Shown: piece after piece, positions 1-64,000 of the stretch
Position numbering within the stretch: the first letter of the stretch is position 1
How the letters are laid out: every line of letters begins with the position of its first letter
Source: a virus
Taxonomy: Duplodnaviria > Caudoviricetes
Virus record (IMG/VR): IMGVR_UViG_2882682849_000004
Coordinates: 5,296 to 69,295 of that record
DNA length: 64,000 nt
Reading direction: 5' to 3' (one strand)
The notes under the pieces: generated by a model
The model's input: the letters and a program-made list of their open reading frames with translations, nothing else
Told to the model about the DNA's origin: nothing
Databases searched by the model: none
Translations under genes and position numbers: made by a program

Positions 1-197
1 AGATATTCCTTTCTGGCTTTTTCTCTTTCTTCTTCCGTTGGTGCTGTCTTATATTTTGCGTACAGTTCATGGCGCACCATAGAATCCAGTTTCTTTTCCA
101 GCCCTCGCCGGATTTCATCAGCACAAGAACCATCTTCCACCAGATGATACCGGAGCAACGCCATAAACAAATCATAAGGTATCTGCACATTTTTCAT
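1..197 (-). CDS. Conserved small IME protein (MKNVQIPYDLFMALLRYHL...; family often mislabelled 'complexin-2'), 3' truncated by window edge
   Basis: Manual translation; ATG at 197 with upstream purine-rich AGAAAGGGA; open to position 1. Confidence 0.6.
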   Translation of the reverse strand, partial: MKNVQIPYDLFMALLRYHLVEDGSCADEIRRGLEKKLDSMVRHELYAKYKTAPTEEEREKARKEY

Positions 198-211
198 TTT
201 ATATCCCTTTC

Positions 212-286
212 TGCGTCGGTTTGCGTCGATAGCGACGGTATTTTCTATACCGCCCCGCTATCTGAAATACCGTCGCAACCGACGCA
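212..286. repeat. Nested inverted repeats just downstream of the replicase gene; candidate replication origin of the element
   Basis: GCGACGGTATTT (232-243) / AAATACCGTCGC (265-276) and TGCGTCGGTT (212-221) / AACCGACGCA (277-286). Confidence 0.5.
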
Positions 287-298
287 TATCGTCGCTTT

Positions 299-1456
299 TT
301 ATTCGTTCCGTTCCAGCCGCTTTAAAATGATTCTTCTCTCATGCCCCCGTTTATTGTCATAGAAAATACCATAGTCATTTAATAGCTGGCTGTTTACCAC
401 ATTTAATTTTCTGGAAAGCACATTTGCCGATAACTGCATATCCGGCAACTGTTTCAGAAGTTCTGTTGCCGTTCCTTCCCACTCTGGTCTGCCTTCCGCC
501 AGAAATTCGTTAATGGCTTCCAGAAGTGGGTTCGGCGGCTGTTTCCAAAGTTCCGTTTCTGCCTTTTTAAATTTCCAGATACAACGCTCCCGGTCAAACT
601 CGATTGTCAGTTCCTGGTCTGGCTGGTCACGCCCCACAATATCCAGAACCGCCGTGTTGTCCGTCCGTTTTTTCTTCTGCATAATAAACGCCCCATCAGC
701 CGCCCCAAGCAATCCGTTTGTGCCGGAAATCATATCAAAGCTATCACCGGATTCCATCTTGCGGGTATGGTGTACCACTAACAGACAGATACCATATTTA
801 TCACTAAATGCTTTCAGCTTTGTTACAATCTCATAATCATTCGAGTAGCTGAACGTTTCCCCACCGACTTCCCTCACCTTTTGCAGTGTGTCAATGATAA
901 TCAGCCTTGCGTCTGTATGCTGTTTCACAAACTCCTCTAATTCACCGTCCAAGCCTTCCTTCAGTGTCTTTGCCTGTGTCGCAAAATAGAGATTGTCTGC
1001 GCTCTCTATGCCAAACATTTGTGAAAGCCGCCGCTGAAGCCTTGCGTAATCATCTTCCAAAGCCAGATACAAGACCGTTCCTTTACGGACGGTATAATCC
1101 CACAGGGGAATCCCCATTGCTATATGATAGGCAAGCTGCCCCATAAAAAAGGATTTTCCCACCTTTGGCGCACCTACGAAAAGATATGTGCCGCCATACA
1201 GAAAACCATCTACAACCGGCGTCCTCGGCGGATAAAGCGTATCATATAATTCTGTCATGGAAACCGTCTGCAAACTGCACCCGGATTTCTCCGGGCTTTT
1301 GCAGTTATTTGTGTCAAAGCCACAAAAATCAGTGGCTTGCAGATTGATTTGTGCTGTTTCATTTGCTATAATTTCAGTGTCTTTTTTGATATTCGGCTGT
1401 TTCCCATCTGCGCCAACAGATGATACGGAAGCAGTCGTTTTTCTTTTTCCTGTCAT
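299..1456 (-). CDS. AAA_25 / RepA-like ATPase-helicase
   Basis: Walker A GAPKVGKS, Walker B LIIIDT, HHTRK motif typical of RepA/DnaB-like AAA_25 proteins. Confidence 0.85.
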   Translation of the reverse strand: MTGKRKTTASVSSVGADGKQPNIKKDTEIIANETAQINLQATDFCGFDTNNCKSPEKSGCSLQTVSMTELYDTLYPPRTPVVDGFLYGGTYLFVGAPKVGKSFFMGQLAYHIAMGIPLWDYTVRKGTVLYLALEDDYARLQRRLSQMFGIESADNLYFATQAKTLKEGLDGELEEFVKQHTDARLIIIDTLQKVREVGGETFSYSNDYEIVTKLKAFSDKYGICLLVVHHTRKMESGDSFDMISGTNGLLGAADGAFIMQKKKRTDNTAVLDIVGRDQPDQELTIEFDRERCIWKFKKAETELWKQPPNPLLEAINEFLAEGRPEWEGTATELLKQLPDMQLSANVLSRKLNVVNSQLLNDYGIFYDNKRGHERRIILKRLERNE

Positions 1457-1776
1457 TCATCTTCTCCTTTCAGACCGTCCAACGTGATTGCAATAACTTG
1501 TAATGTGTAGAGCAGTTCGTCATTGTCCGGGCTTATGCCCTCCATACGCTTCAATTCCTCATGGATTGCCGCCATCTGGTTTTTCAGAGCCTTATACACC
1601 CTCGGATTGCCCTGTACCACCACATCCCGGCACAAGAGCCGCCTGGTGATATAGTCCTGCTTAGTCAGCCCCGACAATGCTACTAAATCATTTAACAGTT
1701 TTGCTTCTTCGTCCGATACCCGGAACGCCACTGTATGATTGCGCCATCTTCCTTTATAATCAAGTGCCTTATCCAT
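1453..1776 (-). CDS. mobC: MobC-like ribbon-helix-helix protein
   Basis: RNHTVAFRVSDEEAKLLNDLVALSGLTKQDYI is a MobC/RHH-type N-terminus. Confidence 0.65.
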   Translation of the reverse strand: MDKALDYKGRWRNHTVAFRVSDEEAKLLNDLVALSGLTKQDYITRRLLCRDVVVQGNPRVYKALKNQMAAIHEELKRMEGISPDNDELLYTLQVIAITLDGLKGEDE

Positions 1777-1779
1777 TTT

Positions 1780-2862
1780 TTAGTCCTCCTTTGTCATTCG
1801 CTCCATTTCCAATCTTTCTGCCATTTCTGTCTGAATCGTAGGAAACAAGTGGGCATACCGGTATGTAATCTTCTCTGCTTCATGCCCCATGCGCTCCCCA
1901 ATCGCCAGTACCGAGAATCCCATGTTGATTAAAAGCGAAACTGCGCTGTGACGAATATCATGCACTCGAATCTTCTTTACACCTGCCTGTTTTGCCCCTC
2001 GCTCCATTTCGTGATTGAGATAGGATTTTGTGACGGTAAATAACCTTTCGTCCGGCTTAATGTCATAAAGCATTTTGATGTACTCCTGCATTTCCTCACA
2101 GAGAAACGGCGGCATTTTGATGGTGCGGTTACTTTTCTTCGTTTTGGGGCTTGTGATAATGTCACGCCCTTTGGAACGGTGAAATGTCTTGCTGATTGTG
2201 ACCGTCTGCTTCTCAAAGTTGAAATCTGCCGGAGTGAGGGCAAGCAGTTCACCAGAACGCATCCCGCACCAGTAGAGCATTTCAAACGCATAATAGGAAC
2301 GGGGCTTATCCATCATGGCTTCGGAGAATTTCAGGTATTCTTCCTTCGTCCAGAAGTCCATTTCCTTTACGGCTTCGCTTCCAATCGTTCCTGCCCTCCT
2401 TGCCGGATTGTAGGGAAGATTGTAAAAGTTTACCGCATGATTGAATATCGCCGTAAGCTGTGCGTGTATTGTCCTCAAATAATCTGCGGAATAGGGCTTG
2501 CCCTTCTCGTCCTTGTACGCCATCAGTTCATTTTGCCACGCTATCACGTCTTTTGCTTCAATCTCTGCGATTTTGCGGTTTTCAAAGTACGGCAAAATCT
2601 TTGTCCGTATTACATGGCTTTTGGATTCCCAGGTGCTTTCCTTGACACGCTGTTTCTTATCCGCTTCGTACACTTCAAAGAAACTGCCGAAAGTCATATC
2701 CAGCTTTGCCCCCTGTTTAAGCATGGCTTCATGTTCCCACGCCTGCGCTTCCCTTTTCGTTGCAAAGCCCCTTTTTTGTGTCTGCTTTCTTTCCCCCTTC
2801 CAGTTGGTGAAACGATAGATAACCCTCCACGTTCCAGTTGCATTGTCCTTGTATACAGCCAT
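1780..2862 (-). CDS. int: Tyrosine integrase with N-terminal arm-binding domain
   Basis: Catalytic motifs CGMRSGELLAL, HDIRHS, MGH...YRY; 360 aa. Confidence 0.93.
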   Translation of the reverse strand: MAVYKDNATGTWRVIYRFTNWKGERKQTQKRGFATKREAQAWEHEAMLKQGAKLDMTFGSFFEVYEADKKQRVKESTWESKSHVIRTKILPYFENRKIAEIEAKDVIAWQNELMAYKDEKGKPYSADYLRTIHAQLTAIFNHAVNFYNLPYNPARRAGTIGSEAVKEMDFWTKEEYLKFSEAMMDKPRSYYAFEMLYWCGMRSGELLALTPADFNFEKQTVTISKTFHRSKGRDIITSPKTKKSNRTIKMPPFLCEEMQEYIKMLYDIKPDERLFTVTKSYLNHEMERGAKQAGVKKIRVHDIRHSAVSLLINMGFSVLAIGERMGHEAEKITYRYAHLFPTIQTEMAERLEMERMTKED

Positions 2863-2882
2863 TTTGTAATCACTCTCCTTCC

Positions 2883-3062
2883 TTATTCGCTGTAACAGAC
2901 CTTTTTATGAAAAAATGTAGCGTTCACACGTCCTGTCACGGTCAAATAGCCCTGTTTCTGTAACTCTGTATTCAGTTCCCTTACAATCTGGTAGGCTTTT
3001 GACTTCGACACACGCAATTCCGCTGCCACTTCCTCCACTGTCATAAATGATTTTTCTGTCAT
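2883..3062 (-). CDS. xis: Excisionase / helix-turn-helix protein (59 aa, below ORF-track cutoff)
   Basis: MTEKSFMTVEEVAAELRVSKSKAYQIVRELN...; RBS AAAGGAG; directly upstream of int. Confidence 0.8.
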   Translation of the reverse strand: MTEKSFMTVEEVAAELRVSKSKAYQIVRELNTELQKQGYLTVTGRVNATFFHKKVCYSE

Positions 3063-3247
3063 GCAGTTGCTTTCTCCTTTCTAACTGTTTTTGTTTAAGT
3101 TCTGTATATAGAATACTAAATAAATTCCGTTAAGTCAAGCGGTTTTCAAAAGAATCTTAACTTTTTTTATTTAAGTTATTCTTGCTATTTCTATTTCCTC
3201 ATGTTATACTAAATTCAACAAATTTGTTTAGTATCGGAGGTTTGATT

Positions 3248-3805
3248 ATGGCAATCGGCAAACGTATCAAATTTTTTCGCAATAGAAAAGGCATGACGCA
3301 AAAGCAACTGGGCGAAATCCTCGGCTTCCTCGGAAAGACCTCTGATGTCCGCATGGCACAGTATGAATCCGAAGCCAGAGTGCCGAAGCATGACCTTGTA
3401 AAAGAAATGGCGAATCTTTTCGGTATCAGCACCCACGCCCTCACAGTGCCGGACATTGATACAAATATAGGGCTTATGCACACCCTTTTTGCGCTGGAAG
3501 ATATGTACGGGCTGAAAATCGGTGAGATTGACGGGGAAATCTGCCTGCGTCTGGATAAGTCCGATTACTCCACCTATTCTTCCATGTTCAAAATGTTCCA
3601 CGCATGGCAGTCAGAAGCCGCCAGACTGGAAAAGGGCGAAATCACCAAAGAAGAATATGACGAGTGGCGGTACAAATATCCAGAACTTGATACCCACCAA
3701 ATCTGGGCAAAGGTTCCTCCGCAAGAATTGTTTGACTTCATCAATGACGCTGCCAAAGAAGCAGAAAGTACAGACAAAAAAGAAGCAAAGCGCAAGAAAA
3801 AATGA
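3248..3805 (+). CDS. XRE-family transcriptional regulator, divergent from xis-int
   Basis: HTH_3 motif GMTQKQLGEILG...MAQYESEAR; RBS GGAGG before ATG 3248. Confidence 0.88.
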   Translation: MAIGKRIKFFRNRKGMTQKQLGEILGFLGKTSDVRMAQYESEARVPKHDLVKEMANLFGISTHALTVPDIDTNIGLMHTLFALEDMYGLKIGEIDGEICLRLDKSDYSTYSSMFKMFHAWQSEAARLEKGEITKEEYDEWRYKYPELDTHQIWAKVPPQELFDFINDAAKEAESTDKKEAKRKKK

Positions 3806-3811
3806 ACGCAA

Positions 3812-3860
3812 AAAACCTTACCAATTTTCAGTTGTCATTTCTGAAAATCAGTAAGGTTTT
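3812..3860 (+). terminator. Intrinsic terminator after XRE gene
   Basis: AAAACCTTAC...GTAAGGTTTT with inner TTTTCAG/CTGAAAA stem. Confidence 0.65.
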
Positions 3861-3904
3861 TCTGTTATTGAAGTATTCTTTTATTCAGTGAGTGATACCT
3901 GAAA

Positions 3905-3923
3905 CGTTGCCAAATCGTTGCCA
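3905..3923. repeat. Putative integrase arm-type direct repeats (IME side)
   Basis: CGTTGCCA at 3905-3912 and 3916-3923, 11-bp period, ~60 bp from att core. Confidence 0.55.
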
Positions 3924-3982
3924 GCGCCTAAACAAATTTGCTTGTAACACGCATAAACACTAGGTTCTTAAAGCCCATTTCA

Positions 3983-3997
3983 TCACTCGAACTCAAT
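3983..3997 (-). other. Putative att core, duplicate of guaA 3' end
   Basis: Minus strand ATT GAG TTC GAG TGA = I-E-F-E-stop, matching the usual GMP synthase C-terminus; lies between two elements' arm-like repeats. Confidence 0.6.
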
Positions 3998-4100
3998 CAG
4001 GTAATGGCATCTACTTGCACTTTCATCGTTAAAAATAAATATTTAATCACTTGTTTTATGGCTATTTACTCTCCCTACTTTTATTTTGATTGACTTTTAA

Positions 4101-4118
4101 CATCACAGAAGCATCACA
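4101..4118. repeat. Putative arm-type direct repeats (phage side)
   Basis: CATCACA at 4101-4107 and 4112-4118, 11-bp period. Confidence 0.35.
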
Positions 4119-4230
4119 CAATGATCTCCACTACATCTTCTATTTTGCATTGGAGCTCCTAGCAAATACTCTCAATAATCTTAAGATTGACCGGCTCATT
4201 CTTTCCTAATTTCGCCAAGGTAGCATTGTA
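4114..4230 (-). pseudogene. Degenerate HTH_26 (Cro/C1-type) gene fragment
   Basis: YNATLAKLGKNEPVNLKIIESIC*ELQCKIEDVVEIIV*: internal TAG, no start; resembles 4593-4853 and 5702-5935. Confidence 0.7.
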
Positions 4231-4272
4231 AATTCAATAAAACAGAATTTAAATTTAGGAGGATAATGCACT

Positions 4273-4506
4273 ATGGAAGAAAAATTAAAAAGCGTTATTA
4301 AAGATATAGAAAGTCACGTTGAATGGGAGCAGGAACTTATCAACAAATGCTCCGTAGAGATCAAAGAATATGCCCAAAAATATGCTCCAGAAAATATGGT
4401 GGTATTCCTTCCTAGTAAAATCAAGGAATTAGAAGATGCAATAAACCGCAAGAAAAAATATATCGAGCAGCTGAATATGTTACAGTTTATTCAGAAAAAT
4501 AATTGA
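4273..4506 (+). CDS. Hypothetical coiled-coil protein
   Basis: 77-aa ORF with RBS AGGAGG, followed by terminator. Confidence 0.7.
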   Translation: MEEKLKSVIKDIESHVEWEQELINKCSVEIKEYAQKYAPENMVVFLPSKIKELEDAINRKKKYIEQLNMLQFIQKNN

Positions 4507-4541
4507 AAAAGTAAATAAAATACCATGGTAACGATTATAAA

Positions 4542-4568
4542 AAAGACGTTCTTTGTATGAACGTCTTT
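4542..4568. terminator. Bidirectional terminator between convergent genes
   Basis: AAAGACGTTC-N7-GAACGTCTTT. Confidence 0.7.
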
Positions 4569-4592
4569 CTTTGTGACAGCAGTGTTGCAGCA

Positions 4593-4853
4593 CTACTTGT
4601 CAGCCGATGAAATCAGAGAGCCGTTCTTTGTATGCAATATTTTAGGACTTTTATCTGGCACCCGCACAATCAATTCATCGAGTTTGCAATCCAGAGCCTC
4701 ACAAATGAGATCTAAATGTTCCAGATTTACTCTTTCCACTAACTCATGGTACAATTCATTGATTGTGTTTGGTCGGATACCTGTAGCTCTTGCCAAGTCC
4801 GCTTGCGTCCATCTGATTTCGCCGAGCTTAGTAGATAGTAAAATTCTTATCAT
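4593..4853 (-). CDS. HTH_26 / XRE-family regulator
   Basis: RWTQADLARATGIRPNTINELY...LDLICEALDCKLDELI. Confidence 0.88.
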   Translation of the reverse strand: MIRILLSTKLGEIRWTQADLARATGIRPNTINELYHELVERVNLEHLDLICEALDCKLDELIVRVPDKSPKILHTKNGSLISSADK

Positions 4854-5034
4854 ACGTCATTGCCCCTCCGCTATAAAATAACATTTTATGACACATAAAT
4901 GTATCTTTTGATATTTTATAGCGGCTTAGGTTATACATTATCAGATTATGATATTTGTTATACTTAGTATATGTGTATATAATCCATTAAAAGAATAAGA
5001 AAACCGCCATTTCTGGTGGCCTTCAAAATTATAT

Positions 5035-5310
5035 TTATTCCACATCTAGCAACTCTAATGCCTCCCAGTCCCAGCCTTCCCAGCCTTTCCCTTCAGCCCA
5101 GGCATCCATGTCCACGCCCAGCAGCTCCAGCGCATCATCAACACTCATGCTGTGATTGGTCAGTATGCCTCCGATAATCTCAAACACATTATCGTCTGAA
5201 TAGACCAGCAGCATATTTCCGTCATACTCTGCCTGCTCTATTTTTTCCAATACCTCTGCTCCATAATCTTCTAAAATCTGCTCTCTTGCGTATTCTCTCA
5301 TAATTTTCAC
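5035..5310 (-). CDS. Acidic hypothetical protein
   Basis: 91-aa ORF, very D/E-rich with W-rich C-terminus. Confidence 0.7.
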   Translation of the reverse strand: MKIMREYAREQILEDYGAEVLEKIEQAEYDGNMLLVYSDDNVFEIIGGILTNHSMSVDDALELLGVDMDAWAEGKGWEGWDWEALELLDVE

Positions 5311-5429
5311 CTGTCAGCCGTTCCGGTTGCCCTTTCCTAAATTTATTTGCTTTGTATCCTCTAATATGCTATAATCTTTTTACAGTTGGGGCGGTGGCAA
5401 GCCCGCCCTTTCTGTGAACCCTTATTCTG

Positions 5430-5594
5430 CTATCTCTTTAATGCCTTTTCCAGTCTGTCCATGAGCCTTTTGTATTTCTTGTCGTATCTCTCGTTGTCCC
5501 CTGCTTCTTTGTACTCGTTTAATTCTTCCAAGTCCTCTTTGATTCCCTCCACAAAATCTTTGTATTGGTTGTCTGTCATTCCCATATGTTCCAT
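5430..5594 (-). CDS. Small charged hypothetical protein (54 aa)
   Basis: MEHMGMTDNQYKDFVEGIKEDLEE...; RBS AGAGAGG; promoter at 5645-5680. Confidence 0.7.
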   Translation of the reverse strand: MEHMGMTDNQYKDFVEGIKEDLEELNEYKEAGDNERYDKKYKRLMDRLEKALKR

Positions 5595-5651
5595 TTTTAC
5601 CTCTCTTTCTTTATGTATATCAAATATCTTGCCTTATCTGATAATACAAGT

Positions 5652-6090
5652 ATACACCTTTGTGTATTAGTTGTCAATACCAAAAATACATATTTGTGTA
5701 TTTATTTTTTATATTCCAAAATATCGCAAGGCTGACAATCCAGTTTATCACATAAATACATTATTGTATCTACTGCCACGTTTTCATTTTTAACAAGACG
5801 ATTAACCAGCGTAGGCGACAAATTAAAATTTTCTTTCTTCAAGTCCTGCTTTGTTATCCCTCTTCTTTTCATGGTTTCCCATAATCTACTATAAGATATA
5901 GAGCCACTATACACATTCTTTCTTTTATCTCCCATCTTATCACTTCCTTTTATTAATATTTCCTTTATGATACACCTTTATGTATTGTTTGTCAATTCGT
6001 TTTGTATTGTACACTTTGTGTATTTTCTACCAAAATTTAAATACACGTTTGTGTATTAAGTATATTGTAATTATATACACAATGGTGTAT
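5652..6090. promoter_or_regulatory. Cluster of ATACAC-N4-GTGTAT operators overlapping three sigma70-type promoters
   Basis: Perfect sites 5652-5667, 6041-6056, 6075-6090; one-mismatch sites 5686-5701, 5970-5985; promoters TTGACA-N17-TATACT (-), TTGACA-N17-TATCAT (-), TTGTAA-N17-TATTAT (+). Confidence 0.8.
5702..5935 (-). CDS. HTH_26 / Cro-C1 regulator, likely cognate repressor of the operators
   Basis: ISYSRLWETMKRRGITKQDL...LVKNENVAVDTIMYLCDKLDCQPCDILEY; operator in its own promoter. Confidence 0.88.
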   Translation of the reverse strand: MGDKRKNVYSGSISYSRLWETMKRRGITKQDLKKENFNLSPTLVNRLVKNENVAVDTIMYLCDKLDCQPCDILEYKK

Positions 6091-6099
6091 TATATAATC

Positions 6100-6300
6100 A
6101 TAGCAAAGGAAAGCAAGGAGGAAATGGCAGGGGAAGCGTAGCAAACGCATAAATCGTGAAACCTGTTAAAAGAGGTTAATAAACCGAAATGTCGAGCACG
6201 GGAAGGGCGTGCACCCTATAACAGGGCAACAGAGAAAACGGCGAAAGAACCCACACCGAGATGACACAGCACTTTTTCTTCGCTATCAAAGGAACGGAGG
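6100..6300 (+). ncRNA. Candidate structured 5' leader RNA with mini-ORF
   Basis: Hairpins GCGT/ACGC, AACCT/AGGTT, GCACG/CGTGC, CCCT/AGGG in ~200 nt; mini-ORF MAGEA* 6124-6141 behind AGGAGG. Confidence 0.4.
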
Positions 6301-6309
6301 ATATGGGAA

Positions 6310-6534
6310 ATGACAATGTATAAAGCAATCGTTACAGATAAAATGAACGGAAGAAAAGTCATCATAGAAAGTGAACATGATACAAAAGCTGAATTTATCC
6401 ATGATTTAAGGGCAAACGGCTACGCTGTAAACCCTATCAAGGTTAAGACTAAAGAGGTTTTTGAGTACATCATGAATCACACAAACTGCAACCCTTGGGA
6501 TTGGAAAGAAATCAAGGCAGTTCCAGCAGAGTAA
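6310..6534 (+). CDS. Hypothetical protein
   Basis: 74-aa ORF with RBS GGAGG. Confidence 0.8.
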   Translation: MTMYKAIVTDKMNGRKVIIESEHDTKAEFIHDLRANGYAVNPIKVKTKEVFEYIMNHTNCNPWDWKEIKAVPAE

Positions 6535-6582
6535 CCACACCACCCACCCGGCGGGGTTGTGCCGGGAGAAAGAAGGGAAGAT

Positions 6583-6828
6583 ATGATTAAATCAAAGGCA
6601 GACGCATTAGCATTTTTAAAATCACATAAAGAATTTTCCGACCAAGATTGGATAGAGGGCAAATTTTGGTTCAGATATGACGGGGTAGCAGAGCCGGAAT
6701 GCCTGCGGCATGATTATACAATCAACCACGAAACAGAAGGGATTATCGGCGTTATGGAAAAAGAAGCTGTTGATTATGTTTTCAGAAACAGAAAACGGCT
6801 GAATAAATTAGAGCAGGCGGCAGGATAA
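6583..6828 (+). CDS. Hypothetical protein
   Basis: ATG 6583 behind AGAAGGGA; MIKSKADALAFLKSHKEF... Confidence 0.7.
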   Translation: MIKSKADALAFLKSHKEFSDQDWIEGKFWFRYDGVAEPECLRHDYTINHETEGIIGVMEKEAVDYVFRNRKRLNKLEQAAG

Positions 6829-6841
6829 CACCTACCGCCTG
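6815..6841. terminator. Hairpin between convergent accessory and endolysin genes
   Basis: AGGCGGCAGG-ATAACA-CCTACCGCCT. Confidence 0.55.
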
Positions 6842-6850
6842 TTCTATTGC

Positions 6851-7936
6851 TCAAATACAGTCAAACAGTGATTGCATCTTTACAGCACTGCTAAGCAGTC
6901 GTACAATTTTATGCCCGTAGGACGCCCCGGCTTCTCCGGCCGCTTTCAGGCCCGAATATTTTTTTGTATCATATCCAGGTACCGCCCATTTACCAGATAA
7001 CTGCTCAAAAGTAGGGGCGCATCCTTTTGATACATACTTATACCGCGGATCCACACATGCCTGATTTAACGGCTTTGTTGTTGCATATGCCTTAAGATGC
7101 TGTATTTGCGCCCGGACTCCGGTTTGAGCGTCCGGGAAAGAATTACCAGGTACGCCGCCTGTAGCACCAAGGCCGGCATAATTATGCTGATTAGGCCGTA
7201 CATCACCGCCAAATTTAAAATATCCGGTCTCAATAAGGCTCTGGCAAAAGGCTCCGTCTCCCCTTATACCTTCTTTTTCCCCTTCTTCTAAAAATATTTT
7301 TGCCAGGTGCAGATATCCAGTCGCCCGGGGATTGCCCGAAAGGAGAAGATTGTTTAGCTGATCTGCCGCAGCAACACTCTGGCCAGTGATAGAGGTTCCT
7401 GCCGCCTCCCCCTGTACATGCGGCATTATGGCACTGCAGATTGCCTCCGCTATGATTTGTGGTCCAGCTGCCAAGTACCGGTTAACATCCGGCTCATTGT
7501 CGCAAAAACAAACCTCTATCAGCATGGCCTTTGCTTTGGTTTTACGGATTACGTACAGCCCTGATCCGGCCTTTACCCCGCGGTTGGTAAAGCCCAGCTT
7601 TGCTATATTACCGCATACATCCAGCGCATCCTGATACTGCCTGCCCTCATAAGTGTATACCTCAACGCCGTGGCCCCGCCCCGTGGATGCGTTAAAATGG
7701 ATGCTGATAAACCAGTCAAGATCCTGATTGTTTGCAAGCTGTACCGCTCTTGCAAGGTATACATCCCTGCTGGCGGCCTGGTCTATCGTACAGTCGATTA
7801 CCTTGATACCTTTTTGACGGAGCAGGGACATAAGGCCCTGCCCCACAAGACGGGTATGCTCCGACTCTTTGATGATGCCTACGGCCCCATATCCGGGGCC
7901 GCTTTTTGTGTGTCCACAGTTAATTCCTATTGTCAT
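6851..7936 (-). CDS. Endolysin: Amidase_3 plus glucosaminidase domains
   Basis: INCGH...ESE, ISIHFNA...GVEVY, MLIEVCF (amidase_3); AFCQSLIETGYFKFGG...HNYAGLG (glucosaminidase). Confidence 0.93.
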   Translation of the reverse strand: MTIGINCGHTKSGPGYGAVGIIKESEHTRLVGQGLMSLLRQKGIKVIDCTIDQAASRDVYLARAVQLANNQDLDWFISIHFNASTGRGHGVEVYTYEGRQYQDALDVCGNIAKLGFTNRGVKAGSGLYVIRKTKAKAMLIEVCFCDNEPDVNRYLAAGPQIIAEAICSAIMPHVQGEAAGTSITGQSVAAADQLNNLLLSGNPRATGYLHLAKIFLEEGEKEGIRGDGAFCQSLIETGYFKFGGDVRPNQHNYAGLGATGGVPGNSFPDAQTGVRAQIQHLKAYATTKPLNQACVDPRYKYVSKGCAPTFEQLSGKWAVPGYDTKKYSGLKAAGEAGASYGHKIVRLLSSAVKMQSLFDCI

Positions 7937-7973
7937 AATTCCTCCTTTTACTCCATTAATATTCTCAGTCTAT

Positions 7974-8219
7974 TTATTTGCTTTTTAAGGCTTTTAAGTG
8001 CTCATCTGCTGTGATAGCAGGCTGTGTAAAGCTGTTATTTTTCCACCAGGCCCACGCAGACGCCGCCGCCGTCAGTGCCATGGACACAGCTTGTCCGACA
8101 CCATCGTCTGTAAACGGCAGAGGACTGTACCCACTAATCGTCAGCACCTGATTAATCAGTGCGAACGCCAGAACCGCCGTTCTTACAATTGTTTCTTTTT
8201 CGATTTTCTTTTTTTTCAT
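7974..8219 (-). CDS. SPP1-type holin
   Basis: RTAVLAFALINQVL...PLPF...WAWWKNNSFT signature. Confidence 0.9.
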   Translation of the reverse strand: MKKKKIEKETIVRTAVLAFALINQVLTISGYSPLPFTDDGVGQAVSMALTAAASAWAWWKNNSFTQPAITADEHLKALKSK

Positions 8220-8241
8220 AGTTTTAATCCTCTCTTTCTCT

Positions 8242-8568
8242 TTATAAAAGTATCAGTAATGCAGTTACAACAGCGCCCACAATGGCACTAATGGCGGAAG
8301 TTATAATGGCCATTTTTATTTGTTTATGTGTTTCAGCAGGCTCTTTTTCCAAAATTTCCATTCGGTCACCAAGCTTTCTTTGTTCCGCAAGCATATTTTC
8401 CATGTTGACTGCCATTTTTTCTATTGAAACCGTCATGGAATTGATATGCCGACCGTTTTCTTCCAGCAGAGCGATCCTCCTGTTCTGCCGCGCATTTTCA
8501 GAATCTATGCGCCGGGCAAATTCTTCATGCTCGCTACGCGGAATATAACCATCCATAGTCTCCATCAC
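8242..8568 (-). CDS. XhlA-like lysis-cassette protein (coiled coil plus C-terminal TM helix)
   Basis: Coiled coil followed by AIITSAISAIVGAVVTALLILL; upstream of holin. Confidence 0.65.
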   Translation of the reverse strand: MMETMDGYIPRSEHEEFARRIDSENARQNRRIALLEENGRHINSMTVSIEKMAVNMENMLAEQRKLGDRMEILEKEPAETHKQIKMAIITSAISAIVGAVVTALLILL

Positions 8569-8593
8569 CTCCTTAAATATGAAAGTAAATAAA

Positions 8594-8612
8594 AAAGAGC
8601 CTTGAAGCTCCC
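8594..8612 (-). terminator. Weak hairpin plus U-tract just outside the left outer inversion site
   Basis: Minus strand GGGAGCTTCAAGGCTCTTTTTT. Confidence 0.45.
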
Positions 8613-8638
8613 ATTAACAACATAAATGATTAAATGTA

Positions 8639-8679
8639 TTAAATGATAATTTAAAGACGTCTTTTCAGGCTGGTGTTGA
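8639..8679 (+). repeat. Outer-left inversion site (inverted partner of 11969-12009)
   Basis: 8644-8679 matches reverse complement of 11969-12004 at 35/36 nt; core TTAAAT-GATA-ATTTAA at 8639-8654. Confidence 0.92.
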
Positions 8680-9019
8680 CACTTTGTTTAACAGGTGTCA
8701 AAGCTGTGGGTCAACACCAAGTGCAAAAACACCCACAGCAATAAGCACCGCCATACAAAAGATATTTACAGACAGATATAATGCTGGAGTTAACGCCGGG
8801 GTTGCAGCCAACAAAATCTCTTATGTAACTATTACAGCTAATATGCCGGGATATAAGTATGCTGACCAGGCAGGTGGTAAGGTAACCGGGACTCTTACGG
8901 CAAATATCTCAGGTAAAACGGTTACCAGCGTTTCCGGGGCACTTACGTTGCATTGTCAGTATGCTAAAACCGGGGTAACACAGGCCTATACGATACCGGT
9001 TACAATAAATATTTCATAA
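8645..9019 (+). CDS. Silent alternative C-terminal cassette (B) for tail-tip protein 11623-12150
   Basis: DNLKTSFQAGVDTLFNRCQSCG...RYNAG parallels DNLKTSFQDGVDTLYNKCKSCG...RYNAG; in-frame TGA at 8627 and no RBS, so no independent start. Confidence 0.88.
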   Translation, partial: DNLKTSFQAGVDTLFNRCQSCGSTPSAKTPTAISTAIQKIFTDRYNAGVNAGVAANKISYVTITANMPGYKYADQAGGKVTGTLTANISGKTVTSVSGALTLHCQYAKTGVTQAYTIPVTINIS

Positions 9020-9048
9020 ATGATCATTTTGGGATTAGCAGTGGTTAA

Positions 9049-9067
9049 ATAAATCTTTATTTAATAC
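9049..9067 (-). repeat. Inner-left inversion site (inverted partner of 11598-11616)
   Basis: TAAATCTTTATTTAATAC 9050-9067 is the exact reverse complement of 11598-11615; core (minus) TTAAAT-AAAG-ATTTAT. Confidence 0.8.
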
Positions 9068-9116
9068 GCCCGTTTCCCCTATATCTGGTATCATATCTTC
9101 AAAAACGGAGGATACC

Positions 9117-10109
9117 ATGAAAGAGCAATTTATTTGTGAAATCCTGCACCACCTACCTTCTTTTTCCTCTGACCAGCTATCAGAGATCAAAGATGCCATT
9201 CGCATTGTCCTATGCAAGTATGATCTGGAGGCCAAGGGCACATCCCTCCAAACCGTCAATAACACAAGCCTGCACTATCTGCAGATGTACCTGGAGTCCT
9301 GCGAGCAGGCCGGAAAGTCCAAAGGAACCTCCGGGCTTTACCGGTTCCACTTGTCCCACTTTTTGTCTTATGTAAATAAGGATATCTCCCAGATCACTGA
9401 CGATGATGTCTACACCTATCTGTACAATTACAGGCACAAACGTACTGTCAGCAACTCCTACCTTAACCAGATCCGGCTTATCCTCAACGGCTTTTTCAAA
9501 TGGCTCATTAAGCGGAGGGTGCTTACTGCCAATCCGGTTGACTCCATTGACTCCGTTAAATGCCAGAAGAAAGTAAAACAGCCCTTGTCCGCCGAAGATG
9601 TGGAGCTGCTCCGCTCCGCCTGTGAATCTGAGCGGGATCTTGCGATCGTGGAATGCCTTTACAGCACCGCTGTAAGGGCCTCTGAGCTCCTTCAGCTTAA
9701 CCGCTCTGACATTTCCTTTGCCAAAAATGATATAGTCGTCCTCGGTAAAGGGAATAAAGAGCGCGTCACCTACCTTAATGCAAGATCCCATATCCACCTA
9801 AAAAACTACCTGGGGCTGCGTACAGACGATAACCAGGCCCTGTTTGTAAGCAGCAGGGCACCCCACGAACGCCTTACCCGCCGGGGACTGGAAGACATAC
9901 TTAACCGGATTGCTGCCGCTGCAAATGTAAAAAATGTCCATCCCCACCGGTTCCGGCGTACCAGTGCTACTGACTTGCTCAATGCCGGCATGCCGATTGA
10001 ACAGGTACAGGAGCTGCTTGGCCATAAAAGTATTGAGACTACACGCATTTACTGTACGGTAAACCAGGAAGCCGTGAAACATAACCATAAGCGGCTCATG
10101 AATTTTTAA
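9117..10109 (+). CDS. Tyrosine recombinase (invertase) inside the invertible segment
   Basis: STAVRASEL, GKGNKER, HPHRFRRT, LGHKSIETTRIY; RBS GGAGG; opposite strand to late genes. Confidence 0.93.
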   Translation: MKEQFICEILHHLPSFSSDQLSEIKDAIRIVLCKYDLEAKGTSLQTVNNTSLHYLQMYLESCEQAGKSKGTSGLYRFHLSHFLSYVNKDISQITDDDVYTYLYNYRHKRTVSNSYLNQIRLILNGFFKWLIKRRVLTANPVDSIDSVKCQKKVKQPLSAEDVELLRSACESERDLAIVECLYSTAVRASELLQLNRSDISFAKNDIVVLGKGNKERVTYLNARSHIHLKNYLGLRTDDNQALFVSSRAPHERLTRRGLEDILNRIAAAANVKNVHPHRFRRTSATDLLNAGMPIEQVQELLGHKSIETTRIYCTVNQEAVKHNHKRLMNF

Positions 10110-10171
10110 GTCTCCATTTTCCAGCCTGCTTCTTTTCAGCCTGCCTCTGGGAGGCTTATACATTGTGCCTT

Positions 10172-10621
10172 TTATCCTGCTGACCGGAACAAGGTATAAT
10201 GCGGCCTTTCCCTTTTCCACATCCATGGACGCCACTTCCGGAATGCAAGATAATTCCCGTATCGCAGCCAGTCATCAAGTACAATACAGGCCACGGCCAG
10301 CAGAATCCAAAGCAGGAAATAATATAGGCATACCTGCCCCATCAGGTTAAACGGCAGGCCGGAATAATCCCATACATCCCAGCCCAGCCACAGGTTGATG
10401 ATACATCCCGTAAAAAATTCCAGCACTGTAATTATAACTGCCCCTATCACTGCCTGCTGCATCAATGCCAGTTCCCACGGGAAAAGATGCTCATTGAGAA
10501 ACCCAATGATTACAAAGCATAAACCGCCCAGGATAAACATTGTCCAGTGCGTCCTTCCCCGGCAGGCCAGCTCCAGCCATGTATATAACCTGCCTCCGAT
10601 TAAAAACAGCAATATCTCCAT
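10172..10621 (-). CDS. Four-TM membrane protein (putative ABC-transporter permease-like, CmpB-type)
   Basis: GRTHWTMFILGG...EFFTGCIIN...WDYS...PFNLMGQVCL pattern. Confidence 0.75.
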   Translation of the reverse strand: MEILLFLIGGRLYTWLELACRGRTHWTMFILGGLCFVIIGFLNEHLFPWELALMQQAVIGAVIITVLEFFTGCIINLWLGWDVWDYSGLPFNLMGQVCLYYFLLWILLAVACIVLDDWLRYGNYLAFRKWRPWMWKRERPHYTLFRSAG

Positions 10622-10627
10622 ATCGTA

Positions 10628-11503
10628 TTACACCTCCTGCTGTGCTTCCTGTGCGGCATACATATCAGCAAGCACCTCTGACCGGAATTCTGAAGGAATT
10701 ACCATGCCGTATGTTACTGCCTCTACGGATGCCTTATCCTCCAGGCTGTTAATATACCTCCGCAAATCCCGATAATAAGTTTCATGGTAAGTCCCGTATT
10801 CCATCGCATTTTTAATAATCAGCTGCATATCGGCGTTTGTAAAATAACGGCACGGATCATCCAAATCTGATGTATGCCATGGTATTTTTTCGTCTCCCGC
10901 AGCAACACTCGCCTGCAATGCCATAAGACGTTTCTGTTCATATTCCGCCAGGGCAAAATGCTCCATACTACCATCAGTTAATGCCACGTTAATACCGCCC
11001 TGCATTACGGCCTGCTGTGCTGCCTCCATCTCTGATATCTTTCTGGCCTTTACCTCTTCCAGCGGTTCCACGTATGTAAATTTCGCTTCAAACGCCGTGT
11101 CTCCGTTCACCACGCCCGCATCCGGAATTTCCGGATCCCATCCTGCAAATACATAGTTTTCATCCGAAACCGGAGAGGGGATAACCAAATCTTCAAAATT
11201 GCTCACAGTCTGCATTATATCTCCGTCTATGGTGCCTCCCTGACCACAGGTAAAAGCTACAGTCGGTACCGGTGCCGTATAAACGCTGCCATCATCTGAA
11301 AACTGTGCACCGCCCTCTGTCCTGAGGTATAATGTCTTAAATCCTGTATAATCCCAGGCATCATCTTCCTTACCCTCCCTAAAGAGAGTAAAACCTTTCG
11401 TTTTTACCGGAAATTCTCCGGTTATCTGCACTACATGCCGGTTCAGTTTTTCAAACTCTACTTCATAGGTGTTTTTTTCTCCGGCATATTTTAAATTAAT
11501 CAT
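10628..11503 (-). CDS. Tail-associated protein: InlB-B-like repeat plus DUF4376-like C-terminus
   Basis: YVFAGWDPEIP repeat-like segment; LEEVKARKISEM...HFALAEYEQ...YHETYYRDLRRYI C-terminus. Confidence 0.6.
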   Translation of the reverse strand: MINLKYAGEKNTYEVEFEKLNRHVVQITGEFPVKTKGFTLFREGKEDDAWDYTGFKTLYLRTEGGAQFSDDGSVYTAPVPTVAFTCGQGGTIDGDIMQTVSNFEDLVIPSPVSDENYVFAGWDPEIPDAGVVNGDTAFEAKFTYVEPLEEVKARKISEMEAAQQAVMQGGINVALTDGSMEHFALAEYEQKRLMALQASVAAGDEKIPWHTSDLDDPCRYFTNADMQLIIKNAMEYGTYHETYYRDLRRYINSLEDKASVEAVTYGMVIPSEFRSEVLADMYAAQEAQQEV

Positions 11504-11539
11504 ATCTTTTCCTTTCTCCCCAAAAGCGGGTAAAATAAC

Positions 11540-11555
11540 GGAGCCTTACGGCTCC
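11540..11555 (-). terminator. GNRA-capped hairpin downstream of the active cassette
   Basis: GGAGCC-GTAA-GGCTCC followed by GTTATTTT. Confidence 0.5.
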
Positions 11556-11597
11556 TGGTTATAGTTTCTAAATATATTTTTCTGTTCTGCCCATCCT

Positions 11598-11616
11598 GTA
11601 TTAAATAAAGATTTAA
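11598..11616 (+). repeat. Inner-right inversion site
   Basis: GTA-TTAAAT-AAAG-ATTTAA; inverted partner of 9049-9067. Confidence 0.8.
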
Positions 11617-11622
11617 TGATTT

Positions 11623-12150
11623 TTAAACAGTAAGGTTTATTACCCTCTCTGGCGTATACTGCCCGGGGCTGACATAGCCCGTACTGCTATAAGTAGTCGC
11701 AGCGCCTCCGTCAATGGATACGGATGCATGGGCATTTAAATTAACACGGCTATCCCCTCCACAGTTGCCCTTAACTGTTATTGTTACGGTATGCTTTACA
11801 TCTGTCTGGACGCCATAAGCGTTTGGATTAGCTTTTACATCATTTTGCCCTTGAGTTCTGCCAGCATTGTATCTGTTGGTATAAATGCTTTGTATGGCAT
11901 TAACAATTGCTGTAGGCGTTTTATCGGATGGTGTTACCCCACAGCTCTTACACTTATTATATAGTGTATCAACACCATCCTGAAAAGACGTCTTTAAATT
12001 ATCAATTAATTCATCAACCACGACTGCTGATGGCAGATTATCCGGATTGGTATTTGCCGCAACTTCCTCCTTAGTCTTCAATATCCTTTTCTCTGTATAA
12101 GCTAAATAAAACTTTTCTATTCCGTTTAAGATCTTTTCTGCCATTGTCAT
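11623..12150 (-). CDS. Tail-tip / receptor-binding protein with switchable C-terminus (cassette A expressed)
   Basis: 49-aa constant N-terminus then inversion site in frame; last gene of the tail-fibre block. Confidence 0.8.
   Translation of the reverse strand: MTMAEKILNGIEKFYLAYTEKRILKTKEEVAANTNPDNLPSAVVVDELIDNLKTSFQDGVDTLYNKCKSCGVTPSDKTPTAIVNAIQSIYTNRYNAGRTQGQNDVKANPNAYGVQTDVKHTVTITVKGNCGGDSRVNLNAHASVSIDGGAATTYSSTGYVSPGQYTPERVINLTV
11969..12009 (-). repeat. Outer-right inversion site, inside the coding sequence
   Basis: Minus strand TTAATT-GATA-ATTTAA-AGACGTCTTTTCAGG. Confidence 0.92.
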
Positions 12151-12410
12151 GGTCCCACTACCTCCTCTTCCTTGTTAAATATGCTGTTAATCTGTTCATC
12201 AGATATGTCCGAGTTCAGGAAATCATATAAAGACGTCCCGTCAGGCAGCCAGACAACACGGGCATCCGTGTGAAAGTAGCAGACATTTCCATTAGAATCC
12301 TGAAATTCAACTAATAAATATCTGCCATCAATAACCGCTCCCGTATTTGTATTATCTTCTGCTCCTGTAGCTGTACTATTAACTGTCCCCGTATTTGTAC
12401 TATCTTCCAT
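12147..12410 (-). CDS. Small tail-fibre-region protein
   Basis: 87-aa ORF, stop overlaps next start. Confidence 0.7.
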   Translation of the reverse strand: MEDSTNTGTVNSTATGAEDNTNTGAVIDGRYLLVEFQDSNGNVCYFHTDARVVWLPDGTSLYDFLNSDISDEQINSIFNKEEEVVGP

Positions 12411-12420
12411 TGTTGCCCTC

Positions 12421-13272
12421 CTATCTTGTACTTTTTACTGACGCATATATCTTTCCTGGCTGACGGACTATCTCCTTCCCATCTTCCAGATATACTACAT
12501 TGCTGAAAACTGCCTTATATGGGCTGTTGTCTGCCTCAAGCTCTGTTTTTTCTGTCTTTTCAACCCCGTACAAGGTCCCTGATACTGTGGGATCCTCCAT
12601 TCCGGTTATGTACCGGTCAAAAAAGATCATAATCACGCCCCTTTGAGTCGTGATAAAACCATATGCACACCCTTTTGTCCTCAAAGACGGCGGTTTGTAA
12701 GTAGTCTCTGTCATCAGGACAAACGGATCATCCGTCCCCGCAAAGCAGTTGCTCTTAAGATCCAGCAGGTGCCTTGCTATCTGTCCGAACAATTCTGATA
12801 ACGTATCTCCCGACTTAAGCTTTCCCCTTTCTTTTGGCACATTAAAAACAGAAGCGAACTCATATTCACGAGGATTATTTTCTGAGTCTGTCCGGTGTAC
12901 TTTAAATATTTTGCTGGTATCCTTAAGGAGCTCAAACAAAATTGTATTTTCTCCGTCCAGCTCATCAATTGTCCCTATCTTTACCCCGCCTTTTCCGGCT
13001 GCCTTTAAAGCTGCCACATCATGAAACAGCTTCAGGCATTTCAGGTCTGTGATGTGCTGTAAGGTATTAAACTGCCGGGATGTGGGGATGCCGTTGATCC
13101 CTCCCACGATAGCAGACCATCCGTCTGTCCAGTCTTTTATGCTGATGTTCTCGCGGCTCCCCGTATCTGCAAACAGGCTTTCAAAAAGTTCTTCCAAAGA
13201 TGCGCTGTTAATACTGCTTTCAGTTTCGACAGCAAGTCCGTTTTTTGTTTCCTTATCGCTACTTTCCATCAA
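12421..13272 (-). CDS. Putative tail fibre / baseplate-attached protein
   Basis: Follows DUF2612-like gene; GW..IVGGINGIPTSRQFN N-terminus typical of fibre attachment domains. Confidence 0.6.
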   Translation of the reverse strand: MMESSDKETKNGLAVETESSINSASLEELFESLFADTGSRENISIKDWTDGWSAIVGGINGIPTSRQFNTLQHITDLKCLKLFHDVAALKAAGKGGVKIGTIDELDGENTILFELLKDTSKIFKVHRTDSENNPREYEFASVFNVPKERGKLKSGDTLSELFGQIARHLLDLKSNCFAGTDDPFVLMTETTYKPPSLRTKGCAYGFITTQRGVIMIFFDRYITGMEDPTVSGTLYGVEKTEKTELEADNSPYKAVFSNVVYLEDGKEIVRQPGKIYASVKSTR

Positions 13273-13273
13273 A

Positions 13274-13876
13274 TCACTCCTCTCCTATGATATGCAAGAA
13301 CTTTCCTTCCCCAAATCCAAGTGCATCTTTATTCAGATCCCGGAATCCAAAAAATTCAAGCTCAAAAAACTTTAGATCCACGGATACGCCCCCCGGCTTT
13401 ACTGTCAGGCTGGTATTGTAAAGCATTTTGAGCATCCAGTCCTCAAAATCCGCTCCTACCATCAACTGGAAATGGGCCGGGTGGTCATTAAACTCTCTGT
13501 AATAGAGCAGCTTCATATTATACAAAAGCCGGCATACCTCAACCAATTCGGGAAAAGTGCAGGTATTGGCATTCCTCAAAGCCTTATACATGAGGAAAAG
13601 GCGGTACCTTTCATCGTCGATTACGTCAAAATCTATAATGCCGGCATATCTGGAGGATTCTGCCCTGGTAAGCACCACAATCTCGCCGGCACCGTCAAGC
13701 TGCCTCCCGAAAGCCGACTTTATGGAGCGCAGAGTCTCAAGATCATGAAGCGTTTTCCCTACTGCCTCCAGTTCCTCCGCAAACGCCCTTATCAGGACTT
13801 CAATATTATTTTTCCGCTTAAACTGCTCCGGAAGCTTCTCAAGAAAGCTTTCCACTATGCTGCCTGCATTAACCAT
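13274..13876 (-). CDS. DUF2612-like baseplate wedge protein
   Basis: AFGRQLDGAGEIV...DDERYRLFLMYKALRN...FFGF motif; after baseplate J. Confidence 0.75.
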   Translation of the reverse strand: MVNAGSIVESFLEKLPEQFKRKNNIEVLIRAFAEELEAVGKTLHDLETLRSIKSAFGRQLDGAGEIVVLTRAESSRYAGIIDFDVIDDERYRLFLMYKALRNANTCTFPELVEVCRLLYNMKLLYYREFNDHPAHFQLMVGADFEDWMLKMLYNTSLTVKPGGVSVDLKFFELEFFGFRDLNKDALGFGEGKFLHIIGEE

Positions 13877-15329
13877 CTAGCAACACCTCAATTCTGGCCA
13901 CATCAAAAAGCGCTTTCTGCCGGTGGCTTACTATTACGTTTCCCGGGGTATATTCTTCTTCCGAGGGAATATATTTTTCAGAAGCACTTGCAAAAGCCCT
14001 GATATCTACCATTGACACGCTGACCACACGGCTGTAAATATTGGCAAGAAATGTCTGCAGGTATACCGTGTCCCCTACCTGGAGGTTTTTGCTGTCCTCT
14101 AAGATGGACTCCTGTGTCAGCTCTATATAATTTGGCGCCATTGCTTTCCCTGCTTTGCCCGTAATTACTATACGCAGCCAGACATACAGATAATCCGGCC
14201 GGCTGAATCCAACCTTATGGATGTTGCCGAAGCCATCTGCAACATCCATGATAATGTTTCCATAAGCCCGGATTCCATTGGTTTTTTTCTGATAAATGGT
14301 ATTGGCTATTTCCCCGTCATCTCCGCCATCCACAATGATTTCCACTGATTTGGGCGGCCTTCCTTCTTTGTCGGTATCCTCCGTATCGTTTTCATACCCA
14401 GCTACCGACAATACATTATCCACGGAATTATATATCTCCGCGGTAATGCTCTCCACCATATTTTTTGATCTGGTGGCACAGCGCTTTACAAAAGTCTGCC
14501 TGGCCTCAATATCATCCGCTTCAAACCGGCCCGGCACAGGGGCTATGTCATTTTTTATCTCCCTGATGCCGGTATCCAGTGTAACCATTTCCCTTATGAG
14601 GCCGTCTGCAATAATAACCGGCCCGTACTCCATGCTCTCAAACAGAATATTGGAGGTAACGGAATCAATCAGCAGATTGTTTGATATGGCAAGCGTGTTG
14701 GAAGTCTGCTTATAAATATCCTCAATGATAAGGCATCCCTTTTCCAAATCCTCATTAACAGACATTCCCGCTTCTTCTATCATGTCTGCAAAAGCCCTGA
14801 TGATATCCTGTGCATTATCTTCCGGCTGCCGGGCATACTGCCATGTATTACGGTTAAGCGTAATATAAAATACGTCTATGCCGGACTCCATATAAGGCCG
14901 TATTTCTATCCTTCTGAAATTTTCACGCCCTATCACCTGTGTGTTGGTACACCGGAACATTTTTTCCGGATTGGTTGCCGATTTTATAAGCACCCCGTAA
15001 GGCACTATCGTATCATCCGGAGCAGTACAGGCAATCATATAAGTGGTACGGGAATCCCGCTCCCTGGTTATTCCGCCAAACTGCATTGCGTTGTCCAGGT
15101 TTCCGCCTTCCGCGCTCATGGTATACATGGCATAATAGGTATTCTCCGCTTCTTCCCACAGCTTCGCCACTTCATCGGAAAATCCTGTTACCAAGACATT
15201 TAGAAAAGACTGGGGATTAATTGTAATATCATATCCCCAGCCTTCCTTTAATCTTGCATATACATCATTTTTAATCTCATCCAGCCTTTTTCTCACAAAG
15301 CCGTTTCGGGTAACGCCATACTCACCCAC
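13869..15329 (-). CDS. Baseplate J/gp47-family protein
   Basis: GVTRNGFVRK..., AEGGNLD...GITR, PPKSVEIIVDGG; GTG start 15329. Confidence 0.88.
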   Translation of the reverse strand: MGEYGVTRNGFVRKRLDEIKNDVYARLKEGWGYDITINPQSFLNVLVTGFSDEVAKLWEEAENTYYAMYTMSAEGGNLDNAMQFGGITRERDSRTTYMIACTAPDDTIVPYGVLIKSATNPEKMFRCTNTQVIGRENFRRIEIRPYMESGIDVFYITLNRNTWQYARQPEDNAQDIIRAFADMIEEAGMSVNEDLEKGCLIIEDIYKQTSNTLAISNNLLIDSVTSNILFESMEYGPVIIADGLIREMVTLDTGIREIKNDIAPVPGRFEADDIEARQTFVKRCATRSKNMVESITAEIYNSVDNVLSVAGYENDTEDTDKEGRPPKSVEIIVDGGDDGEIANTIYQKKTNGIRAYGNIIMDVADGFGNIHKVGFSRPDYLYVWLRIVITGKAGKAMAPNYIELTQESILEDSKNLQVGDTVYLQTFLANIYSRVVSVSMVDIRAFASASEKYIPSEEEYTPGNVIVSHRQKALFDVARIEVLLDG

Positions 15330-15675
15330 GAAGCTCCACCTCCTTTTCAAATGTCTTCTCATTCGTCCGCAGCTGGAACTTCACTAGAGCCGTCCTTTTC
15401 TCCGGATTAAAAAAGATATCCATCACCGGAACCTCAAGCACATCATCCACATCCAGCATCTCCCTGATCAGCAGTTTTTTTATGCCGTCAATGTCAGGGT
15501 TCTTTATAAGTATTGACTCAAACCACGGGATCCCTTTTTCAGGATCAAATACCCATTCTTTAAAGAACCACCTCAGCTTTATGAGGGCCGCCTGCACCGG
15601 GCTTGTAACCAGTGATATGTCTCCTTCCTTCGTCAGCGCTATATCCCCTTCCCCGTCCAGCAGAATATCCTTCAT
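15322..15675 (-). CDS. Baseplate wedge / sheath initiator (gp25-like)
   Basis: MKDILLDGEGDI...EWVFDPEKGIPWF; position before baseplate J. Confidence 0.75.
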   Translation of the reverse strand: MKDILLDGEGDIALTKEGDISLVTSPVQAALIKLRWFFKEWVFDPEKGIPWFESILIKNPDIDGIKKLLIREMLDVDDVLEVPVMDIFFNPEKRTALVKFQLRTNEKTFEKEVELRG

Positions 15676-15679
15676 CCCA

Positions 15680-16294
15680 TCATCCCCCTTCTGACGTGAC
15701 GGCTCCGTGCACATTAAGATTTCCTTCTATTACCACCCCATCGCCGCTGACAGAGATACTGCATCCGGCGCACTCCTGCTTTACCGCATCCTCCCCCATC
15801 TGCAGAAGGCTGCCCTGGTATTGTGCTTTCATCCCGTCCTTTTTTAAGATAAGCTCCATTTCCTCATTTTTAAGGACAATGGCCTCTTCTTCTACCGCTT
15901 TCTGCACTGCCTCACTGCCTTCTCCAAACAGCCCCGGGATGCAGACTGCGTTTGTCAAATCAAATTTCATGTTGCTGTCTGTTTCTTTACCATGGCTCAT
16001 CCACGGTTTTAAGTCATTTTCGCAGATTAAGATAATACACCCGTCCCCAGGTTTTACCGGATAGGCTATTGTGGTTTTCTGTCCGCATGCCTGGGGAAAT
16101 ACTACCGGTACCTTAACAATCGTAGGGTAAGTAAGCTGCATGCCGTTTTTCATGGTCATGGTGCCTTCCGGCTTTACGGACGCCATGCCGGCCGCCACAT
16201 CAAATTCTGTTATGGTGCCGGGAAGGGCTGTATGTATATCGTAGGTCGCCTCCCTGACCGTATCCTCTATCTGCTGTACAAATTCCTGTATCAT
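15680..16294 (-). CDS. Baseplate spike protein (Gp138-like N-terminal OB fold)
   Basis: IHTALPGTITEFD...VPVVFP...YPVKPGDGCIILICE...FDLTNAVCIPG. Confidence 0.8.
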   Translation of the reverse strand: MIQEFVQQIEDTVREATYDIHTALPGTITEFDVAAGMASVKPEGTMTMKNGMQLTYPTIVKVPVVFPQACGQKTTIAYPVKPGDGCIILICENDLKPWMSHGKETDSNMKFDLTNAVCIPGLFGEGSEAVQKAVEEEAIVLKNEEMELILKKDGMKAQYQGSLLQMGEDAVKQECAGCSISVSGDGVVIEGNLNVHGAVTSEGG

Positions 16295-17205
16295 AATGCC
16301 GCCCCCTGTCCTGTTATCTCCAAAATTGTGGCTTTGCACTGCCAGTCACCCTCGTAATTGTCGCCCTCTACGGAAATCTTCTGTACCCGGAAATATCCGG
16401 TCACAATCTGGCTGGTTACATGGACATAACTGTTGACGCCTATTGCCAGGTTCATAAGATAAGTTACCTCCCATCCTAATTGTGCCGTCTCCGTCCCGCC
16501 CGACGCTCCTGTATTCCCTCCCTTTCCGCTCCCGCCGCTGGCCGATAAGCTGACCCTCTTAGGCATCCCTATGAGTCCACTCCCTGCATTAAGTTCATAG
16601 CAGCTTAGTGAGATTGGCTCCCCCAATTTTGTGAGCTGTAAGATGCCGTCTTGGATGCTCCAGCTGGTGCCGTCCATCCGCGTTAATCTTTTCAGCAGGT
16701 TCTTGGCACTTCCCACAAAGCTGTACCCGTTGCTGAGCACGGTCGGAAGGCCAAGCGCGTTGGGAGAGCAACTCAGCGGCAGGCCCATTTGCACCGCTAT
16801 GTCCTGATAGATTACATCCGTGGCGGTTCCCTCCGCGTAAGAAAGGGATACGTTCGAATCCCGTAGCTCCACCATTCCGTCTGCAACCTCTATCTCCGTC
16901 ATTTGGTCCGCCCCTTCTTTGGCCGTTGTGGCATGGGTCACGGTGCCGGAAAATGCCTGTGCCAGGTTCCCTGTATAGCCTGCCCTCACAATCACAACGC
17001 AGTCCTGTTTTTCAAGCTCTGCAAGGTGCTCTTTGTTCAGGTTCCATATGGTGACTTTTCCCGTGTTAGGGCTTTCCACGTCTGATTTTTCAAAAGAAAA
17101 TTTTATATGGATTGGGATCCCGTTTGTAGCGGCGACCCCGATTTCAAATCCCGATCCGCCGCCTTTCCCTATGGATACCCTTGCCTCCCTACCGAATAAT
17201 CTCAT
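16291..17205 (-). CDS. Baseplate hub protein
   Basis: IKFSFEKS...PNTGKVTIWNLN, AGYTG, WSIQDG, GDNYEGDW. Confidence 0.78.
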   Translation of the reverse strand: MRLFGREARVSIGKGGGSGFEIGVAATNGIPIHIKFSFEKSDVESPNTGKVTIWNLNKEHLAELEKQDCVVIVRAGYTGNLAQAFSGTVTHATTAKEGADQMTEIEVADGMVELRDSNVSLSYAEGTATDVIYQDIAVQMGLPLSCSPNALGLPTVLSNGYSFVGSAKNLLKRLTRMDGTSWSIQDGILQLTKLGEPISLSCYELNAGSGLIGMPKRVSLSASGGSGKGGNTGASGGTETAQLGWEVTYLMNLAIGVNSYVHVTSQIVTGYFRVQKISVEGDNYEGDWQCKATILEITGQGAAL

Positions 17206-17536
17206 TTTCTTTCCTCCACACCTCCAGGTCTTCCCAGGGAATAAAAGCAAATTCTACATTCCCGTTGGCAAAATCTTTTCTGCCTACATGTTTCAGATTT
17301 GTAAAGCACCCGAATATTCCCTGGGGAATATGTACCGAAACATCAAAGTGTGTCAGCGGCGCCACGGGTACTATCTTCCTGTGTTGTAACAAAATGTTTT
17401 TTCCGGTGTCATATACGCCAAAAGACCAGTAATCATGTTCCCCGTTATATAAAAACCGTATCAGGTATTCCTTCTGGCATAAAATTACGCGAGAAAAACT
17501 GTCGTTCATATCCGGTACCTGAATATATTCCATCAT
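17189..17536 (-). CDS. Small baseplate protein
   Basis: Position between Dit-like and hub genes; PDMNDSF...YLIRFLYN. Confidence 0.65.
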   Translation of the reverse strand: MMEYIQVPDMNDSFSRVILCQKEYLIRFLYNGEHDYWSFGVYDTGKNILLQHRKIVPVAPLTHFDVSVHIPQGIFGCFTNLKHVGRKDFANGNVEFAFIPWEDLEVWRKENEIIR

Positions 17537-17547
17537 AATTGTTCCCC

Positions 17548-18114
17548 TCATTTATGTGTCAGATTATAAAGGATGGACGCTTTGCTTTCTGATTCCGAAC
17601 TTCCGGAAGTTCCGGAGCCGGATGCCTGGGCGGCGCCGCTCCCCCGGCTCCCGGTCCCTGATGTACCGGCATTTACGCCCGTATCCCCTCCCCTTATATA
17701 AGAGGACGGGATCGTTGTAACCTGTGAGGACACCACCGTCACTTTCTTAAGCCTCATCTGTATTTCCTTTGACGTCATGTTCTCAGCGTCTTTGGGGACT
17801 TTAAGAAAAGTAATGGCCATGTTTGTATAGGTATCCGTCCTTGTTGCGAGTGTCACCAGCCGCTTGGAAAAAAACAGGTTTTCAAGCTGCGCAACCACAC
17901 TCTCCACACGCCCTGTCCCATGGTTTTCCCATGTAACCGGCGTATTGGTCAGGTATCCGGTAAATTCTATTTCCATTGGCTTTACGCTGATATTGTCGGA
18001 CACCTCATATCCTGACTCTACCGCATATTCCGGCACCTCGGAGTTGTAAGTCCGGCTCTCGTTCAGCTGTGCGTCAAACTCTATCCCGTTTATGGAGCAC
18101 GGCTTTAAATTCAT
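17548..18114 (-). CDS. Dit-like / tail-tube initiator baseplate protein
   Basis: FDAQLNESRTYNSEVPEYAVESG..VSDNI motif right after tape measure. Confidence 0.75.
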   Translation of the reverse strand: MNLKPCSINGIEFDAQLNESRTYNSEVPEYAVESGYEVSDNISVKPMEIEFTGYLTNTPVTWENHGTGRVESVVAQLENLFFSKRLVTLATRTDTYTNMAITFLKVPKDAENMTSKEIQMRLKKVTVVSSQVTTIPSSYIRGGDTGVNAGTSGTGSRGSGAAQASGSGTSGSSESESKASILYNLTHK

Positions 18115-18132
18115 CCTTCCTGCCTCCTTCCG

Positions 18133-20016
18133 TCATGTGCCATACTTAAGGCCCTTGGCCAGCTGGTCTGTTGTATCCTCTGCGGATTTTGTTGCCGCCT
18201 TTGACATAGTTTCCGGATCGGTTCCGTTAAATGTGTTTTCAATCTTTACGTCCTGGCTGATGTTGTTAGTCCTGTTTCCGCTGCCGGCAGCATTAGCCAC
18301 CGTAGTATTCTGTACAACAGTACTTTTAGCAGATAAATCATCCACGCCGCTTATAAAATCGCCTATATCCCCGAAAAAATCTTTGACTGCCTGAAGTTTC
18401 GCTTTGACCTTATCTACAAAATCAGTCACCTTTTTTATGCACGCGTCAATTTTTTCACCAAAAAACGCGTAAATTGCGTTCCAAATTCCGACAAAAAATG
18501 ACTGGATCGCAAGTAAAATCCCCTCGAATATTTTTTGAATACCGGCCCAGGCTTCTTCCCAGTCTCCAGAAAAAACCCCTCGCAGGAACTTAATAATGCC
18601 TTGTAACACGAGAAGGAAACCCTTTATAATGCCGCCCAGCGCTGAAAAAATTGCAGAGAGTGCTTCTAAAATCTGGTCTCCCCATTTTTCCCAGAATTCC
18701 CGCAGTGCGCCGAATATTTCCACTGCCAGATTATAGAGAGCCCGAAAAATTTCCCCAAGGATCGTAAAGAGCTGGCGAAATCCGTTGGTAAGCTTTTCTT
18801 TAATTTCGTCACCATTTTTTACCCAGAATTCTTTCAGTTTCTGGGCAATCTGTCCGCCTGCGTTCTGAAGGGCAAGCCATACCTGGAGCAGGAAACCTTT
18901 TACCTTATTCCAGCCGACGATTATCCTGTCCCTTACCTCGTCTGCATCATAACCCATCTTTCCAAGGATCTCACCAACTACGCTGCCGTTTCCCTGCATA
19001 AAATTGACAAAATCCTCTGCAACAAGAGCTATCGCTGTTATCACTGCTATAATGGCAAGGATTTTCAAATTCGCCACGTTCAGCAGGCTCGTAAAGGATC
19101 TCATAAAATCCAGCACCTTTTTTCCATTAAAGGCAGCAAATGCAGCTACAGCCGCAATCGCTATAAAGCGGAAGACATTCTCAATACCCCCGAATTTATC
19201 TACCACCTTTACCGACATGTCCCTCGCTTTGTTCAGCCCGTTCATGGCGATATTAAAAGCCCTGGTCATGTATTTGGCCAGCGTCTTTGTAAGCCCTATG
19301 CTTGCATTTATATCATCCAGCCAGTAGCCCCAGCGGTTCCGGATATTTAAAAGCGCATCCGATATGCTGTAATCCAGGCCCCCGAATTTTGCGTCTATTT
19401 CATCCGCGTTTAAAATAAAAGCGTCTTTTAAGTCCGCAAGGCTGATCCTTCCGTCAGAGGCCATCTTCTCAAGCTGTTCTGTGGTGCTGCCAAGCTGCTT
19501 ATTCAGATATTCCACGGCCTCCGGCGATCTTTCCATGAGCTGGTTAAGTGTTTCCGTATCGACTTTTCCCTTGGCAAAGGATTTGTTGACTGCCTCCATG
19601 AGGCCGGCGATTTCATCATTGCTTTTTCCCGCTGTTTTAAACAGTTTTGTAAGAGTATCATTAAAAGCAACTGCCTCATCCACGCTGCCAAACAGTTCCT
19701 TGTTTTCCTGCACCAGGGCGCCCACTACTTTAGCTGTATCTGCATATGACATTTTTGTGTCATTGGCAGATTTCATAATCTTTTCCTGTATTTCCTTCTG
19801 GTTTCCAAGGCCGGCCGTGGCGCTTTTTATCTGATCATTGATACCGTTAAATTCTTCTGCCAGCGTATTCATCTGTGCAAGGGAAAAACCAATGCCCAGA
19901 GCTCCCAGCGCCTTTGCGGCAAAGCTTTTTACCGAGTTGATCTTTTTTTCTACCTCGTTCAGGGAGGACTCATCGACTTTAAACCCCATGGCCACAAATA
20001 ATTCCCGTACTGTCAA
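18133..20016 (-). CDS. Tape measure protein
   Basis: 627 aa, helical A/G-rich; tape-measure domain (SANDTKMSY...ETLNQLMERSP) and W/F-periodic repeats; TTG start. Confidence 0.92.
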   Translation of the reverse strand: MTVRELFVAMGFKVDESSLNEVEKKINSVKSFAAKALGALGIGFSLAQMNTLAEEFNGINDQIKSATAGLGNQKEIQEKIMKSANDTKMSYADTAKVVGALVQENKELFGSVDEAVAFNDTLTKLFKTAGKSNDEIAGLMEAVNKSFAKGKVDTETLNQLMERSPEAVEYLNKQLGSTTEQLEKMASDGRISLADLKDAFILNADEIDAKFGGLDYSISDALLNIRNRWGYWLDDINASIGLTKTLAKYMTRAFNIAMNGLNKARDMSVKVVDKFGGIENVFRFIAIAAVAAFAAFNGKKVLDFMRSFTSLLNVANLKILAIIAVITAIALVAEDFVNFMQGNGSVVGEILGKMGYDADEVRDRIIVGWNKVKGFLLQVWLALQNAGGQIAQKLKEFWVKNGDEIKEKLTNGFRQLFTILGEIFRALYNLAVEIFGALREFWEKWGDQILEALSAIFSALGGIIKGFLLVLQGIIKFLRGVFSGDWEEAWAGIQKIFEGILLAIQSFFVGIWNAIYAFFGEKIDACIKKVTDFVDKVKAKLQAVKDFFGDIGDFISGVDDLSAKSTVVQNTTVANAAGSGNRTNNISQDVKIENTFNGTDPETMSKAATKSAEDTTDQLAKGLKYGT

Positions 20017-20017
20017 T

Positions 20018-20287
20018 TTAATTCCTCTCTTCCATCATTTCTGCAGTTTTTGCCCTCTCAATGTCAAGGTCCATGCTGTACAACGCGTAAAGTTTCAGCG
20101 CCTCGTCCAGCGTATAGCAGCTCTTTAGTTCCTCCATGCTTGCAAGCCTGGCCTTAATTAGGATGTACATCCGCATTTCCAGCTCGCTGAAACGGCTTAC
20201 ATCAAGGGCGCCATACCGGGAAACGCCATCTTCTGGGCCATATCCGCTACTTTGCCAGATAGGTTCCCGAATTTCTCGAAAAAACCC
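20018..20287 (-). CDS. Tail assembly chaperone GT extension via predicted -1 frameshift
   Basis: Slippery G GGT TTT TTC (20278-20287) in frame with chaperone; -1 frame open to TAA at 20018 (…MYILIKARLASMEELKSCYTLDEAL…). Confidence 0.7.
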   Translation of the reverse strand, partial: GFFREIREPIWQSSGYGPEDGVSRYGALDVSRFSELEMRMYILIKARLASMEELKSCYTLDEALKLYALYSMDLDIERAKTAEMMEERN

Positions 20288-20712
20288 GCATAATTCACCT
20301 TTATCACGTGATATGCCAGGATAAACATATCCTGAGTATTCCCACAGAATATCTCATTGCTCAAATCCTCTGTAAGGAACTGTGGGTCCACCCCGGCTGC
20401 TGTCCTTACGCCGATATTCCCTGGGAGGAGAAGATCACGTAAGAGCTTTTCCACCTTATCCCCGGAAAGCGAAGAGAAAGCCCCTACGATATGCGGGGCT
20501 GCCTCTCCAATGTCCATATCCATCAAATGTTTTTCCCCGCCTGTCCCCACGACTGACGCCAACGACGCAAGCATTGGTGTCAGCAGGGCAGCGATTTCGC
20601 CGCTTATATTGGCCGATTTAAATGCTGGGAAGGGATAAATATAAAAAAGATTCCCTCCTACTGAGGCCTCTTTTGGTTCCATCATCTTTGAGATGTTCCT
20701 TGCCGTGTTCAC
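20197..20712 (-). CDS. Tail assembly chaperone (G-like)
   Basis: Position between tube and tape measure genes; slippery site. Confidence 0.78.
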   Translation of the reverse strand: MNTARNISKMMEPKEASVGGNLFYIYPFPAFKSANISGEIAALLTPMLASLASVVGTGGEKHLMDMDIGEAAPHIVGAFSSLSGDKVEKLLRDLLLPGNIGVRTAAGVDPQFLTEDLSNEIFCGNTQDMFILAYHVIKVNYAGFFEKFGNLSGKVADMAQKMAFPGMAPLM

Positions 20713-20725
20713 TCTTATTCACCTC

Positions 20726-21145
20726 CTATTCAATCTGGAAATCGGCCTGTCCGGTTTCCAGCGTCCACTCTTTATTCTGTCCTTCTTTGCCTTTTGTATT
20801 GGTAGGAAGCTTTGTTACCCACGCATTTATGGCTGAAAACTTTTCTTTTCCCGTCAGGTCATTTATCAGGATAGGGAAACTGCCGTTCCCGTCCTTTTTA
20901 TCCCTGTTGTATCTGTTCAGTAAATATTTATGCGTTGGGGACCCCATTTGGAGTGTCAGCTTCACACTAAACCGGGTGTTTGGATCAACTGAACGCACAG
21001 TCTCGCCGTCACACCCGGTCTTTGATGTTGTACCCTGGGAAATCTCTTCGATTGTAATAAAAGTATCCTCCGCATAGCCTGTTACCATATGGGTACCCAG
21101 CGCTGCTTTTACCATCGCAGGATTATATGTAAATAAACCGTCCAT
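20726..21145 (-). CDS. Tail tube protein (DUF3277-like)
   Basis: TYNPAMV...VTGYAEDTFITIE...GCDGE; follows sheath. Confidence 0.82.
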   Translation of the reverse strand: MDGLFTYNPAMVKAALGTHMVTGYAEDTFITIEEISQGTTSKTGCDGETVRSVDPNTRFSVKLTLQMGSPTHKYLLNRYNRDKKDGNGSFPILINDLTGKEKFSAINAWVTKLPTNTKGKEGQNKEWTLETGQADFQIE

Positions 21146-21163
21146 TGATTATCCATCCCTCCT

Positions 21164-22207
21164 TTAAAAAGTTAAATTCCCACGCAGCTCTGTCACATGG
21201 ATTGCACCTGAGAGTCTCGCTGTAAAATGGCAGTCTGTCAGCACCCTCTTTGCCCTCTGTTCTCTGCCAAGGCTTGCCGATCTGGGGACCGTTACCGTAT
21301 ATCCGCGCACAGGCTCGTCATTCTCATTATATTCTGTTTCGGAAATTCCTCCGGTTTTCTGCCCCTCTGCAAGAACCGCCTCCATCTGGTTTTCAACCAG
21401 TACAATCCCGGAATCTGTATACGGGATTTTAGGATTTTTAATAAAAAGCTCGTATATCTTTATCTGCATCCGGTTCTTTAGCCAGTCACGGAATCGTATT
21501 ACGTCAATCCATTCCCCTCCTGTCATATATCCATTCCGGGTAATGTTCCTTCCTGCACAGGCCGCATAATAATTAAGCCCCTTTTCCTCCAGCTGGCGCA
21601 TTTCACTGGTGGTTATTTCTGACGGATTCACACCTGACAGGGTTTTAAATGCCCATGTTTCACTTCCCGGGTCAAACGAAAATACTTTAGCCATCCATGC
21701 GATATGCACATACTTATTTTCAGAATAAATACCAAAAGACCTCATGTATTTTTTATCTGCAAGAGGATTTTCCTTATCCTGTACGGAAAATGCAAATATC
21801 TTTTCCGTACGTTCAATCAGTTCGGCAGTTTTCCTGTAATCTTCATCTTCTGCCCCTGCCAGCGCAAGGCCATACCACCCCGGCATATCGGCAGCTTTTT
21901 CTACCGCTGCGGAAAATTCTTCTGTATCGCCGCTTTCCAGTACGCTGCGCGCTGCAACGTATACTACCTGCGGTTTGGGTTCCTGGCCGAAAGCCGCAAG
22001 TGCGGCCTGGTATACTTCCTCTTTATCTTCCCAGCCTGCATATATTATTTCCTTGATGGATGCATATTTATCTGTATCCTTAAAATTCTTCCCTTTTTTC
22101 AGCGGCGCATCCCCCACTATGAGAATTACGCCAAAACTGGCCCCGTCCTCAACAGGAGCTTCGATAGATATATTGCAGTTGACTATGTTATCTAATATTT
22201 CACTCAT
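21164..22207 (-). CDS. Tail sheath protein (DUF3383-like)
   Basis: PGSETWAFKTLSGV, GEWIDVIRFRDWL, KIPYTDSG, FTARLSGAIH. Confidence 0.9.
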   Translation of the reverse strand: MSEILDNIVNCNISIEAPVEDGASFGVILIVGDAPLKKGKNFKDTDKYASIKEIIYAGWEDKEEVYQAALAAFGQEPKPQVVYVAARSVLESGDTEEFSAAVEKAADMPGWYGLALAGAEDEDYRKTAELIERTEKIFAFSVQDKENPLADKKYMRSFGIYSENKYVHIAWMAKVFSFDPGSETWAFKTLSGVNPSEITTSEMRQLEEKGLNYYAACAGRNITRNGYMTGGEWIDVIRFRDWLKNRMQIKIYELFIKNPKIPYTDSGIVLVENQMEAVLAEGQKTGGISETEYNENDEPVRGYTVTVPRSASLGREQRAKRVLTDCHFTARLSGAIHVTELRGNLTF

Positions 22208-22760
22208 TCTTTCCCTCCATTTCTACATCTTCAAAATACCCGGTGTCGCCTTCTTCATAAGGCGTCCCTGCCTCCGGCGCATATACGCCTATGCTCCCTT
22301 CCTGATATTCCAGTGTGCAGCGGATTGACAGCTCCAGCATGGCACGGTTTTTATACCGTGTTGACTCAAGCGCCGTCAGATCCCGTATAGGGCCCATCTG
22401 ACGAATACTGATGTTGGCCAGATACATTTTTTCCGCTCCCCGGTCAGACTGCACATATAAAAGCAGGGAGGTAAGATCTTCCTCCGCAGTATTCTCCATA
22501 CCCCTGATTTCCCCGGCCGTTTTCGTAACCCCCGGCGTGTATCTGTTTATCTCCAAAATCTTTTCACACTCATAATAGGAATATATCTTCCCATCCTTTA
22601 CTATATTGACCGGATGTACGGGAAGGCCGGTATCTTTAAGCTTAAGCGTTGTCAGGGGCGGCGGAGGCTGTGTCTGATACTGCTCGGCCCAGATTACGCT
22701 GCCTTTCATACGCTCCTGCACCATTTTTTTCAGCCATTCTTTCAATTCTGAAAAAGTCAT
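22200..22760 (-). CDS. Neck / tail terminator protein
   Basis: Position before sheath; VIWAEQ...PPPLTTL. Confidence 0.65.
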   Translation of the reverse strand: MTFSELKEWLKKMVQERMKGSVIWAEQYQTQPPPPLTTLKLKDTGLPVHPVNIVKDGKIYSYYECEKILEINRYTPGVTKTAGEIRGMENTAEEDLTSLLLYVQSDRGAEKMYLANISIRQMGPIRDLTALESTRYKNRAMLELSIRCTLEYQEGSIGVYAPEAGTPYEEGDTGYFEDVEMEGKNE

Positions 22761-23161
22761 TCCGTATCTTCACCGCCTCCCTCCCCCTTATCTTCCGGAA
22801 GTAACTGTATTTCCCGAATCTCACTCACAGGAATAAGGCCGAATATTGCTTCTGTCTGCCCCACGGGGGTATTCCCCCATATATCAGCACCGGTGCATTC
22901 ATACCACTGGCCCCGGTATAATAAACGGTCTGCCAGGGTTCCTGCGGCATCATCCGCTGTCTTTATCTCCACTCTGCCGATTGCTCTTATGTTCTTAGCC
23001 CTCCGCATGCCTTCCGGAAGTGCCAGAACTTCTGTGGATGAAAGCGGATGGACATTCAGCATTACTGTCCGGTCGCTGTACTTAGCGCATGGGTAGCTTA
23101 ATGTAAAATCCGTTTTTTCGAAAGACCGCAGCGTATACGGCTTCTTAAAAATATCAAGCAT
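22757..23161 (-). CDS. Head-closure / connector protein
   Basis: ADRLLYRGQWYEC motif; neck region. Confidence 0.65.
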   Translation of the reverse strand: MLDIFKKPYTLRSFEKTDFTLSYPCAKYSDRTVMLNVHPLSSTEVLALPEGMRRAKNIRAIGRVEIKTADDAAGTLADRLLYRGQWYECTGADIWGNTPVGQTEAIFGLIPVSEIREIQLLPEDKGEGGGEDTE

Positions 23162-23645
23162 CTTTATTCCCACTTCCTTTCTTTCGAATCAGGAAATTAA
23201 CCGAATTCTTCATCTGTCCGGTATCTATCAGCGGTTTATCCGATCCCTTCCGCCTTATAGTTGAGCGTTTATTGGGGGCAAAACTTCCCTGTTCAATCTC
23301 TGTCTGCATCAAATCCTTCTGAAAAATACCTATCGTTTCCAGTATTTTCCTTGCCGTGCCGCCGCTTAAAAGCACTTCCTCCTGGGCTTTCAGTATGTGT
23401 TCTATTTCCGCCTTATGCTTATCCACACTATCACGCATAAAGGGGCGGGACGGGATATGCTCCCCTCCATATTTGCCTTCCGTCCCCAGTTCGTTCCACA
23501 TGGCAATGTCCGTAAGATCCGTTCCGTTGTCTTCGGATGCTTTCCCCCTTTGAAATCCAATAACCACTTCCAGCTCTGCCAGCTCCCGGAGCTCCTTCAT
23601 AAGCCGCTCACCCTCAGGTGTCCACCTGTCTGTTACTTTGTCCAT
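23154..23645 (-). CDS. Neck / virion morphogenesis protein (HK97 gp10-like)
   Basis: IAMWNELGT..HIPSRPFMR, RRKGSDKPLIDTGQM. Confidence 0.75.
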   Translation of the reverse strand: MDKVTDRWTPEGERLMKELRELAELEVVIGFQRGKASEDNGTDLTDIAMWNELGTEGKYGGEHIPSRPFMRDSVDKHKAEIEHILKAQEEVLLSGGTARKILETIGIFQKDLMQTEIEQGSFAPNKRSTIRRKGSDKPLIDTGQMKNSVNFLIRKKGSGNKDA

Positions 23646-23649
23646 GGGA

Positions 23650-24081
23650 TCACATCCTCTGCATCCCAGAAATTGCGATTGGCAGGACGCAGCGCTTGCA
23701 GATATCAAGAAACTGCAGTCCGTAGGAGGTCAGGAGATACTCTGCGTCAGCGGAGGAAGATCCTCCGCTGGAACTGGTGGACGGATTGTTAAATGAAATG
23801 CTGGTGCTCCCCTCGCTAAAAGATGCTACATTCATGGTATCTTTTACGGATGTGGATATGGTGCTGTTTTCCTCCTCCTTTTTCACGGGCACATTCAGGG
23901 AAAGCTTATGTGCTGTCAGATAGGCAAGCGCCTGATGATAAAACTTCCCGTACACGCTTTCGCTGACATATGGTTCTGCCAGCTCCACCCATATCCTGAG
24001 TTCGTCTTCTCCTATCCCTTTATACTCCGGTGCCACAACTTCCAGGATGCCAATCACTTTCCGTATGGTATCAATCTTCAT
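23650..24081 (-). CDS. Head-tail adaptor (DUF4054-like)
   Basis: QALAYLTAHKL...SFSEGSTSISF...TSYGLQFL. Confidence 0.78.
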   Translation of the reverse strand: MKIDTIRKVIGILEVVAPEYKGIGEDELRIWVELAEPYVSESVYGKFYHQALAYLTAHKLSLNVPVKKEEENSTISTSVKDTMNVASFSEGSTSISFNNPSTSSSGGSSSADAEYLLTSYGLQFLDICKRCVLPIAISGMQRM

Positions 24082-24093
24082 AAGAGCTGCCTT

Positions 24094-24408
24094 CTAAGCT
24101 TTCTGTGCATCCTGGATCTTCTTTAATATGCCTGCTTCTGTTGTTGCATTGCCTATATCAATATTGTGTTCGGCGGCATAGGCAAGCAGTTCTTCTTTTG
24201 TCATATCCTGCAAATCCTTTTCCTGGACTGTTCTGGTTTCTTCATTGGTTTTTACATCATCCTCCACTTTGGCCAGAGCCCCCTTTGTAATGTATTTCCT
24301 GATTACAGGGTTATTTTCATAACCTTTCGGACATTCAGCCGTTTCCCCGGGCAGGAGGCTCAAGCCTGTCATCCCGACTATTTTGTTAGAATTATTTTTT
24401 ATTTTCAT
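24094..24408 (-). CDS. Small head-associated protein with C-terminal Rho-N/HeH-like motif
   Basis: DMTKEELLAYAAEHNIDIGNATT..ILKKI; follows capsid gene. Confidence 0.65.
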   Translation of the reverse strand: MKIKNNSNKIVGMTGLSLLPGETAECPKGYENNPVIRKYITKGALAKVEDDVKTNEETRTVQEKDLQDMTKEELLAYAAEHNIDIGNATTEAGILKKIQDAQKA

Positions 24409-24430
24409 AAGACATATCCTCCATATTTTA

Positions 24431-24462
24431 AAAAAAGCCCTCCGGATATCCGTAAGGGCTTT
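24431..24462 (-). terminator. Terminator after major capsid gene
   Basis: AAGCCCT-TACGGATATCCGG-AGGGCTT followed by T-run. Confidence 0.7.
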
Positions 24463-24476
24463 ATATAAATGAGTTT

Positions 24477-25505
24477 CTAAATTCCTTCTACAATAAGAGC
24501 TGACAGCGGATAATAAATAACCATTCCGGCTACCCTTTCCTCACAGGGGATTACAATTTCCAGCCCATTTTCCTGCAGCGTATGCTGTAAAAACGGCATG
24601 GGGATTTCCAGGGTCATTTTCTTTTCGCTGTTTGTATAAAGCAGCCCCACGTTGCTCCCGGTGGGGTTCATGTCCGTGGAATCCGCCTGCAGCTCATTAG
24701 CCTCCCTTATTTCTTTCAGGTACGGGGCATTGTCCATCAGGAATTTAAGGATTGTGGTATCCGTGTCGGGTATCCTCCTGGTTGCCAGATCAATATAGAC
24801 ATGGGCCGGCAGCACAAGGGTGTCCGGCTTTTCCACATTTTTGGTAATCTGGGAAACATACTTCTGCATGTTGTTGAGATCCTCCAAAATCTGGTCGGCA
24901 TTCTTGTAGCAGAATTCTGTCTTTTCCTCTCCGTCTACCATAACCGTGGAAAGCACAAACTTAGGGATGTCATTTTCTTCTGACAGGATGCCGATAAGGT
25001 TGTTTTCCTTGCTTCCCATCCATGCAAGCTTATTTATCAGGTAATCTGCCGCATATCTGGCCGACTCGCCCTTGCGCACATCCAGGGACTTGCCTGTCAT
25101 TTTGGATGCCCGCAGTTCCTGCACGGAGTATCCGTAACTGTCACCGATTGATTTCACATAGCCGGTAACGGGTTTCCCTTTTACATCTGCCCTGGGAAGA
25201 TCAGTCGCATAATTATTGATAATGGTGGCAAGGCCTGTACGGTCATAGCTGTAGTATGTAAACGACTCGGCCCCTTCCGGAACTTCATTGGAAACCGGGA
25301 ACAGGCTGAGCGCCGTCATTTCCGGATGTACGATGTCATAGGTCTGTGCTTTCACATAATCAAGTTCACGCGCGAAGAAAACACTTGCTGATTCCGTCCC
25401 GATACCGTCATTTCTCCAATTTCTCTTCAGGGTGCTGCATATGGTCCCGTTACGGAGAGCCGCTTCGTCAGCTCTGTCATAGCTTAAATGCCTGTTTCTG
25501 TTCAT
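24477..25505 (-). CDS. Major capsid protein (DUF2184-like)
   Basis: FFARELDYVKAQTY, GDSYGYSVQEL, PDTLVLP, YYPLS. Confidence 0.9.
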   Translation of the reverse strand: MNRNRHLSYDRADEAALRNGTICSTLKRNWRNDGIGTESASVFFARELDYVKAQTYDIVHPEMTALSLFPVSNEVPEGAESFTYYSYDRTGLATIINNYATDLPRADVKGKPVTGYVKSIGDSYGYSVQELRASKMTGKSLDVRKGESARYAADYLINKLAWMGSKENNLIGILSEENDIPKFVLSTVMVDGEEKTEFCYKNADQILEDLNNMQKYVSQITKNVEKPDTLVLPAHVYIDLATRRIPDTDTTILKFLMDNAPYLKEIREANELQADSTDMNPTGSNVGLLYTNSEKKMTLEIPMPFLQHTLQENGLEIVIPCEERVAGMVIYYPLSALIVEGI

Positions 25506-25520
25506 AAGTCATTTCCTCCT

Positions 25521-25991
25521 TTAATTAATGCGAATGGGGGCAATGCCGCCATCTTTTTCCAAAATAAATTTAGCCGAGAGAAGTACCTTTTCTGACTGGT
25601 CTTCTTCTGTGGTAAAGCGTCCTGCCTCATCACCGCTTACAATCAGATAAACAGGCTTGTCGTAGGCTGGCACTGCATTTTTCCCGACAACAGCCCAGAT
25701 TTTTCCCGTGCGCAGCACGCCCATGCTCTCCCCTTTCACAGGTACGGCGTTCCCCTGCATATCCTGCTGGGTGGTAAAACCGTTCTGCGTCACGCCTTCA
25801 AAATCCGCTGCTTTGCTGTCAGCGGCAGGAAGTTTGATATCACTTCCCGGCGTGGCGCCTTTTACTACGCCGTAGCCAAAGGGGATGCCGCCCGGTGTGA
25901 TAAATGTGTTGTTTTCGTAGTAAGTAATGTCATAAAGGCCGCCTGCAATGCCTTTGGATATGCCATAATTATAAGTTGTCTGTACTCCCAT
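25521..25991 (-). CDS. Capsid cement / decoration protein
   Basis: IPFGYGVV...FEGVT...MGVLRTGKIW; between protease-scaffold and capsid genes. Confidence 0.75.
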   Translation of the reverse strand: MGVQTTYNYGISKGIAGGLYDITYYENNTFITPGGIPFGYGVVKGATPGSDIKLPAADSKAADFEGVTQNGFTTQQDMQGNAVPVKGESMGVLRTGKIWAVVGKNAVPAYDKPVYLIVSGDEAGRFTTEEDQSEKVLLSAKFILEKDGGIAPIRIN

Positions 25992-27353
25992 TTATTTTTT
26001 TCCTCCCATCCTCGAAATCATTTTTTCCCTTGCAGATGCTGCGGAATTGGTATCCGCCGCATCCGTATTCAGTTCTTTTCCGGTACCGGACATCATGCTC
26101 CGCCTCTGGTCATCCGTTTTCTTTCTTCCGGCAATCCCCTGTTTTGCAATGTCATACGCTGCTCTGATGTAGGCATCTGACTTGCCGTCCAGATTGAGCT
26201 TCGGGCTGAGTTTCTTGATTACCCTTTTGCGGGCCGAGGTAAGATCAAGGTTCTCAATGCCGTCCAGGCTGAGCTTATCCGCAGTCCGGCATACATCCAT
26301 GTAATCCCTTAAGCGCTTTTTGACAATCTTATCAATGGAATCCGCATTCAGGGCTTTTCCTCTCTCATCATCCTGATTAAGATCCTCCCCGTCAGCATTA
26401 TCTTCCGCTTCTCCTTCATCTAGGTTTTCTTCAGGATCTCCTTCGTCAGCATTAATATCACTCTCTCCGTCTGCTGCCGCAATGTCATTGGCTGCCTGAA
26501 GCTCATCAATTACTTTAAGCAGGGCTTCGATATCGCTTTCCTGCTCTGCAATCACTTCCTCTGCATCCAGCTGCTCTGTTCCGGAATCCCTGCGGTCTTT
26601 CCTCTCCTTTACCTGGCTTATTACTTCGTCCGCATCCAGCTTCACCTCTTCTTCCTCATCTTCATTCCCTGTACCCTGCTGCGCTCTGAAAAGGGCAATT
26701 GCTTGGGCAAGCTCCTCCGGCGTAAGGTCGCCATCATACCTGCTGTTTTTTCCTTTTGCTTTTACTTTTGCCATCACTGGTCCTCCTTTTAAATATTTTT
26801 TCTTTTTAACATCTCTGTGGTCTATATTCAGCCTTGCACGGTTGCCTGCTCTGGCATCGCTGACCAGGGCAAGATGGTTAATCTCAATATCGTGCTGTAT
26901 GGCATCATATTTCTGGCCTTTATATACTCCAGGTACTTCCTCCGGGTTCTGGCTGTACCCTAGGGAAAGCTCCCTGAGCCCGCAGTTTTTCATGGCATCC
27001 GTATTATGGATTATTATTTTGCATCTGACACACTCTCCATCACGGTACCCCTTGCTGAGTATGGTCCCTATCTGCTCCTGATGGACGTTGTCCTTGTTAA
27101 TTTCTTCCGCATCATGGGTTATGATAATAGGCTTCCCCTCATAACTGGCAAGGCTTTTTTCGTCAAATACATCTTCCGGAAGACGCAGCTCCCGGCGTAT
27201 GCCGTCACTGCCGGCCTCAGGGTCTGCATATTCGAAAATGCCGCAGCGCGTCACCACTGGATGGTCTACCAGGTACCCTTCCTCTGTATAGTAGGTCTGA
27301 TCCATCTTGATGCTGTCCATCCGGAAAGTTCTTTCCTTCTTTTTGTTACCCAC
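25992..27353 (-). CDS. DUF2213 prohead protease/scaffold
   Basis: EEGYL...TRCGIFEY, YEGKPIIITH, RELSLGY, INHLALV..ARAG; acidic scaffold C-terminus. Confidence 0.88.
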   Translation of the reverse strand: MGNKKKERTFRMDSIKMDQTYYTEEGYLVDHPVVTRCGIFEYADPEAGSDGIRRELRLPEDVFDEKSLASYEGKPIIITHDAEEINKDNVHQEQIGTILSKGYRDGECVRCKIIIHNTDAMKNCGLRELSLGYSQNPEEVPGVYKGQKYDAIQHDIEINHLALVSDARAGNRARLNIDHRDVKKKKYLKGGPVMAKVKAKGKNSRYDGDLTPEELAQAIALFRAQQGTGNEDEEEEVKLDADEVISQVKERKDRRDSGTEQLDAEEVIAEQESDIEALLKVIDELQAANDIAAADGESDINADEGDPEENLDEGEAEDNADGEDLNQDDERGKALNADSIDKIVKKRLRDYMDVCRTADKLSLDGIENLDLTSARKRVIKKLSPKLNLDGKSDAYIRAAYDIAKQGIAGRKKTDDQRRSMMSGTGKELNTDAADTNSAASAREKMISRMGGKK

Positions 27354-27425
27354 CTTTTTCCACCTCCTTTCCTGCAATACAAATGGCACAACAGACACCG
27401 CCAGGCTTAGCGGGTCAGCTTATGT

Positions 27426-27450
27426 AAAAAAACACCGTTATCCGGTGTCT
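27426..27450 (-). terminator. Terminator after GNAT gene
   Basis: Minus strand ACACCG-GATAA-CGGTGT-TTTTTT. Confidence 0.6.
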
Positions 27451-27959
27451 TTCCCATATCTTTTATTCAAATAGTCCTCCTGAAGGATTTCATACATTTT
27501 TTCATCATAAAGCTTTCCGTCAGGCAGCATTACGTGCCTTTTACGGGTGCCTACAATCCTCCCTCCATATTTTTGGATTAACCGGTCATACTGCTGTTCT
27601 ATGGGATTTCCTATAATTACAAAAAAGTCTATTTTCTGAAAGTTATACTTTTCGAAAATATCCTTTACCATCTGCATTACGTCTATCCCAAATACAGGAT
27701 TGTTGGTAAAATTAATGATGGAAAGCCCGCTTACAAACCTGCATTCCCTGTCTATGCTGTAAGAAAGGTATCCGATTACTTCCCCGTCAGGATTAACGGA
27801 GGCAAACTGCATTTTGTCCCATGTGTTTTCATCAATTGATATTGGGGAAAAGTAGGAATAACTGTTATAATACCAATACTTTTTATCTCCCCATGTTCCG
27901 CGCATTTTTCTTTCCAGTTCTTCTTTGTGGCTTTGTGCATCTTCAAGCAACTGTATCAC
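27438..27959 (-). CDS. GNAT (RimJ/RimL-like) acetyltransferase-fold protein
   Basis: GEVIGYLS, NFQKIDFFVIIGNP...YGGRIVGTRKRHV..DGKLYDEKMYEIL. Confidence 0.7.
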   Translation of the reverse strand: MIQLLEDAQSHKEELERKMRGTWGDKKYWYYNSYSYFSPISIDENTWDKMQFASVNPDGEVIGYLSYSIDRECRFVSGLSIINFTNNPVFGIDVMQMVKDIFEKYNFQKIDFFVIIGNPIEQQYDRLIQKYGGRIVGTRKRHVMLPDGKLYDEKMYEILQEDYLNKRYGKDTG

Positions 27960-28857
27960 CTTCCTTCCCCGCTACAGGAGCGTTAAATGTCCCGAACTTA
28001 AATACCGGTTTTGCCCTGCACCGGCACTGGTAATCCTGGCCCGGATGGCATCTGCGCCCGGTTTTTTCATCTACTACGGGAGGCGTATCCCATCGGAATT
28101 TCCTGCCGTTAAGCCTTTTGTGTGATTTCCTCACGCGGCCGTCCCCGCAGTCACACCAGTAATATTCTTCAATCCCTGCGTCTCTCTGCTGGGCTTCTGT
28201 AACTGCTGCGTTCAGTTTTCCCACCTGATCCCTTGCAATCAGGCTGGCGCGGGATTTCCCCACGTTATACCTGTGCTGTATATCCTTCATAATCCGGGTA
28301 GTGCTTTTCCCGTCCAGAAATCCGCTTTTTATAATTCCCCTTATATCTTCCAGCGTATCGCCCGGTATCGACTTAATCAGTGATACATTTTCATCCACCC
28401 ATCTGTCCATAATGGCGCGGTAGAATTCGCCCATGTAATAATCGTCAAGAATATCTATGCCAAGGGTTTTCCGTACAGCCTTTTTCCACTCCTTAATCGT
28501 AAGCTTTCTGGTCAGATTTGCAAAAGATTCCAGTTTCCTTCTAAGGTCGAAGCCTTCTTCTTTTTCAACAAACCTCTCCTGAATTTTGTTAAAGACCTCC
28601 AGCATAAGCGATAATACATCATTTATACTGTCAGTCCGGTAAGTCCCCCTTTCCTTCATGATCTGCTCTTTGAGGGCCGGAATTTCTTCTTCTATGGTTT
28701 CTTTTAAGAGCCTCATATACTGCCTGGAAAGACGGTCATATTCCCGCTCTATGCCGGACGGGAATGCCGGGGTATACTTCGATATCAGTACATCATGGCC
28801 GTAAAACTTTTTTTGTATCAGCTCCTGTACCGCCCTGCGGTGCATCTGTTCATCCAT
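27943..28857 (-). CDS. Minor head protein (MuF / SPP1 gp7 family)
   Basis: IARDQVGKLN..QQRDAGIEEYYWCDCGDGRVRKSH...HPGQDYQCRCRA. Confidence 0.92.
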   Translation of the reverse strand: MDEQMHRRAVQELIQKKFYGHDVLISKYTPAFPSGIEREYDRLSRQYMRLLKETIEEEIPALKEQIMKERGTYRTDSINDVLSLMLEVFNKIQERFVEKEEGFDLRRKLESFANLTRKLTIKEWKKAVRKTLGIDILDDYYMGEFYRAIMDRWVDENVSLIKSIPGDTLEDIRGIIKSGFLDGKSTTRIMKDIQHRYNVGKSRASLIARDQVGKLNAAVTEAQQRDAGIEEYYWCDCGDGRVRKSHKRLNGRKFRWDTPPVVDEKTGRRCHPGQDYQCRCRAKPVFKFGTFNAPVAGKEGDTVA

Positions 28858-30826
28858 CCCGCCGCCCCCCGCCAAAATTCAGAATATTTTTCAGCACATC
28901 AATGGAAAGTCCGAAAGGCGGGAAAATGCTGCTGCTTTCCTGCACTTCTTCCAAGCTTACAAATCTGGCATTTTGGATTTCGTCCCCGCCTGAATACGGT
29001 TCCCCTCCGTATTCTGTGCACAAATAAAAATATGCCGGACAGAACCCATCCGGCATTACGTCTTTGTCCAGATATCCAATCGGAATCAGCTCATTAAGAT
29101 CTATGGAAAATTCCTCCATTGTTTCGCGCCGAGCTGCATCCTCCGGGCCCTCCCCTGGTTCTATATGGCCTCCCGGACCGCATATCCCCATCCCGTCTGT
29201 TCTGTCGCCGATAAGAAGTTTTCCGTCTTTTATCACAAGTATGCCAACGCCTGTGCCCCTTAAGTCCCCGTCTTTATGAATATCTGTGGATGCGTTACGG
29301 GTGCAGGGAGCCTTTGTTTTATCCCCCATGATAATTTGTTTGTCCAGGTCATCTTCACCGCTGTTTTGGGCCTGCTCTGTAACCGTTTCCTCTCTGGGTG
29401 CGTCAATGCCGAGAAGCCCGGCAATGTCCAGATCATCTTCTTCGCTGATCAGGTCATTGATTGTAAATTCTTCACTCCTTTTCAGCCCTTCCCGCACTTC
29501 CGATACATCAAGGGCCTGCATATCCACATAAATCTGTGCTGTGGCTGCCTTTGTCTGTTCCGTGGTTGCCCTGACGGCATCTACGTTGGCCTGCTCCTCC
29601 TCGCTTAAGGACCACAGCGGGACAAAGCCGACTTTATAGGCCGGGATTTCCTTTATATCCCCGTTTTTCCTTCCGCATTCAAAGATTAAATCAAGAAGCA
29701 TTCTCAGGTTCTTTTTTAACATCATCTTCTGGATTTTCCCTACATAGTTGTAGTAGTTCTCCATATCGCTTTCGCCGGTGCTGTTCTCGCCGGCAGGCGA
29801 GCGCCCGAACAGGATTGTCTGGGGGATATGGGTTACGGCGGAAAGCATGTTGCACGTACTGTCTATGATATCCTTTACGCCTGAAAGCGGCATGCTTTTA
29901 AAATCGTATTCTTCTTCGCTGTCAATCACAATGCTACTCAGGATGCTTCTGGCAAGGTCAATAAGCTCCATGCGTTGCAATACTTTGTCTTGTCCGTCCG
30001 TGGTCAGCAGTATATTAGACAGGTTTTTCATCTTATGTACAGCCTGCACGCACCGTTCCAGCATCCTGACGCTGAAAGAATGGGACAGCACTGTCTCCCT
30101 GAGCGCGTGCTGTATCCGCAGGTGTTCCGGGATCCCGAAAAACTGATAGGACGAATAAAAGCCTGTCTCCGGCAGTTTCCCGTTACGGAAAATAAGGCAG
30201 CGGCTTTCATGCACCCGGAACTGCCCGTACTGGCTGTTGACATAGTAAAATTCCGGATTTCGAAACCTGCTGCCTCTGCTTTTCACCTTTTCCGGATTGC
30301 AGGCGTAAAGAGAGGAACGATCCGGTTCGACAACTGCCCTCTCATAAACAAGGAGTTCCTCTATTTCCTCCACTGACTCCCAGTCAAGGGGTTCGTCCAG
30401 ATCACACCCGTCATCCACCAGCATCACGATAACGGCGCCGCCGTAAAGACGGGCCCATTTGATAGCCGTAGCCGCCGTTTCCTCCCAGTCCAGCCGGTCC
30501 AGCTCGTCTGATATAAATTCCTCTATATCAGGGTCATTTAAGCCAAAATCATACCCGTGCTTGACTGCTTCTTCCGCAGGCTCGTCTATGATTGTGGCAA
30601 ACAGTCCGTTCTCCATATACTGTTCTGTCAGCTCCAGGTCTGATACCGGCCCTTCGGCAGAATAAGTGTAAGCGGTAGAACTGTCATTCTTTGTGTTGTA
30701 TCTGGTAAGCACATTTTGATAGCCGCCGTCATAATTTTTTTTCTGCTCCTGCTCTCCGGATGCCTTCATCCGCAGGATGCGGCGGCCGTTTTCTTCCTGA
30801 ACATATTCATTTGTTCCATTCTTCAC
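28850..30826 (-). CDS. Portal protein (DUF1073-type) with C-terminal NUDIX domain
   Basis: Portal motifs (WARLYGGAVI, IPQTILFGRSPAGENSTGESD); Nudix box GHIEPGEGPEDAARRETMEEFSI at ~29102-29169. Confidence 0.88.
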   Translation of the reverse strand: MKNGTNEYVQEENGRRILRMKASGEQEQKKNYDGGYQNVLTRYNTKNDSSTAYTYSAEGPVSDLELTEQYMENGLFATIIDEPAEEAVKHGYDFGLNDPDIEEFISDELDRLDWEETAATAIKWARLYGGAVIVMLVDDGCDLDEPLDWESVEEIEELLVYERAVVEPDRSSLYACNPEKVKSRGSRFRNPEFYYVNSQYGQFRVHESRCLIFRNGKLPETGFYSSYQFFGIPEHLRIQHALRETVLSHSFSVRMLERCVQAVHKMKNLSNILLTTDGQDKVLQRMELIDLARSILSSIVIDSEEEYDFKSMPLSGVKDIIDSTCNMLSAVTHIPQTILFGRSPAGENSTGESDMENYYNYVGKIQKMMLKKNLRMLLDLIFECGRKNGDIKEIPAYKVGFVPLWSLSEEEQANVDAVRATTEQTKAATAQIYVDMQALDVSEVREGLKRSEEFTINDLISEEDDLDIAGLLGIDAPREETVTEQAQNSGEDDLDKQIIMGDKTKAPCTRNASTDIHKDGDLRGTGVGILVIKDGKLLIGDRTDGMGICGPGGHIEPGEGPEDAARRETMEEFSIDLNELIPIGYLDKDVMPDGFCPAYFYLCTEYGGEPYSGGDEIQNARFVSLEEVQESSSIFPPFGLSIDVLKNILNFGGGRRDG

Positions 30827-30845
30827 TTTTCCTCTCACCTCCTTC

Positions 30846-32246
30846 TTACAGCAGACCGTCAATGTTAAATCCCATTCCTAAGGTAACCTCGCCAAAAGCA
30901 GAACTTCCGGCATCTACCATATCCTTAAACTTGCTTTCGGGAAAACTTTCAAGCTGGTTAAAATATGCCTCGTTCCATTCGCCTTCCATGATGTCAAAAA
31001 ATCCCTGCTGCCACTGTGCCGCCATAGGCTCGGCGCGGGACTCTTTGCTGCCGGACTCCGGCTTGGCCACCACGTTATATCCGGACAACATGTTAATATA
31101 GCTTTGCGCCTGCTCTTTCCCGGCCTGTCCGGGATCCTGCGGCAGCCTCTGCCTTACCATACATAATTTGCCATACCTGGCATTGTCAACCTGTGCTGTA
31201 TTCAAAACCAGTTTCCGGACCTCGCCGGCTTTAATCTGCTGGTTGATTACATCAATAACTAAAAATCTGCCGCATGCCCTCTTTCCTATGAGGACACCGG
31301 CAGTATAAGCGGCATTATTATCTTCGTCCGAGTCTGTAGCGGCCAAATCCCATCCCCTGCAGATAGCTATAATATCGTCAGGCAGTACTTTCAGAATTTT
31401 CCCTATCTGGGTACGTTTGAAAAATGATCCGGCGCTTGGTTTGATTTTCCAGTTGCCGCGCAGAAGCCTTTCTTTTTCAACTTCCGGTAATGCCAGCAGA
31501 TTTGCAAGATAACCGGGATCATTTTCCATGAGGATTTTGTTATCCTTTAGGGTACTCGCAATAAATGTAACGCTCTTTACAGCATGTTCCGCCTCATCCC
31601 CCCTGAGTCCGGTTTGCTTAGCAAACTCCACACCTTCCTCTTTTGTGTCAAACCATGAGACAATATCGTTGTTATGTACCATGTAGCGGATAACCCCGCT
31701 GCGCTCTGGTATCGGATACCCCGTTTCCGGATCTATCCACCACGAAATAAAATCAGCAACCCAACTGTCCGCATCCGGATTACAGGTTGCCCTCATGTAC
31801 GGATGTATTCCGCAAGCTGTACGGTTACGAGAAAGCATGTAAAAAAACTGTTTTTTTGTAAAGTGTGTTAATTCATCAAATCCAATCAGGGCTATTTGTG
31901 ATCCCTGCCAATTACGCAAATCCTTATCGCCATCTATATGAGCGAATCCTACTCTGGCACCCGACTTAAATCTCCAATGGCGCCTGGGCGATGTTTTCGG
32001 TTCGGCTCCCTTAATCCCTCCATAAACTTCAAAACTGGAATCCCATAGTCCACCTTCCTGGGTAATCTGTATTGACTGTCTCCTGAATATCCCAGCTACA
32101 AACCTGGGATTTGAGGTATGGCGCAGAGCTTCTAATAGTAAAGCGTATGTTTTTCCGCCACCTGCTGCGCCTCCATAAATAGCAATATCCGCAGAGGTGC
32201 TTAAAAATAATTCCTGTGGCCCTTCTTGTGGTTTTAATACCTTCAT
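30846..32246 (-). CDS. terL: Terminase large subunit
   Basis: Walker A YGGAAGGGKT, Walker B IGFDE, MRATCNP, RGWDLAAT, DMVDA. Confidence 0.95.
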   Translation of the reverse strand: MKVLKPQEGPQELFLSTSADIAIYGGAAGGGKTYALLLEALRHTSNPRFVAGIFRRQSIQITQEGGLWDSSFEVYGGIKGAEPKTSPRRHWRFKSGARVGFAHIDGDKDLRNWQGSQIALIGFDELTHFTKKQFFYMLSRNRTACGIHPYMRATCNPDADSWVADFISWWIDPETGYPIPERSGVIRYMVHNNDIVSWFDTKEEGVEFAKQTGLRGDEAEHAVKSVTFIASTLKDNKILMENDPGYLANLLALPEVEKERLLRGNWKIKPSAGSFFKRTQIGKILKVLPDDIIAICRGWDLAATDSDEDNNAAYTAGVLIGKRACGRFLVIDVINQQIKAGEVRKLVLNTAQVDNARYGKLCMVRQRLPQDPGQAGKEQAQSYINMLSGYNVVAKPESGSKESRAEPMAAQWQQGFFDIMEGEWNEAYFNQLESFPESKFKDMVDAGSSAFGEVTLGMGFNIDGLL

Positions 32247-33034
32247 TTCTTATCACGTCCATTATTCGGAAGATAAATCATTACATCCTCTATATCATCA
32301 CTATTTTTCTCTGTACTCATACTTTCTGCCTTGGACTTCCATCCATTCAACAAATCATCATAATTTTCATTTGCAATGCGGAGCCTGATAAGGGAATCTA
32401 TGCACTTTGTCTTTGCTCTTTGGATCTTTGTAAATTCAGCCTCAAGAACAGCCAGCCCCTTTATGGCATATTCTGTATCTGTGCTTGTTTCCTCCACCTT
32501 ATTACAAATATTATTCTCGCTATCACATTCTTTTTTTGACTTCTTTTTAACACTCTTTACATAAAATCCCTTCTCGGATTTTTCTTTAAATGCTTTGATT
32601 TGGTGCATAAATTTGCGTTCCCGTATAGAGTACATAGCAATCTGTTGCTTTAATAATTCTTCTTCCTTACCAGATACTTCATCAATTAATTGGAGATCTT
32701 CTTCATCAAGAGCGTCCCAATATATTTTTGAGTAAGCTCCATGCTTTTCAGCATTTTTATTTCTTTTAGGGGTAGATGGGGCGTGGCCAACAGCATTCTT
32801 ATTCCCTCTCGGCGCTCCTTTTGGTTTCCGAGCGTTCGATTTCTTTTTATCCGAGCGTTCGGTTTCTTTTTTTTTACTCTGTTCGCTTTTATTTTCATCC
32901 CATTTTTGGGTAGATTTCCATCTGCGGACAGTGCTGTCCGGTACACCGATTTTTTTCGCAATATCAACCAGCTTCATCCCATCCTGGTATAGCTTTTCTG
33001 CTTCAATACTGCTTGGGCTTCTTGCTCTTGCCAT
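32243..33034 (-). CDS. terS: Terminase small subunit
   Basis: N-terminal HTH (LVDIAKKIGVPDSTVRRWK), GAPRGNKNA and KNAEKHG motifs. Confidence 0.88.
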   Translation of the reverse strand: MARARSPSSIEAEKLYQDGMKLVDIAKKIGVPDSTVRRWKSTQKWDENKSEQSKKKETERSDKKKSNARKPKGAPRGNKNAVGHAPSTPKRNKNAEKHGAYSKIYWDALDEEDLQLIDEVSGKEEELLKQQIAMYSIRERKFMHQIKAFKEKSEKGFYVKSVKKKSKKECDSENNICNKVEETSTDTEYAIKGLAVLEAEFTKIQRAKTKCIDSLIRLRIANENYDDLLNGWKSKAESMSTEKNSDDIEDVMIYLPNNGRDKK

Positions 33035-33064
33035 TCATCACCACCTCACTATTTGTTTTGTTTT

Positions 33065-33095
33065 AAAAAAACAGAGGGAGGCAATGCACTCCCTC
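33065..33095 (-). terminator. Terminator between modification cluster and terS
   Basis: GAGGGAG-TGCATTGC-CTCCCTC then TGTTTTTTT. Confidence 0.7.
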
Positions 33096-33130
33096 ATTGT
33101 TGCGTCATACGAATACCAATTGATTTAACA

Positions 33131-33652
33131 CTAAATCTTCGTTATAAACTCCGCTTTTGAGAACTCCCGTTCTGGCTTGATCATCATTTTTAAAAAGTCC
33201 TCTTTGGAAAACTCAGATAATCTAAATACTTCCTCAGGCCTCATTCCAAGTTGTTTCCCGATTTCCCCAACTGATTTACCATCAGCTAACAATTCCTTAA
33301 CAATTGCTTTCATGGGTTCCAGAAGATGTGTTCCCCTTGCCCTATTATGGGTAATAGTCCCGTACATATTTCCTGCTCTATCTTTATGAGACACAATAAC
33401 TATTGGCACCAGTCCGTCAAGCATGGAAAACAGCGGTTCGTTTCCCGCAACGGTCCAACGGTGAAATCCGTCTATAATTGTAAAATCGGGACGTACCACA
33501 ATCGGCAACGTCCATCCATTTGTCATTATAGACTGCTTTAGAAGCTCCAAATTTTGTTTTGATACTTTATTTGGGTTATAGTCATTTGGCTTTATTCTAT
33601 CCCTTTCTACCCATTGGAGCGTAGAAAGAGGGCCATTAAGTTTACTATCCAT
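33131..33652 (-). CDS. IbrB-like ParB/Srx-domain protein
   Basis: IKPNDYNPNKV...GWTLPIVV..IIDGFHRW...TITHNRARGTH. Confidence 0.85.
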   Translation of the reverse strand: MDSKLNGPLSTLQWVERDRIKPNDYNPNKVSKQNLELLKQSIMTNGWTLPIVVRPDFTIIDGFHRWTVAGNEPLFSMLDGLVPIVIVSHKDRAGNMYGTITHNRARGTHLLEPMKAIVKELLADGKSVGEIGKQLGMRPEEVFRLSEFSKEDFLKMMIKPEREFSKAEFITKI

Positions 33653-34790
33653 CTCTTTTTTCTCCCTTTTTAGCCTCCGCAATATATTTGCTATATACCC
33701 TCTGATATATTGCCCTGAGTGTACGCAATTTCGGATCTCCAGATATGAGCCCTTCATAAATCGATTTACAATCTTTATTATCAATAATGACGGAAACAGC
33801 CATAAAGAATTTCCGGTATTGCTCCGCCACATATCGTTTATGCTTTGTCTGGAAATTACCATTCATATCAGAAAATAGTTTAATTAAGGCCGCTTTATAA
33901 TCTTTTTCAGCACTTCCATTTTCATTCTGTTTTCTATCAGCAGTATTTCTTCCAAACATTTCACTATCCCAATACAAGGCAGCAAGGTATGCATTAGGCT
34001 CACGTCGCACTATCCTTTCCATAAGGTCAGGATAATACTCATTCATCTTTACGAGGCTCCTTGCCGTATCAATAGAAAAAAACTGCGATACCCTCAGCTG
34101 ACGCTTTTTTGTACCGGATTGCCACAAAAACAGGTATACTTCTGGTATGTCCACCTTTTCCCGTAAAAGATAGAGCCACACATCATTATCTGTCCAGTCA
34201 TATATGGGAAATACCTGGTGTCTGCCTGTCATGGTTTTACCTGTTTTCGTCATAGCCGCAACATATTGCAGACGATGTATAGATTCTGCCGTTCGGATGC
34301 CAGTTATCGTGATTCCCCCGGTACATATCCGATGCAAAAAATTTTGATATGTGTCCACGCGAGGCCGTAGTAATGGATGATTATGTATTGCGAATGATGG
34401 TTGTGGCCTTACCCATACATCTTTTTTATATCTATCCCAGCAGATGAATGATTCGTCATTAGACAGCTCGTTAAAACAGTTATAGTGTTTGACCTCCAAA
34501 CAAAACCACTCAAATTTTGCACCAATTAATAAAAATTTTTTCCGCCATTCCCTTACTTTTTCTTCTATACACGGGAAAATAGCTTCTTCATCAATAAATT
34601 GCACAATAAGTTGTTCCGGATTAATCTCCCCTGCCTGAATCAGATTTATTACCAGCTGAGATAAGCAAAGACTGTCCTTTCCACCGCTAAATGACATATA
34701 GACCGGAAGACCGTTGCGAAATACGTTCCTAATCCTAATTTTCGCCGCTTCTACTACATCAATACTAGATAAACATCTTTTTACAGCCAT
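33645..34790 (-). CDS. IbrA-like PAPS-reductase-family (PP-loop) protein
   Basis: SFSGGKDS, FIDEE, TGIRTAES, PIYDWTDNDVW, LRVSQFF. Confidence 0.85.
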   Translation of the reverse strand: MAVKRCLSSIDVVEAAKIRIRNVFRNGLPVYMSFSGGKDSLCLSQLVINLIQAGEINPEQLIVQFIDEEAIFPCIEEKVREWRKKFLLIGAKFEWFCLEVKHYNCFNELSNDESFICWDRYKKDVWVRPQPSFAIHNHPLLRPRVDTYQNFLHRICTGGITITGIRTAESIHRLQYVAAMTKTGKTMTGRHQVFPIYDWTDNDVWLYLLREKVDIPEVYLFLWQSGTKKRQLRVSQFFSIDTARSLVKMNEYYPDLMERIVRREPNAYLAALYWDSEMFGRNTADRKQNENGSAEKDYKAALIKLFSDMNGNFQTKHKRYVAEQYRKFFMAVSVIIDNKDCKSIYEGLISGDPKLRTLRAIYQRVYSKYIAEAKKGEKRDG

Positions 34791-35416
34791 ATCTTTTCCC
34801 CACAATTCGGACATATGACAACTTTTTTGTTTTCGTTGGGTTCTCCATCCTTTGCTGTAGGATCCTGATGTATCTGTTCCGTTGGTGTTTGACCCAAATG
34901 CTGTACTTCCCGCTCTGTTTCCAGTCTCTGCATTTGCTGTTGCCTTTTCTCTGATGTTTCCCTAATACTTTGAATTTCATCTTCATTGAGTGTGCCATAT
35001 TCAGAAAGCTTCTGTGTAACATCCTCTGCCTCCGATACCATTTGCTGTAAAATCTCCTGGTCAAATCCTGGGATATCCAAATCTCCCTGTAGCTCTTCCA
35101 AGAAGATATTCAATGTCTCCAAATTTTCTATTCCCAAATTAAAAATCTTATTATCCGCTATCATTAGCTTTTTTTTCTGATTTTCTGTAAGATTGTTATA
35201 TTGGAATACATCTGCCGTATCCTTACCCATTGCGAGAAGTGTATCATACAAGCCGCTGCCTGCCAGAATAACATTATTCTCATCAATAACAATTGGCCGA
35301 ATCTGCCCAAACATTTCCACGCTTCTGCAAAACTCATTAATCTGCTGCTCCGTATGTATCCGGACATTCCTTTTTGGCTTTACAAGATCAACCAGTTTCA
35401 TTTTTGTAACTTTCAT
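34781..35416 (-). CDS. ParB/Srx-domain protein with C-terminal zinc ribbon
   Basis: RNVRIH..QQI...FGQIRPIVIDENNVILAG; C-terminal CPNCG. Confidence 0.85.
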   Translation of the reverse strand: MKVTKMKLVDLVKPKRNVRIHTEQQINEFCRSVEMFGQIRPIVIDENNVILAGSGLYDTLLAMGKDTADVFQYNNLTENQKKKLMIADNKIFNLGIENLETLNIFLEELQGDLDIPGFDQEILQQMVSEAEDVTQKLSEYGTLNEDEIQSIRETSEKRQQQMQRLETEREVQHLGQTPTEQIHQDPTAKDGEPNENKKVVICPNCGEKIWL

Positions 35417-35485
35417 ATTCGCACCTCCAATAATTTTTGGTAGGAGCAATTGCGACATATGATTTATATACTACCTGCAAATAGC

Positions 35486-35527
35486 AAAAATGACAGTTAT
35501 TACAGGCGCTCCTCTGTAATACTGTCA
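35486..35527 (-). terminator. Long hairpin plus U-tract inside the cluster
   Basis: TGACAGTATTACAG-AGGAGCGC-CTGTAATAACTGTCA-TTTTT. Confidence 0.6.
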
Positions 35528-35538
35528 AATAAAAAATC

Positions 35539-36324
35539 TTATTTCTTAACCTCTAAAAAATCTTTTGCACTCTGAATATACTTCGCTGCCTCTGTCACGA
35601 TAGAACTGTCTATTTCATAGATTTCTGCCCAGGCATTTTCCACATTGCTGGTCCACTGTCTTGCCGGCCACGGATGTGTGCCGCAAAGATAGCCATTTTT
35701 CCAGTTATAAATCGGCGGCATTTCCAGATTATGATAATGGATATATGCCAGTATTTGCTCATGAGTCCATACGGAGAGAGGGCTATATCTCGTCACACCC
35801 TGTTTATTGGTATAGATATTATCACCCTTTCCCACATAGTTCCCATCAGCTTGGCGGCGCCCTAATAGTATCATATCCAGCTGGTTCTCTTTATAATACT
35901 TATACTGACCTCTGTGCTGAACTATCTGGAACCACCTGGATGCATATTTACTATCCTTTGGGAAAAGCATCTGCGGATGAGCGGCCAACCATTCAATATC
36001 TTGACCTGTGTTTATTATAGATAGCCCAGGCGGTTTGTGAACATCCACCCACTCTATAAATGCTTTATATTCTAAATTGCAAATAACAAGTGCACAGGAT
36101 CCTACCCCAGCCATACGACATATTTCCCCCAAGACCAGGGAATCTTTTCCACCACTCCACGCATATGCAGCTTTCTTTCCCTGGGTTTTCTTTCTAATTT
36201 CTTTTATGGTTTTATCCACCAGTTGATCTAGTTCTTTTCGGCTCACCGCCTGTTCAATCTTCATAAGTGCCTCTAGCCATTCAGAATTTTTGATCCGCTG
36301 CTTTCTTCCGAGCATTTCACCCAT
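35539..36324 (-). CDS. Second PAPS-reductase-family (PP-loop) protein
   Basis: AWSGGKDS, LLGRRQADGN, YSPLSVWTHEQI. Confidence 0.82.
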   Translation of the reverse strand: MGEMLGRKQRIKNSEWLEALMKIEQAVSRKELDQLVDKTIKEIRKKTQGKKAAYAWSGGKDSLVLGEICRMAGVGSCALVICNLEYKAFIEWVDVHKPPGLSIINTGQDIEWLAAHPQMLFPKDSKYASRWFQIVQHRGQYKYYKENQLDMILLGRRQADGNYVGKGDNIYTNKQGVTRYSPLSVWTHEQILAYIHYHNLEMPPIYNWKNGYLCGTHPWPARQWTSNVENAWAEIYEIDSSIVTEAAKYIQSAKDFLEVKK

Positions 36325-37702
36325 GGTTCCCACCTCTCTTTTCGGTTACTGCCAATGCTATAACTCCGGAGAGAATAACGGTCAGAAGGCTTCCTACAGT
36401 CTTGCAGCCGACTATTCCCTTTATATTTCCATACCCGAACACCGGTAACCCGATCGACATAGCGGAGATAACACCAGCCACTATACCCTGGGGCACCAGC
36501 CTTACACCTTTGAGAGTAAGAATCGTTGGTAGCAACGTGGATGCCCTAAGCGTTCCGTACATCAGAAAAAGGTGTGTAACTGTGAGCCCTGGAATATTAG
36601 CAACGGCAATTCCGATTACTAACAGCAAAATCATGGAGAGTTTCGTTTTTCTCAATGTATGTTTCCGAAAAATATCTGTTGTAAGGGAAGATACTGCGCA
36701 TAAGTTGCTGTCAATCGTTGACAGCAGGCCGGAAATAATCATAAATAAAAATGGAATTACTGCCCAGGCCGGAAATAATGTGCTTATCAATTCAAAATTG
36801 ATTATCCCAATATCTACCGCAGTATATCCTATACCGGCACCGATAAATCCGAGGCCCCCCATAGACAGCGGTACAATGCCGAACAGCAGAGCTCCCACCA
36901 GAAATGCTCTGCCGATCCTGTCCTTTTTAACGCAGAAAGCCCTCTGCCAAAAACACTGATCTCCAAATGGACCGGATATAAGCCCAATTGTAGTTGGCAG
37001 CCCGAAACCGAGAAAAATTTCCCACCCTCTTGATGAAAATAGGCCTCCTGCATCCCCGGCGGCTCCTCTTAAGCCTATAAGCAACGTTTCCATCCCTCCG
37101 CCATTATTAATACCAAAAGCTACAAAACCAGTGCTGATGGCCAACATGAAGATCATCTGAATAGCATCTGTCAGTATCGAGGCCCTTATCCCAGAAAACT
37201 GGGAGTAGGAAAATGCAATCGCCGCCATGAACACTGTCATGGTGGAAAACGGGATTCCTGTAAGTATACTTAAAATTTTACTGCCTGCCAGCAACTGTAC
37301 TCCGGTAGATAATGTCGACAATACGCAAAGCTGAAACAGATATATATTTTTCACGGATTTAGATCTATACTTTTTGTACATATAGCCTGATAAGGTAATC
37401 CCTTCCGGCATTTCTTCTCTGACTCTTTTTGCAAATGGAATAAATAGTATCAGGCAAAGCACATTAGGTGCCAAAAACCAAAATAGCCCTGCAAAGCCAT
37501 TGGTATATGCATTCTCGGTTGATGTGAACAGCGCTGGCGCCCATATCCATGTAGCTGCTATACTCAACGCCGATGTTCTCCATCCAATATTTCTGTCTCC
37601 AATGCAAAATTTTTCAACGCTTTTTTCTTTTTTTGTCATAAGTACCGTTGCCCCTAACATCACCGCTGTATAGGACAGCAGTACAATCAACGTATAATTC
37701 AT
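36317..37702 (-). CDS. Sodium:solute symporter (SLC5-like) membrane transporter
   Basis: ~13 TM helices; SIAATWIWA, YSQFSGIRASILTD, DQCFWQRAF, SGLLSTIDSNL. Confidence 0.88.
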   Translation of the reverse strand: MNYTLIVLLSYTAVMLGATVLMTKKEKSVEKFCIGDRNIGWRTSALSIAATWIWAPALFTSTENAYTNGFAGLFWFLAPNVLCLILFIPFAKRVREEMPEGITLSGYMYKKYRSKSVKNIYLFQLCVLSTLSTGVQLLAGSKILSILTGIPFSTMTVFMAAIAFSYSQFSGIRASILTDAIQMIFMLAISTGFVAFGINNGGGMETLLIGLRGAAGDAGGLFSSRGWEIFLGFGLPTTIGLISGPFGDQCFWQRAFCVKKDRIGRAFLVGALLFGIVPLSMGGLGFIGAGIGYTAVDIGIINFELISTLFPAWAVIPFLFMIISGLLSTIDSNLCAVSSLTTDIFRKHTLRKTKLSMILLLVIGIAVANIPGLTVTHLFLMYGTLRASTLLPTILTLKGVRLVPQGIVAGVISAMSIGLPVFGYGNIKGIVGCKTVGSLLTVILSGVIALAVTEKRGGNHG

Positions 37703-37783
37703 GATATAATCCTCCTTCATTTTCTGGAGGAGCCCTCATGCTACCATTTATCTGCCCACTCTCCTTTCCTGGAAAAATGCATG

Positions 37784-37815
37784 AAAAAAGGAAGTCCATT
37801 AATATCCAGACTTCC
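37784..37815 (-). terminator. Promoter-proximal terminator of late transcript
   Basis: GGAAGTC-N12-GACTTCC-TTTTTT. Confidence 0.65.
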
Positions 37816-37846
37816 CTGACGCTTGATTTAAAATTTTACAACTACA

Positions 37847-37875
37847 ATTTTGCCACTTTTATATTGTAATGTCAA
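37847..37875 (-). promoter_or_regulatory. Putative late promoter
   Basis: TTGACA-N17-CAAAAT with TG before the -10, directly downstream of the late regulator gene. Confidence 0.55.
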
Positions 37876-37900
37876 TTGAAAGTTTTTTGAGCGGGAGGAT

Positions 37901-38653
37901 TTAACGAACGTTCAAGCCATCCACCCCAAATATAAGAGCTGTCAGTCTTTCGATTCCCACTCGCAAATCAGAATATACACTATCTTTGGAAATATTATAT
38001 TTAGCAGCAACCTCTTTGGCCGACAACATATCCTCCGACATATATATATCCCATACCACATTATATCGGCGCAGATCAATATCTCTTTTTATGGACTTAT
38101 CACAGTAGGAATAATATAATCCAAACATGGTTTCTATGTGTGAAACTATAATTGCGGTCCTTGTAGCGCTATTTTTAATACTCTGGATGACTACCTCGTC
38201 ATTATAAATCGACATCATGGATTCCAGAATATCTAATGCAGACTCTTTCATTTGTGTTCGCCCAAAAACAGATTTTTCAGCATGTTCCTTTAACATATGA
38301 TAATTTCGCAGAAGCAGCTTCGTATTATGGAGCCGCTTATCTGTTCTATGGCTATATTCCTTTTTCCGCTCCTGCTCGAAGGTCTTAAGTGCCTCTCGGG
38401 CCCCGATTGCTGCTGCTTTTTCATAGATTTCGCACAGCTCTGAGTGCTTAAGGCAAACTATTTTTTCAGGTTGCGATTCGAGCTCATTTGTACATTTCTG
38501 TTTTTGATCCAACTTTTCTGCATAATTACATAGTGCTTTTTTAACTGCTTCAGGCAAAATCCCCATTTCCTCAGCAATCTGCTCCACTCTCCAGTTGGCC
38601 GAATGAAGCGCTACTATCTTATCAATATCAATTTTTCTATTATCTGTCTTCAC
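37901..38653 (-). CDS. Late transcription regulator (RinA/ArpU/Q-like position, C-terminal sigma-region-4-type HTH)
   Basis: RLHNTKLLLRNY, SAKEVAAKYNISKDSVYSDL; last gene before late module. Confidence 0.72.
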   Translation of the reverse strand: MKTDNRKIDIDKIVALHSANWRVEQIAEEMGILPEAVKKALCNYAEKLDQKQKCTNELESQPEKIVCLKHSELCEIYEKAAAIGAREALKTFEQERKKEYSHRTDKRLHNTKLLLRNYHMLKEHAEKSVFGRTQMKESALDILESMMSIYNDEVVIQSIKNSATRTAIIVSHIETMFGLYYSYCDKSIKRDIDLRRYNVVWDIYMSEDMLSAKEVAAKYNISKDSVYSDLRVGIERLTALIFGVDGLNVR

Positions 38654-38730
38654 ACAATCGCCCTCCTGATACTATCTTATATTTTATTTAATAACTCTTT
38701 GGAGGGCAGTAAAAGTGCTCTCCTTATATC

Positions 38731-38931
38731 TTAATTTTGTGACTGCAGATACTCGTCCAAGGTCATTTGTCCAGGGATATCATAATGCTGTACATCCAAA
38801 GCATGTGAATAATTACTTTTTTTATTGCTCTGCAAATTAGCTCCAAACATCCTTTTATAACAAACTGGACCATACCCTAATTCTTTGCTTTTTCGACTTT
38901 TTAATGTTCTTCCACATATGTAACACCTCAT
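38731..38931 (-). CDS. Small zinc-finger protein (DUF6011-like)
   Basis: CYICGRTLKS..S..LGYGPVCY. Confidence 0.75.
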   Translation of the reverse strand: MRCYICGRTLKSRKSKELGYGPVCYKRMFGANLQSNKKSNYSHALDVQHYDIPGQMTLDEYLQSQN

Positions 38932-38934
38932 AGA

Positions 38935-39272
38935 TTAACCTCCTACGCCACTCATATTATCAATGCTGCTCCAAATGATTTTGTGTATCGTCAAAACATA
39001 ATAGTCAACACCTTCTTCTGCCCCCATTCTATTTTCCCTTGTTTTATTTCAAGTGAACAATCAGCAACAAAAGACGGAGAATTTTTACCATATCCATTTC
39101 TAAACATAATCTGTTTCTGCTCATTCCCCACCGGAATAAAAGAATATGGTGTCATATAAAACACATTATTGAATCGGCTTTTGTAGTATGGCTTAATTTC
39201 TCGATATTCCTCTTTCTTTTTTCCGGACAATATCATGTCAAACCATTTCTTTTTTATTGGCAGTATCAGCAT
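38935..39272 (-). pseudogene. ASCH/PUA-domain gene with apparent 1-nt deletion in a G5 run
   Basis: MLILPIKKKWFDMILSGKKKEEYR..KPYY; one more G at 39021-39025 restores EWGAEEGVDYYVLTI... to TAA 38935. Confidence 0.65.
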
Positions 39273-39307
39273 TTATTTTCTCCTATTCTCCAACAAGCCA
39301 CTAAAAT

Positions 39308-39520
39308 TTATTTTCCAAGTAACGGAAACTTCTCATTTAGATCAGCCGCATAACTATTCTCCGGACCCTTTTCATAACCTTTTATCAGATAATTTGCCCA
39401 AGGATCGTAATCATAAAATCCTTTATTCTTTTCGGATACTATGCACGGGGCATATATTTTAGGCGCATCTTTGGAGATTTCTATTAATGAATCTCTGTTC
39501 TCATTTATGTATAAAATCAT
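39308..39520 (-). CDS. Hypothetical protein
   Basis: 70-aa ORF co-oriented with early genes. Confidence 0.55.
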   Translation of the reverse strand: MILYINENRDSLIEISKDAPKIYAPCIVSEKNKGFYDYDPWANYLIKGYEKGPENSYAADLNEKFPLLGK

Positions 39521-39568
39521 AGCAATTCTCTCATAACATCCAAAAATTTAATTTATCCAAAACGCTGC

Positions 39569-39697
39569 TTACAGGAAATCTTTCAGCGCATCTTCAAGCA
39601 TCCCTCTGTCTTTGTGTGATATAGCAACAATAATTTCCTCATCTGCCTGTACAATAGCATCTATAATCTGTTCGATTGTATATTTTTCTTCACTCAT
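39569..39697 (-). CDS. Small hypothetical protein (42 aa)
   Basis: MSEEKYTIEQII...; RBS AAAGGGG. Confidence 0.45.
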   Translation of the reverse strand: MSEEKYTIEQIIDAIVQADEEIIVAISHKDRGMLEDALKDFL

Positions 39698-39707
39698 TTT
39701 TCCCCTT

Positions 39708-39950
39708 TCATTCAATGCCGCCGAATTTTACGATTTGTTTTGCTTCTTCAATCTCAACTGCTAAATTGCAAGGATAAAGTTCATCCTCATACTTCGCTTT
39801 TTCCAACTGCTCCACAACCTTATCCACGTCATAGGCGGTAGGCTGTTCATCAATAAGTTTTTGTGCCGCTTCCCTTGTGTCTTTCGCAAAATCAGAAGCA
39901 CCTATAAAAACCTTTCCAAAATCAATCTTATCTGCATCAATCAGTCTCAT
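39708..39950 (-). CDS. Phage hypothetical protein (MRLIDAD family)
   Basis: MRLIDADKI...EQPTAYDVDKVVEQL pattern common in Firmicutes phages. Confidence 0.7.
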   Translation of the reverse strand: MRLIDADKIDFGKVFIGASDFAKDTREAAQKLIDEQPTAYDVDKVVEQLEKAKYEDELYPCNLAVEIEEAKQIVKFGGIE

Positions 39951-40201
39951 TCTTCCTTTTCTCCCATTTCCCCACAAACCACTTTCAACACTTCCACTTG
40001 TGAACAGCTATTCAGCAGTTCCACATCTTTCACCGACATTTCCCCGTTTTTCTTCCTATACTGCCGTTTCTCCGTAATGCGGTAGCCTGTAATCATGCGG
40101 TTCTGCTGGTCTCTGTAGAATTGGTATGTGTTAATTTTATAGATATAGCCTTTTGCAATTAAAGCGGATTGCAGTTTGTTTATGGTTTTGCGAATGTTCA
40201 T
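39947..40201 (-). CDS. Phage hypothetical protein
   Basis: MNIRKTINKLQSAL...YKINTYQFY. Confidence 0.65.
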   Translation of the reverse strand: MNIRKTINKLQSALIAKGYIYKINTYQFYRDQQNRMITGYRITEKRQYRKKNGEMSVKDVELLNSCSQVEVLKVVCGEMGEKEE

Positions 40202-40545
40202 AAATCATTCTTCTCAATAGCTTTCTGCATTTCTTCTTTCATTTTGTTTGCCAATCTGAAGGCATTAACTATATTTTCTTCTGTTGCGTCTCTGCTGTCG
40301 GCATATCCGGCATATGTATATATCGCCTCTCCATCTTTTGTGAAGAAAAAGTCCATGTCTAATGTATTGCACGTCATATAACTTCTTTTTACCGGCATGG
40401 ACTTTCTGTAAAATATACCGATAATCCTATCAGCCCATGTTGTTAAATCTGATTTTCTTTCAAATGTGGTTATATGAGCGTCAAGATTGCACGCTTTGCT
40501 TGCTATGACTAATGCTTCTGCCTGCTGCTCTATGGTATATTTCAT
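40198..40545 (-). CDS. Hypothetical protein
   Basis: 115-aa ORF, overlapping stop/start. Confidence 0.65.
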   Translation of the reverse strand: MKYTIEQQAEALVIASKACNLDAHITTFERKSDLTTWADRIIGIFYRKSMPVKRSYMTCNTLDMDFFFTKDGEAIYTYAGYADSRDATEENIVNAFRLANKMKEEMQKAIEKNDL

Positions 40546-40610
40546 ACTTTCCTATCCTTTCCAACGCTGAATCAGTGCTTTTTGGAGTTTGTTTATTGTT
40601 GCTCGGATGT

Positions 40611-40997
40611 TCATAATTCTTTCAATACAGCTTCAGCTTCTTCTCTGGTAAAAAATATAATATCCCCGATTTTATCAAAAGAAGCATCCGTATATCTGTT
40701 ATCATCAATTATAAAAATCTTCATTTCGATTGCAAATTCGCCTATTCTGATAGATGTGATTTCACCATCAATAACGGTTTTAATATCCTTTCGCAAGAGA
40801 TATACCCTTTGTCCTGCCTTACAAGGCAGTTTCAGCAGCTTCCCCTGTTCCTCTAAGTCCTCGTATTCCGCCAACTTATTTAAAACTTTTGTAATCTTGT
40901 TAAATTCTTCACCCGAAAGGTTACATTGCAAATCCATACTATCAACACCGATAATATCAGCATTTCCAAATTCATCACGCTCTGTCAATCTTTTCAT
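40611..40997 (-). CDS. Phage hypothetical protein (KLAEYEDLEEQGKLLKLPCK family)
   Basis: MKRLT..., FFTREEAE C-terminus. Confidence 0.72.
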   Translation of the reverse strand: MKRLTERDEFGNADIIGVDSMDLQCNLSGEEFNKITKVLNKLAEYEDLEEQGKLLKLPCKAGQRVYLLRKDIKTVIDGEITSIRIGEFAIEMKIFIIDDNRYTDASFDKIGDIIFFTREEAEAVLKEL

Positions 40998-41031
40998 CTT
41001 CCTACCCTCCGCTAAAGTTTAAATTAATTTA

Positions 41032-41949
41032 TTAAAAAATAAGTCCTTTTCTTTTACAATATTCTTTCCAAGTCTCTTTTCGGTAGCAGCCTCCATAAAC
41101 ATATCTTTGCTGGAATTCTAATTGCATCCTATTAGGCAATATTCCCAACCGTTCATTGCGTTCCGCTTGTGCATACAGGCTAATTCCTTTATACTTTTTC
41201 AGCATTTCTACCCGTTCAGATGCATCTTCAAGATTTGATGTGACCAAAAGATACACAAATATTTTGTATGGCTTAATCCCATGCTCTGCCAAAAGCTCTA
41301 TCGCATGTCTGACTGGTTCTATCTGTGATTTTTGATCACAGGAAAATCTTATATAACGTATCCACCGGAGCTGTGCAAGAATGTGCGCAACTTTGCTATT
41401 TACTAACCGCGCATCCATCCCCTGATTAAGGTCTATCTTATACCCGCTCCCAATCATACCTTCAAGTTGCGACACACCATATTCACATGCAAGAATATTA
41501 TTATCCATAAGTACAAGCTTTTCCGTGTCTTTCCTGACAAGTTCTTCCCATATCCGATAAGGCCTGATTTTCCCTTCTTTCTGGGGAACTATACACCAAC
41601 GGCAATTATTCGGGCATCCACGTGTTATATATCCTATTGCATAATCACATTCCGGATAAATGCTATAATCCGGAAACATATTATCTATCTCATCAGGCAA
41701 TGTATTGTTAACAGGTAAATCTACATAGCCGGTGCCTCCTTTAATAGCATCATACGGCAAATAAGGATCTACTGGTGTAAAGTCAAATATCTTGCTGCTA
41801 TACACCTGATCATATTTATATAATGGATTCCACCATTCAACTTTATCTCCATGCGCCTTATGCCATGCGGATATCTTCATTAATGCATAATTGGGAAATG
41901 ACTTATGTTTTAAGTAATCTTTTTCGGCATCATGCAATCCTATATTCAA
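41032..41949 (-). CDS. Radical SAM protein
   Basis: CxxxCxxC = CPNNCRWC; PNYALMKIS, MDNN, DLNQGMD. Confidence 0.85.
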   Translation of the reverse strand: MNIGLHDAEKDYLKHKSFPNYALMKISAWHKAHGDKVEWWNPLYKYDQVYSSKIFDFTPVDPYLPYDAIKGGTGYVDLPVNNTLPDEIDNMFPDYSIYPECDYAIGYITRGCPNNCRWCIVPQKEGKIRPYRIWEELVRKDTEKLVLMDNNILACEYGVSQLEGMIGSGYKIDLNQGMDARLVNSKVAHILAQLRWIRYIRFSCDQKSQIEPVRHAIELLAEHGIKPYKIFVYLLVTSNLEDASERVEMLKKYKGISLYAQAERNERLGILPNRMQLEFQQRYVYGGCYRKETWKEYCKRKGLIF

Positions 41950-42117
41950 TTATTTTCCTCCGTCAACCCCCGATAACTGCTGCCGCAACTGCTCTAAAGC
42001 ATATTGATGTATCACCCTATCTTCGCTTCTTACATCCTGAGCCAGCTGCCATTCCAACGCCTCTATCTGCCTTTGCAACTTACTCTTATCTTTTGGTATT
42101 TCTACCTGTAATCCCAT
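41950..42117 (-). CDS. Small hypothetical protein (55 aa)
   Basis: MGLQVEIPKDKSKLQRQIEALEWQL...; RBS GGAGG. Confidence 0.6.
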   Translation of the reverse strand: MGLQVEIPKDKSKLQRQIEALEWQLAQDVRSEDRVIHQYALEQLRQQLSGVDGGK

Positions 42118-42144
42118 AATCTACCTCCGCTAAATCCCGATTTT

Positions 42145-42303
42145 TTAACAGAATGGCATCCCGCACCATTCTGTACATCCATGTTTTTCCATGTCTTCCT
42201 CCGTACAGGGTATTTTATCTATATACCCCGGGCATCCGTCCGCAGCCGGACAGTCTTCATTTTTTTCCCAGTACGGACATGTATAGTCTGCGCATATCTT
42301 CAT
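42145..42303 (-). CDS. Cys-rich 52-aa protein
   Basis: MKICADYTCPYWEKNEDCPAADGCPG...; 8 Cys; upstream AGGAAGG. Confidence 0.45.
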   Translation of the reverse strand: MKICADYTCPYWEKNEDCPAADGCPGYIDKIPCTEEDMEKHGCTEWCGMPFC

Positions 42304-42423
42304 AAACCATCATTCCTTCCTACATTTCCTCAAATTCCGCCTAGAACCCGAATCTTTTAGCCAGAGACTTTACAATCGCCTTTTTATCCTGTTGCCTCCA
42401 TCCCTCTATCCGTATGATTATTT

Positions 42424-43266
42424 TCATCCCGCACCTCCTGTATTTAAAATAAAATCATCAAGCGACATCTGCACACTGCTCTCATAATTCATCCACACAA
42501 CTTCTGTCCTTGGCCCGCCATGCTCCGCGCAGCTCTTAAAAGATTTTTTATGCCATCCGGACAGATAATCGTTGTACATTTCCGACTCATAGCCGGAGAT
42601 CATCACTTTAGCTTTAAGTTCCAGCGCCACTTTCAGCAGTTCTTCATGATCCGCATCCGACATTTCATATTTATACTGCTTTCCTGTCCTGACCTCCAGC
42701 AGGTACGCAGGGTCAAGATACATAAATACATTTGGATAATCAAAGCGCTTTATTACCTCCAGCGCCGGCCTGTTTTCTATCTGCACATGGCGCAGGCGCT
42801 CCGCTATATCTAAAATCCACTCTGGGAGGCGGTACCAGTTCCAGAGGGCGTAGGCCCTCTCCCTTCCCACCACATCATTTTTCCATCCAACCATGTAGCC
42901 GTTTGTCCTAAACCCGTGTCCCTGCCAGCATTTAACCAGGAAACCTGCTGCCCGCTGGAACCTGCTTGCATATATTTCTTCCGGTGCCCCCTTAAACTGG
43001 CTCTCGTAGGTCTCCCGAGAGTATGGCGTTGTCATAACCAGTCTGGCCAGCCGTTCGGAGTCTTTTTGTATGCAGGAAAAGAGGTTTGTAACGTCAGAGT
43101 CCAGGTCATTGATTGTCTCTATGGCGGAGGGACGCTTGTTAAACAGGACGGCGCCGCTGCCGAAGTAAGGCTCTACGTAACTGTGATGTTCCGGTATCAG
43201 CCTTACAAGCTCCTTTGCTATATTCCATTTGCTCCCCGGATATTTAAGTACTCTTTTTGCATCCAT
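42424..43266 (-). CDS. DNA adenine methyltransferase (D12/Dam class)
   Basis: LKYPGSK, YVEPYFGSGAV, INDLD, MYLDPAY (canonical DPPY, here DPAY). Confidence 0.9.
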   Translation of the reverse strand: MDAKRVLKYPGSKWNIAKELVRLIPEHHSYVEPYFGSGAVLFNKRPSAIETINDLDSDVTNLFSCIQKDSERLARLVMTTPYSRETYESQFKGAPEEIYASRFQRAAGFLVKCWQGHGFRTNGYMVGWKNDVVGRERAYALWNWYRLPEWILDIAERLRHVQIENRPALEVIKRFDYPNVFMYLDPAYLLEVRTGKQYKYEMSDADHEELLKVALELKAKVMISGYESEMYNDYLSGWHKKSFKSCAEHGGPRTEVVWMNYESSVQMSLDDFILNTGGAG

Positions 43267-43275
43267 GGCTTACCC

Positions 43276-43416
43276 TCACACGTCCGTATAATACAGGCAT
43301 GCCTGCCTGACCACCTCGTGTTTCAATGCCTCGTCCACTGTGCACCCATGGGTACTGCAGTATTTTTCCACATACTCCCAGAACCTTTTATTGTGCCTGT
43401 ATTCGTTTTCTATCAT
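43276..43416 (-). CDS. Small hypothetical protein (46 aa)
   Basis: MIENEYRHNKRFWEYVEKYC...; fills gap between genes. Confidence 0.55.
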   Translation of the reverse strand: MIENEYRHNKRFWEYVEKYCSTHGCTVDEALKHEVVRQACLYYTDV

Positions 43417-43439
43417 AAATCTTATTTTTCTCCTTCTTA

Positions 43440-44060
43440 TTAAGCTAAATAGCAATCCAAATTTATATGTATCTTGGCAACTTCTACCGCTGCTCTATAG
43501 ACAGCCGCGTATCTGCCATCACCGTGAGTCTTCTGCACCCTCTCAATAAATTTGTCAATTTTACCACAAAAACATCCGCATTTAACTGCAATCTCATTAT
43601 CTTTGTCTCTAAAAAATGTTGTGAAACTATTCCGACTGCCAATAGGGCCTATCACAAGCAAATGGTTCTCATATAAGATTTGGGCATCACCGCAGACTTT
43701 GGCATTACTGTAAATATCGACATTACCGTAAACTTTAGCATTACCATAGACCTCAGCATTGTTGCAAACACAGACATTACCGTAAACCCAGGTATCATTA
43801 TAGACTTTGGCATTACCATAAACCTCAGCATTATTGCAAACTTTGGCGTTATCGAAAACCTTGGCATTACCATAAACCTTGGCATTACCACAGACCCAAG
43901 CTTTATTTTCCTGTGAGAGGTTTTCCTCTTTTTCTATCCATCCTCCCAGATCCCCAGCTTTAATTACATCAAAAGATGCTATTGCCCTTATTCTCTTGAG
44001 GGTAATATCCCCATTTGAGCCAATCTTTTTTGTTTCCCCTGTAAATTCATATTTTTTCAT
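43440..44060 (-). CDS. Hexapeptide-repeat (left-handed beta-helix-like) phage protein
   Basis: ~12 copies of V[YCF][GDN]NA[KE] (18-nt repeats at ~43690-43895); GGWIEKEENLSQ. Confidence 0.8.
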   Translation of the reverse strand: MKKYEFTGETKKIGSNGDITLKRIRAIASFDVIKAGDLGGWIEKEENLSQENKAWVCGNAKVYGNAKVFDNAKVCNNAEVYGNAKVYNDTWVYGNVCVCNNAEVYGNAKVYGNVDIYSNAKVCGDAQILYENHLLVIGPIGSRNSFTTFFRDKDNEIAVKCGCFCGKIDKFIERVQKTHGDGRYAAVYRAAVEVAKIHINLDCYLA

Positions 44061-44071
44061 CTCTACCCCCA

Positions 44072-44419
44072 TTAAATCCTATTTTTTATGATCCGCATTC
44101 TTTTTCTATTTTTCTTTGCTCCGTAATCCGATATAATAAATTTTACACATTCACTTTTTTGCTGATTTGTAAGACAAAAATCTCCGTTATATACTTGGCA
44201 CTCATCACAGTTAAAACATGGTTCTTTCATTTCTGCCGGCTCTACCTTACGCCATAACTCTTCTGCATTATTTGCACAATACTGGCATAGGCAGTTGGCA
44301 CAACGTATTACCGGGTTTTTCACTTTATCAAACAATTCTTCAAACTGTGGCAAAGATAAGTCTTGTTCGCTTTGGGGAATCCTTTCTATAAAATCAAATA
44401 TACTCATTTGATGATACAT
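44072..44419 (-). CDS. Cys-rich hypothetical protein
   Basis: CANCLCQYC, CFNCDEC motifs. Confidence 0.65.
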   Translation of the reverse strand: MYHQMSIFDFIERIPQSEQDLSLPQFEELFDKVKNPVIRCANCLCQYCANNAEELWRKVEPAEMKEPCFNCDECQVYNGDFCLTNQQKSECVKFIISDYGAKKNRKRMRIIKNRI

Positions 44420-44465
44420 ACCGTCTTCTCTCCATTAGTTACGAGTATCATAAAAGTGCATGGTA

Positions 44466-45515
44466 CTAATTTATTGTTACCGGAAGGACAATTGCTTTAA
44501 AATCCCTGTTTTCATCCTTCACAATCATAGGCATCTTGGGACTCTCAAAATAAATACCTACATTCTCACAGTCAAATGCTTTCATGGTTTCTAACACCAA
44601 TCGGGCATTAAATCCTATAATCAGTCCTTCCTCTATCGTTTCCTGCAAATCCAACGTTTCTTTGTAATCTGTTTTGCTATCATTTATACTCAAATTTAAA
44701 GAATTTCCATTCAATTCAAGCCGAACCGGACACTTTTCCTCCATACACATCTTCGCTCTTGATATAGCATCAAAAAGTTTCATTCTTGAGACAATAGTAT
44801 GTATAGGCAGATCTCTAAACATAGCTTGGTATTTAAAGTATTCTCCTTCTACCAGCCGGGTATAAATTTCAAAATCTTCTGTAATAAATACTGCTCCCGT
44901 TCTGCTGTGTGATATTTGCACATCGCCTGACAATCCAAGTGATTTAAGCTTTTCTATCGTATTTTTAGGTATTAACAGCTCAAACTCTCCGTCATAATTC
45001 ACTCTATCCCATGCCAGCACATGACCATCTAATCCCACAAAATTCAAATATCCTCCGGATGCCTGTAAACACATGCAAGTCATTATTGTCTTACTCCCTT
45101 GTACTGGTATCGCATAAGATACTCTCCTCATAGACTCTGTGAGTACATTAGCCTTAATTGTCAATCTATTTTCATCCTTATATACGGTCGTCTCCGGGAA
45201 TTGTAATGGCTCCATTGTTTTATACTTATTTTTGATTGTGGCTGCTTTAATGGTAATAGTATCTTTGGATGTAACAGCTATTTCCACCTCGCCATCCGGA
45301 AGGTTATTGATAAGTTCAAAAGCCCTCTCCGGAATAATAAAACTCTCCCCCTCTATACCTTCTATTTTCGCCTTAATGGTCAGTTCCAAGTTACTGGCAA
45401 TTAAATAACCGTCTTTTACCAAAATGCCCTGCAATACCTCATTTTGGGCTTTTTTGGATACCACACTCTTTATTTTATTTAATTTATTTGCAAGCTCTGT
45501 TTTTTGTATTTTCAT
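44466..45515 (-). CDS. dnaN: DNA polymerase III beta-clamp homologue
   Basis: 349 aa; LIASNLE, FELINNLPDGEV, VGLDGHVLA, TRLVEGEYFKY, IGFNARLV. Confidence 0.85.
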   Translation of the reverse strand: MKIQKTELANKLNKIKSVVSKKAQNEVLQGILVKDGYLIASNLELTIKAKIEGIEGESFIIPERAFELINNLPDGEVEIAVTSKDTITIKAATIKNKYKTMEPLQFPETTVYKDENRLTIKANVLTESMRRVSYAIPVQGSKTIMTCMCLQASGGYLNFVGLDGHVLAWDRVNYDGEFELLIPKNTIEKLKSLGLSGDVQISHSRTGAVFITEDFEIYTRLVEGEYFKYQAMFRDLPIHTIVSRMKLFDAISRAKMCMEEKCPVRLELNGNSLNLSINDSKTDYKETLDLQETIEEGLIIGFNARLVLETMKAFDCENVGIYFESPKMPMIVKDENRDFKAIVLPVTIN

Positions 45516-46035
45516 CTTTCAATTCCACTCCTTCCAAAATGAGTATAGTGCACTGCTTTTCCCGCAATCTATACGGCTCCAGCTCCTTCTCTGTCATAAA
45601 TTTATGACCAAACAGATCTTTCATTATCTTCCAAATGTCCCAGGGAACCCTGTAAAATTTTTTCAGGCCCATTGACACCATCACATAGCATTGGGCGCCA
45701 AATTTCTCATATATATCCAGGTTTTTCCATTGGGTATCTGTAACAACATTCTGATTGATTCTGTCGGAATCCGTATGCTTTGCCTCAAACATAATGCCGC
45801 TGCCATCACACAATATACCTTTATAATCCGGCTGACCTTTCTTTTCATAATATCCGCGGACAACCCCGTTTCTATCTTTACCGGTGATATGGAATGGCTC
45901 AGGAGTCTTTTCTATATGCGCCCAGCCGTTCCGCAGATAAAATTCGCAGGCGTCAGATATCCAGCGCTCAAAAGCCTCTCCGGCAACTTTGCTCCGTCTT
46001 CCAATCAGCTGACGTTTCGGATTAGGCATCTGCAT
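45484..46035 (-). CDS. recU: RecU-like Holliday junction resolvase
   Basis: GEAFE, IEKTPEP, PDYKG...FEAKHT. Confidence 0.85.
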   Translation of the reverse strand: MQMPNPKRQLIGRRSKVAGEAFERWISDACEFYLRNGWAHIEKTPEPFHITGKDRNGVVRGYYEKKGQPDYKGILCDGSGIMFEAKHTDSDRINQNVVTDTQWKNLDIYEKFGAQCYVMVSMGLKKFYRVPWDIWKIMKDLFGHKFMTEKELEPYRLREKQCTILILEGVELKDENTKNRACK

Positions 46036-46408
46036 TTCCCTCCAATCTATTATTAAGCAGTTCCCTTATCTTGTACATTGTTGCGGTTCCAATGCCTTTT
46101 ATTCGTCCGATTTCCTCAACAAAATCCTCTGCACTTAGCCGCGAAGCCTCTTTCTTTTGCTCTTTACCCTGATTCAAGCTTTCACTTCTTGCCTTTTTCA
46201 CCATTTCATCTACATAATTTACCAGCTGCCTATCTGTCATTTTCCGCATCCTTACAACCTTTTCATGGATGATACTTTCATCTGTTGTACGCCTGCAGTT
46301 TCTTTTCTTTGCCATAGCAATCTTCCTTTCATCTTTTGATACTCTCCCTATGGCTATGCCAGCAGTAGTGTCAGCATAGCCCTCTCCGTTCCTGTTCCAT
46401 TTACCCAT
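46022..46408 (-). CDS. Phage hypothetical protein
   Basis: RNGEGYADTTAG..., IKGIGTAT helix-hairpin-helix-like end. Confidence 0.65.
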   Translation of the reverse strand: MGKWNRNGEGYADTTAGIAIGRVSKDERKIAMAKKRNCRRTTDESIIHEKVVRMRKMTDRQLVNYVDEMVKKARSESLNQGKEQKKEASRLSAEDFVEEIGRIKGIGTATMYKIRELLNNRLEGNADA

Positions 46409-47447
46409 CAGCATCACCAGGACCAATCGTAATGCTCTCTGCCAGTTCCGCAAGTTCCGGTATAACCAGTCCTAAGCCTTCACAAAATTTTTTAAAGCAA
46501 TCCTTGCACATAAATCCAAATTGTTTAGGCTGTTCACCACGCCGGGATCTTGCAAGCAGAGTAATCATATCGCTCTTTTTCATCTGTATATTGCACTCTG
46601 CGCATACATCAAAAAGTTTCTTTTTCATTTTCGGGCTTATCTCAGGGTGTTGGAGCTGAGCAGGGAATTCCCTTCGCATATTATTTGTACCAATAATGGA
46701 AGTCAGGCTATCCTTCATAAATACCGGAATTCCTGCCTCATCACACCACTGCACTATATCTTCAATCCATTCCCGAGGAGGAATTATCTTTCCTTTCCGA
46801 CGTCCGGTTTCTGCACCAATGATTATCCATTCCGGGGAAAATTTATCCCTCTCCCAAATCTGAAACGGTGCATGAATTGGTTCTATGCTCCAGAATGTAT
46901 GATGTGAATTGGATATAAAGCATTTATTCTCTGGTCTGGTAAGTGTTGAGCCATACCAAAAATTATTACCTGTGGGCAAAGCTCCGGCAGCATCAATGCA
47001 TTCGTATCGCTCCGGATTCTTTGTAAGGAACAAATAATTATGTATGGGATATTCCTGGCAGACACTTAAAATTTCTTTAATCCATTCATCCCTTACCCAC
47101 TTACCAAATATGTCTGACATTGCACCAACAAAAATATTATTTCCCATCTTTAGCTTTTCTGGCATGTTTAATCTGTACCTGTGAAATGTTGGCTCGAACC
47201 CAAAGGGATATACTGATATTGTTCCTGTTTCATTCATCATGGGCTTATCCAATACATATATATTTCCGCTACCGTCCGCTGCTTTTTCAATCCTATAATC
47301 CGTCTTCGCCATCATATTAAGCCTTATATCTCCTGCAAATCTTGTAGCCATTCTTTTGGCATAGCAATATTTACAATTATGCCAGCAACCTGTAATCGGA
47401 TTCCATGTATGATCACACCATTCGATTTTGGAACGATTCATAAGCAT
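46401..47447 (-). CDS. DUF5131 / Gp37Gp68-family radical-SAM-like protein
   Basis: IEWCDHTWNPITGCWHNCKYCYA, FVGAMSDIF, FLTKNPER, WIIIGAETG. Confidence 0.85.
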   Translation of the reverse strand: MLMNRSKIEWCDHTWNPITGCWHNCKYCYAKRMATRFAGDIRLNMMAKTDYRIEKAADGSGNIYVLDKPMMNETGTISVYPFGFEPTFHRYRLNMPEKLKMGNNIFVGAMSDIFGKWVRDEWIKEILSVCQEYPIHNYLFLTKNPERYECIDAAGALPTGNNFWYGSTLTRPENKCFISNSHHTFWSIEPIHAPFQIWERDKFSPEWIIIGAETGRRKGKIIPPREWIEDIVQWCDEAGIPVFMKDSLTSIIGTNNMRREFPAQLQHPEISPKMKKKLFDVCAECNIQMKKSDMITLLARSRRGEQPKQFGFMCKDCFKKFCEGLGLVIPELAELAESITIGPGDADG

Positions 47448-47459
47448 CTCTCCTTTTCT

Positions 47460-47642
47460 TTATATTTCAGTTTCGTTTTTTTCTTCCCAAAATTCTACAA
47501 AATACATTGTCTGCCCCTTACCTCCAGGCCGCTCCTTTCCGATCCTAGCCGCATACCCAGCTTTAATCAGCAAGCAGCAGAGGGTATTTCTGTCTTCATC
47601 ATTAAGTTTCTGGAGTAAATTCTTGATTTTATGTTTTCCCAT
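47460..47642 (-). CDS. Small hypothetical protein
   Basis: LNDEDRNTLCCLLIKAGYAARIG. Confidence 0.65.
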   Translation of the reverse strand: MGKHKIKNLLQKLNDEDRNTLCCLLIKAGYAARIGKERPGGKGQTMYFVEFWEEKNETEI

Positions 47643-47650
47643 AAGCTCTC

Positions 47651-49798
47651 CTATCCGTTTGCTACCATCAAATCCGCCTCAAGAACATCAACAAGTAATT
47701 TCCCAGCCAACGCTCCATGCCACACCTTTGTCTGGTTATTTCGGAGCTCCCGGAACTCTTTTTCTCTTAACTCTGCAGACTGTATTGCAAGCTCTTTATC
47801 TACCCTATTAAGACGCTTTTTAACCTCTCTCTGCCACTTTCGGATAAATGAAACCGCCTCCTGGAAATCTTTGTCCTGCCGATCTCCCGTGGTCCGCTTC
47901 TGCCTTGTTGTTCCATCAGGCTCAATTTCCAGCGTATAATATGGTTTTTCGATATCTTCCACTTTACGAAGAAAAACAATAAAGGATTCTCTCCGCTGGA
48001 TCCGGTCGAAATAAATATCGCTTTTGTCAAGACAATGACCAAGTTTCCTTCCTTCGTATATAATTCCTTCAATTTTTTCCGGTACAACCACAGCATATTG
48101 TTCATCCATATATTCATATTTATCTTTAATGGATTGGAGGATTTCGTCCACATCTGGATACTTCTGAATAATCTCACCGGCACGCTTTGCTACATCGGTG
48201 CCTCCACATAGCCTTACTAAGTCATCGTGAGCCCGCTTCACATCCTTTGGCTTAAATATAAGTTCCTGCTTAACATCCATTTTCATCCGTATTGCCATTG
48301 ACAGATAATCTCTCCAAAGGATCAGCACTTCTTCGATTTTTGATTTCCGCTGTTTGCGTTGTCGGATGATGTAATTCATTATTTTCCGCTCTGACATCCT
48401 GTTTGAAATAAAAGCGATATCGTCAGGATCAATTTTTTCTCTCTCAAAATATCTTATAGTTTCATCATCCACAGCTTTTCCAGTGCTTTCTTCATAACGC
48501 ATCCAGAGTAAAGCTCTGCGTCCGCCATTGATATCCCTAAGCCGGTTCATCTGTTTCTTTGTTATCCCTAGCTGCTCCCAAGCTTTTCCGGATCCTTTGA
48601 ATTCATATTTGGTAATTTCGAGTGCCATTCGCAGCAACCCAGCCTTGACCATCATTTCCATTTTCTGTGGCATTTGATCAAATTTTTCCAAATAGCCTAT
48701 TGGTGTAAAACTTTTTTCGTTTCTAATCAGTTCCATTGCACAATACTGATATCTTGTACCCTCAAACATTTTCTTGTTTATTGTCCTTGGATATACTGGG
48801 CCAGGACAAAGGATTATGTTTGACATTCCATAAAGGTTCTTATCATCCCAAAATTCCATGCCATTCCATGGATTGTATTTGTTAAAGTATGTACGCCCTT
48901 TTCCCTTTAATCCATGTGTCAGATCCCCATTCCAATTTGGGTTGTACTTCCCAATCGGATAGAATATACGCCCTATTTCTGTCAGTCTGGTTTCCTCTCC
49001 GGAAAAGTCCACCCACCGTATTGCATAGAAATGCCTTTCGCAGAATTCCTCACCAATCTTTTGAAACAACAAGACTTCTTTCCTGAATTTATAACCAGGG
49101 ATAGGATTGCAATTTTTATAATCCACGCGCTTAACTGTGCATTCTGCCCCGCAGGACGGGCAGGTTATTATTTGTCTGGGCTGTATTTTACCTTTATCAT
49201 ATTCATACTCATTCTGGCAGGCAGAGCAGGTTGCCTTTGTGGTTTTCTTTTTTTTGAATGGCAGCATATACATTACATGTTCTTCTACAAACGCCATCGC
49301 CCAGTTTTTAAATCCTTTTGTCGTTTCTGGTACCATAGCCATTTTTTTTTCAATTTGATCACGCCTGCGAATTTCTGCCTGCTCTTGTTTGTCAAAATAA
49401 ATTTTACGTTGCAGATGATCGATATCACAATTCCAATCCGTATGAAACTTATCATCCTCGCCGTACACAAACTGATGAATGGTATCGCCCGTTTCCCTGT
49501 CCGCCAGCATCTTCCAGTTGTGATACATATTGTAAGGAAGATAGAATCTGTTGCCATGCCGGAAGTCATCATATTTTCTCCTTCCCCATCGTGGAACATT
49601 TATGCATGGACTTTCTTCTGGTACATAGTTTTCAAAGTCATTGTGCGATAGTGCAATCCGGACTACCGGTTTATCCAGAGCAAAATCAATAATGAGTATA
49701 TCTTCACCACCAATGCTATGTACTTTAGCAACAACAAACATCTTTTCTTTTTCTCCTATGGATTGCCATGGTATCTTCTCAATCAGTTTCCTTTTCAA
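47651..49798 (-). CDS. PcfJ-domain protein
   Basis: C-terminal LWRDYLSMA...PKDVKRAHD...EGRKLGHC...KPYYTLEI. Confidence 0.85.
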   Translation of the reverse strand: MKRKLIEKIPWQSIGEKEKMFVVAKVHSIGGEDILIIDFALDKPVVRIALSHNDFENYVPEESPCINVPRWGRRKYDDFRHGNRFYLPYNMYHNWKMLADRETGDTIHQFVYGEDDKFHTDWNCDIDHLQRKIYFDKQEQAEIRRRDQIEKKMAMVPETTKGFKNWAMAFVEEHVMYMLPFKKKKTTKATCSACQNEYEYDKGKIQPRQIITCPSCGAECTVKRVDYKNCNPIPGYKFRKEVLLFQKIGEEFCERHFYAIRWVDFSGEETRLTEIGRIFYPIGKYNPNWNGDLTHGLKGKGRTYFNKYNPWNGMEFWDDKNLYGMSNIILCPGPVYPRTINKKMFEGTRYQYCAMELIRNEKSFTPIGYLEKFDQMPQKMEMMVKAGLLRMALEITKYEFKGSGKAWEQLGITKKQMNRLRDINGGRRALLWMRYEESTGKAVDDETIRYFEREKIDPDDIAFISNRMSERKIMNYIIRQRKQRKSKIEEVLILWRDYLSMAIRMKMDVKQELIFKPKDVKRAHDDLVRLCGGTDVAKRAGEIIQKYPDVDEILQSIKDKYEYMDEQYAVVVPEKIEGIIYEGRKLGHCLDKSDIYFDRIQRRESFIVFLRKVEDIEKPYYTLEIEPDGTTRQKRTTGDRQDKDFQEAVSFIRKWQREVKKRLNRVDKELAIQSAELREKEFRELRNNQTKVWHGALAGKLLVDVLEADLMVANG

Positions 49799-50358
49799 GA
49801 TACCGCCTCCTCTCCATTTACCAGATAAGCAACATCATGCAGATATCTTTCTCCGTCCACCTTATAAACTGTCATTGCTACAATTTCCTTACTGTCTATC
49901 GCCTCCTGTGCCATACCAACAATGGTGCCAATTGGTGCCATACATCTAGGGTTCTTTCCCCTTACTATCCAAAAGCCATCCCTCACTTCACCATAGGCGT
50001 TTTCACTTTTCACTATGCTATTTGTTTCCAGGTATGGATGATCCGACATATAAATCAGAGCATGTGCAACAAATTCCTCCATTGTCAGCTTTTTTACTAA
50101 TTTAATTCTTGTGCATGCGATTTTTGTATCGCTTCCATCCTCATGTATATCCCCATCAGCATTGACAACATAATATGCAGATTTGCTGAAATCCCGATAA
50201 TATGACAGACAATCCAGCGGATTGTAACAACAGTGGAAACCATTCATCGCACAGTTCGCTTTTGGCTCCTCCATCCATTCGTTTTCTTTGTACTGGAACC
50301 TTCCATGCCCCATTGTGCAGGTCAGATCTTTATTAAATCCCTTGTATGCCTTAATCAT
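49795..50358 (-). CDS. Conserved phage protein (AYKGFNKDLTC family)
   Basis: MIKAYKGFNKDLTC...CAMNGFHCCYNPLDCLSYY. Confidence 0.78.
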   Translation of the reverse strand: MIKAYKGFNKDLTCTMGHGRFQYKENEWMEEPKANCAMNGFHCCYNPLDCLSYYRDFSKSAYYVVNADGDIHEDGSDTKIACTRIKLVKKLTMEEFVAHALIYMSDHPYLETNSIVKSENAYGEVRDGFWIVRGKNPRCMAPIGTIVGMAQEAIDSKEIVAMTVYKVDGERYLHDVAYLVNGEEAVS

Positions 50359-50995
50359 GTTGCCCTCCTTTTACACCAAGCAAATCATCAAACAAATCGA
50401 ACATAGAAATTTGTTTATTTACAAATTTGTCTTGATTTTTTGGAGTTCTTGCCGCCTTCGTACCCTCTTTATTTTCCACAGGTTTTTTCTCCTGCTTTTT
50501 TGAAACAGTTTCTTTCGGTTCCGACTTTTTCTTTCCAACAGTTTTCTTTTGGGCTGCAGCAACCTTTTTCTCTTTTTCGACCTCTGCCTTATCATCCTTG
50601 TCATAATATTCCTTAATCCATTCAAAAAGCATGTCGCTCCCCACTGGTGTCATGATTGGAATATTATTGTTTCTAGCGGCAGCTTTCTCCTGAGCTGGTG
50701 GTTCTCTAAGCCCCATAGCCTTATCAGCACAAAATTTCATACAGCGTTTCATGCTCTTATAATTGAGCAAAACTCTTTTCTCGAACTCCGGATCCTGCTT
50801 AGTCCAGCTGATCAGCTCCTTAAATATCAAGTCCATCTGTGCCTGCATTATCTTTTTGAATTCTGGTTTTACAGAAGCAATCATTTCATCTTCTTCTGCA
50901 ATGAGTTTTTCTTCGCCGCTACTGTAGGGCTTCACGGTTTCTGTCTTATTTGCCGATAGGCATAAATTTCCGTTTTTAATCTCTTTACTTTCCAT
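50351..50995 (-). CDS. PcfK-like protein, in frame with and fused to the upstream methylase ORF
   Basis: Own RBS AAGGAGG 5 nt before ATG 50995; KSMKRCMKFC..., DMLFEWIKEYY; lies before PcfJ. Confidence 0.6.
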   Translation of the reverse strand: MESKEIKNGNLCLSANKTETVKPYSSGEEKLIAEEDEMIASVKPEFKKIMQAQMDLIFKELISWTKQDPEFEKRVLLNYKSMKRCMKFCADKAMGLREPPAQEKAAARNNNIPIMTPVGSDMLFEWIKEYYDKDDKAEVEKEKKVAAAQKKTVGKKKSEPKETVSKKQEKKPVENKEGTKAARTPKNQDKFVNKQISMFDLFDDLLGVKGGQHD

Positions 50996-51823
50996 ACTGG
51001 CCTCCTTTTTGTCAAAATTGAAAAACATATAAAAGTGCTCTTTTTCCACTGTTTTTTCGGTGGTTACGGTTCCACCCATACTTCCCAGCGAATGAAATAT
51101 TTTTCGCATCTGCCATACATCCGACTGGAACATTGGCATATACCACATTTCCTGCCCCTCGTTTTCCCTGGGGAATAACACCGGTCCTGTCAGCGGATTG
51201 GTAAGTGTATTGCCTACGCAGATATAACCGGCACATCCAAGGAGAGAAAGCTGGATATAGCACATCTGGGCTACCACCCTGTCTACGTCCTGGCCCACAA
51301 AGAGCACATGATTCTGAAAATTGTATTTAGAGCTTTTCATTGTGTTCGCCGTTGCTATCAGGTTTGCCCCGGCACCACAGGCCGGATCGCAAATGGATAT
51401 GTAGCCTTGTTCCTCTATCTGTCTGTCAGCATTCCCCAAAGTCATCTGCGACATCATCTTGCATACAGTGTATGGAGTAAAAAACTGGCCTTTCCAATGA
51501 TTTCCCAGATTTAGGTTCATATACATTTTCCCGAGGAAATCCTGCTCCGGCTCATTTTCCAAAGCCATAACAATAATCCCAAGTATTTCAGCTGGCGCCT
51601 CTACCGTTCCGAGCCTTTTTATGCATCAGACATACTCTTTTTCCCTTGTCTCAAAATGTTCAGGTGTCCGGTCAGTCACATTGCTTAGGGAGCACGCTAT
51701 CGCGCTTATCAAGTCAGCCCAGACCTGCCAAGAGCTTCTGGAATAACAGAGCCGCCTAAAAATATCCAAGAATTCCTTTTCGGTGCCAGTAATTACGGAC
51801 GAATGCTTTTTCTTCATTGCCAC
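50351..51823 (-). pseudogene. N-6 DNA methylase-like gene interrupted by an in-frame TGA and lacking its own stop
   Basis: GQFFTP, ICDPACGAG, VGQDVD, GNTLTNP; TGA at 51626-51628 with reading frame continuing CIKRLG... Confidence 0.7.
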
Positions 51824-51826
51824 CTC

Positions 51827-52591
51827 CTATAATTTCATCCGGTAATTTAATTCCAAGCCATTCAGGATAACAATATTCCCCCGGCACATCTCAAGTATGC
51901 GGCTACCTACAGCTTCGTCAAATTCTATCAGGGATTCCGGCAGTTTTTCAGTCGAAATAACCATAGGTTTGTTATGCATGTACCGGTAATTTATAATCTC
52001 GTAAAGAATATTCAGATCCGCCTCTGTAGAGCGACCTTTAAGCAGATCATCTATGTATAGCAGCCGGGCATTACAATACCTGTTTATGATTGCGTAATAG
52101 TTTTCTTTGTCCATGACCGTCTGCTTGATTTCCATGACTGCATTCCGGTATGACATATAAACTACCCCAACGTTGCACAAATTCAGTAGTGTATTACAAA
52201 TGGCCATCCCAAGGTGAGTCTTACCGGCACCTACCTGTCCGGAAAGCAAAATGGAATTATGTCTCCCCTGTTCAAAATTTATGAAATCCCTGGCATATCC
52301 TTCCGCCTTTGCTTTGGCTTTTTCTAACTGTGCAGATCTTCCAGGATTATAATTTTCAAAAGTTTTTCTGCATAGTTCCTCCGATATTCCGCTTTGTTCC
52401 ATAAGTTCCTTTGCCCGTGTAACAGCATAGCACCTGCACTTTTTTGCCACGTCATGGCCTTTCCCATCATCCTGTACGATAAATCCCCTGTCCTCACATA
52501 GGGGGCATTTATACTGTCTGTAGCGGCCCATCCCTGAATGTTTTGCACGTATCTTCTCCATCCTCTGTAAAAATTCATTGGTTTCTTCCAT
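51827..52591 (-). CDS. DnaC/IstB-like helicase loader ATPase
   Basis: CPLCEDRG zinc motif, GQVGAGKT, LYIDDL, VISTE. Confidence 0.9.
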   Translation of the reverse strand: MEETNEFLQRMEKIRAKHSGMGRYRQYKCPLCEDRGFIVQDDGKGHDVAKKCRCYAVTRAKELMEQSGISEELCRKTFENYNPGRSAQLEKAKAKAEGYARDFINFEQGRHNSILLSGQVGAGKTHLGMAICNTLLNLCNVGVVYMSYRNAVMEIKQTVMDKENYYAIINRYCNARLLYIDDLLKGRSTEADLNILYEIINYRYMHNKPMVISTEKLPESLIEFDEAVGSRILEMCRGNIVILNGLELNYRMKL

Positions 52592-53456
52592 CCGGTTCCT
52601 CCTTCCGGCTGTTAATATCTTCCCTGCTTTCATCAGCCATGCGCCTGAAGATATCTGGGTCATATTCATCTTTCTGCATATTTGCGAAATTTCCCTGATT
52701 CTGCTGATAACTGCTGCCCTCCGTAGGCCTCCGGTAACCCCTGTCCTGCTCTCGCGCGATCCAAGAGTTTATGAACCTTCGGATCCCCCGTTTTGTCTTA
52801 CGCCGGGCCGGATTCGTATTCAGCCATCCTCTCATACCCCTCATTGCTTGCAGTACATCAACTGCTGGATACAGTTCCGCGAATTCGTCTATGTCGCATT
52901 GGAATACCGGGTATTCCTCCCCTGTATTCAGAGGGAGCGTTATGATTGGCTCTGGCTCCGGCTCCGAGCGTTCAGGCTCGGTGCATATATTTTTTTTATC
53001 TTTCTCTATATCTTTCTCTATCTCTATATCTGTGTCACTCTTTGTAACATCCCCGTCACAATGTGACGTTTTATCTTCCAATAGCTTCTTATTTTTACTA
53101 TCTCTGCATTTGCGCATCCTCTGGGCCGATTCCGTTTCGCTCCCTATGGCCGTTGGAACTTCTGTAAGCATATATTCATCAGAATCAACAATTTCAATCA
53201 GGCCGCAATTTTCTAAAAATGAAATTGTAACCTTAACATTATCGGGATCTTCGTTCAGCTCTAGTGCAAGCTCGTCTGCAAATGATTCCTCCAAGCCTTC
53301 GTAATATAGTTTGCCTTCGTTTTTTAGGGAAAGAAGCAACATCTTAAGATAAATAATGGTATATGTATCACCTCCTGCAATTTTCCGTAATTTTTTTATA
53401 ACTTTTGAGTCAAACCAGCCGTCTTTTAGCTTTAGCCAATAATATTTCTTGGCCAA
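52575..53456 (-). CDS. Phage replisome organiser (replication initiator)
   Basis: KYYWLKLKDGWFDSKVIKKLRKIAGGDTYTIIYLKMLL N-terminal domain; TTG start. Confidence 0.9.
   Translation of the reverse strand: MAKKYYWLKLKDGWFDSKVIKKLRKIAGGDTYTIIYLKMLLLSLKNEGKLYYEGLEESFADELALELNEDPDNVKVTISFLENCGLIEIVDSDEYMLTEVPTAIGSETESAQRMRKCRDSKNKKLLEDKTSHCDGDVTKSDTDIEIEKDIEKDKKNICTEPERSEPEPEPIITLPLNTGEEYPVFQCDIDEFAELYPAVDVLQAMRGMRGWLNTNPARRKTKRGIRRFINSWIAREQDRGYRRPTEGSSYQQNQGNFANMQKDEYDPDIFRRMADESREDINSRKEEPDGRNQ
53033..53068. repeat. Candidate origin iterons inside initiator gene
   Basis: TGTCAC, TGTAAC, CGTCAC at 10-11 bp spacing and palindrome CGTCAC-AAT-GTGACG. Confidence 0.45.
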
Positions 53457-53510
53457 AATATCACCTCCTCCTATCAAAGCCAGCCCTGCGTGGATATATT
53501 TGTATAGCTG

Positions 53511-56500
53511 TTAATCCCACTTTACATGACTTCCGTTTTCATCTTTAATGACGGTGACGCTCTCCGGAAATTTTGCCTTAAATTCATAGTCATGTGTGAT
53601 AGCCATAATCTTTAAACCTGAATATCTGCCCCTTATTGTTTCTAATGCCTCAACATATGCCTCTGTGCCATCTGAATCCAGGAACGGGGGTTCATCAATA
53701 AAAAGCATTCCCATCTGCACCCCTGCAGATAATGACTTAATTTCAGCCAGTGCAAGGATTACTGCCAATGAAGACTTTACCTTTTCCCCTCCTGATTTTG
53801 ACAGGTAAGGCAGTGCGGACTTTCCGTATTCCTCTATAAAAATATCTAATGATACTTTTTCTTTTCCGTTCTTTTGCAGTCTTTCCAAACGGAATTCTAC
53901 TCCCATCCTGCCGCCTGTCATTTGCTCGAGAATAGTATTTGATGTTTCAGTCAGCTGAGGAATGATGGACCGGATAATCTGATGGGGAACTCCGCTTTGG
54001 CTAAAAGCTATTTTTAAAGCATCGTAATCAGCTGTTTCTTTTGCAAATTCCATCTGCTTGTCCTGCAACATTGAAATTTCTTTTTTCAGCTTGTCAACCT
54101 GCCTTGCCTTCTGTTGTAAAGCCCCTATATTCATTTGCTTTTCTTTTACCAGCAGGCTATAGGCTTCTACATCCGAATTCATTTTGGCAACAATTCCGGC
54201 CAGTTCTTCCATACCCCTCATTGCGAGGATTTCTTTATCTGCTTCTGCCTGTTTTTCTAAAATTTCCTTGTCAATGTTCAGCAGTTCCTCTGTCAGCTCC
54301 AATATACGTTTTGTTGCCGTGGCATTTTTTTCCTCGGCCACCGGAATCTGCATTTCTTTTTCGATCCATGGTTCCAGACTCGCTATTTCGCTTTGCACCT
54401 TAACATGTTCCGAAAAAGCATCAGCACATAAATCGCGCTTTTTTTCCGCCTCAATACCCTCTGATTTGACCTTAGCAAGCCTTTTTTCCGCTTCGGATAT
54501 ATTTATCTGCAAATGCTTAATATCAGCCTCCAATAAGGCTATTTGGCCTTCTCTCTGTTTAATGGCTTCAAGCTGAGATACATAGGGAAGAAGCGTCATA
54601 CATTCATTCCGGAGGGTTTCAAGAACATCTGCATCAAAATTTACTGCATTCATTTCAGCCAGTTTTTCGTTAATAGTCTGATTTGATTTTTTCAACTCTG
54701 CATCCTGTCTGGCGGCGATATCCGTATACAATTCATCAAATGTATCCAGCCTTTCTTTTGCCTCAACAGCATCCTGTAAAAACTTGCAGTGAGCATTCTC
54801 AATATCCACGCATCCTGATTCTTTGAGGATTTCCACTTTCTTTTCCAATACTTTTTTCTGTTTATCTGCAGATTGTTTTTCCGTATCAAACTTCCTTATA
54901 AGGTCCTCATAGTGAAACAATGCCTTTGAATACTCTGTCTTTGCTTTCTGGTATATAACCGCTTTTTCCTGCAATTTTTCCAGCTCTGCCTTCTTTTGGG
55001 TATACTGCTCTGCCCTTTCCCTGATAACCGCATCCTGCTCCTTTGGCTGTGCTAATGACAGCTCATTCTCTTTCTGTCTTGCCTTTTCTTTGTATGCACC
55101 AATAGTTTGTTGCTCTGCCGCAGCCTGTTTTGCAAGGTTCTCCGCCTCCTGTTTTTTGGAAGAATAAAGTGCAGATTCACCTGCCAGCTCCAATTCACGC
55201 TTTAACAGTGCTTTGTGTTCAGCGGCTTTCGCTTTAATTTCTTCTTTTGCATTAAGGATAACTGCACTGCTGTCAATGATCGCCTGCTGGTTTATCCTGT
55301 TCTGCCCAACAGTCTCCTTTTTCCTTTGCAATGCAGTAATTGCGTCCGTCAGTTTAAATCTTCTCTCCGCTGCCTCCTGCTGGTTTGTAAGGAGTAATTT
55401 ATTTTTGTCCCTCTCTGCAACTTTCAGGGTTAAGACGTTTTCATACTCTCCTAACTCTTCCTGGCATTTACTAAGCTCCTCATCCGGATTCCCAAGGTCG
55501 GATATGGCCTTGCTATGAATTTCAATCTCTTTTTTTATCTCCTGATTCTTTGCTCCATTTACCTTGGCCTTGTCCTGGGCAATTTTCTCAATCAGTTTAT
55601 AGATGCCTAATCCAAGGAGTTCTCCAAGGACCTCAACTCTTTCCTCTGGTTTAGCCTGTAAAAATAATCCGTACTGATCCTGCATAATCAGGGCGCAGGA
55701 TTTAAATGTGAAGCTGTCCATACCAAGGATATCCAAAATTTCCTGCTGGGTATCGTTGTATCTCTCCTTAGAGCAGTCTTCCCATCTGCCATCAATAAAA
55801 CATGATAAATTAAGTGTCCCCTTACCCGAGCGGGCTCTGGTCCTTGTCACCCGGTATTTCTTTTCTCCAATCCGGAAGGTAAACATAATAGAACCTGAAC
55901 GCGCCGACTCATCATTACGCAGCCACGGAGATTTGCCCGTTTCATCTTTGATAACGCCTTCCCGCGGCTGCTCATAGAGACAATCAAGAATTGCATCCAT
56001 AAACAGGCTGCTCTTACCGGCGCCATTCTGCCCGTTGATGGTACAGAAAGTGATATCTTCAAAATTAAAAGTTTCTTCTTCGTAGTTACGGTAATTCCTG
56101 ACCGATATTTCTACTGGTTCAAACATGCCGGTATTGACTATTGTTGGCATATTTGCCTCTGCCTCCGCGATAATTGGCCTGGCCTTAAGCACCAGCTCCT
56201 GTATCTTATCCGGCGGTACTTGTTTTTCTTCCAGGTATTTAACCAGATTAGCTTCAGGATCCGTTACATTAGCAAGCTCTGTTTTATTGGCAACTTCATC
56301 AGTTTTGTTATCAAGAAGCATCTCCCAAAGCATAAATGCCCCATCCTCAAGGAGAGTTTTTTCAACCAGCGCCTTATTTACCGCTTTACTGTTCTCTGCA
56401 GAGCAGCTATAGAAAATTCTCACTATCTTGTCCTGTACAGCTCCATTAAACCGCCAGTAGTTAAATGCCACTTCATCAATATTTCCCAGGTTAATCGCTG

Positions 56501-57368
56501 TAATGTCCGTATCTGTAAAGTTAAACGTAATATGATCCCTAAAGGGCGTTTTATAAAAAATGCTGTCCCATTCTCTACCAAATGGAAGCATTTCATGTAT
56601 CCAAAAGCCCCTTTCCTGCCCCTCGTCATTAAAATTCATCTGATTAATTGCTCCTGAGTAAAACCAGTAATGGGATAGCACCTGCTGAGGCCTGTGTATA
56701 TGTCCAAGAGCTACAAGGTCATAACCGGCTGTCAGAAGTGTCTCCGGTGCAATAACCGGCTCATACTTTGCCAATAGCATTGTCTGGCCGCTTTCTGTAT
56801 TGCATCCCGGCACTGTATAATGCGCCATGAGTATACTTGTCTTATCCGGGTTACACTGTGCTTTTAAACCGAGAACAATATTGGCAAGCTCCTTTGTAAA
56901 TACTTCATTTTCCTGCTCGCTGGAAAGCCCGGGGAATTGGGCCCGGTAAGTTCCCCTGTCAAATCCTGGTAAAACTGCTATATCCGCATCATCAAAAGAA
57001 AGCACCTGCGGCGTAACTACAATATGTACATTAGGGAAGGCTCCAAACATTTCCGCAAGGACCTTAAACTGACCGATACCGTCATGATTTGGCGTACCCC
57101 TCATTACAACAACTTCTTTGCAAATTGCAGACAATTTCCGGATATAATGAATTGCTGTCACGATTTCCTCACAACACCTGTCAGACCAGAGGCGGCCCAC
57201 GTCAAATACATCCCCTGAAATAAGGCAGTAATCTGTTTTTTCTTCTTTGGCCACTCTTAGCAGTTCATCCAAACAACGCTTTGTATCTTCCGTCCGCAAA
57301 TTAATCCCATCCCTGACCGGGCTTCGGAATGTTCCCAGGTGCCAGTCTGCCGTTGCTAAAATCTTCAT
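53511..57368 (-). CDS. Single-chain SbcD-SbcC (Mre11-Rad50-like) nuclease-ATPase
   Basis: ADWHLG, GDVFD, GTPNHD, LGHIH (metallophosphoesterase); GQNGAGKS, KSGGE, LFIDE (ABC ATPase); long coiled coil. Confidence 0.92.
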   Translation of the reverse strand: MKILATADWHLGTFRSPVRDGINLRTEDTKRCLDELLRVAKEEKTDYCLISGDVFDVGRLWSDRCCEEIVTAIHYIRKLSAICKEVVVMRGTPNHDGIGQFKVLAEMFGAFPNVHIVVTPQVLSFDDADIAVLPGFDRGTYRAQFPGLSSEQENEVFTKELANIVLGLKAQCNPDKTSILMAHYTVPGCNTESGQTMLLAKYEPVIAPETLLTAGYDLVALGHIHRPQQVLSHYWFYSGAINQMNFNDEGQERGFWIHEMLPFGREWDSIFYKTPFRDHITFNFTDTDITAINLGNIDEVAFNYWRFNGAVQDKIVRIFYSCSAENSKAVNKALVEKTLLEDGAFMLWEMLLDNKTDEVANKTELANVTDPEANLVKYLEEKQVPPDKIQELVLKARPIIAEAEANMPTIVNTGMFEPVEISVRNYRNYEEETFNFEDITFCTINGQNGAGKSSLFMDAILDCLYEQPREGVIKDETGKSPWLRNDESARSGSIMFTFRIGEKKYRVTRTRARSGKGTLNLSCFIDGRWEDCSKERYNDTQQEILDILGMDSFTFKSCALIMQDQYGLFLQAKPEERVEVLGELLGLGIYKLIEKIAQDKAKVNGAKNQEIKKEIEIHSKAISDLGNPDEELSKCQEELGEYENVLTLKVAERDKNKLLLTNQQEAAERRFKLTDAITALQRKKETVGQNRINQQAIIDSSAVILNAKEEIKAKAAEHKALLKRELELAGESALYSSKKQEAENLAKQAAAEQQTIGAYKEKARQKENELSLAQPKEQDAVIRERAEQYTQKKAELEKLQEKAVIYQKAKTEYSKALFHYEDLIRKFDTEKQSADKQKKVLEKKVEILKESGCVDIENAHCKFLQDAVEAKERLDTFDELYTDIAARQDAELKKSNQTINEKLAEMNAVNFDADVLETLRNECMTLLPYVSQLEAIKQREGQIALLEADIKHLQINISEAEKRLAKVKSEGIEAEKKRDLCADAFSEHVKVQSEIASLEPWIEKEMQIPVAEEKNATATKRILELTEELLNIDKEILEKQAEADKEILAMRGMEELAGIVAKMNSDVEAYSLLVKEKQMNIGALQQKARQVDKLKKEISMLQDKQMEFAKETADYDALKIAFSQSGVPHQIIRSIIPQLTETSNTILEQMTGGRMGVEFRLERLQKNGKEKVSLDIFIEEYGKSALPYLSKSGGEKVKSSLAVILALAEIKSLSAGVQMGMLFIDEPPFLDSDGTEAYVEALETIRGRYSGLKIMAITHDYEFKAKFPESVTVIKDENGSHVKWD

Positions 57369-57370
57369 TT

Positions 57371-57808
57371 TTAAGATTCCTCCTTTATCTCTTTTGCTGT
57401 ATGGAGCAAGTCACTAAGCTTCTGCTCCAGTACAGCAAAAACTTTATCATCTATTCCACAGAAGCCTATCCCATCATCTTCCCAAGCCTCGCCGACAAGA
57501 AGGATGTTTCCTACAATCCTTTGCTTATGTATGTCCGTCTCATAAAGATAACTCCCTATCAGATTAGGCGGAATATCTTTTAATAAGCCTTCTTCATCCA
57601 CCAGCATGCATACACACTCTCCGGGCACATTGGTTGTACTGTGTTTCATTTGCAGTTCCGAATATAATCTCTTTGGCGTAACCCGCTCATAAATACTGCA
57701 ATGATTCCCGATCAATTCACGTAAAATATGGTTTTGCTGTGAATAATTCCCTTCCGGAAAATCATGGACTGTCAGCTCAAGGTCTGTGCTAATCTTTATA
57801 ATTTTCAC
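57371..57808 (-). CDS. DUF3846-like hypothetical protein
   Basis: MLVDEEGLLK..PPN..GSYLY...IVGNILLVG. Confidence 0.7.
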   Translation of the reverse strand: MKIIKISTDLELTVHDFPEGNYSQQNHILRELIGNHCSIYERVTPKRLYSELQMKHSTTNVPGECVCMLVDEEGLLKDIPPNLIGSYLYETDIHKQRIVGNILLVGEAWEDDGIGFCGIDDKVFAVLEQKLSDLLHTAKEIKEES

Positions 57809-58809
57809 TATCTCATTCCTCCCCTCTGTCCATTTCTCATAAGTTTCTGGCATTTATAGCACAGTGGCCGGTCAAACTTATCAACACTATAGTTCCAGAC
57901 ACGTTCTTCAATATGGCATCCACACTTATCACAGTAAAAATCCTGCGCCCTAATGCCATCATCTGACCGGACCAGAGCTTCATCCTGTATTGTTTCCTCC
58001 GTATATGTACCGTCAACATACTGGTCGTAATTTTCACCGTCTGAAGCTTCTATGGAGGCATGTTCTGGTACCTTCGTTTCAATCTGTTCAACACTTGGGG
58101 AATTGCCAAACAACCTTTGCTCCGCTCCAAACATGCTGCTTATGGCCGCCCGCCTCACTTCCTCATGATTTAAATTAGGAACAAGGTATGCCACAACAAA
58201 AGGCTTTTTTAATTCTTCCAGCGTATAAGTACCTTTAATGTGTAAAGCTGTCCGGATTGCCCCGTTCAGCGCCTTCGCTTCGCAAATTTGCGGTAAATGC
58301 TTCATAAACTCGGCCCGCTGCTTGTCTGTCATGCCTGGCGTAACATTATCAACTATAATCTCGTGGGTATCATCAACTGTGAGAATTTCTCCTGTCATCT
58401 GTGGAACAGATATTGAAACCCGAAAAGCAACATCCTTATTCCGGCAGTTTCCGCATTGCACTACTTTTCCGCTGTGCTGATTGACGGCCACGCATTTCTG
58501 GCATGTTGTTGGAATTACATGCTCGCTTGCCAGCGTCTTAATTCCTGCTCCGTCTGCCAGCTTCTTGAGACCATTCTTGGTAATTGCATATAAATTAGGT
58601 ATAGCAGGATGATATTTTCCATTTCCATCCGTATATGCATCTTTGGCTTTCTGATGAATATACACTTCTCCATTTTTGGGGTTTGTGTCCAGGCGTACTA
58701 CCTGAACTACTGGTGACTTGATATCCGGTATTTCAGAAATCACATCTGTATTTCCAAGCAGGTTATATTTTTCAACCGGATATTTTTTAGAAATTGTTAA
58801 TTCATTCAT
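57808..58809 (-). CDS. Putative recombination / ssDNA-annealing protein with C-terminal zinc finger
   Basis: Adjacent to SbcDC; CDKCG...PLCYKCQK C-terminus as seen on phage annealases. Confidence 0.5.
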   Translation of the reverse strand: MNELTISKKYPVEKYNLLGNTDVISEIPDIKSPVVQVVRLDTNPKNGEVYIHQKAKDAYTDGNGKYHPAIPNLYAITKNGLKKLADGAGIKTLASEHVIPTTCQKCVAVNQHSGKVVQCGNCRNKDVAFRVSISVPQMTGEILTVDDTHEIIVDNVTPGMTDKQRAEFMKHLPQICEAKALNGAIRTALHIKGTYTLEELKKPFVVAYLVPNLNHEEVRRAAISSMFGAEQRLFGNSPSVEQIETKVPEHASIEASDGENYDQYVDGTYTEETIQDEALVRSDDGIRAQDFYCDKCGCHIEERVWNYSVDKFDRPLCYKCQKLMRNGQRGGMR

Positions 58810-59141
58810 AGAAATTTACCTCCATATTGTAGATTTTTGTTGCTTTCTGATGCAGGGCATGCTACAATATGGATATTCCGAGGGGCGCTCTGGCTTTTTG
58901 CCGAGTGCTCTTTTTCCATACCCTTCAGTTCCCTGCATACACACATTGTAAACTCTGAAAAAGCAAAGCTTCTTACATATTCCTCTGCCAGCTTCACAAG
59001 ATACCAGTTCTGCATCACAGTTTGTTCCTGAGTTTGATTATATATGTACCTTTGTTTCCTTTCTGCATACCCTAACACCCGCTGGAACAGGCTGTCTGGT
59101 ATCTCCATTTTCAGTAATTCTTCTACCTCCTTTTTTTCCAC
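58806..59141 (-). CDS. Hypothetical protein
   Basis: GTG start with AGGAGG. Confidence 0.65.
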   Translation of the reverse strand: MEKKEVEELLKMEIPDSLFQRVLGYAERKQRYIYNQTQEQTVMQNWYLVKLAEEYVRSFAFSEFTMCVCRELKGMEKEHSAKSQSAPRNIHIVACPASESNKNLQYGGKFL

Positions 59142-59145
59142 GCTT

Positions 59146-59397
59146 TTACCTCCTAAAATATTTAAAAAAAAGACTAATATTATAATAAGTTGCTACAAAA
59201 GCTATCAAAATCAGAATGTATTCACCGCCGTATGCCTTATACCCCCTTTCTTCATACGCTATTTGCATTACCCAAAGCGATACAAAATAAGCGGCAGAAA
59301 AAGAGAAAAATGTTTTAATCATAAACAAGATTATAATTTCCGGAATACTGTCCTTTTTCATTTTAGCTTTCCCGTCATTTATTTTGCTGTCACACAT
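59146..59397 (-). CDS. Small two-TM membrane protein
   Basis: IAYEERGYKAYGGEY between two hydrophobic helices. Confidence 0.7.
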   Translation of the reverse strand: MCDSKINDGKAKMKKDSIPEIIILFMIKTFFSFSAAYFVSLWVMQIAYEERGYKAYGGEYILILIAFVATYYNISLFFKYFRR

Positions 59398-59410
59398 TTA
59401 CTGCCTCCTT

Positions 59411-60091
59411 CTACCTATAAAACCTGAGCTCATCAGATTGATACAAAAAATTTAAATTCCGGCTATGCCAGTTATCATCTTCTTTGCAACTCTCAAAATA
59501 CAAGGCTCCCTCCGAATAGTCATTTGCCCAATTCCTGATTTCTGATACTGCCTCATAACATTCCGGATTAGGCTCAACCCTATCCCACCGGCCATTGCCA
59601 ACACACGAAAACTGATATACCCCGCTTGTTTCGTTATATTGAAAGATTACTTCGCGGACAGAATTAGGAAACAAGTCACTTTCTACTCTGTTAAGGACTG
59701 TCCTTATTACCATCATCTTGCAATGTATCGAAGCCCCTTCTGCTTCTGCCATTGCAATCTTAGCAAGCAAATATATGTCTTCAGTACTCCATTCCTTATA
59801 ACATATAAGATCCGGAAACATTTCTGCTTCAGCGGGCTCATCCTGAATTTCCATTTCGGATGAAGTATTCTCTGTTTGCAGAAGGAGTTCTGTTTCATTT
59901 ATTATGTAAGGAATTGTCTCTATTTCTATCGTTGGAATTGCTGTGGCAGGCTCTTCCTTTCCAGCTGCATATGCTATAGATACAGAACCTATAGTCAATA
60001 TGGCTCCTATACTCCAAATGCTAAGCGCCCACTTCTGCAATCCCGGCCACCTCCCCTGCAAAGCACATCTGCATTTGTCCATCCCGTCCAA
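59411..60091 (-). CDS. SleB-like cell wall hydrolase (Hydrolase_2) with N-terminal TM/signal
   Basis: LAKIAMAEAEG...VIRTVLNRV..FPNSVREVIFQ...YQFS...GALYF. Confidence 0.88.
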   Translation of the reverse strand: MDGMDKCRCALQGRWPGLQKWALSIWSIGAILTIGSVSIAYAAGKEEPATAIPTIEIETIPYIINETELLLQTENTSSEMEIQDEPAEAEMFPDLICYKEWSTEDIYLLAKIAMAEAEGASIHCKMMVIRTVLNRVESDLFPNSVREVIFQYNETSGVYQFSCVGNGRWDRVEPNPECYEAVSEIRNWANDYSEGALYFESCKEDDNWHSRNLNFLYQSDELRFYR

Positions 60092-60206
60092 TTTTCATCA
60101 TGCTCTGCATTTTCCGCCTATCCTGCTCCTTTTCTTCCTGACAGTCGCATGATTCGCCCGGATCAAGATTTGAACCGCATAGCGGACATGTTTTATAAAA
60201 CGCCAT
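60021..60206 (-). CDS. Small zinc-ribbon protein
   Basis: MAFYKTCPLCGSNLDPGESCDCQ. Confidence 0.7.
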   Translation of the reverse strand: MAFYKTCPLCGSNLDPGESCDCQEEKEQDRRKMQSMMKIGRDGQMQMCFAGEVAGIAEVGA

Positions 60207-60221
60207 TTTCCCTTTTCCCTC

Positions 60222-60458
60222 CTATTCTTCTATCATGCACCTCTCTAAAAAATACTTACGCGGTACTTTTCCCTGCGGTATTCCGGGATATATTCTTCCC
60301 GCGTCTATTAACTCTTTTCGCAGCCCCCGGATAATTTCATACGCTTTGTTTTCTTTACATCCCAGGTAACCCATAACCTCGGGCGCTCCTATGTAATAAC
60401 TTGGTGCTGCAGATATTACGCCTGGCGCTTTTATCACCGCGTTCGGTGTAAATCCCAT
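60222..60458 (-). CDS. Excisionase-like HTH protein
   Basis: YIGAPEVMGYLGCKENKAYEIIRGLRKEL...GKVPRKYF, similar to xis at 2883-3062. Confidence 0.72.
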   Translation of the reverse strand: MGFTPNAVIKAPGVISAAPSYYIGAPEVMGYLGCKENKAYEIIRGLRKELIDAGRIYPGIPQGKVPRKYFLERCMIEE

Positions 60459-60470
60459 AAAATCCCTCCT

Positions 60471-60854
60471 TCACTCTATACTAAGGTTCTTAATATTCTT
60501 CACTGACGGATTATCCATGTTACAAATTTCCGGATTATGACGAATCTGAATTGTCTCATATCGGTCGATAACGGACTGTGTAATCTTATTTACCTCTTTC
60601 AGTGTTAACATTTCCGTTCGGGATGGTGCATCTACTTCTTTCATTAATGCCTGCTTCAAATTTGACATAGCGATTTCCAAGTAAGCATCTCCATAGAGTG
60701 TGTGAAAATGCAAATCCTGCTGTACATTGCCAATCCCCTGATCCTGCAAAACATAATGTTTCAAAAAACCTTTAACGATGGCGTCACTATCTAAGTCATT
60801 ATGGGCTAAGTCAAACAGCCATGTCCCCTTATCCCCCATCCATGCCTTTACCAT
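60471..60854 (-). CDS. Hypothetical protein
   Basis: 127-aa ORF in early operon. Confidence 0.65.
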   Translation of the reverse strand: MVKAWMGDKGTWLFDLAHNDLDSDAIVKGFLKHYVLQDQGIGNVQQDLHFHTLYGDAYLEIAMSNLKQALMKEVDAPSRTEMLTLKEVNKITQSVIDRYETIQIRHNPEICNMDNPSVKNIKNLSIE

Positions 60855-60856
60855 AA

Positions 60857-61369
60857 TTACTTGTCCTCTCTTTCAAAAGCTGCCTTACCATCATTCATAT
60901 TTTTCTTTATCCAGATTTTCAGGTTCTGTGTAACGCCTTCCAATTCCTCCAGATTTTTGAGTACTTTGTTCAGGGCCTCCTTTTCATCCTCAGAAATAAC
61001 GCCATCCTCCGTTATATCCAAAAGCAGCTCCCTGGTCTCATTAATTTTTCGGAATGATGCCAATGCCTTAATGGATATCCTGTCTAAATCATCTGCATTT
61101 ACTTTAGGCATTTCACATCCAAGAGGACACATTTCCGTGCAATAATAATTTTCTAATTCCGGAGCATTGTATAAACTTGACATTTTCACAACCATATCTG
61201 GAGGAATAATTTTAGTCAGCCCCAGCTCATAATCTGATAAAGTCGAAACAGATACCCCAAGTAATTCAGCAGCCCCTTCCTTGGAAAATAGTTTTTCATT
61301 GTATTGTGCAGCCGCCAGCCTTGCCTTGCAGAAAGGGTTATCTGCCGCTTTTGTTGGTCTTCTTCCCAT
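60857..61369 (-). CDS. XRE/CII-like phage regulatory protein
   Basis: SKEGAAELLGVSVSTLSDYELG...YNAPELENYYC..CPLG. Confidence 0.8.
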   Translation of the reverse strand: MGRRPTKAADNPFCKARLAAAQYNEKLFSKEGAAELLGVSVSTLSDYELGLTKIIPPDMVVKMSSLYNAPELENYYCTEMCPLGCEMPKVNADDLDRISIKALASFRKINETRELLLDITEDGVISEDEKEALNKVLKNLEELEGVTQNLKIWIKKNMNDGKAAFEREDK

Positions 61370-61928
61370 TTCCGTTTCCTTTCTCCACTTTGAAGCCTCT
61401 TTTTACCAGTTCGTTAATCAGGACTTCATCACAACAGTTTGAAGCATCCATTGGCTGAATTACTTGTCGCTCGATATCTTCCATGTAAGTGTTATAGCGC
61501 TGGGCAAGCCTTACCTCTTTCCTTGAAAGTTCTGCCTTCGTCTGCGCTATGTCATCATCCATGAGCCCTTTAAAATGCAAACTTCTACACTTATCATCCA
61601 ATAATCGAATATATGTCCTCACACATTCTGCAAAATATTGGGAACTAAGTTTATCCTCATGGTAACGATTCTCGACATTGATTTCTGCGTTCCCACCATT
61701 CAGAACGGATTCCATAGTCGTATTGAAATACTTTGATATTTTAATTACATCTTCCAACGTGAGTTTTTTAATCCCACGGTCAACTTGCTCCGTGAAGTCT
61801 GCTTCTAGGCCTATCGCCTTTTCCGCAGCATCCAAAGTAAGTTTCCTGTTCTTTGCCAACTCTTTCATTGCCCTTTTAAACGGATCAGACTGGTTATATT
61901 CACGTAATCTTTCTTCTACAGATGCCAT
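61338..61928 (-). CDS. XRE-domain protein
   Basis: LTLDAAEKAIG...LTLEDVIKISKYFNTTMESVL. Confidence 0.65.
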   Translation of the reverse strand: MASVEERLREYNQSDPFKRAMKELAKNRKLTLDAAEKAIGLEADFTEQVDRGIKKLTLEDVIKISKYFNTTMESVLNGGNAEINVENRYHEDKLSSQYFAECVRTYIRLLDDKCRSLHFKGLMDDDIAQTKAELSRKEVRLAQRYNTYMEDIERQVIQPMDASNCCDEVLINELVKRGFKVEKGNGNGKKTNKSGR

Positions 61929-61959
61929 TTATTTATCCTCCACTATACGATATAATTTC

Positions 61960-62181
61960 TTATATTTCATTTTGAAATGTGGCGAGGCAAAAAAAATCAT
62001 CTAACGAAATGCCCAAGGCGTCTGAAATCTTTTTTGCTTTTGAGAGATTGGGTTTTCTTGACCCATTTTCATATTGGGAAATAGTAGTCTGTTTTACACC
62101 TACACAATTAGCAAGCTCAGTTTGAGACATTCCCTTATTTTCTCGAAGTTGTTTAAGCGTCACTCTTTCATCTCCTTTCAT
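61960..62181 (-). CDS. cro: Cro-like repressor
   Basis: GMSQTELANCVGVKQTTISQYENGSRKP; divergent from cI-like gene. Confidence 0.9.
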   Translation of the reverse strand: MKGDERVTLKQLRENKGMSQTELANCVGVKQTTISQYENGSRKPNLSKAKKISDALGISLDDFFCLATFQNEI

Positions 62182-62283
62182 ATTTCATTATGAAATATAT
62201 ATTATGCCAATTTGAAATAATTGTCAATAGGTTTTTTATAACTTTATTTCATTGCGCAATTAGATTTTATTTCAAAATGTGAT
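61964..62283. promoter_or_regulatory. Lysogeny-switch operators ATTTCA-N3-TGAAAT and divergent promoters
   Basis: Perfect sites 61964-61978 and 62182-62196; partial sites 62204-62218, 62246-62260, 62269-62283; TTGACA (minus) at 62222-62227. Confidence 0.7.
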
Positions 62284-62304
62284 AAAATGTCTATAGGAGG
62301 AAAT

Positions 62305-62955
62305 ATGATGATAGGAAAACAATTAAAGTTATTACGAGAAGTAAAAAAACAAAGCCAACAAGATGTTTGTTCTAGGTTAAATATTGAGCAAAGTACTTTG
62401 GCAAATTATGAAAATGACAAACGTATTCCTAAAATTGACATACTAATTCGGTTAGCTGAATATTACAACGTATCTGTTGATGAATTACTTGGTCTAAAAA
62501 AGGTAAATTCATGTGGAAATTGCGATGATTATTTTTATGAAGAAGGGCTGGCTAATTGGAATATAAGAAAAAAATCAGAAGAATTAGGTCTTTCATATTC
62601 CGAAGTTTTAAGCCGAACTGGTATAGACGAAGAAAGATTCGACTTACTTTGGTATGGTAATAAGCAACCATTTGCTGAAGAACTTATACGTTTTTCAGAA
62701 GTATTAAATACCTCTATTGATTTCCTCTTAGATAATTCTCAAAGAGAAAAAATAACGGCAGATGAAGAAATTATTCTTTTATATTATAAAAAATTCCCAA
62801 CGGAAATCATGGAATTATTAAATTCATTTTGCACACTTTCAAAAAAGGATAGAGTTAAAATTCTCGGACGATGTTTTGAACTGGAAGATAATAAACCATC
62901 TGTTGCAGCAGATAGGCCATTAAAGAAAACAGGAACTACTAACTCGGTAAAATAG
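62305..62955 (+). CDS. cI: CI-like repressor with two HTH domains
   Basis: QSQQDVCSRLNIEQSTLANYENDKRIP and second HTH LSYSEVLSRTGID...LNTSIDFLL; no S24 peptidase domain seen. Confidence 0.82.
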   Translation: MMIGKQLKLLREVKKQSQQDVCSRLNIEQSTLANYENDKRIPKIDILIRLAEYYNVSVDELLGLKKVNSCGNCDDYFYEEGLANWNIRKKSEELGLSYSEVLSRTGIDEERFDLLWYGNKQPFAEELIRFSEVLNTSIDFLLDNSQREKITADEEIILLYYKKFPTEIMELLNSFCTLSKKDRVKILGRCFELEDNKPSVAADRPLKKTGTTNSVK

Positions 62956-63007
62956 TATCCTTCGAGTGGTACCGGAGGAACAAAAGATAAAATATAAAGA
63001 GGCATGA

Positions 63008-64000
63008 ATGAAAAAGAAAAAAGCTTCACCGCGTCATGTTGCCTACGGTGACGGAGAATTTAATTTTGAGGAATTGCCATTGCCTGTGGTACTCTATCCT
63101 CCTCATTATGGTGCTTTCTTTGCTTTCAAAAAAAGTGTTGGTGATAAAAATGTTTATTTATGTTCTTGTTCCAAAAAAGCAGTGATAAATTTTATTGACT
63201 TAGTCAAAAATAGTAGCCAAAGCGAGTACAATAAGGAAATTACATATTATCACTATTTTCCAATTGATTTTCTAAACAATATATTTAAATGGGACGCGAG
63301 TTATGCTGAAACTATTATAAACAATAAAGATGAGATTTTTAAAGATAACTTATGCCATTCTTGCAATTTAAAAACCCCAAAGTACGATTATTGTATTCCT
63401 ATGTATGGTTCCAAATTTAAACGTGAATATGGTTGGTATATTTTACAAAAAGAGTTGGAATTGGGGATCCTATATCCTACATTCTTATTAGACCAAGTGC
63501 CCAATGATATTATTAGCCAAGTACTTTCACTAATTGAATTAACATCCCTAAAAGAAATGACACCTGAACAAGCAAAAGAGCATTCTTCCCTATACAAGCA
63601 AATAAAAAATTTTGCTGAAAATGCTGTAAGAGAACATTTTGGTGCAAAGAAAATCGGACAACAATGGAACTCGGAAACAAATTTATATAAAATTATTTCC
63701 CAGATATATGTAAATGAAAAAATTTATTTTCATTATAGACCCGAATGGTTAGATGGATTGGAAATAGACATATATATACCAGAGTTGAATTTAGCAATAG
63801 AGTATCAAGGAATCCAGCATTATAAGCCTCTCAAACACTGGGGTGGAGAAGAAGGTTTTGTAACCAGAAGGGCTAATGATATAAGAAAGAAAAAATTATG
63901 TCAGGTTCATGGAACTAAACTGATTGAGTTCTCATATTTAGAAAAAATAACGGAAGAACTTGTCGCTCAGAAATTGGAACCATATATAGCCCAATTGTAA
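63008..64000 (+). CDS. Lysogen-expressed protein with C-terminal Vsr/DUF559-like PD-(D/E)xK nuclease domain
   Basis: RPEWLDGLEIDIYIPELNLAIEYQGIQHY...NDIRKKKLC; N-terminal CSC and CHSC Cys motifs. Confidence 0.65.
   Translation: MKKKKASPRHVAYGDGEFNFEELPLPVVLYPPHYGAFFAFKKSVGDKNVYLCSCSKKAVINFIDLVKNSSQSEYNKEITYYHYFPIDFLNNIFKWDASYAETIINNKDEIFKDNLCHSCNLKTPKYDYCIPMYGSKFKREYGWYILQKELELGILYPTFLLDQVPNDIISQVLSLIELTSLKEMTPEQAKEHSSLYKQIKNFAENAVREHFGAKKIGQQWNSETNLYKIISQIYVNEKIYFHYRPEWLDGLEIDIYIPELNLAIEYQGIQHYKPLKHWGGEEGFVTRRANDIRKKKLCQVHGTKLIEFSYLEKITEELVAQKLEPYIAQL

Follow-up and report, generated by a model that had tools for sequence, protein, structure and literature searches.

The locus analysed here is a switch that works by site-specific inversion of DNA; it lies in the late operon of a prophage, myovirus-like, from a Lachnospiraceae-type gut bacterium. 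The switch is real and active, and both of its flips are evidenced in public assemblies. Its component parts are of known kinds, and it is their combination here that is new.

Layout of the locus

The window (the whole stretch of DNA analysed, 64,000 nucleotides) contains two concentric pairs of inverted sites, named A/D (outer) and B/C (inner). An earlier note, made from the letters alone, had described a nested layout of this kind; both pairs were found again at its coordinates, bracketing the recombinase, membrane and DUF4376 genes. The features are, in order along the window:

8638-8654, plus strand: outer site A, core ATTAAAT-GATA-ATTTAA, at the head of the silent cassette (exact motif match)
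8642-9019, plus strand: cas1, silent C-terminal cassette, in frame with the site and without a start of its own (translation)
9048-9067, minus strand: inner site B, core ATTAAAT-AAAG-ATTTATT (one arm mismatch), perfect repeat at 9050-9067
9117-10109, plus strand: tyrosine recombinase, XerC/D/XerA-like, 330 aa (PF00589, E 1.6e-37; PF13495, 2.6e-10)
10172-10621, minus strand: membrane protein gene, 149 aa (PF06541, 2e-12; phrog_20274, 1.4e-37)
10628-11503, minus strand: DUF4376-like tail-fibre-type gene, 291 aa (PF14301, E 4.2e-5; phrog_1348 'tail fiber', 1.5e-6)
11540-11555, minus strand: predicted terminator-like hairpin between site C and the DUF4376 gene, in the inner segment (consensus scan only)
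11598-11617, plus strand: inner site C, core ATTAAAT-AAAG-ATTTAAT, perfect 18-nt repeat at 11598-11615
11623-12150, minus strand: tail-tip gene, whole, 175 aa (ORF list)
11623-12006, minus strand: cas2, currently expressed C-terminal cassette, about 127 aa
11994-12010, minus strand: outer site D, core ATTAATT-GATA-ATTTAA, within the expressed gene (exact motif match)
12007-12150, minus strand: constant N-terminal part of the tail-tip gene, 48 aa (ORF list, translation)

The tail-tip gene is located after the baseplate genes phrog_6 and DUF2612, and its homologues combine a conserved N-terminus with variable C-termini. The stop codon of cas1 lies at 9017-9019, and translation of the constant N-terminal part joined to cas1 gives an open frame of 173 aa; natural proteins with this fusion were found (P0015 and P0093, 99% identical in the cas1 part). 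These coordinates and the in-frame fusion agree with the earlier placement of the outer pair inside the tail-tip ORF and in front of a silent homologous cassette. The locus thus has one repeat in the expressed gene and one at the silent cassette, and both orientations were found, as in inversion switches that join a constant head to alternative tails.

The recombinase gene is convergent with the late genes. Its product scores 229 bits against the XerA-type NCBIfam model (cutoff 220), its best PDB matches are the XerC-like 4a8e, to which it was aligned, and the XerA 5hxy, and the complete catalytic set (R187, K214, H277, R280, H303 and Y312) is present. With a catalytic domain and a SAM-like core-binding domain, and without the lambda-type arm-binding domain, it belongs to the simple XerC/D-like tyrosine recombinases; PF00589 is the only recombinase in the segment, which therefore holds no serine invertase of the Gin/Cin/Hin/Min kind. 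In relatives as distant as 54% identity the recombinase is still accompanied by the sites, and in one relative (L038) A, cas1 and B have been lost together with 786 nt from the 5' end of the recombinase gene. The DUF4376-like gene, whose profile match (24.4 bits) is just below the cutoff of 25, is retained in this switchless relative. Tail genes are co-directional with the DUF4376 and membrane genes in all contigs that link them (the window, L015, L038, L047, L061, L065 and L066).

Recombination sites and spacer classes

A repeat search delimited the outer inverted arms at 8634-8787 and 11861-12014 (154 nt, 78% complementary). Their core (8644-8679 versus 11969-12004) is complementary at 35 of 36 positions, the sole mismatch being 8670/11978, and its longest run without a mismatch has 26 nt. 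Recombinant contigs (L020 and L044, described below) bound the crossover at site D between 12004 and 11979. The inner pair (9050-9067 versus 11598-11615) is complementary at all 18 positions; an exact inverted repeat of at least 18 nt arose in only 3 of 200 first-order Markov simulations of the 8.5-kb region. Site B is 31 nt after the cas1 stop and 49 nt ahead of the recombinase ATG, and site C is 8 nt after the cas2 stop (11623-11625), so the inner pair does sit just past the cassette stops, as had been reported.

The two pairs had also been described as unrelated, which did not hold: all four sites have common arms and only the 4-nt spacer differs. The 64-kb window contains 4 matches to the motif ATTAANT-N4-ATTTAA (0.04 expected), which fall at A, C and D only, and site B fits it with one mismatch. 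Within these shared arms the centre is GATA at both outer sites and AAAG at both inner sites, partners having an equal spacer. Likewise, in seven relatives partner spacers match within a locus and differ between loci, the arms being conserved: AATA in L047, L049, L065 and L066, GATA in L051, AGGG in L054 and AGTG in L070. This covariation, seen in sequence comparison, fits a choice of partner by spacer identity. Among about 30 contigs none joined A to B, C to D or A to C; this is a small sample that includes one site which the model leaves unexplained (in L178, on the recombinase side, with a third spacer, ACCG, and adjoining unrelated genes). The overlap region of tyrosine recombinases is usually 6-8 bp; the 4-bp spacer is shorter, and part of the 'arms' may therefore belong to the overlap.

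Other arrangements were found among relatives. L047 carries four cassettes and four like-spaced sites in the layout a> <b recombinase> <149 <DUF4376 c> <d, with its b core 50 nt ahead of the recombinase ATG, so that the cassette-bearing site b is placed with respect to the recombinase start just as site B is in the window. More distant relatives (L027-L036, L053 and L070) have the simple tail-to-tail cassette layout known from the Gin/Cin/Min segments.

Recombinant junctions in public contigs

The earlier proposal that both concentric pairs recombine was borne out: independent public contigs carry junctions recombined at the outer pair and at the inner pair. For the outer pair, L020 joins the A flank and the core to cas2 and then continues into the parental cas2, site C and DUF4376 linkage, and L044 joins the N-terminal part and the core to cas1; these are the reciprocal products of the outer flip, from one sample (ERZ14864800) at about 4x coverage. 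L040 joins the N-terminal part to the cas1-type SNP. For the inner pair, cas2 is linked through the site to the recombinase flank of the inner segment in L016 and L019, and the order N-terminal part, cas1, site and DUF4376 was found in L025, L026 and L182.

A second lineage (inner segment 77-82% identical), with conserved inner cores, also has both kinds of recombinant. Here the A' flank and cas1 are followed by the recombinase in L179 and L180, versus DUF4376 in L178 and L181, and the same pseudo-N-terminus precedes cas1 (P0092, P0094) and cas2 (P0095, P0003).

Logan contigs from seven runs (L037, L041, L046, L016, L175, L019, L021, L040 and L045) terminate exactly at 8669, 11979, 12004, 9050 or 11615, or exactly 30 nt (k-1) past a boundary. 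Thus L037 ends at 8669, the final base ahead of the cas1/cas2 SNP, L175 ends at exactly 9050 (site B), and L019 and L021 begin exactly at 11615 (site C). Logan assemblies use k=31, and contigs stop where such a graph must branch if isomers coexist, which points to mixed isomers within single samples. This heterogeneity could partly correspond to co-existing strains, since SNP branches were also seen, for instance at the end of L023. The outer-only isomer was assembled in ERZ14864800, and single-flip genomes are therefore not vanishingly rare. The double-flip state was seen only in the close relatives L025, L026 and L182, with no single long contig of this exact phage. All junction evidence comes from metagenome assemblies, and it gives the presence of isomers and not their frequencies.

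Two explanations would do without an active switch. The junctions might be chimeric contigs formed at repeats, and several contigs do have low coverage (2-4x); but with 18 and 26 nt of exact identity the repeats fall short of the assemblers' k-1, so that the repeats alone did not create the junctions, the 30-nt overhangs are consistent with k=31, and the junctions recur across assemblers, samples and lineages with reciprocal products present. An artefact of this kind is considered extremely improbable. It is also very unlikely, if slightly less so, that the junction variants are old fixed strain differences or rare homologous recombination events mixed in metagenomes. The evidence is indeed wholly metagenomic and some contig ends are strain SNP branches (L023), but the same four junction types were seen in two lineages and in seven runs or more, one sample has both reciprocal products, and the segment holds an intact recombinase with its catalytic residues. 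Exact homologies of 18 and 26 nt are poor substrates for RecA, which disfavours rare homologous recombination.

Isomers and proposed mechanism

The four isomers were simulated. In agreement with the earlier note, a single outer flip turns the DUF4376 and membrane genes antisense and the inner flip restores their direction; the topology is likewise that of a clean cassette exchange by double inversion, with four genome isomers. After one flip, of either pair, the DUF4376 and membrane genes are antisense and the recombinase gene follows the tail-tip gene immediately, in sense. In the even isomers (zero or two flips) it is the recombinase gene that reads against the late operon, and both other genes share the operon's direction.

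In the mechanism proposed, which as a whole is judged likely (a probability of about 0.7), the four core sites form two nested inverted pairs, each site with 7-bp arms (ATTAAnT / ATTTAAn) around 4 central bases. The recombinase encoded in the inner segment would most likely bind the arms of all four, and strand exchange would take place only between sites with matching central bases (GATA x GATA, AAAG x AAAG), as suggested by the general requirement of tyrosine recombinases for homology in the overlap region. The outer flip would replace the last ~125 residues of the 175-aa tail-tip protein by those of the silent cassette and reverse everything between, and the inner flip would reverse only the 2.5-kb middle (recombinase, membrane protein and DUF4376 protein). 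The even states are probably the working ones, so that the two flips together would make a clean cassette exchange. We infer that the enzyme inside the segment drives the flips, with partner choice by spacer, effects on expression and a role of the tip in host recognition; the inner flip may exist in order to 'repair' the late operon. Taken as a whole, the locus is tentatively read as a natural form of recombinase-mediated cassette exchange, in which one XerC/D-like recombinase and a 4-nt central 'address' would sort the sites into orthogonal pairs and the placement of the recombinase would bias the population to the two clean-exchange isomers; we place this somewhat short of an even chance.

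The role of the inner flip can also be read in two other ways. It might serve as a toggle that, independently of the outer flip, turns the DUF4376 and membrane genes ON or OFF together with the coupling of the recombinase to late transcription, so that the locus would be a two-by-two combinatorial switch whose four isomers are four distinct functional phage types. The outer-only isomer is indeed the assembled form in ERZ14864800 (L020 and L044), and the pairs appear able to flip independently, inner recombinant junctions being found with either cassette. However, the DUF4376 and membrane genes are fixed in the late operon even in the switchless L038 and point the same way as the tail genes in every long relative, which argues that both are needed every time; the toggle is therefore judged unlikely. 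Somewhat less likely still, the inner sites could be orphan cores left by a four-cassette shufflon like that of L047, flipping as a neutral by-product with no selected role. The L047 cassettes b and c are located exactly where B and C are here, and its b core matches B in its distance from the recombinase ATG; against this, the inner cores are identical at 18 of 18 positions, have a spacer unlike that of the outer pair, and are kept unchanged in lineages whose flanks are only 77-91% identical, which suggests selection on a matched, orthogonal pair.

Significance

Under the cassette-exchange reading, a temperate gut phage may change its probable host-recognition tip between expressed and stored copies without scrambling its late genes, by two independent flips that are proposed to be run by one enzyme. 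If the spacer-coded choice of partner is true, AATA, GATA, AAAG, AGGG, AGTG and ACCG would be orthogonal inversion sites for one small recombinase, a set useful for the design of genetic circuits. The locus also provides a second, independent case of a nested-inversion logic so far described for a defence gene, and with it a phage in which one could test how unstable intermediates stay rare. The switch further explains why metagenome assemblies of these prophages are interrupted at the locus.

Comparison with known systems

In Mu, P1 and p15B, tail-fibre segments are inverted by the serine invertases Gin, Cin and Min, which work with an enhancer and Fis; the recombinase lies outside the segment and there is one site class. 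As in these systems, where host range changes, a constant tail-fibre N-terminus is here joined to alternative C-termini, but the enzyme is a tyrosine recombinase (PF00589). The Rci protein of R64 is a tyrosine recombinase that performs multiple inversions at short sfx cores of one spacer class, with pilV as target. In engineered lox variants (heterospecific lox/FRT, FLEx, RMCE) spacer mismatch creates orthogonal site pairs for one enzyme; the same spacer principle is proposed here, whereas those pairs are a laboratory design. No natural phage example with two spacer classes was found among the papers searched.

Different inverted-repeat pairs around one tyrosine recombinase are shared with the hsdS invertons. 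In the hsd loci of M. pulmonis, HvsR acts on vip and hrs sites. At the cod/ivr hsdS locus of S. pneumoniae, one tyrosine recombinase (PsrA) and the pairs IR1, IR2 and IR3 give multiple isomers (PMC4948785, PMC7096588), and hsdS loci typically enclose their tyrosine invertase in concentric pairs of repeats (PMC4948785). Unlike here, the repeats of these invertons lie in coding sequence and yield chimeric specificity proteins, and their classes are unrelated instead of being one core with different spacers.

The Rin shufflon, found in prophages of Bifidobacterium (Mavrich et al. 2018, PMC6109161), has a phage-encoded XerD-like tyrosine invertase that, like the enzyme here, lacks an arm-binding domain. 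Through short asymmetric sites, one of them directly after the 3' end of the expressed gene, a tail receptor-binding-type protein exchanges its C-terminal cassette behind a constant N-terminal part; several cassettes are present with the invertase at the array edge. The Rin arrangement of three or more cassettes, one site class and a flanking invertase was not found in the window: Rin has several cassettes and a single 11-bp site class (rix), whereas here two cassettes and two spacer classes are combined, with the recombinase and two late genes in the middle. By site sequence, the rix site TTCCCTAACCC is clearly different from the sites here, which have an AT-rich core. The relative L047, with four cassettes and one spacer class, is nearer to the Rin type than the window is.

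The nested 'swap then repair' layout, which the earlier note did not know as a described design, has already been published for pglX of the type 1 BREX system of Lacticaseibacillus rhamnosus (Milman et al. 2023, PMC9881135), where two nested inversions are needed between working variants. There, the recombinase gene lies within the flipped DNA, in the single-inversion state it takes the place of the downstream sequence and would be transcribed together with the operon, and single-flip variants were strongly under-represented, at 5 of 176 reads (PMC9881135). The window has the same 'swap then restore' topology, with the recombinase inside the inner of two nested pairs and in sense after a single flip. 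Both pairs of pglX lie in one coding sequence and its C-terminus is constant, whereas here the inner pair is non-coding, its flip re-orients two whole downstream genes, and the target is a phage tail protein and not a defence methylase.

Structure of the switch region

The switch region belongs to the minus-strand late operon of a myovirus-like prophage, and related loci indicate Lachnospiraceae, e.g. Eisenbergiella. Its features are given below in the direction of late transcription; A and D are the outer inverted sites, B and C the inner ones, and cas1 and cas2 (11623-12006) are respectively the silent and the expressed C-terminal cassettes of the tail-tip gene.

Features of the switch region (window coordinates, strand, description)
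13869-15362, minus, baseplate wedge gene (phrog_6)
13274-13876, minus, DUF2612 gene
between the DUF2612 and tail-tip genes, minus, 283-aa gene and 87-aa gene
11623-12150, minus, 175-aa "tail-tip" gene
11994-12010, site D, exact motif match
11600-11616, both strands, site C, exact motif match
11540-11555, minus, terminator-like hairpin inside the inner segment, between site C and the DUF4376 gene
10628-11503, minus, DUF4376-like gene (also phrog_1348 "tail fiber")
10172-10621, minus, membrane-protein gene (PF06541)
9117-10109, plus, tyrosine recombinase gene, convergent with the late genes
9048-9065, site B, one arm mismatch
8642-9019, plus, start-less cassette cas1, beyond the recombinase gene
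8638-8654, site A, exact motif match
8595-8612, minus, terminator-like hairpin just past site A, ahead of the XhlA-like gene
beyond the cas1 cassette in transcription order, XhlA-like gene, holin and endolysin

Cassette cas1 is in frame with its site, and its fusion to the constant N-terminal part of the tail-tip gene gives a predicted protein of 173 aa. Both terminator-like hairpins are on the late-operon strand and so may attenuate late transcription on either edge of the switch. Antisense to the recombinase gene, and covering its full length in the direction of the late operon, are two long ORFs of 195 and 145 aa (window 9210-9797 and 9798-10235, minus strand), which gene callers picked instead of the recombinase in contigs L019 and L175; these ORFs are probably spurious.

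The AlphaFold2 model of the tail-tip protein (mean pLDDT 67.7) comprises a partly confident helical stalk (residues ~42-112) and a four-strand C-terminal beta part of low confidence. In the alignment of tail-tip proteins, about 60 residues of stalk with two cysteines are conserved, and the C-termini beyond it are unrelated. From gene position and variability only, we infer a receptor-binding role for this protein.

Recombination sites

The outer pair was found where the earlier note had placed it: 8644-8679 and 11969-12004 agree in 35 of 36 positions (mismatch at 8670/11978) and form the core of a 154-nt inverted repeat (8634-8787 / 11861-12014, 78%). The inner pair (9050-9067 / 11598-11615, 18/18) was likewise recovered, 31 nt past the stop codon of cas1 and 8 nt past that of cas2; when the 8.5-kb region was simulated 200 times with a first-order Markov model, only 3 runs reached an exact inverted repeat of at least 18 nt. 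The two pairs had been described as unrelated to each other, which does not hold, since all four sites fit ATTAAnT-N4-ATTTAA. Exact matches to this motif occur in the window only at A, C and D (0.04 expected). At the four central positions, the outer sites A and D both read GATA and the inner sites B and C both AAAG. The motif is the likely core, because similarity of the silent cassettes to the expressed gene begins exactly at its left arm in L047, a four-cassette relative. The nearby palindrome AAAGACGTCTTT was rejected as crossover core on this same 5' homology edge, and because the inner sites have the motif but not the palindrome.

Two further elements, both within the 87-aa gene that precedes the tail-tip gene, were attributed to chance: a partial copy (80%) of the outer repeat at 12222-12246, which is without core arms and not conserved among relatives, and a one-mismatch core-like motif at 12175-12191, which is unconserved in relatives. 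A scan of JGI metagenome contigs and IMG/VR with the inner-site 20-mer gave 89 and 9 matching stretches (98 screened), none of which was similar to the locus, and which are thus regarded as chance matches. A blastn search of 8200-12500 against deposited phage genomes gave no match.

Isomers and recombinant junctions

The four possible isomers were simulated. With no flip or both flips (even states), the DUF4376 and membrane genes keep the direction of the late operon, to which the recombinase gene is antisense; a single flip of either pair puts the recombinase gene in sense right behind the tail-tip gene and turns the DUF4376 and membrane genes antisense. The earlier proposal that one flip reverses the two late genes and a second restores their direction was thereby confirmed as to topology. 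Tail genes are co-directional with the DUF4376 and membrane genes in all contigs linking them (window, L015, L038, L047, L061, L065 and L066), which fits the even states as the working ones.

As judged from junctions in public contigs, both site pairs recombine in nature. Independent contigs were found by exact-protein look-up and then aligned to the window. In ENA assembly ERZ14864800, contig L020 joins the A flank and core to cas2, followed by the parental cas2-C-DUF4376 linkage, and L044 joins the tail-tip N-terminal part and core to cas1; by these linkages they are reciprocal products of an outer-only flip, a single-flip state that is nonetheless the form assembled in that sample. In L016 (SRR25373282) and L019 (SRR29412553), cas2 and the recombinase flank are joined across the 18-nt site. 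Three contigs from close relatives (L025, L026 and L182) have the order N-terminal part, cas1, site, DUF4376, which is the double-flip arrangement, and parental linkages are seen in the window, L015, L023 and L024. Natural fusions of the N-terminal part with cas1 are also known as proteins (P0015 and P0093, the cas1 part being 99% identical).

Logan assemblies use k = 31, and in seven runs the Logan contig ends fall exactly at the branch points that such a graph must have if both partners are present, which points to mixed isomers within samples. The ends of L037 (8669) and of L041 and L046 (11979) are the last bases ahead of the cas1/cas2 SNP; L016 starts at 12004, and L040 and L045 end exactly 30 nt beyond this position; L175 ends at 9050; L019 and L021 start at 11615, the other end of L019 lying exactly 30 nt (18 + 12) into the cas2 side. 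These 30-nt overhangs are consistent with k = 31, and the exact repeats (26 and 18 nt) are shorter than k-1, so that branches or chimeras cannot arise from the repeats alone. The end of L023 is a SNP branch, and part of the within-sample heterogeneity is strain-level.

The switch in related loci

Conservation of the inner pair in relatives, whose absence the earlier note had named as counting against its reading, was found in a second lineage (L178-L181), which shares a common, different A-type flank (A') and whose inner segment is 77-82% identical. The order is A', cas1, recombinase in L179 and L180, and A', cas1, DUF4376 in L178 (6.8 kb, 9.5x) and L181; the presence of both arrangements indicates that the inner pair is conserved and used. 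One pseudo-N-terminus from the A' flank precedes both cas1 (P0092, P0094) and cas2 (P0095, P0003). In L178, the recombinase-side core (4951-4967) is ATTAAAT-ACCG-ATTTAAT, a third spacer, beyond which 4970-6802 carries a 36-aa ORF, DUF4406 and three HTH genes, and not cas2 or tail genes.

In L047, whose recombinase is 96% identical to that of the window, the order over 4800-9950 is a> <b, recombinase> <membrane <DUF4376, c> <d, with an AATA spacer in all four cores. Its b core lies 50 nt ahead of the recombinase ATG, the same place as window site B, and cassettes a and c share 99% identity across 300 nt. By its arrangement, L047 is the full shufflon version and the window layout a reduced form. 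Relatives with 54-57% identical recombinases have a tail-to-tail cassette pair followed by DUF4376, membrane and recombinase genes, all co-directional, with ATTAAGT arms and AGGG or AGTG spacers, and in more distant tail-tip homologues, from mouse gut, two cassettes directly abut tail to tail. The spacer is the same for partner sites within every locus and differs between loci, a covariation which supports a partner-matching role for the central bases.

The 25-kb relative L038 is missing window 8619-9902 (sites A and B, cas1 and 786 nt from the 5' end of the recombinase gene; region L038:4260-6900), which makes it a deletion-locked derivative; D, C (inner 18-mer), the late genes and a 3' remnant of the recombinase are retained, and the deletion end points are not at sites. 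That a mobile element might end in the inner pair as its terminal repeats was rejected on this locus, in which the DUF4376 and membrane genes are fixed in the late operon and the inner core is kept in spite of the lost switch.

Cassette cas1 is 99% identical across phages whose neighbouring genes are 68-81% identical (L025:1071-1505, L182:1470-1903; P0002, P0093), and cas2-type ends occur in fusion with N-terminal domains that are quite different (P0002, 205 aa), so that cassettes seem to move between phage lineages.

Recombinase

Family and structure matches identify the 330-aa protein as a simple XerC/D/XerA-like tyrosine recombinase (PF00589, 1.6e-37; PF13495; NCBIfam XerA-type, 229 bits, cutoff 220; top PDB matches 4a8e, 5hxy and 1a0p), in which residues R187, K214, H277, R280, H303 and Y312 are present. 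A search of GTDB gave matches only at 45% identity or less. That this enzyme catalyses both flips is suggested by where its gene lies, by its occurrence alongside the sites across relatives and by their joint loss in L038. An extended -10-like element, TGGTATCAT, is conserved in the stretch that separates site B from the recombinase start (window 9068-9116), and is present in L047 too; its -35 would fall within the core site, so that a putative recombinase promoter may move along with the inner segment on flipping.

Comparison with known systems

The nested layout, new to the earlier note, is already described: in the BREX gene pglX of L. rhamnosus, two nested inversions are required and the recombinase lies inside (Milman et al. 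2023, PMC9881135). In single-inversion variants of that system, which are rare (5/176 reads), the recombinase takes the place of the downstream part; the same study lists DUF2612 among the neighbours enriched beside inversion targets. Rin, reportedly the first tyrosine invertase from a phage, shuffles the C-termini of receptor-binding proteins using 11-bp sites (Mavrich et al. 2018, PMC6109161), and three different repeat pairs are substrates of the S. pneumoniae enzyme PsrA (PMC4948785; PMC7096588). Given these precedents, topology and enzyme class are both already known, and novelty is limited to variant features. In the literature searched, no description was found of a non-coding inner pair together with two spacer classes in a phage tail locus. 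The window locus is set apart from the known systems by its inner pair, which is non-coding and reorients whole genes, by a single core with two spacer classes and, from the known nested-inversion systems, by its action in a phage tail setting.

Follow-up and report, generated by a model that had tools for sequence, protein, structure and literature searches.

DNA inversion swaps the tail-fibre tip of a mouse-gut prophage and acts at two nested pairs of sites with different spacers

The 64-kb stretch of DNA that we analysed (the window) is from a prophage of a mouse-gut Lachnospiraceae-type bacterium, in which the tip of a tail-fibre protein is swapped by DNA inversion. Four sites with common arms form two nested pairs, an outer pair (A and D) and an inner pair (B and C). 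Inversions at both pairs are found in nature, and isomers of related phages confine the crossover to six base pairs. The locus is probably a reduced, nested shufflon of the Rin type, with a single XerD-like tyrosine invertase and with the difference in the four central nucleotides (N4) blocking recombination between outer and inner sites. The features are listed in Table 1.

Table 1. Sites and genes at the invertible locus, by position in the window. Sites are also shown in a common orientation (rc, reverse complement).
Feature	Start	End	Strand	Common orientation	Description
Site A	8638	8669	+	tgtATTAAAT GATA ATTTAaagacg	Outer; core ATTAAAT-GATA-ATTTA (8638-8653) plus stretch identical to D (8644-8669)
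Cassette 1	8639	9019	+		Promoterless alternative fibre C-terminus; 126 codons from the site, stop at 9017-9019 (translation)
Site B	9050	9067	-	cgtATTAAAT AAAG ATTTAtttaac (rc)	Inner, non-coding; core ATTAAAT-AAAG-ATTTA on the minus strand
Recombinase	9117	10109	+		XerC/XerD-like tyrosine recombinase, 330 aa; PF00589 (1.6e-37), PF13495 (Pfam)
orf149	10172	10621	-		CmpB-like small protein; PF06541 (2e-12), PHROG 20274 (1.4e-37)
orf291	10628	11503	-		Tail-fibre-associated, DUF4376; PF14301 (4.2e-05; 24.4 bits, slightly below the curated cut-off of 25 bits), PHROG 1348 "tail fiber protein"
Site C	11598	11615	+	tgtATTAAAT AAAG ATTTAatgatt	Inner, non-coding; core ATTAAAT-AAAG-ATTTA (11600-11615)
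Fibre gene	11623	12150	-		Expressed, 175 aa; constant 47-aa N-terminus (12010-12150) plus cassette 2 (11623-12009)
Site D	11979	12010	-	tgaATTAATT GATA ATTTAaagacg (rc)	Outer; core ATTAATT-GATA-ATTTA (reverse complement of 11995-12010) plus stretch identical to A (11979-12004)

The original prediction of four TTAAAT-N4-ATTTAA sites with at most one mismatch was borne out at every position. TTAAATNNNNATTTAA, with up to one mismatch, has exactly four matches in the window (at 8639, 9049, 11601, and 11994), where 0.92 would be expected (100 shuffles, none of which reached four). Alignment of the four sites confirms that the outer spacer is GATA, that the inner spacer is AAAG, and that each pair is inverted (A>, B<, C>, D<). 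The binding arms are the same and the overlaps are different: rather than one crossover sequence at all sites, there is T-GATA-A at the outer pair and T-AAAG-A at the inner pair. Sites A and D are reverse complements over 26 nt and start a 154-nt inverted repeat (78% identity), which exists because the two cassettes are homologous. B and C form a perfect inverted repeat of 18 nt. Elsewhere, the same genome has further matches to ATTAAAT-N4-ATTTA, including one inverted pair 3.4 kb apart on contig 21. They fall within large, unrelated ORFs, and neither the recombinase nor any other protein of the locus has a homologue close by, so we judged them to be chance matches.

The locus has a constant N-terminal part and promoterless, repeat-headed C-terminal cassettes: the outer sites are in frame, and each heads one alternative C-terminal cassette of the fibre gene. 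Site D is read as E-L-I-D-N-L. Site A is the head of silent cassette 1, and its outer flank points towards an xhlA-like gene, a holin, and an endolysin. The inner pair flanks a block of three genes (the recombinase, orf149, and orf291); site B lies 30 nt past the stop codon of cassette 1 and 50 nt ahead of the recombinase start codon, and site C begins 8 nt past the stop codon of the fibre gene. Homologues of the fibre share the SFQAGVDTLYNKC...NRYNAG stalk and differ in their tips. In one of them (P0001), a constant part related to ours is followed by cassette 1 (98% identity to cassette 1), and a full-length protein consisting of a constant part and cassette 1 was found in two assemblies. 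An AlphaFold2 model of the 175-aa fibre (31-sequence alignment) has a mean pLDDT of 55.9 and a pTM of 0.32, so it is too poor for a fold search; it suggests only a helical stalk (around residues 41-107) and a beta-rich tip.

The recombinase is the only one inside the segment, and it is of the PF00589 tyrosine type, not a serine recombinase. It has core-binding and catalytic domains (PF00589 with PF13495/PF02899) and lacks an arm-binding domain. Its best solved structural relatives in the PDB are XerC-like, XerA, and XerD. The motifs AVRASEL, GKGNKER, HPHRFRRT, LGHKS, and TRIY are present, with the R, K, H-x-x-R, H, and Y residues intact, and the nearest paralogue in its own genome is only 27-30% identical. 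We presume that it is the invertase for both pairs of sites. Of its companions, orf149 is invariably linked to the recombinase in relatives (its family, PF06541, is annotated as a putative ABC-transporter type IV), and orf291 lies downstream of the fibre gene both in the state of the window and after both inversions.

The leftward gene order in the prophage is baseplate genes, orf87, the fibre gene, the invertible region, the xhlA-like gene, the holin, and the endolysin. Pfam and PHROGs identified the tyrosine recombinase, the DUF4376 protein, the CmpB-like protein, the xhlA-like gene, an SPP1-type holin, and an amidase, and gave no matches for the fibre, cassette 1, orf87, or orf283. A megablast search of 8200-12600 against GenBank phages gave no match. 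A promoter scan found fewer sigma-70-like sites than in shuffles and is uninformative about expression in the different states. The preprint on Roseburia phage Shimadzu was set aside, as the inversion there is at cro and is unrelated.

The four sites are real sites of one system, as had been predicted, and public assemblies contain recombinants of both pairs with inversion exactly at the repeats (isomers of relatives show this too). Inversion at A and D is seen in two contigs of the same phage (at least 99.5% identity). One has the outer flank of A, then GATA, cassette 2, the native site C, and orf291 (L148), and the other joins the phage's own constant part to cassette 1 (L156). Inversion at B and C is seen in contig X2 (L019), whose joint at 9050/11616 links opposite strands, with 18 letters compatible with either side; it reads through the stop codon of cassette 2, the outer flank of C, the inverted repeat, and the inner flank of B into the recombinase in sense. 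A separate run has a B-C junction as well (L147). In contig X1, which also contains the reference junction, the loose end AGGATGGGCAGA is the reverse complement of 11586-11597 and is placed behind 9067. Finally, two contigs from a close relative (L013 and L014) have both inversions, with the constant part, cassette 1, a B/C hybrid, and orf291 in sense, so that the outer flank of D is joined to cassette 1 in three contigs (L013, L014, and L156). Like sites thus recombine with like (A with D in L148, L156, and L013; B with C in L019, L147, X1, and X2). The contigs of the lineage cover three of the four possible inversion states; no single contig bridges the state with only B and C inverted and the constant part still on cassette 2.

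Of the roughly 30 junctions that we classified (about 12 samples), all are within-code and none is a hybrid between outer and inner sites; these are counts of assemblies, which report majority forms and not frequencies. There are few samples, some of them from the same study, and several contigs were fetched with proteins that fix the junction type. The comparison of joints at the locus covered Logan contigs only, and the absence of cross-code joints among those listed carries little weight.

Relatives allow the crossover to be mapped. Those with recombinases that are 76-97% identical mostly have four cassette-head sites that all share one N4, which is AATA in L065 (recombinase 97% identical) and L164 (96%) and GATA in L066, L069, and L085. 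Four cassette-head sites with a single N4 are the rule in most of the other relatives that we examined, L065 and L164 included. Overall, the one-code relatives (L164, L065, L069, L085, L005, and others; recombinase identity 54-97%; N4 of AATA, GATA, AGTG, or AGGG) share with the window the orf291 and orf149 companions, the arms of the sites, and an inner site that precedes the recombinase start by about 50 nt. In contrast to the window, which has lost two inner cassettes and has a different inner N4, all four of their sites head real cassettes. Their left flanks and cassettes are freely permuted, at outer and inner positions alike. Isomers for mapping include L007 and L090, which are the same phage (97.5-98.8% identity). 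In one-code isomers, differences in the arms at −2 and +2 from N4 invariably stay with their own flank, so the exchange must occur within the 6 bp T-N4-A; the right-hand bound (+2) derives from the clade with 54-57% identity, and in the window's own lineage the interval is bounded to T-N4-ATTTA for B and C and to 26 nt for A and D.

This mapping agrees with the predicted exchange at N4 and not at the adjacent palindrome (AAAGACGTCTTT). Among the sites of the window, the palindrome is present only at A and D, where it codes for conserved cassette residues (K-T-S-F). We rejected it as the crossover site: it is absent from the inner sites, which nonetheless recombine. Also, it is not conserved in L065 or L164, despite their 96-97% identical recombinases. 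Judging from the natural isomers of relatives, N4 behaves as the strand-exchange spacer. It is not a recognition element, because enzymes that are 96-97% identical act on sites with an N4 of AATA.

In the explanation that we favour, inversion between A and D changes the fibre tip, as the constant N-terminus (47 aa) is then joined to cassette 1 and no longer to cassette 2. Inversion between B and C flips the block of recombinase, orf149, and orf291. After a tip swap, a B-C flip can return orf291 and orf149 to a position downstream of the fibre gene, and the orientation of the block sets whether the recombinase gene runs with or against the late operon. The strands are exchanged in the 6 bp T-N4-A. 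As the outer and inner overlaps (T-GATA-A and T-AAAG-A) differ at three of six positions, outer-inner synapses should abort, as with heterospecific lox or FRT sites. The blocked inversions (A with B or C with D) would otherwise leave cassette 1 stranded or join the constant part to a stub of 10 codons.

How far does this bear out the original prediction of one enzyme running two orthogonal switches? There are two recombining pairs and one suitable recombinase inside the segment, which is linked to such sites in about 100 loci, so the 330-aa protein probably does the work. Insulation of the outer from the inner pair is plausible: the case for orthogonality consists of the zero cross-code junctions described above and the general rule that overlap heterology blocks tyrosine recombinases. 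The further suggestion that spacer mismatch averts deletion of a cassette needs correcting. The outcome of recombination between the inverted outer and inner partners (A with B or C with D) would be inversion of just one cassette and a truncated fibre, not a deletion. Also, avoiding deletion between direct partners needs no insulation, because one-code relatives keep four cassettes with identical sites.

Possibly, the two codes were not selected as such but arose as a side effect of losing cassettes and of mosaic exchange. A bolder reading, which we hold only tentatively, is that the sites are an evolved natural heterospecific set, with which one invertase runs a two-bit register and couples the expression of the recombinase and accessory genes to the state of the switch. 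The first bit would be the receptor-binding tip, and the second would be the orientation of the recombinase/orf149/orf291 block relative to late transcription. The relic inner sites would have diverged together after the loss of the inner cassettes, from AATA via AATG (as in L076) to AAAG, and the outer pair would have moved to GATA.

It is rather unlikely, in our judgement, that no insulation is involved at all: B and C would be leftover heads of lost cassettes that recombine because they are still identical, and the difference in N4 would reflect drift or mosaic ancestry. Cross events might then occur but be rare or be lost through the truncated fibre. The best reading of the inner sites is indeed that they once headed two cassettes, now lost. 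In L164 and L065, cassette heads occupy the homologous positions (in both, the site at the position of B heads a cassette), and the non-coding B and C escape the codon constraint (N/D) by which N4 is fixed at head sites. Natural decay is seen in relatives, with one deletion derivative (L150) and two frameshifted recombinases (L002 and L168), and mismatched partners can persist: the inverted partners in L096 and L103 differ in N4, so either mismatch is tolerated or mismatched sites persist without function. Yet B and C match each other over 18 nt and share an N4 that differs at two positions from that of L065 and L164 (AATA), the nearest one-code relatives, and both B-C orientations were found in several samples. 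A second matched inner pair argues against mere relics as well: L076 (recombinase 82% identical) repeats the reduced architecture with a non-coding AATG/AATG pair. Its outer site at the expressed gene (the D position) is AATA, so inner and outer differ only once, inside the mapped overlap; the contig ends before the other outer site. Finally, N4 lies inside the mapped exchange interval, and by the general rule for this class of enzyme, a difference at three of six positions cannot be neutral for cross-recombination.

We consider it very improbable that each pair has its own recombinase (with, for example, the prophage integrase or a host Xer-type enzyme acting on one of them) or that RecA-dependent homologous recombination is responsible. 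A second tyrosine recombinase does lie about 6.5 kb away (around 1852-2586, minus strand; a 374-aa open frame, 25% identical), and the genome has 18 other weak paralogues. Against this, the arms are the same at all four sites, and the 330-aa gene is located within the segment and keeps its synteny with such sites in the related loci. Also, repeats of 18 and 26 nt are very short for efficient RecA-dependent recombination, and in relatives the partners differ to either side of an exchange interval of only 6 bp, as is characteristic of site-specific recombination. That AT-rich motifs, with isolated matches elsewhere in the genome inside unrelated ORFs, are coincidences and the isomers misassemblies at repeats is already refuted by the shuffles, by junctions that are reciprocal, precise, and recurrent in independent runs and studies, and by the full-length protein with cassette 1 in two assemblies.

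Among known systems, inversion switches the C-termini of tail fibres in phages Mu and P1 and in p15B (Gin, Cin, and Min, the last being a multi-segment shufflon). Those invertases are serine recombinases with a Fis-dependent enhancer and a 2-bp crossover, whereas the enzyme here is a tyrosine recombinase. In the shufflon of plasmid R64, the tyrosine recombinase Rci acts on asymmetric sfx sites, only inverted sites recombine, and multiple inversions swap C-terminal segments of PilV, the pilus adhesin of the conjugative plasmid. The sfx sites share the spacer and the right arm and differ in the left arm, and we know of no nested heterospecific pairs described for R64. Its context sets it apart, as our locus belongs to the tail and lysis module of a prophage, and none of the genes scanned is a pilus gene. 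Engineered lox and FRT sites (lox511, lox2272, and F3) have identical arms and different overlaps, and only like sites recombine. Their incompatibility is measured, while the sites in the window are natural and their incompatibility is inferred.

To our knowledge, tail-fibre shufflons with a tyrosine invertase were first reported in 2018, in gut prophages, and have been little studied. In the Rin shufflon of Bifidobacterium prophages, a XerD-like tyrosine invertase without an arm-binding domain lies beside the gene for the receptor-binding protein, which has a constant N-terminus and promoterless variable C-terminal cassettes headed by short asymmetric crossover sites (Mavrich et al. 2018, PMC6109161). 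One site lies directly past the 3' end of the expressed gene, and inversions were seen in sequence data (PMC6109161). As described, that architecture resembles ours in the type of invertase, the constant/variable gene plan, the cassette-head sites, and the inversions. However, Rin has one 11-bp rix sequence (TTCCCTAACCC) at all sites, the recombinase at one end, and 4-5 cassettes (PMC6109161), whereas the window has the recombinase in the middle, two cassettes left, and two nested pairs with different central nucleotides. The cod/ivr hsdS locus of Streptococcus pneumoniae is a natural precedent for one tyrosine recombinase with several non-interchangeable site pairs, as PsrA drives several separate inversions via IR1, IR2, and IR3; these are separately named repeats in restriction-modification genes and are not described there as common arms with a variant 4-nt core (PMC7096588).

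If the pairs are insulated, the locus would be a natural counterpart of heterospecific lox sites and a compact four-state DNA switch, with a 330-aa enzyme and sites of about 16 bp, and would have potential as a recombinase tool. For phage biology, it would suggest how a shufflon can shrink without dead-end inversions. More broadly, there is a large family of tyrosine-invertase fibre shufflons in Lachnospiraceae-type gut bacteria, whose natural isomers yield the 6-bp crossover map, and in one lineage the inner and outer pairs are each matched and have different overlaps. Of 301 genomes sampled from the host's family, 36 contain homologues, and metagenomes yielded about 100 related loci.

Four matches to TTAAAT-N4-ATTTAA with at most one mismatch occur in the 64-kb window, all where the original prediction had placed them (8639-8654, 9049-9064, 11601-11616, and 11994-12009), and they do carry two spacer codes (N4, the central 4 nt): GATA at the outer sites A and D and AAAG at the inner sites B and C. 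Shuffled sequences gave 0.92 matches on average, and none of 100 shuffles reached four. The pairs are inverted, as had been claimed. A and D share an identical stretch of 26 nt, at the start of a 154-nt inverted repeat (78% identical), and B and C form a perfect 18-nt inverted repeat.

The locus is the tail-fibre and lysis end of the prophage and is transcribed leftward. Site D lies in frame within the fibre gene, behind a 47-aa constant part (…V-V-V-D-E-L-I-D-N-L-K-T-S-F-Q…), and site A is at the head of the silent frame (translation L-N-D-N-L-K-T-S-F-Q-A-G-V-D-T…). The silent frame and the expressed C-terminus are homologous for ~60 residues and divergent beyond. B and C are non-coding, each directly behind the stop codon of one of the two cassettes. 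The 330-aa recombinase has a XerC/XerD build with all of the catalytic motifs, and no paralogue in the 4.79-Mb genome is closer to it than 27-30% identity. (The second tyrosine recombinase of the window is probably the prophage integrase.) Two similar GC-rich hairpins with T-rich tails lie a short way upstream of orf291 and the xhlA-like gene, one at each; the one near orf291 is inside the invertible inner block, so its place relative to the fibre gene shifts with recombination between B and C (BxC). Also, upstream of the fibre gene, the tandem repeats of orf87 (87 aa) encode a repeated N-terminus rich in Thr, Asn, and Gly.

Features of the fibre locus in gene order, with sites A-D written in a common orientation
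Feature	Position	Strand	Description
orf497, orf200, orf283, orf87			First in gene order; orf200 is a weak Phage_Wedge1 match
Tandem repeats in orf87	12337-12408		Three 24-nt repeats, 71-83% identical
Fibre gene	11623-12150	-	175 aa; includes cassette 2 (11623-12009, expressed)
Site D	11979-12010	-	D<; as D', tgaATTAATT GATA ATTTAaagacg
Site C	11598-11615	+	C>; tgtATTAAAT AAAG ATTTAatgatt
Hairpin near orf291	11540-11555	-	GGAGCCGTAAGGCTCC
orf291			After fibre gene; DUF4376; PHROG 'tail fiber protein'
orf149			After orf291; CmpB-like small protein, Pfam PF06541
Tyrosine recombinase	9117-10109	opposite to fibre gene, orf291, orf149	330 aa
Site B	9050-9067	-	B<; as B', cgtATTAAAT AAAG ATTTAtttaac
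Silent reading frame (cassette 1)	8639-9019	+
Site A	8638-8669	+	A>; tgtATTAAAT GATA ATTTAaagacg
Hairpin near xhlA-like gene	8595-8612	-	GGGAGCTTCAAGGCTCTT
xhlA-like gene, SPP1-type holin, amidase endolysin			End of gene order
Second tyrosine recombinase	~1852-2586	-	374-aa open frame, 25% identical to the invertase

In one-code relatives (related loci whose sites all carry the same N4), one cassette can be found behind many left flanks, among them those of the constant part, the recombinase and orf291 sides, and the far end. L007 and L090, for example, represent one phage (97.5-98.8% identity) whose cassettes have been permuted between segments. Left-arm variants (TTAATT, TTAAGT, CTAAAT, and others; -2 from N4) travel with the left flank, and right-arm variants (ATTTG, ATTTA, AATTA; +2 from N4) travel with the cassette. 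(These statements rest on 54 informative pairs for the left arm and 60 for the right, which are not independent and some of which are paralogous heads within one locus, not isomers.) Because the variants at -2 and +2 stay put, exchange is confined to T-N4-A. Tyrosine recombinases typically have an overlap of 6-8 bp, and T-N4-A fits an overlap of 6 bp. Within the lineage of the window itself, A and D differ by A/T at -2, and this difference remains with the flank in three contigs (L148, L156, and L013), and the identity of B and C stops directly behind ATTTA. The sequenced isomers thus place the crossover in the spacer, as predicted, and not in the adjacent AAAGACGTCTTT palindrome, which is missing from B, C, L065, and L164 and simply encodes K-T-S-F.

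Natural contigs hold products of both inversions. First, for BxC, the 2941-nt Logan contig X2 (L019) runs from cassette 2 through 'aaaatca TTAAATCTTTATTTAATAC gcccgtttcc' to the recombinase in sense, which joins the outer flank of C to the inner flank of B; L147, from a different run, has this junction too. In sample X1, a contig ending at 9067 goes on with the reverse complement of 11586-11597 and another holds the reference B/C junction, so both BxC orientations coexist in one sample. Second, for AxD, sample ERZ14864800 contains both the xhlA-side flank of A joined to cassette 2, with native C and orf291 behind it (L148), and this phage's own constant part joined to cassette 1 (L156). Finally, a close relative (L013 and L014; fibre protein P0001, 175 aa) has undergone both flips: its constant part is followed by cassette 1 (98% identical), a B/C hybrid, and orf291 in sense. 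Single contigs bridge three states (reference, 'AxD only', and 'both'), and none among the contigs examined bridged 'BxC only'. As BxC status is unlike in 'AxD only' and 'both', the two switches move independently. Contigs break at all four sites in all four runs, a pattern that k = 31 graphs should give where they branch at short invertible repeats.

Across ~100 related loci that we fetched, the recombinase, orf291, and orf149 remain together. (Within L001-L012, L065-L144, and L164-L172, orf291 and orf149, at 10172-11503 in the window, lie beside the invertase in most of the loci checked.) Relative to the recombinase, these two genes are convergent in the clade with 76-97% recombinase identity to the window's enzyme and co-directional in the 54-57% clade. 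The common layout is two two-cassette segments around the recombinase/orf149/orf291 block. Every one of the resulting four sites stands at the head of a real cassette (80-210 codons), and all have one N4: AATA in L164 (recombinase 96% identical) and L065 (97%), GATA in L066, L069, and L085, and AGTG, AGGG, or AACG in the distant clade. Since near-identical enzymes work with AATA, GATA, and AAAG, N4 is not a recognition element. At head sites, N4 is under coding constraint, as the core encodes L-N-(N/D)-(N/K)-L. Site B of the window and the inner cassette head of L164 and L065 are equally far from the recombinase start, with homologous sequence upstream, so B and C are best read as the heads of two lost cassettes. 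Today they read L-N-K-D-L plus 4-5 codons, then stop.

We classed every site in this lineage's contigs by its 45-nt flanks. In the classified contigs, GATA stands at every A or D flank, and these flanks are partnered only by A or D flanks; AAAG stands at every B or C flank, and their partners are likewise only B or C flanks. There were no cross-code hybrids among ~30 junction observations from about a dozen samples, in which the assemblies represent majority forms, some contigs were fetched with junction-fixing proteins, and the samples are not independent. This absence is consistent with insulation of the two pairs but does not prove it. Cre, Flp, lambda Int, and XerCD are established examples of the rule that a tyrosine recombinase cannot complete exchange between heterologous overlaps. 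If the overlap is T-N4-A, then the outer (TGATAA) and inner (TAAAGA) overlaps differ at three positions, and they are unlike in the opposite relative orientation too. We infer that the outer and inner pairs are orthogonal.

Such heterology would block AxB, an inversion of cassette 1 by itself; CxD, an event that leaves the constant part fused to L-N-K-D-L-M-I-F-K-Q-stop; and the direct-repeat deletions AxC and BxD. The original prediction took the spacer mismatch to be a guard against cassette deletion. That rationale fails, because one-code relatives keep four cassettes despite identical direct sites, so deletion avoidance must rest on something else; avoiding dead-end inversions is a better rationale. 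The observation itself is confirmed, and the interpretation is partly supported: the sites, their pairing, the place of crossover, and a single candidate enzyme stand. As for what the inner flip does, BxC alters which genes come behind the fibre gene: the window state and the double-flip state have orf291 and orf149 there, in sense, and the single-flip states have the recombinase, in sense.

Another reduced locus, L076 (recombinase 82% identical), has the same layout, with a non-coding inner pair (AATG/AATG) and AATA at the expressed-gene (D-position) site. It is a second case of inner partners that match each other but not an outer site, in a comparison with one outer site, as the contig stops short of the other. 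Inverted partners with unlike N4 also occur in the 54-57% clade, where the constant-part site differs from its inverted partners: AGGG vs. AGTG in L096 (AGTG, AGTG, AGGG; 3594/6100/7133) and AACG vs. AGGG in L103 (2288/3077/4503). Some mismatch may be tolerated, or these may be mosaic loci that are partly locked, or further multi-code cases.

Of the systems described so far, the Rin shufflon of Bifidobacterium prophages comes closest; its authors raise the same puzzle of avoided deletion between direct sites (PMC6109161). In nature, a tyrosine recombinase that acts on several distinct repeat pairs has a precedent in PsrA of S. pneumoniae (PMC7096588). What is new is the nesting, in a phage fibre shufflon, of two pairs whose arms are shared and whose overlaps differ, together with a family-wide crossover map of 6 bp.

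Decay is common: the recombinases of L002 and L168 are frameshifted, and L150 (a contig from Logan SRR22941755) has a deletion corresponding to 8619-9902 of the window, with ends not at the sites. Lost with it are A, cassette 1, B, and two thirds of the recombinase gene, from the 5' end. L150 belongs to the same prophage lineage, of which it is a naturally locked derivative (88.6% identity over the main stretch of the alignment), and keeps C-like and D sites as relics. Elsewhere in the host genome, contig 21 (L182) has inverted matches to ATTAAAT-N4-ATTTA 3.4 kb apart (125309-125324 and 128701-128716; N4 of CGGT and CGTG) and a TTAAATGATAAATTAA / TTAATTTATGATTTAA pair. We judged these to be chance matches, as they are inside large unrelated ORFs on a contig with no recombinase homologue. 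Of 301 genomes sampled from the host's family, 36 have homologues of the invertase (34-46% identical), a count that includes the window's own genome. Several are ~100-1500 bp from a contig end, as would be expected if inversion heterogeneity breaks assemblies.
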